From contig JANMQV010000173.1 of the NCBI GenBank assembly GCA_031370645.1, forward strand, positions 1 to 12,231: DNA of 12,231 nt. The letters are read 5' to 3'. Below are positions 1 to 12,231 of the stretch, piece after piece. The stretch's first letter is position 1, and the number at the start of each line of letters is the position of its first letter. The notes under the pieces were generated by a model, which had not been told where the DNA came from, made no database searches, and saw nothing but the letters and a program-made list of their open reading frames with translations. A program made the position numbers and the translations under genes. Source of the DNA: Candidatus Eiseniibacteriota bacterium. GTDB taxonomy: Bacteria > Eisenbacteria > RBG-16-71-46 > SZUA-252.

Positions 1-2361
1 GGCGGCTACACCACCAACGACTACACCTGCTACGGATTCACGGCGCCGACGTCGAACTTGGACGAGGCGCTCTGGCGATCGGTCGACGCGTGGCTCGGCC
101 TGAAACTCACACAGGCGAAAGTCGATCGCGAGCGGCAAGTCGTCATGGAGGAGTACAACCAGGGCGAGGACCGGCCCGACTACAAGGTCTACTATCAGAT
201 CGAGCGGCTGATGTTCCGCGACCATCCCTACAAGCGGGACACGATCGGGCTCAAGGACGCGATCATGAACTCCTCGCTCGCGACCTTCCGCACGTTCTAC
301 GCGGAACGCTACGTTCCCAATCAGATGATTCTCGCCGTCGTCGGAGATTTCGAGCCGAAGGCGATGCGCTCGAAGATCGAAAAAGCGTTCGCTGCCGCGA
401 AGCGCGGCAAGGACGACTTCGAACTCGGTGACGTGGAGAAGCCGCAGACCGAGTTCCGCATGGGCGTCGAGACGCTGAAGACGCCGAATACCCAGACCAT
501 CCTCGGATTCCACGTGCCTCCGCACGCGAATCCCGATACGCCCGCGCTCACGGTTCTCGAAGCAGTGCTCGGCGGCGGCACGTCGTCGCGGCTCTACCGC
601 GCGCTCAAGGAGAAGGAGAACCTCGCCATCGAGACGAGCGCTGACCAGGAAGTTCGGCGCGACCCCGGCATGTTCTGCATCTACGCCACCATGCAGTCCG
701 CGAACGAGACGAAGGTCTTCGGCGTAGTCCGGGACGAGTTGAAACGCATGGCGAACGAGCTGGTTCCGGCGGCTGAACTCGACCGCGTGAAGAGTCAATT
801 GGTGAACGCCTACGTCTTCGACGCGCAGACGCCCTTCTCGCGCGCGGAGCGGCTCTGTTTGAATGAATTGATGTCCGATGCCACGATGGATGCGCTCTGG
901 CCGAAACTCTTGCAAAGCGTGACGGCGGAAGACTTGCGACGGGTCATCCGGACCTATTTCACTGCGGACCTCGCTTCCTACTCCGTCATTCGTCCGGAAG
1001 GGACGAGCGGTCCCCCGGAAGCGGAGATCCGCGGCATGCTCGACGCGTGGCGCACCGGCTGGCCAAGCGGAGCGGCGGTGGCGCAGTCGTCGGGCGGCGC
1101 GGTGCGGAAGGAAGTTCTCGCAAACGGCGTGACGCTGCTATTGAAGGAAGACCACGCCATTCCGATCGTCGCGGTGGAGACCGTCGCGCGCGGCGGGCTC
1201 TGGATCGAGCCCGCGGGCAAGGGCGGCGTCTCGAACATGGCGATGACGCTCCTGCGGCGCGGAGCGGGAGCCCGAACGGCGCGCGAGATTTCCGACCACG
1301 CCACGTTGCTCGGCATGCGGCTCGCGAGCGGTGGCGAGGAAGAGTGGGGAAGCGTGGCGTGGCAAGCTCCGTCGGCGAACTTCGCCGCCGCCTGGTCGCT
1401 CTATCGAGACGTGCTCCTCGCTCCGACGTTTCCGGCGGTCGAAGTAAAGAAGGTGCGCGAGGATCTGATCCAGCAGGCGAAGAGCCTCGGCGACCGTCCG
1501 TTCGAGTACACGAACGCGAAATTCTACCGCGTGCTCTATCCCAAGTCGCCCTACGGGCGTCAGGTCAACGGCGACACCACCTCGCTGGCCGCCATCACCG
1601 TGGCGGATCTTCGCCAGGCCTATAACACGATGGTCTGCGGTTCAAACCTCGTCGTGTCGGTGGTCGGCGATTTCGATACGAACGCGCTCCTCGCCACCGC
1701 GACGAAGACCTTCGGCACGTTGAAGAAGGGGATGCCGGTCGAGGTGGGTGGCGCGAAGGACGCGCCGGCCACCACGGCGCAGCCGATCTTCGAACCGAAG
1801 GAGCAGGAGCAGATCACCTACAACACGGGATGGCTCGGCTGCTCGGTTCGCGATCCGGACTATCCGGCGCTTCGCGTGGCGACCGCCATCATCGGCGACA
1901 AGCTCTTCTTCAAGTACGTCTACGAGAAGGGCGTGGCCTACCGCTCCTGGTTCTACATGGCCGATCGGATAGGCCAGTCGTCCGTGCAGAATGAAATGGG
2001 AGTGACGCCCTCCAACTTCGCCATGGCCTCATCCGGAGTATTGGGCGACGTCGAGACATACCAGAAGACGCCGCCGACCGCGACCGAAGTGAAGAACTCG
2101 GTCGACAAGTCGATCACGCGTCAACTTCTCGGAAGCCAGCAAAACCGGCAACTCGCGGCGCGTCTCGCCTACTGGGAAATGACGGGGCTGGGGTGGGAGT
2201 ACGGAGAGAAGATGCCGGAGAAGCTCCGCGCGGTCACGACGGAGCAGGTGCGGGACGTGATGAAGAAGTATTTCCGCCTCGGCGCCTACACGCGCGTGGC
2301 GGTGGGGCGCGATCCTTCGAAGGTGGAGTCGAAGCCGGCGGCGACGAAGCCGTCGCCGTAG
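1..2361 (+). CDS. M16 family (pitrilysin/insulinase-like) zinc peptidase, two fused units; 5'-truncated by the window edge
   Basis: Frame 1 is open from base 1 (GGYTTNDYTCYGF, matching the M16 NAxTxxDxTxY region), so the TTG at 58 is not the real start. Also VDRERQVVMEE, HPYKRDTIG, FYAERYVPNQMILAVVGD and LGGGTSSRLY. A second unit begins at VLANGVTLLL and lacks HxxEH (GVSNMAMTLL). The HxxEH motif would lie upstream of the window. Confidence 0.93.
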   Translation, partial: GGYTTNDYTCYGFTAPTSNLDEALWRSVDAWLGLKLTQAKVDRERQVVMEEYNQGEDRPDYKVYYQIERLMFRDHPYKRDTIGLKDAIMNSSLATFRTFYAERYVPNQMILAVVGDFEPKAMRSKIEKAFAAAKRGKDDFELGDVEKPQTEFRMGVETLKTPNTQTILGFHVPPHANPDTPALTVLEAVLGGGTSSRLYRALKEKENLAIETSADQEVRRDPGMFCIYATMQSANETKVFGVVRDELKRMANELVPAAELDRVKSQLVNAYVFDAQTPFSRAERLCLNELMSDATMDALWPKLLQSVTAEDLRRVIRTYFTADLASYSVIRPEGTSGPPEAEIRGMLDAWRTGWPSGAAVAQSSGGAVRKEVLANGVTLLLKEDHAIPIVAVETVARGGLWIEPAGKGGVSNMAMTLLRRGAGARTAREISDHATLLGMRLASGGEEEWGSVAWQAPSANFAAAWSLYRDVLLAPTFPAVEVKKVREDLIQQAKSLGDRPFEYTNAKFYRVLYPKSPYGRQVNGDTTSLAAITVADLRQAYNTMVCGSNLVVSVVGDFDTNALLATATKTFGTLKKGMPVEVGGAKDAPATTAQPIFEPKEQEQITYNTGWLGCSVRDPDYPALRVATAIIGDKLFFKYVYEKGVAYRSWFYMADRIGQSSVQNEMGVTPSNFAMASSGVLGDVETYQKTPPTATEVKNSVDKSITRQLLGSQQNRQLAARLAYWEMTGLGWEYGEKMPEKLRAVTTEQVRDVMKKYFRLGAYTRVAVGRDPSKVESKPAATKPSP

Positions 2362-2405
2362 TTCGAACCGCGATCCGTTTCACGATCGCGATTCCGAGTT
2401 CGAAT
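2361..2405. terminator. Stem-loop between convergent genes (possible bidirectional terminator or stabiliser)
   Basis: CGCGATC 2369-2375 pairs with GATCGCG 2384-2390. The outer GTTCGAAC 2361-2368 pairs with GTTCGAAT 2398-2405. No clear U-tract. Confidence 0.4.
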
Positions 2406-2434
2406 TGCTGAGGTCGTAGCGAGGGCCGAGTCGC

Positions 2435-2761
2435 CTAGCGGCCGGCCCTCGCGGCCGCCAAACCGCAACCGACGCCGACCACGGCGCTCCACGGAACGAC
2501 CTGCGCCCAGCTCTGCGCCGGAATTCCCGCCAGTCCCCCCAGGAGCGCGCCGAGCGCGCCGCCCACGAGTCCACCGCGCCAGAGCGGCGCCTTCGCCTTG
2601 ATCGCGTAGGCCACCAACACGCCGTTGATGATCCCCTGCGAGGCCCGCCCGAGGATCGCGAGGAAGAGCGCCATCCCCGCCGCGCCCTGGCCGGCCGTCA
2701 GGAAGCCCTGAGCCGCCCCGAGAAGGAGTCCCGCCACCACACCCGCCGATACCTTCGTCAT
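2435..2761 (-). CDS. Small Gly/Ala-rich integral membrane protein (~108 aa, about 4 TM helices), unknown function
   Basis: Hydrophobic GxxxG-rich segments. RBS-like GGAAGGGGG (2776-2768) precedes ATG 2767/ATG 2761. TAGGAT (-10-like, minus strand) near 2793-2798 argues against the 2794 start. Confidence 0.7.
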   Translation of the reverse strand: MTKVSAGVVAGLLLGAAQGFLTAGQGAAGMALFLAILGRASQGIINGVLVAYAIKAKAPLWRGGLVGGALGALLGGLAGIPAQSWAQVVPWSAVVGVGCGLAAARAGR

Positions 2762-2836
2762 GCCCATCCCCCTTCCGCGCGCCGCAAGCCGCATCCTAGC
2801 GGCTAGGCGGAGGATAGCCCCACCGCCTTTTCGCCG

Positions 2837-2864
2837 TCCAGAACGCCGAGCAAACCGCCGATAA
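2837..2864 (+). promoter_or_regulatory. Candidate sigma-28 (FliA/SigD)-type promoter for the histidine kinase
   Basis: GCCGATAA at 2857-2864 is the canonical sigma-28 -10. TCCAG at 2837-2841 lies 15 nt upstream as a weak -35. Confidence 0.45.
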
Positions 2865-2907
2865 ACCGTTCGGACTCCTACGATTCCCGTATCTCGAGGA
2901 TTTGCCG

Positions 2908-4620
2908 ATGACGCCCCTTCCCGGGAAGGTGACGACCGCGACGCTTCCAGGCATCGCCGAGGTGCTGATCGAGCATTTCGATCGCTCTCCGGTCGGGCTC
3001 CTCCTCTTCGCGGAAGACCGCACGATCTTGCAAGCGAACCGCGCCGTGGTGGAGCACACCGGACTCGCGCCCGGGCTCCTTCGCGGGGCGCCGCTCCGCC
3101 GCTTCCTCTTCTCCGAATCGCCGGAGGAACTCGAAGGCCGGATCTTTGAGGAAGTGGAGGCGAACGGCTCGTGGCTCGGGCAGCTCGATGTCCGCACGTC
3201 GGTCGCCGACGCGAGTCCCATGATGGTTTCCGTCACCGCGGTCGCGCCCAGCGCGGAAGGCCCGGTGCGCTTCGTCGGCACGATCACCGAACTCGGTCAG
3301 CAGCGCTGGATCGAGGCGGAGTCGAGCCGTCGCGCCGCCGAACTCTCCGCGCTCTCCGCCTTGGCGGTCGCCACCGGGAGCAGCGTCGAACCGGGGACGA
3401 TGCTCCGCGCGGCCGCGCGTCAGATCGTCGAAGGACTCGAGGTCGACGCCTGCTGGATCCACCGCTATGAGTCGGCCGACGGCGGCCGGCTGGCACTGGT
3501 AGGCGAAGCGTCGTATCTCCATCCGACGCTCCGACTCTCCACGCGCATGATTCCGGACGCCATCAATCCCGGCGTCCTTCGCGCCATTGAGACGCGCGAG
3601 CAGGTTGCGACTTCGGAACTGCTCGATCGAAGCATCGCCACCGTCGTCCATGCGCCGCTCCTTGCGGCCGGAGACGTGGTCGGCGTCATCTCGATCCTGA
3701 GCGTCGAAGGCGAGAAGCTCACCACCCGCAATTCCGAATTGATCCGCGCGATCACCTACCAGTTGGGAACCGCGATCCAGAACGTGCGGCTCCTCGAATC
3801 GCTGACGGTCCATCAGGCGGAACTGGAAGAGAAGAACCAGGAACTCGAGCGGGTGGTTGAGGAACTACGCGCGGCGGACCGGCTGAAGAGCGAATTCCTG
3901 GCGAACACGTCGCATGAACTCCGCACGCCGCTCAACTCCATCATCGGATTCCTCAATCTCGTCATCGACGGCGTCTGCGAGACCGAAGAAGAACGGCAGG
4001 AACTCCTCGGCCACGCGCTCAAGAGCGCGAAGCATTTGCTCGGCCTCATTAACGACGTGCTCGATCTCGCGCGCATCGAGGCGGGCCGTTTGCAGGTCGA
4101 TTGCTGCGATGTCGATCTGGCGCCGATTCTCTCGGACGTGAGATCGACGATGGAGGTCCAGGCGCGGCAGAAGTATCTCGACTTCACGATGGAGGAGGTC
4201 GAGGCGGGGATCCGCGTCCTGGGCGACGAGGCGCGCCTTCGCCAGGTGCTGGTGAACGTCATCGGAAACGCGATCAAGTTCACGCCGCAGGGGAGCGTCA
4301 AGGTGACGGTGAGCGCGTCGCCGGGCTCTCCCTTTGTCGACATCGAAGTAATCGACACGGGAATCGGCGTGGCGGCGGAGCGGCGGGACCGTCTCTTCAA
4401 GAAGTTCTCGCAGGCCGACGCCACGACGACGCGGAAATTCGGCGGCACCGGACTCGGGCTCGTGATCGTGAAGCAGTTGATCGAGGCGATGGGCGGGTCG
4501 GTGCGCCTCGATAGCGAAGGGGAAGGGAAGGGGACGACGGTCTCGATCTCGATTCCGCGCGCCGCGTCGCCGCGGCCCTTCGGTCCAGCCGGGGCGTTCG
4601 AACCTCGCCCGTCCGCGTAA
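2908..4620 (+). CDS. Cytoplasmic sensor histidine kinase, PAS-GAF-coiled coil-HisKA-HATPase_c (570 aa)
   Basis: PAS-like N-terminus (FDRSPVGLLL..ILQANRA), GAF (APLLAAGDVVGVISI..AIQN), H-box FLANTSHELRTPL, N-box NVIGNAIKFT, G1 DTGIG, F-box LFKKFSQAD, G2 GGTGLGL. RBS GAGGA 2896-2900 precedes ATG 2908. Confidence 0.95.
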   Translation: MTPLPGKVTTATLPGIAEVLIEHFDRSPVGLLLFAEDRTILQANRAVVEHTGLAPGLLRGAPLRRFLFSESPEELEGRIFEEVEANGSWLGQLDVRTSVADASPMMVSVTAVAPSAEGPVRFVGTITELGQQRWIEAESSRRAAELSALSALAVATGSSVEPGTMLRAAARQIVEGLEVDACWIHRYESADGGRLALVGEASYLHPTLRLSTRMIPDAINPGVLRAIETREQVATSELLDRSIATVVHAPLLAAGDVVGVISILSVEGEKLTTRNSELIRAITYQLGTAIQNVRLLESLTVHQAELEEKNQELERVVEELRAADRLKSEFLANTSHELRTPLNSIIGFLNLVIDGVCETEEERQELLGHALKSAKHLLGLINDVLDLARIEAGRLQVDCCDVDLAPILSDVRSTMEVQARQKYLDFTMEEVEAGIRVLGDEARLRQVLVNVIGNAIKFTPQGSVKVTVSASPGSPFVDIEVIDTGIGVAAERRDRLFKKFSQADATTTRKFGGTGLGLVIVKQLIEAMGGSVRLDSEGEGKGTTVSISIPRAASPRPFGPAGAFEPRPSA

Positions 4621-4623
4621 TTC

Positions 4624-4684
4624 CTACGACCGCCTAACCCGGATAACCACGCAGACGCTACGGCCGCCGAACTCCTACGGCCGC
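4624..4684. repeat. Imperfect 17-nt direct repeat between the convergent kinase and thiN ends
   Basis: CTACGACCGCCTAACCC 4624-4640 vs CTACGGCCGCCGAACTC 4658-4674 (14/17 identical), plus a partial copy CTACGGCCGC 4675-4684 that overlaps the thiN stop. Confidence 0.55.
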
Positions 4685-5307
4685 GTCACCACGCTGATCA
4701 GCAGTTCGCCTTTCGCGATCCGGATCCGCGCCGGGCGTCCGTTCGTGACGTTCGACATCGAATCCTGCCTTCCCAACGCCATCGTCACGCCGGTCAGCGG
4801 GAAGCGGAAATTCTCCGTCGTCACGCCCTCGGCCGGGGCGCCCACCGCGAAGAAGGAGACGGTGGTGCCGAGCGGGAGATCGAGTTCGACGTTCCCGGTC
4901 GCGAGCCAGGTGCGCCCATGATCGTCCCGGAGCACGAGCGTCGTTCGCCGCGCGAATTTGCGAAGAAGCGAAAGATGACCGACAAGATGGTCGAGCCGGC
5001 CCGCGCTCGCGGCGAGGAGCGTGATCTCTTCGTACGGCTCACGCGCGAGGGCGTACTCGATCGCTTTTTCGGTGTCGGTCCGCTCGAGGTCGGCGTCGTG
5101 GATCTGCGGCACGTCGGAGAAGTGCGCGAGCGTCTCGCGCTTCGCGCTGTCGAGGTCGCCGACGATCGCGTCCGGTAGGAGCCCGAGCGAGCGCGCCGTG
5201 TTGGCACCTCCGTCGGCGCAGACGAAGAGAGACGCCCCCTCGAGCGCGGCCTCGATTGTGGCCTGCTCCGGAGGGATTCCGTTCGCGAGGATGACGGCGC
5301 GGGACAT
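4675..5307 (-). CDS. thiN: Thiamine pyrophosphokinase (thiamine diphosphokinase), 210 aa
   Basis: MSRAVILANG start, CADGGAN, PDAIVGDLDS, ERTDTEKAI, GRLDH and C-terminal FRFPL..SMSN are all TPK/ThiN motifs. It lies next to a TPP-riboswitch operon. Start set at ATG 5307 rather than 5412. Confidence 0.93.
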   Translation of the reverse strand: MSRAVILANGIPPEQATIEAALEGASLFVCADGGANTARSLGLLPDAIVGDLDSAKRETLAHFSDVPQIHDADLERTDTEKAIEYALAREPYEEITLLAASAGRLDHLVGHLSLLRKFARRTTLVLRDDHGRTWLATGNVELDLPLGTTVSFFAVGAPAEGVTTENFRFPLTGVTMALGRQDSMSNVTNGRPARIRIAKGELLISVVTRP

Positions 5308-5387
5308 GATGACGGTCGGCTCCGACTGGTGTAGGGTGTGCCGCGGTCGGCAGTAGATGGGTCCAGCGTAGCACCGGCCGAGGAGCC

Positions 5388-5810
5388 ATGGCAAACCGCA
5401 GAGACGCCACAACCGTACTCATCGTAGCGCTACTCGCCCTTCTCGTGGGTGGCGTGGGGCTCTGGCTTGGTTTCCGGCCACCCGCGCCGGTCGAGCATGG
5501 GCCGCCCGTGCCGAAGCAGCCCGACCAGGGCCCCATCATTTACGAGATGACCTCCATCTTCAGCAAACCCGGTCGCGTTCAATTGGGATGGCGCGCGATC
5601 GAAGGGGCCTCGGGTTATCGCGTCGTCGTCATGACCGCGGCCGACGATTCACTCTTCACGAGCGATTCGCTCACGACGAACGCCTGGACGATTCCCCAGC
5701 CGCTTCGCGGTAAGTTGGCCCCACAGACGGGGTATCACTGGCGCTTGACCGTTCTTTTCCCCGATCGGCCCGCCGAGCAATCCGACGTCGCCTCCTTCGC
5801 CACCCAGTGA
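5388..5810 (+). CDS. Hypothetical single-pass membrane protein with a Pro-rich linker and an FN3-like beta-sandwich
   Basis: Strong RBS GAGGAG 5380-5385. N-terminal TM helix, then PPAPVEHGPPVPKQP, and FN3-like patterns VQLGW..IEGASGYRV and LAPQTGYHWRLTV. Confidence 0.8.
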   Translation: MANRRDATTVLIVALLALLVGGVGLWLGFRPPAPVEHGPPVPKQPDQGPIIYEMTSIFSKPGRVQLGWRAIEGASGYRVVVMTAADDSLFTSDSLTTNAWTIPQPLRGKLAPQTGYHWRLTVLFPDRPAEQSDVASFATQ

Positions 5811-5814
5811 CCGC

Positions 5815-5844
5815 TTGACAGTCGCGCCGCCACGGCGCGATCCT
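5815..5844 (+). promoter_or_regulatory. Sigma-70-type promoter of the TPP riboswitch operon
   Basis: Perfect TTGACA 5815-5820 and a weak -10 GATCCT 5839-5844 (18-nt spacer). The implied start site near 5850 falls just before the aptamer P1. Confidence 0.6.
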
Positions 5845-5852
5845 GAAGGCTC

Positions 5853-5939
5853 ACCGTTAGGGGTGGCCGGGGAAGAAATCCCGGCCTGAGATCACACCCT
5901 AAGAACCTGAACTGGGTCATTCCAGCGTAGGGAAACGGA
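5853..5939 (+). ncRNA. TPP (thiamine pyrophosphate, THI-box) riboswitch aptamer
   Basis: P1 CCGTT 5854-5858/AACGG 5934-5938; P2 AGGGGTG/CACCCT; P3 GGCCGGG 5865-5871/CCCGGCC 5880-5886; conserved TGAGA 5887-5891, GAACCTGA, P5 CTGG/CCAG and GCGTAGGGA. Located upstream of transporter genes and near thiN. Confidence 0.97.
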
Positions 5940-6015
5940 ACTGACGTCGACTCGCCGTCCGTGCCGCGACCTCTGCTGGTGGCGGCCGATTTGTTTTCGG
6001 CGGAAAGGCGTCACC
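5940..6015 (+). promoter_or_regulatory. Riboswitch expression platform (RBS-sequestering stem and terminator-like hairpin)
   Basis: TGACGTC 5942-5948/GGCGTCA 6007-6013 and TCGCCG 5952-5957/CGGCGG 5998-6003 enclose RBS GGAAAGG 6002-6008. Hairpin 5963-5986 is followed by CGATTTGTTTT. Confidence 0.65.
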
Positions 6016-8592
6016 GTGAAGTCTCTCATTCCCACTCTTCGTACCTGCCCCTTGCCCGCGCGACCGTCGCTCCTGCTCGCGTTCGCATTGCTCCTCGGAA
6101 TCGCGCTCGCACCGACCTCATCGCGTGCCGAGGCCGTCCGCGGCTCGCTCGCCGGCCGCGTTCTCGACGCTGCCACGCATGCTCCGATCGCTGATGTGCG
6201 CGTTCGACGGAGCGGCACCGGCACGCGGGAGACCGTCACCGATGCAGAGGGTCGCTTCCGCTTCGATTCTCCTCCAACCGGCGCTGTCACGCTCGAGATC
6301 GTCCGCCTGGGCTGCAAGCCGGTGACGCGGGAAGTCGCCGAGGGCGAATCGGAAGTCGAGGTGCTCCTCGAAGGGAAAACCCTAGCCGGCCCGTTGGTCG
6401 AAGTGACCACGACCCGGCCCAACGAGCGCGGCTCCGCCGTTGCCTTCACGCGCCTCGACGCCGCCCAGGTGAAGGCGAAGTACTGGGCGCAGGACGTGCC
6501 GATGCTTCTGGCCGAAACGCCCGGCGTCTATGCTTACTCCGACGCGGGGAACGGGATCGGTTACTCCTACGTGAAGGTCCGCGGTTTCAGCCAGCGGCGC
6601 GTGGCCGTGACGATCAATGGGATCCCGCTCAACGACCCGCAGTCGCACGAGGTCTATTGGGTCGATCATCCGGATCTTCTGACGAGCGCCAAGTCCCTTC
6701 AGGTGCAGCGCGGCGTCGGTAGTGCGCTCTATGGCGCGAGCGCGGTCGGGGGATCGATCAACCTCGAAACGACCGGCGGGCCGGGCGAACGCGCGCTCGT
6801 CGTAGAAACGGGCGGCGGCTCCTACGGCACGACTCGCTTCTCGCTGCACGGCGAAAGCGGGCTTCTCGACAATCGCTACGCGATAAGCGGACGTTACTCG
6901 CGCATCGTGACCGAAGGCTATCGCGAGCAGTCGTGGTCGAGCCTCTGGTCGTACGCGTTCTCGGCGTCCCGCTTCGACGAAAAGATGACGACGCGCGTGA
7001 ACCTCTACGGCGGCCCGGAAGAACTCCATCTCGCCTACTACGCCGTCGACCGACCCTACCTCGACGGCCGGATCACCGGCGACGCGAGCAAGGATCGGCG
7101 CTTCAATCCGCTCACCTGGCGGAACGAGACGGACAACTTCTTCGAGCCGCACTACGAACTCTTGAACGACTTCCGCCTGAGCGAGAAGGCGGCGCTTTCG
7201 TCCTCGATCTTCTATTTCCCCGGCCGCGGCTATTACGACGACCTCCCGTACGGACCGATCTCGCTCGCCAGCCGGCGGCTCCCGACCTTCTTCGTGAACG
7301 ACAAAACGCTCTACCCCGCGTCCTACTACGCCGACACCACGGGCGCGGGGCCGTATGAAGTCGTGGCGACCGACATGACGCAGCGCCTTTGGGCCAAGAA
7401 CAAGCACTACGGCTGGGTTCCGCGCGCGCGCGTCGCGCATGCGAAGGGAGAGATGACGGTCGGCGGCGAGTGGCGCGAGGCCGATGGACGGCGGTTCGGA
7501 GAATTGACCTGGGGCGCGGCCCTTCCGCCAGGCACCGAGCCGAATCACGTGATGTACGACTACCTGGGGCACGTGAACGTGCAATCGCTCTTCGCGCAGG
7601 AGGCGTACGACCTCCGCCCCGACGTGAAGGTGACGGGGAGTCTCCAGTGGCGCCGGACGCGCTACGCCATCGGACACGACCTTCTGAACGGCTACGACTT
7701 CAGGTTGAAGTACACGTCGCTCAACCCGCGGCTCGGCGTGAATTGGAACGTCAGCGACCCGTGGAACGTCTTCGCCTCCTACGCCCACGTGGAGTCGGAG
7801 CCGATTCTGAACGAGATCTATCGCGCCGACGACCCGACTGCGGCGCCGCTGTTCCGTATCGTCGATCCCGCGAATCACCGGTATGAAGATCCCCTCATCG
7901 ATCCGGAGAAACTGAGCGACTGGGAGGCGGGAATCGGCTACGCGAAGGGGAGCGCGCGATTTCGCGCCACCGGTTACTGGCTCGACTTCAAGGATGAGAT
8001 CGTGCCGAACGGCCAGATCGGCCCGCTCGGTGTTCCGATCACGGGGAATGCCGCGGCCTCGACGCATCAGGGAATTGAACTGGAAGGGGCGTGGAACCAT
8101 CGGTGCGGGCTCGAGGTTTCCGGCAACTTGACGCTCAGCAGGAATCGTTTCGACGACTATCGCGAATACGTCGATTCAACTACGTTCGCCGAGTACGACG
8201 GTAACACGATCGCGGGATTTCCCGCGCGTATGGCGAATCTGACCCTCGGGTATCACCGCGGCCCGGCGCGCGTCTCGCTTTCGCTCCGCGACACGGGTGT
8301 TCAGTATCTCGACAACTCCGAGGACAACCGGAAAGACCCGGCGCTCAAAACCGTCCCCGGCTACCAGCGGAAGCGGGTCGAAGCGAACACCGTCCTGAAC
8401 GGCGGATTCACGATGAATCTCGGCGGCGCGGTGGCGCGCGGGCTCGGCGCGCGCACGCTGGAACTCGACGTTCGCGGGTTCAATCTTACCGACCTCCGCT
8501 ACGAGACTGCCGGCTACGTCTACTACGAGGTGCCCTACTTCTACCCCGCGGCGGGCCGGAACGTCTTCGTGAGCCTGCGGGCGGAGTTCTAG
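6016..8592 (+). CDS. TonB-dependent outer-membrane receptor, probable thiamine receptor (Bacteroides Omr1-like plug), with an N-terminal carboxypeptidase-regulatory-like domain
   Basis: Signal peptide ending ..SSRA. GRVLDAATHAPIADVRV domain. Plug QDVPMLLAETPG..SDAGNGIGYSYVKVRGF..TINGIPLND..VYWVD..VQRGVGS..GGSINL. Barrel motifs NPRLG and NLTD..Y, and a C-terminal Phe (LRAEF). Directly downstream of the TPP riboswitch. Confidence 0.93.
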   Translation: MKSLIPTLRTCPLPARPSLLLAFALLLGIALAPTSSRAEAVRGSLAGRVLDAATHAPIADVRVRRSGTGTRETVTDAEGRFRFDSPPTGAVTLEIVRLGCKPVTREVAEGESEVEVLLEGKTLAGPLVEVTTTRPNERGSAVAFTRLDAAQVKAKYWAQDVPMLLAETPGVYAYSDAGNGIGYSYVKVRGFSQRRVAVTINGIPLNDPQSHEVYWVDHPDLLTSAKSLQVQRGVGSALYGASAVGGSINLETTGGPGERALVVETGGGSYGTTRFSLHGESGLLDNRYAISGRYSRIVTEGYREQSWSSLWSYAFSASRFDEKMTTRVNLYGGPEELHLAYYAVDRPYLDGRITGDASKDRRFNPLTWRNETDNFFEPHYELLNDFRLSEKAALSSSIFYFPGRGYYDDLPYGPISLASRRLPTFFVNDKTLYPASYYADTTGAGPYEVVATDMTQRLWAKNKHYGWVPRARVAHAKGEMTVGGEWREADGRRFGELTWGAALPPGTEPNHVMYDYLGHVNVQSLFAQEAYDLRPDVKVTGSLQWRRTRYAIGHDLLNGYDFRLKYTSLNPRLGVNWNVSDPWNVFASYAHVESEPILNEIYRADDPTAAPLFRIVDPANHRYEDPLIDPEKLSDWEAGIGYAKGSARFRATGYWLDFKDEIVPNGQIGPLGVPITGNAAASTHQGIELEGAWNHRCGLEVSGNLTLSRNRFDDYREYVDSTTFAEYDGNTIAGFPARMANLTLGYHRGPARVSLSLRDTGVQYLDNSEDNRKDPALKTVPGYQRKRVEANTVLNGGFTMNLGGAVARGLGARTLELDVRGFNLTDLRYETAGYVYYEVPYFYPAAGRNVFVSLRAEF

Positions 8593-8595
8593 GCG

Positions 8596-10014
8596 TTGAC
8601 GGGCGCGCGGCTCACGCCCATCGACCTCGCGCTCGTCGCGGCGTACGCCCTATTTCTCCTGTATCTCGGGATTCGGCTATCGCACGTCGCGAAGGGAAGC
8701 ACGGCCGATTATCTCGTCATGGGGAGACGCCTCTCGCTCCCCTCGTTCGTGGCGACGCTCGTCGCCACGTGGTACGGCGGTGTGCTCGGCGTAGGAGAGT
8801 TCTCGTTCCGTTACGGTATCTCGAACTGGATCGTCTTCGGCGTGCCGTACTACATCGGCGCGCTCCTCTTCGCGTTCTTCCTCGCGCGTCGCGCTCATCG
8901 GACGAAGTTCTACACCGTCCCCGATCTTCTCCATCACGCCTACGGTCGCCCGGCGGGGTTGACGGGCGCGATCGCCGTTCAGCTCTTCAACTCGCCCGCT
9001 CCGTATGTGCTGATGATGGGGATCCTGCTTCAAATGCTGTTCGGGTGGGAGTTCCTACCCGCGCTCATCGTCGGCACCTTTTTCTCGACGATCTACTCGC
9101 TGCGAGGCGGGCTCCGCTCGGTCGTTGCCGCGGATCGTCTTCAGTTCGTGCTCATGTTCGCGGGATTCATGATCGCGCTCCCGTTCCTCGCGATGAAGCA
9201 CGGCGGACTGCCGTTCCTCCACGCGAACCTTCCCGCCACGCACTTCGTTTGGCATGGCGGGAATAATCTTCAGTACATCTTCGTCTGGTACCTGATTGCG
9301 CTCCAGACGCTGGTGGAGCCGACGTTCTATCAGCGCGCGTTCGCCGCGAAGGACGAGGCTACCGCGCAACGCGGAGTGTTGATCTCCATCGGCTTCTGGA
9401 TTCTCTTCGACTTCCTCACGACCTTCACCGGCCTCTACGCTCGGGCGCTGATGCCCGATCTTGCCGATCCGGTGTCCGCTTATCCCCGTCTCGCGGCCGA
9501 ATTCCTCCCGCCCGTCATGCGCGGGCTTTTCTTTCTTGGACTCCTCGCGACCGTGATGTCGACCGTGGACGGCTACACGTTCATCGGCGGCGTAAATTTC
9601 GGCCGCGACTTGATCTGGCGATGGCGGCGCGAACCAGACGAGGCGAACGTAAATCGCTACGCTCAATATGGATTCGTGCTGACCGCGCTCCTCGCGTTCG
9701 GACTCGCGCTCTGGTTTCGAAGCGCGGTCGATCTCTGGCATCACGTCGGATCGATCGGGGTTCCGGCGCTCCTCTTGCCAATGCTCCTTGTTCATTCGCC
9801 ACGCTGGCGAGTCTCGTCGTGGTGGGCGACCGCGTCGATGCTTGCCGGGGGCGGTGCCGCGCTGGCGTGGATCATCCCGTCGCTCGTGGTGAAGGACGGC
9901 CCCTATCCGCTCGGTCTCGAACCGATCTACGCGGGGCTCGTGGCCAGCGCGGCGACGTGGGGGTTGGGGCTACTAGCGGCGAAAAAAGCAGGAACCAAGA
10001 AGCCGGGCCGGTGA
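8596..10014 (+). CDS. Sodium:solute symporter (SSS/SLC5 family), probable thiamine or thiamine-precursor inner-membrane importer
   Basis: About 13 TM helices. SSS motifs DYLVMGRRL, ATWYGG, YTVPDLL..YG, YSLRGGLRSVVAADRLQ, YQRAFAAKD, LLATVMSTVDG. Starts 3 nt after the TBDR stop, with GGAG 8583-8586 and a TTG start. Confidence 0.92.
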   Translation: MTGARLTPIDLALVAAYALFLLYLGIRLSHVAKGSTADYLVMGRRLSLPSFVATLVATWYGGVLGVGEFSFRYGISNWIVFGVPYYIGALLFAFFLARRAHRTKFYTVPDLLHHAYGRPAGLTGAIAVQLFNSPAPYVLMMGILLQMLFGWEFLPALIVGTFFSTIYSLRGGLRSVVAADRLQFVLMFAGFMIALPFLAMKHGGLPFLHANLPATHFVWHGGNNLQYIFVWYLIALQTLVEPTFYQRAFAAKDEATAQRGVLISIGFWILFDFLTTFTGLYARALMPDLADPVSAYPRLAAEFLPPVMRGLFFLGLLATVMSTVDGYTFIGGVNFGRDLIWRWRREPDEANVNRYAQYGFVLTALLAFGLALWFRSAVDLWHHVGSIGVPALLLPMLLVHSPRWRVSSWWATASMLAGGGAALAWIIPSLVVKDGPYPLGLEPIYAGLVASAATWGLGLLAAKKAGTKKPGR

Positions 10015-10020
10015 TCTAAG

Positions 10021-10169
10021 TAGGCAGAGAGCGGGTACCTAAGCACCCGCTTCCCAATCGGTTAGCCCGGCCAGCCTCCGGCCGGGCGGCCGTTGGGGGA
10101 CGCAGGCCCCACGAGACCGGGTCGACGTCCCGGAACCGATCGATCCACGGACCCGCAAGCCCGTGGGTA
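10021..10169. ncRNA. Candidate unassigned structured RNA element
   Basis: At least five helices within ~150 nt (see findings). I could not match it to a family I recognise. Confidence 0.55.
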
Positions 10170-10206
10170 CTCCCCGTCAGCGGTGTCTGGCGGGGAGATC
10201 CTTTTT
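10170..10206 (+). terminator. Intrinsic terminator
   Basis: CTCCCCGTCAG 10170-10180/CTGGCGGGGAG 10187-10197 (11 bp, one G-U on the + strand), followed by ATCCTTTTT. Confidence 0.75.
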
Positions 10207-10272
10207 GAGGGTTTCTTCGGGTCAGGCGTCGCCGAGGTACCGCCCGAGGCGCCGCCCCGGTATTCTCGTTCG

Positions 10273-11856
10273 GTGATCGATCCCCCCTCGAAACTCCCGT
10301 GGCGCGCGGCGATTCTCTGGGCGTTGTTGGCGCTTTCGCTCGCCGCGCTCCACGCCGCCGTGACCGTGAAGCAGATCTCGCCCTCGAGCGACCTCTGGGA
10401 CTATTCGCAGCAGGCGCGGCAGATCGCGCGGGGCGAGGGGTTCACTTCGCTCTACACGTATCCGACCCTGCTCGGTGAAGACGAATCGCCGCCCTATCCG
10501 GTGCGGTGGAGAATGCCGCTTTTCTCGTGGCGCGGGGCGCTGATGCTGCAGAGCGGCGCGTCGCTGCCCGAGGGGTTCTTCATTCTCGCGGCGATCGGGC
10601 AGGCGCTGCTCGTGGGGCTCGTGTTTCTTCTCGGGGCACACTTCCATTCGCCGCGCGCGGGAGCCGTCGCCGCGGCAGCTGCGGCTGCCTGCCCGCTCTT
10701 GCTCGACTCGTTTAATCCGGGGCTCAGCCAGGTGCCGGTCGCGGCGTTCGGACTCGTTGTTTGGTTGCTATTGCTACGAGGTAAAGGCGTCGCGACGGCG
10801 ATCGTGGCCGCGATGATCGCCGCCGCCATCTGGTACGCGCGTGCCGAGTCGATGCTCTTCGCCCCCCTCTGGATCGTCGCCGCGTGGCTCGGTGCGAGTC
10901 AGGGCGCGTTTCTTGGCGAAACGCGAAAGAACCCCCCGGCCCGCCCGTTGTTGCGTTCTCTCACCTTCACGCTCGTGTTCATCCTGCTCTGCGCGCCATG
11001 GCCGTTTCTCATCCGCGCCATGAGCGGCGATGCCTCGCCGATCCAGGGCAATCCGATGCTTCTCTACACGCCTCAATTTCCCGGGTACTCGTCATCGCGA
11101 ACCTATCTCGAGGCAATGCCCGGTTACGCCGCGTATGTATTTCACCATCCCGGCACGTTCGCGCTTCGGTGGGTGAAAGATGTGATCGGGTATCTCGTCG
11201 ATTTCGGCGCCGGGTTGGGTCCCATCGCGATTGGGCTCGCGATGGCGGGGCTCTTGATTCGCGAGGTGCAGGGCCGCTATCGCGAAGTGGGACGGGTGTG
11301 GATCTTTCTACTCGCGATCGTGCTTCAGATCGCGGCATTCGCCGCACTGCAGCGGAGCCCGAGGTTCTTGGTTCCGGTCGTGCCGCTGGCCTGTGTGGTG
11401 CTTGGCATCGCGGCCGCGCCGGCGCTCGACCGATTCTCCGGTAAGCGGATGGTGATCTTGCTCTTTGTTCTCTTGATCGGCGAGCGAGCCGCGACCGTCG
11501 GATTCGAGACCCGGGCCGCCCTGCGCCGCTATCCACCGTTGCCGACTTCGTTGGCAAGCGCGCTCCGAGTGAGGGCTTCGAATTGGCCGCCCGATCAATT
11601 GCTGCTGACCGACGTCCCCGATTGGACCGTCTGGCACCTCGATCGCCCCGCGCTCCTTCTGCCGACTTCGCGCTCGATGGCAGCGGTGATGAAGGATCAC
11701 CCCGTCGCGGCCATATTTCTCTCGCCCGACGCGCGCGCGCGAAACGTCGCGGATGGCGATTCGTTGTGGATCGAAGTATGGGACCGCGTGGAGCCGCTGG
11801 CGGGATTCCGGGGTCCGATTCCGCTGCCAGGCGGGGCGCGGCTCTACGAGCGATAG
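10273..11856 (+). CDS. GT-C fold polytopic membrane glycosyltransferase (ArnT/PMT-like, lipid-linked sugar donor)
   Basis: After TM1 comes SSDLWDYSQQARQIARGEG (DxxxY..A pattern), then RMPLF, ARAE and PRFLVPVVP (RY/FxxP), many TM helices and a soluble C-terminal domain. The computed start at 10093 runs across the terminator, so GTG 10273 is preferred. Confidence 0.8.
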   Translation: MIDPPSKLPWRAAILWALLALSLAALHAAVTVKQISPSSDLWDYSQQARQIARGEGFTSLYTYPTLLGEDESPPYPVRWRMPLFSWRGALMLQSGASLPEGFFILAAIGQALLVGLVFLLGAHFHSPRAGAVAAAAAAACPLLLDSFNPGLSQVPVAAFGLVVWLLLLRGKGVATAIVAAMIAAAIWYARAESMLFAPLWIVAAWLGASQGAFLGETRKNPPARPLLRSLTFTLVFILLCAPWPFLIRAMSGDASPIQGNPMLLYTPQFPGYSSSRTYLEAMPGYAAYVFHHPGTFALRWVKDVIGYLVDFGAGLGPIAIGLAMAGLLIREVQGRYREVGRVWIFLLAIVLQIAAFAALQRSPRFLVPVVPLACVVLGIAAAPALDRFSGKRMVILLFVLLIGERAATVGFETRAALRRYPPLPTSLASALRVRASNWPPDQLLLTDVPDWTVWHLDRPALLLPTSRSMAAVMKDHPVAAIFLSPDARARNVADGDSLWIEVWDRVEPLAGFRGPIPLPGGARLYER

Positions 11857-11902
11857 TCGCGCGGTCATCGGTCCATCGATCCCCCGTACGCATGCCCGAC
11901 TC

Positions 11903-11925
11903 TTCGAGGCGCCGCAGGCCTCGAA
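11903..11925. terminator. 8-bp inverted repeat downstream of the glycosyltransferase
   Basis: TTCGAGGC 11903-11910/GCCTCGAA 11918-11925. No U-tract, so it may be an operator or a weak terminator. Confidence 0.35.
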
Positions 11926-11944
11926 TCGGCGAGCCGAGCGGGTG

Positions 11945-11959
11945 TAGAATCCTTACAAT
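11945..11959 (+). promoter_or_regulatory. Tandem -10-like hexamers upstream of the CheB-domain gene
   Basis: TAGAAT 11945-11950 and TACAAT 11954-11959 in an AT-rich patch. No good -35. Confidence 0.45.
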
Positions 11960-11996
11960 GTTGTCCACCGAGGATTGATTCCAGGAGACACGGCCC

Positions 11997-12231
11997 ATGG
12001 GTACACCTGCATCGCGACGTAGCTCCGGCGTGAAACGGAAGCCTGCCGCTCCGTCCCTCGAAGCATCACCGGCGACGGACGGCGCCGCCGAGGGAGGAGG
12101 AGCGCCCGGCGAATTGTTCCCGATCGTCGGTATCGGCGCCTCGGCCGGGGGGCTGGAGGCGTTCACGCAGCTGCTCGGGGCTCTGCCCCCGGACACGGGC
12201 ATGGGGTTCGTGTTGGTGCAGCACCTCGATC
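11997..12231 (+). CDS. cheB: CheB methylesterase-domain protein, probably a CheB/CheR fusion; 3'-truncated and missing from the ORF track
   Basis: Manual translation: MGTPASRR...[40 protein letters not shown], containing the catalytic Ser (GASAGG) and His (VQH). RBS AGGAG 11983-11987. No N-terminal receiver domain. Confidence 0.9.

Follow-up and report, generated by a model that had tools for sequence, protein, structure and literature searches.

MicL of Escherichia coli is a sigma-E-dependent small RNA (sRNA) embedded in a 3′-UTR; processing yields an 80-nt form, and its target, lpp, is recognized through a linear seed (PMC4102768). The promoters recognized by E. coli sigma-E have a −35 motif GGAACTTTT and a −10 motif (T/C)GGTCAAAA, separated by a spacer of 15–19 nt with 16 nt preferred, together with a 5/6-nt discriminator, a purine start and an A/T-rich region upstream of the −35 motif (PMC1312014). 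C-rich-loop sRNAs of high-GC/Gram-positive bacteria, such as the 6C sRNA of Mycobacterium, are described as pairing with ribosome-binding sites independently of a chaperone (PMC6486639). A literature search turned up no publication about small RNAs in Candidatus Eisenbacteria, an uncultured phylum of soils and sediments. Analysis of 12,231 nt of DNA from a member of this phylum (the whole stretch is referred to hereafter as the window) reveals a small RNA gene of ~180 nt that is real, previously uncatalogued and limited to one Eisenbacteria family.

The new RNA shares several features with MicL. In each case a promoter-like element of sigma-E type is embedded in the upstream coding sequence or sits at its 3′ end, and the RNA shares the intrinsic terminator of the upstream gene. 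MicL is a stand-alone regulator in an envelope-stress regulon, a role that is putative here, and such regulons contain more than one sRNA; in the present case two RNAs share the promoter type. The two differ in that they have no sequence or Rfam similarity, that no Hfq gene was found in the genome studied here, that the phyla are different and that sigma dependence of the new RNA is only predicted. The candidate seed of the new RNA is an apical C-rich loop, in contrast to the linear seed of MicL. Homology to the enterobacterial sigma-E sRNA families (MicA, RybB and MicL) was not found in Rfam searches of the window (E ≤ 10) or of four homologous loci (E ≤ 1). Likeness to 6C consists of a conserved C-rich apical loop on a GC-rich stem in a high-G+C genome, in which chaperone independence is plausible; however, the new RNA has one C-rich loop compared to two in 6C, is much larger and multi-domain, and has no Rfam match to the 6C family. 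Similar length, single-copy occurrence and a high degree of structure recall 6S RNA (RF00013), but the new RNA does not match this family, nor are its two ends joined in a single rod interrupted by a central bubble.

The RNA element occupies positions 10026–10206 of the + strand and is intergenic. It lies between an SSF-family transporter gene (8596–10014, +; Pfam SSF, 5.2e-27) and a gene for a GT-C-like membrane protein (GT; GTG start at 10273, +) with a weak match to Pfam Glyco_transf_22. Upstream, a TPP riboswitch (5849–5950; 68.5 bits in the Rfam search) heads an operon of a TonB-dependent receptor and the SSF transporter. The genome comprises 3.0 Mb on 247 contigs (95% complete assembly) and has canonical 6S RNA (88.8 bits), SRP RNA, RNase P RNA and tmRNA, all on other contigs, so that none of these is represented by the RNA element in a divergent form. 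No tRNA or tmRNA gene was called, and Rfam gave nothing for the element at gathering thresholds or at E ≤ 10 beyond sub-threshold noise (Ysr201, 14 bits; BASRCI414, 10 bits; Six3os1_2, 13 bits). Rfam searches of the four homologous loci at E ≤ 1 likewise gave nothing but a sub-threshold Cyano-2 match (22 bits vs a threshold of 40). A long open reading frame (ORF) that begins at 10093 in the ORF list is an upstream extension without support.

The element is single-copy in its own genome, with one full match and 15 other matches of only 14–30 nt (E 0.28–6.4); the many dispersed copies that would have spoken against the first-pass annotation are not present. By BLAST, relatives were found in 5/7 genomes of the same genus, and two other genera gave partial matches. 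A covariance model extended this to exactly one match per genome in 25 of the 41 genomes of one Candidatus Eisenbacteria family, in three of its four genera: 6/8 genomes in the window's genus (g1, with the window's genome counted), 9/10 in g3, 10/10 in g4 and 0/13 in g2. A second covariance model with the full structure gave the same 25 genomes. The genomes other than that of the window are incomplete metagenome-assembled genomes (MAGs), in which absence is limited by assembly; the two g1 genomes without the RNA are also without the transporter gene at E ≤ 1e-30, so the locus may simply be unassembled there. The other 17 families of the class (110 genomes) gave only eight covariance-model matches of 20.6–26.7 bits, which were taken as noise. 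An exact-pattern scan of all species genomes returned 13 stretches, of which eight lie in Eisenbacteria-type MAGs (one titled Acidobacteriota) and five are unrelated chance occurrences, and it added no further copies of the RNA. A pattern scan of the phylum (206 genomes) with two mismatches was set aside as too loose because it gave dozens of matches in every genome.

All helices listed in the first-pass annotation are present in the window: AGCGGGT (10030–10036) with ACCCGCT (10045–10051), ATCGGTT (10057–10063) with AACCGAT (10134–10140), GCCCGGCC (10065–10072) with GGCCGGGC (10080–10087), CGTTGGGG (10091–10098) with CCCCACG (10107–10113; one bulge), CCGGG (10117–10121) with CCCGG (10129–10133), and CCACGG (10145–10150) with CCGTGG (10161–10166), in addition to a second ACCCGC at 10151–10156. 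The annotation had arranged them into two mutually exclusive folds, a cloverleaf closed by ATCGGTT/AACCGAT (fold A) and a long rod (fold B). A 201-nt stretch is more stable than all 200 of its dinucleotide shuffles on both strands (z −3.36 for + and −3.57 for −), and the minimum free energy (MFE) fold of the + strand is fold B, not fold A.

A common structural plan was obtained from nine homologues folded singly and from a reading of all 25 copies. Its first element is a three-way junction with hairpin P1 and the rod as arms, closed by a helix between a 5′ strand, (A)GAGAG, and CUCUC(U) some 100 nt further on; 3/7 pairs of this junction helix are compensatory. The window's own copy lacks the junction-closing helix, which is retained in two same-genus copies and in the g3 and g4 copies. 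Hairpin P1 (10030–10051, +), formed by AGCGGGT/ACCCGCT with a conserved UAA in its loop (GUAA in g3), is 92% paired with 2/5 pairs compensatory, and one of its pairs occurs as AU in nine copies, GC in nine and CG in four. The rod (10053–10097, +) is the MFE fold in 9/9 sequences folded and consists of a lower stem CCCAA/TTGGG, a middle stem CGGTT/GGCCG, an upper stem GCCCGGCC/GGCCGGGC and an apical loop AGCCUCC. Compensatory pairs make up 4/4 of its lower stem and 4/5 of its upper stem, and G-to-A changes opposite U preserve pairing of the middle stem in two same-genus copies. Within the apical loop, CCUCC (10075–10079) is invariant in all copies, with the g4 loop reading CACCUCCU, while the stem beneath it is wholly replaced, from CCCGG/CCGGG to CCCAG/CUGGG to GCUC..UUG/CAA..GAGC.

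Downstream of the rod is an extra hairpin (10097–10131, +) that belongs to g1 only; it is present in the g1 rows and in the MFE fold of the window and is a gap in g3 and g4. It is followed by an invariant linker, GGAACCGA (10132–10139, +), which is predicted to be single-stranded and has GAACCGA in 25/25 copies; four g3 genomes have a different extra hairpin after this linker. Hairpin P4 (10145–10166, +), with stem CCACGG/CCGTGG and loop ACCCGCAAGC, is 95.3% paired with 3/6 pairs compensatory (one stem pair is GC in 20 copies and AU in five), and the inner C-G pair that closes its GCAA tetraloop is invariant in 25/25 copies. A variable spacer separates P4 from an intrinsic terminator (10170–10206, +) with an 11-bp stem at 10170–10197, a 6-nt loop and a T-run; the stem is 98.1% paired with 6/11 pairs compensatory, and the T-run follows it in 24/24 full-length copies. 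Conserved unpaired segments are the UAA loop of P1, CCUCC, GGAACCGA, CCGCAAGA and the terminator loop. A small protein gene was considered and rejected for this interval, given that the copies do not differ in length by multiples of three and that changes in the stems are compensatory.

RNAalifold runs on plain MAFFT alignments produced some wrong helices from one-column shifts. In a model-fitted (covariance-model) alignment of 25 copies, 88.1% of cells are paired, 26/45 pairs are compensatory and the covariation score is 0.255, compared to at most 0.072 with slid partners and with 0/500 shuffles as high. Such an alignment leans to its own structure, so the pair count was repeated on a plain MAFFT alignment of 20 copies, which gave 83.9% paired cells, 17/47 compensatory pairs and a covariation score of 0.187 (≤0.069 with slid partners; 0/500 shuffles as high); for the number of further standard pair types, one of five measures taken, 60/500 shuffles reached the observed value. 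The first-pass proposal of a new structured non-coding RNA is thus borne out by 25 copies, by conserved and covarying helices and by the lack of an Rfam match at E ≤ 10. Many positions alternate G-U with G-C or A-U; on the opposite strand, each such G-U would become an A-C mismatch, which indicates that the RNA is read from the + strand. The promoter-like and terminator motifs also point to this strand, which the annotation had favoured, though not with certainty, from the terminator.

The two proposed folds fared differently. The closing helix of fold A is 75.3% paired compared to a shuffle mean of 75.3%, with 328/500 shuffles as high, and because it pairs no better than shuffled columns, fold A is not the conserved fold. 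Its second arm also competes with the covarying lower stem of the rod. Covariation supports a conserved fold, read from the + strand, that consists of the three-way junction, the rod (fold B), single-stranded GGAACCGA, the GCAA hairpin and the terminator. A local remnant of the cloverleaf is possible: AACC of the linker could pair with the invariant GGUU of the rod, which is the core of fold A, and this alternative 4-bp pairing could form in 19–25 of 25 copies, with no variation at these positions.

Upstream of the RNA, a conserved element resembles a promoter. It comprises an A-run (UP-like; 9982–9987, +) inside the 3′ end of the transporter coding sequence, matched by A-rich sequence at the corresponding position of g1 and g4 copies; a −35-like GGAACC (9991–9996, +), also within the transporter coding sequence, which is GGAAC or GAAAC in 25/25 copies and fits the start of GGAACTTTT; and a −10-like (GA)TCTAA (10013–10019, +), in which TCTAA (10015–10019) is invariant in 25/25 copies and which overlaps the stop codon TGA (10012–10014). 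Transcription is predicted to start at about 10025–10026 (+), as judged from the 5/6-nt discriminator and purine start of E. coli sigma-E promoters, and the junction helix of the g3 and g4 copies begins at this position. GGAAC (GAAAC in g4)-N19-TCTAA precedes 25/25 copies, although the upstream gene differs, and the spacer sequence is free. The element overlaps the end of the transporter coding sequence in g1 and g3 (15/25 copies), where the position of the stop codon relative to it differs between the two genera, and it is intergenic in g4. That both blocks keep their distance while the sequence between them varies freely, whatever the coding context, is as expected of a promoter.

The two-block form agrees with that of sigma-E/ECF promoters, as a match of sequence to the E. 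coli consensus (PMC1312014). The g1 and g3 copies also have the arrangement of the 3′-UTR-embedded sRNA type, i.e., a promoter that overlaps the upstream coding sequence and a shared terminator. Other conserved promoter-like sequences in the lineage have a different form: TTGACA-N17-TAGCCT is conserved before an RpoE-like sigma gene and TTGATT-N17-TAAGAT occurs before the RNase P RNA. Sigma-70-like promoters are therefore also present, which suggests that GGAAC…TCTAA represents a special class rather than the housekeeping type. It is most likely an ECF (sigma-E-like) promoter that drives the RNA.

A genome scan for the promoter motif revealed a second site, a perfect GGAACTT-N16-TCTAA, before another unannotated RNA of ~170 nt, which has its own terminator and no Rfam match. 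BLAST found this second RNA in 29/41 genomes of the family, in all four genera, and the motif is invariant in 28/28 copies with upstream sequence, with TCTAA 18 nt after GGAAC. When the genome was scanned with a weight matrix, the two RNAs ranked among the three best sites; only six sites score at least 16, and all but the two RNAs look like chance. One further site on another contig has no plausible gene behind it and was regarded as chance. The genome has 11 ECF-type sigma genes, of which the RpoE-like gene is the best conserved (40/41 genomes, 80–94% identity). Upstream of it lies a second element, GGAAC/CGAAC-N19-20-(G)C(G/A)TC, which differs from the RNA promoter in its −10 region and spacing. 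The RpoE-like ECF sigma is the best candidate for the cognate sigma factor of GGAAC…TCTAA. Clear sites of the motif in the genome are limited to those of the two RNAs, with a looser form ahead of one sigma gene; for an ECF sigma, so small a regulon would be unusual. Another ECF sigma gene has a different conserved element, TGGAATA-N16-GCGTAGTA. On another contig, GAACTC…CTCTAA occurs 235 nt ahead of an ECF sigma gene and was considered as a possible case of autoregulation; it was dismissed as chance, since 29 orthologous loci do not conserve it and its position is within a coding region.

These results define an RNA gene with clear bounds, a structure backed by covariation and a promoter of a recognizable class, and the promoter class in turn led to a second RNA and to a candidate cognate sigma factor. 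If the promoter is true to its appearance, an envelope-stress sigma would also use small RNAs in a lineage distant from the Proteobacteria, and seemingly without Hfq. Annotation of MAGs and the reading of soil and sediment metatranscriptomes can draw directly on the promoter motif and the two covariance models.

The gene (10026–10206, +) probably stands alone and encodes a structured RNA of ~180 nt that would act as a regulator in trans rather than as a switch for its neighbours. Transcription would begin at its own ECF-type promoter (A-rich region, GGAAC, 19 nt, TCTAA), the activity of which is predicted, and would end at the strong intrinsic terminator, so that the RNA would be stress-induced via a sigma-E-like factor. 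The g1 and g3 copies could receive a second input by read-through from the operon under TPP control. CCUCC in the rod loop resembles an anti-Shine-Dalgarno sequence and would pair with GGAGG ribosome-binding sites of target mRNAs without Hfq. GGAGG ribosome-binding sites are in use in the lineage, and a search for Pfam Hfq (PF17209) in the 95%-complete genome did not find it, an absence that is limited by the incomplete assembly. Invariant CCUCC, the GGAGG sites and the negative Hfq search together point to chaperone-independent pairing with ribosome-binding sites. We consider the chances about even that the gene encodes a stand-alone, ECF-sigma-driven regulatory RNA, built like MicL, that pairs with Shine-Dalgarno regions by its C-rich loop. 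CCUCC would pair with most ribosome-binding sites and would not by itself account for specificity, which weighs against this reading. Stretches complementary to the RNA elsewhere in the genome are all inside ORFs, and whole-RNA duplex energies in the window's genome are governed by G+C content, so no target can be named from them.

Conservation of nearly all loops and linkers is more typical of RNAs that bind proteins or ligands than of simple base-pairing sRNAs, and here the stems covary but almost every unpaired segment is the same in all three genera. A structured RNA that binds a protein or small ligand instead of mRNAs is a somewhat unlikely reading that deserves attention; such an RNA could be a decoy for the ECF sigma holoenzyme, a sponge for one CsrA dimer or a mimic of the 16S 3′ end. 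GNRA-type loops (GUAA in P1 of g3 and GCAA in P4) are consistent with this possibility, as is an invariant GGAAC word in the bodies of both RNAs of this promoter type, located in the GGAACCGA linker here and in a 9-bp helix GAAGUUCCC/GGGAACUUC of the second RNA that is the same in 27/28 rows while the inner helices vary. The g4 loop CACCUCCU, which equals the usual 16S 3′ tail, counts for a 16S mimic. On the other hand, no partner protein gene travels with the RNA and both flanks vary. The genome encodes CsrA, and GGA is found in the linker and also, for most copies, in the loop of the terminator; however, the window's copy has no GGA in its terminator loop and 4/6 g1 copies have CGAACC or UGAACC in the linker, so two CsrA sites are not conserved in g1. 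A more specific proposal, which we regard as very improbable, is that both GGAAC…TCTAA-driven RNAs are decoys or feedback regulators of the ECF sigma holoenzyme, each with the −35 word GGAAC, by a 6S-like mechanism that involves an alternative sigma. In such a decoy, the GGAAC linker would switch between a single-stranded state and pairing with GGUU of the rod, i.e., between mutually exclusive folds. The architecture is unlike that of 6S, and canonical 6S RNA is present elsewhere in the genome. This canonical copy and the missing RF00013 match also contradict the first-pass suggestion of a divergent 6S-like RNA, for which a length of ~185 nt could be cited. Low folding energies are common at ~68% G+C and could likewise favour a chance GC-rich fold, but covariation is far above the shuffled and slid controls; a dispersed repeat (REP/MITE) is at odds with the single copy in the window's genome and one copy per genome in its relatives. 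Any of these three origins, divergent 6S RNA, repeat or chance fold, is scarcely credible.

The preferred reading, an independent gene for a regulatory RNA, must also be weighed against two ways in which the first-pass annotation had tied the RNA to its neighbours. In one, the RNA would be a 3′-UTR-derived sRNA of the TPP-riboswitch-controlled transporter operon, made mainly by read-through and processing and under thiamine control. In g1 and g3 (15/25 copies), the transporter gene ends within the promoter-like element with no intervening terminator, so that the RNA's terminator is the only one of the operon, and read-through from an operon with a TPP riboswitch at its head would run into the RNA. 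That part of the suggestion stands for these two genera. In 8/10 g4 loci, however, the transporter gene is absent from the upstream flank examined (another gene ends there in the four that were read), and the RNA is intact together with GGAAAC…TCTAA, i.e., the same promoter is kept behind another gene. The two-block motif is also conserved beyond coding need, and the stop codon shifts between g1 and g3. An origin mainly by read-through under thiamine control is improbable. The other proposal, a cis-acting leader (the riboswitch or attenuator of the annotation, or else a thermosensor) for GT read-through, perhaps by a switch between folds A and B, appears more doubtful still. It would be consistent with the invariance of both GGUU in the rod and AACC in the linker, which could form an alternative helix, and with a co-oriented GT downstream in 18 of the 23 loci with enough downstream flank. 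Five g3 loci retain the RNA without the GT, four of them with a convergent ORF and one without such a gene within 342 nt. Conversely, in 2/3 g2 genomes examined the GT follows the transporter gene within ~50 nt and no RNA lies between them, and in the third a different gene comes behind the transporter. Of a conserved anti-terminator pairing, only the invariant 4-bp GGUU/AACC alternative was found, and the fold A helix is without covariation. The GT gene has its own −10-like hexamer, TATTCT in the window (10261–10266, +; 6 nt before GTG at 10273), which is not part of the RNA; TA(T/C)NCT occurs 6–10 nt ahead of the GT start codon and 3′ of the RNA terminator in 18/18 loci with a GT downstream, and also in two g2 loci without the RNA. 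This motif suggests that the GT gene forms a unit of its own whose leader is short or absent, which argues against the annotated riboswitch or attenuator. Comparison of loci shows that the RNA is independent of both neighbouring genes. Some functional link to the GT may remain, as suggested by the same-strand GT behind the RNA in 18/23 loci.

A second conserved non-coding RNA, unannotated and about 170 nt long, is encoded on the plus strand of contig C129 of the window's own genome (about positions 946-1150; loci L089:347-551 and L137), and it shares its promoter type with the structured small RNA of the window (the first RNA, 10026-10206, +). Its sequence is preceded by a perfect GGAACTT-N16-TCTAA promoter-like element and ends in a terminator of its own. 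BLAST places it in 29 of the 41 family genomes, across all four genera, including g2, the genus without the first RNA; an Rfam search at E<=1 gave no match. The closing helix, GAAGUUCCC/GGGAACUUC, is invariant, and the CCGGCGUUCGCCGG hairpin is kept across copies.

A candidate for the cognate sigma factor of both RNAs is an RpoE-like ECF sigma factor whose gene (contig C157:39742-40275, +; loci L167 and L172-L200) occurs in 40 of 41 family genomes with 80-94% identity. Two conserved promoter-like elements lie upstream of this gene: TTGACA-N17-TAGCCT and, 3' of it, GGAAC/CGAAC-N19-20-(G)C(G/A)TC. A further ECF sigma gene lies in the region C234:30480-31320 (loci L090 and L107-L136). There, TGGAATA-N16-GCGTAGTA is conserved immediately 5' of the sigma start codon, and this abutment suggests a leaderless, autoregulated promoter. 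In most genomes, a small ORF with the ribosome-binding site GGAGG precedes the same gene; the peptide that it encodes is hydrophobic and about 40 residues long.

Within the window, the first RNA is flanked by a thiamine-related gene group (4675-10014) and a GT-C-like gene. The former comprises a thiamine pyrophosphokinase gene (4675-5412, -), a TPP riboswitch (5849-5950, +), a TonB-dependent receptor (6016-8592) that carries a CarboxypepD_reg domain, and a transporter of the SSF family (8596-10014); this arrangement probably represents an operon for the uptake of thiamine or one of its precursors. At the start region of the GT-C-like gene (10261-10275), a -10-like hexamer, TA(T/C)NCT, is conserved in the window and at 18 related loci. 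Because it lies only 6-10 nt 5' of the start codon, the mRNA would be leaderless or almost so, as predicted from sequence. On a different contig of this genome, TATTCT also occurs 7 nt before the first member of a tRNA cluster.

The transporter coding sequence contains GAACCGATCTA (9919-9929), which encodes the conserved protein motif LEPIY and lies about 215 nt 5' of the invariant GAACCGATCGA of the first RNA (10133-10143); their likeness may be due to chance or may be a remnant of the origin of this RNA. In four genomes of genus g3 (loci L085-L088), the first RNA carries an extra ~35 nt inserted after GGAACCGA. The insertion folds as a second hairpin (UCCGCGG...CCGCGGA) resembling P4, the GCAA-loop hairpin at 10145-10166, which gives the appearance of a P4 duplication in this subgroup.
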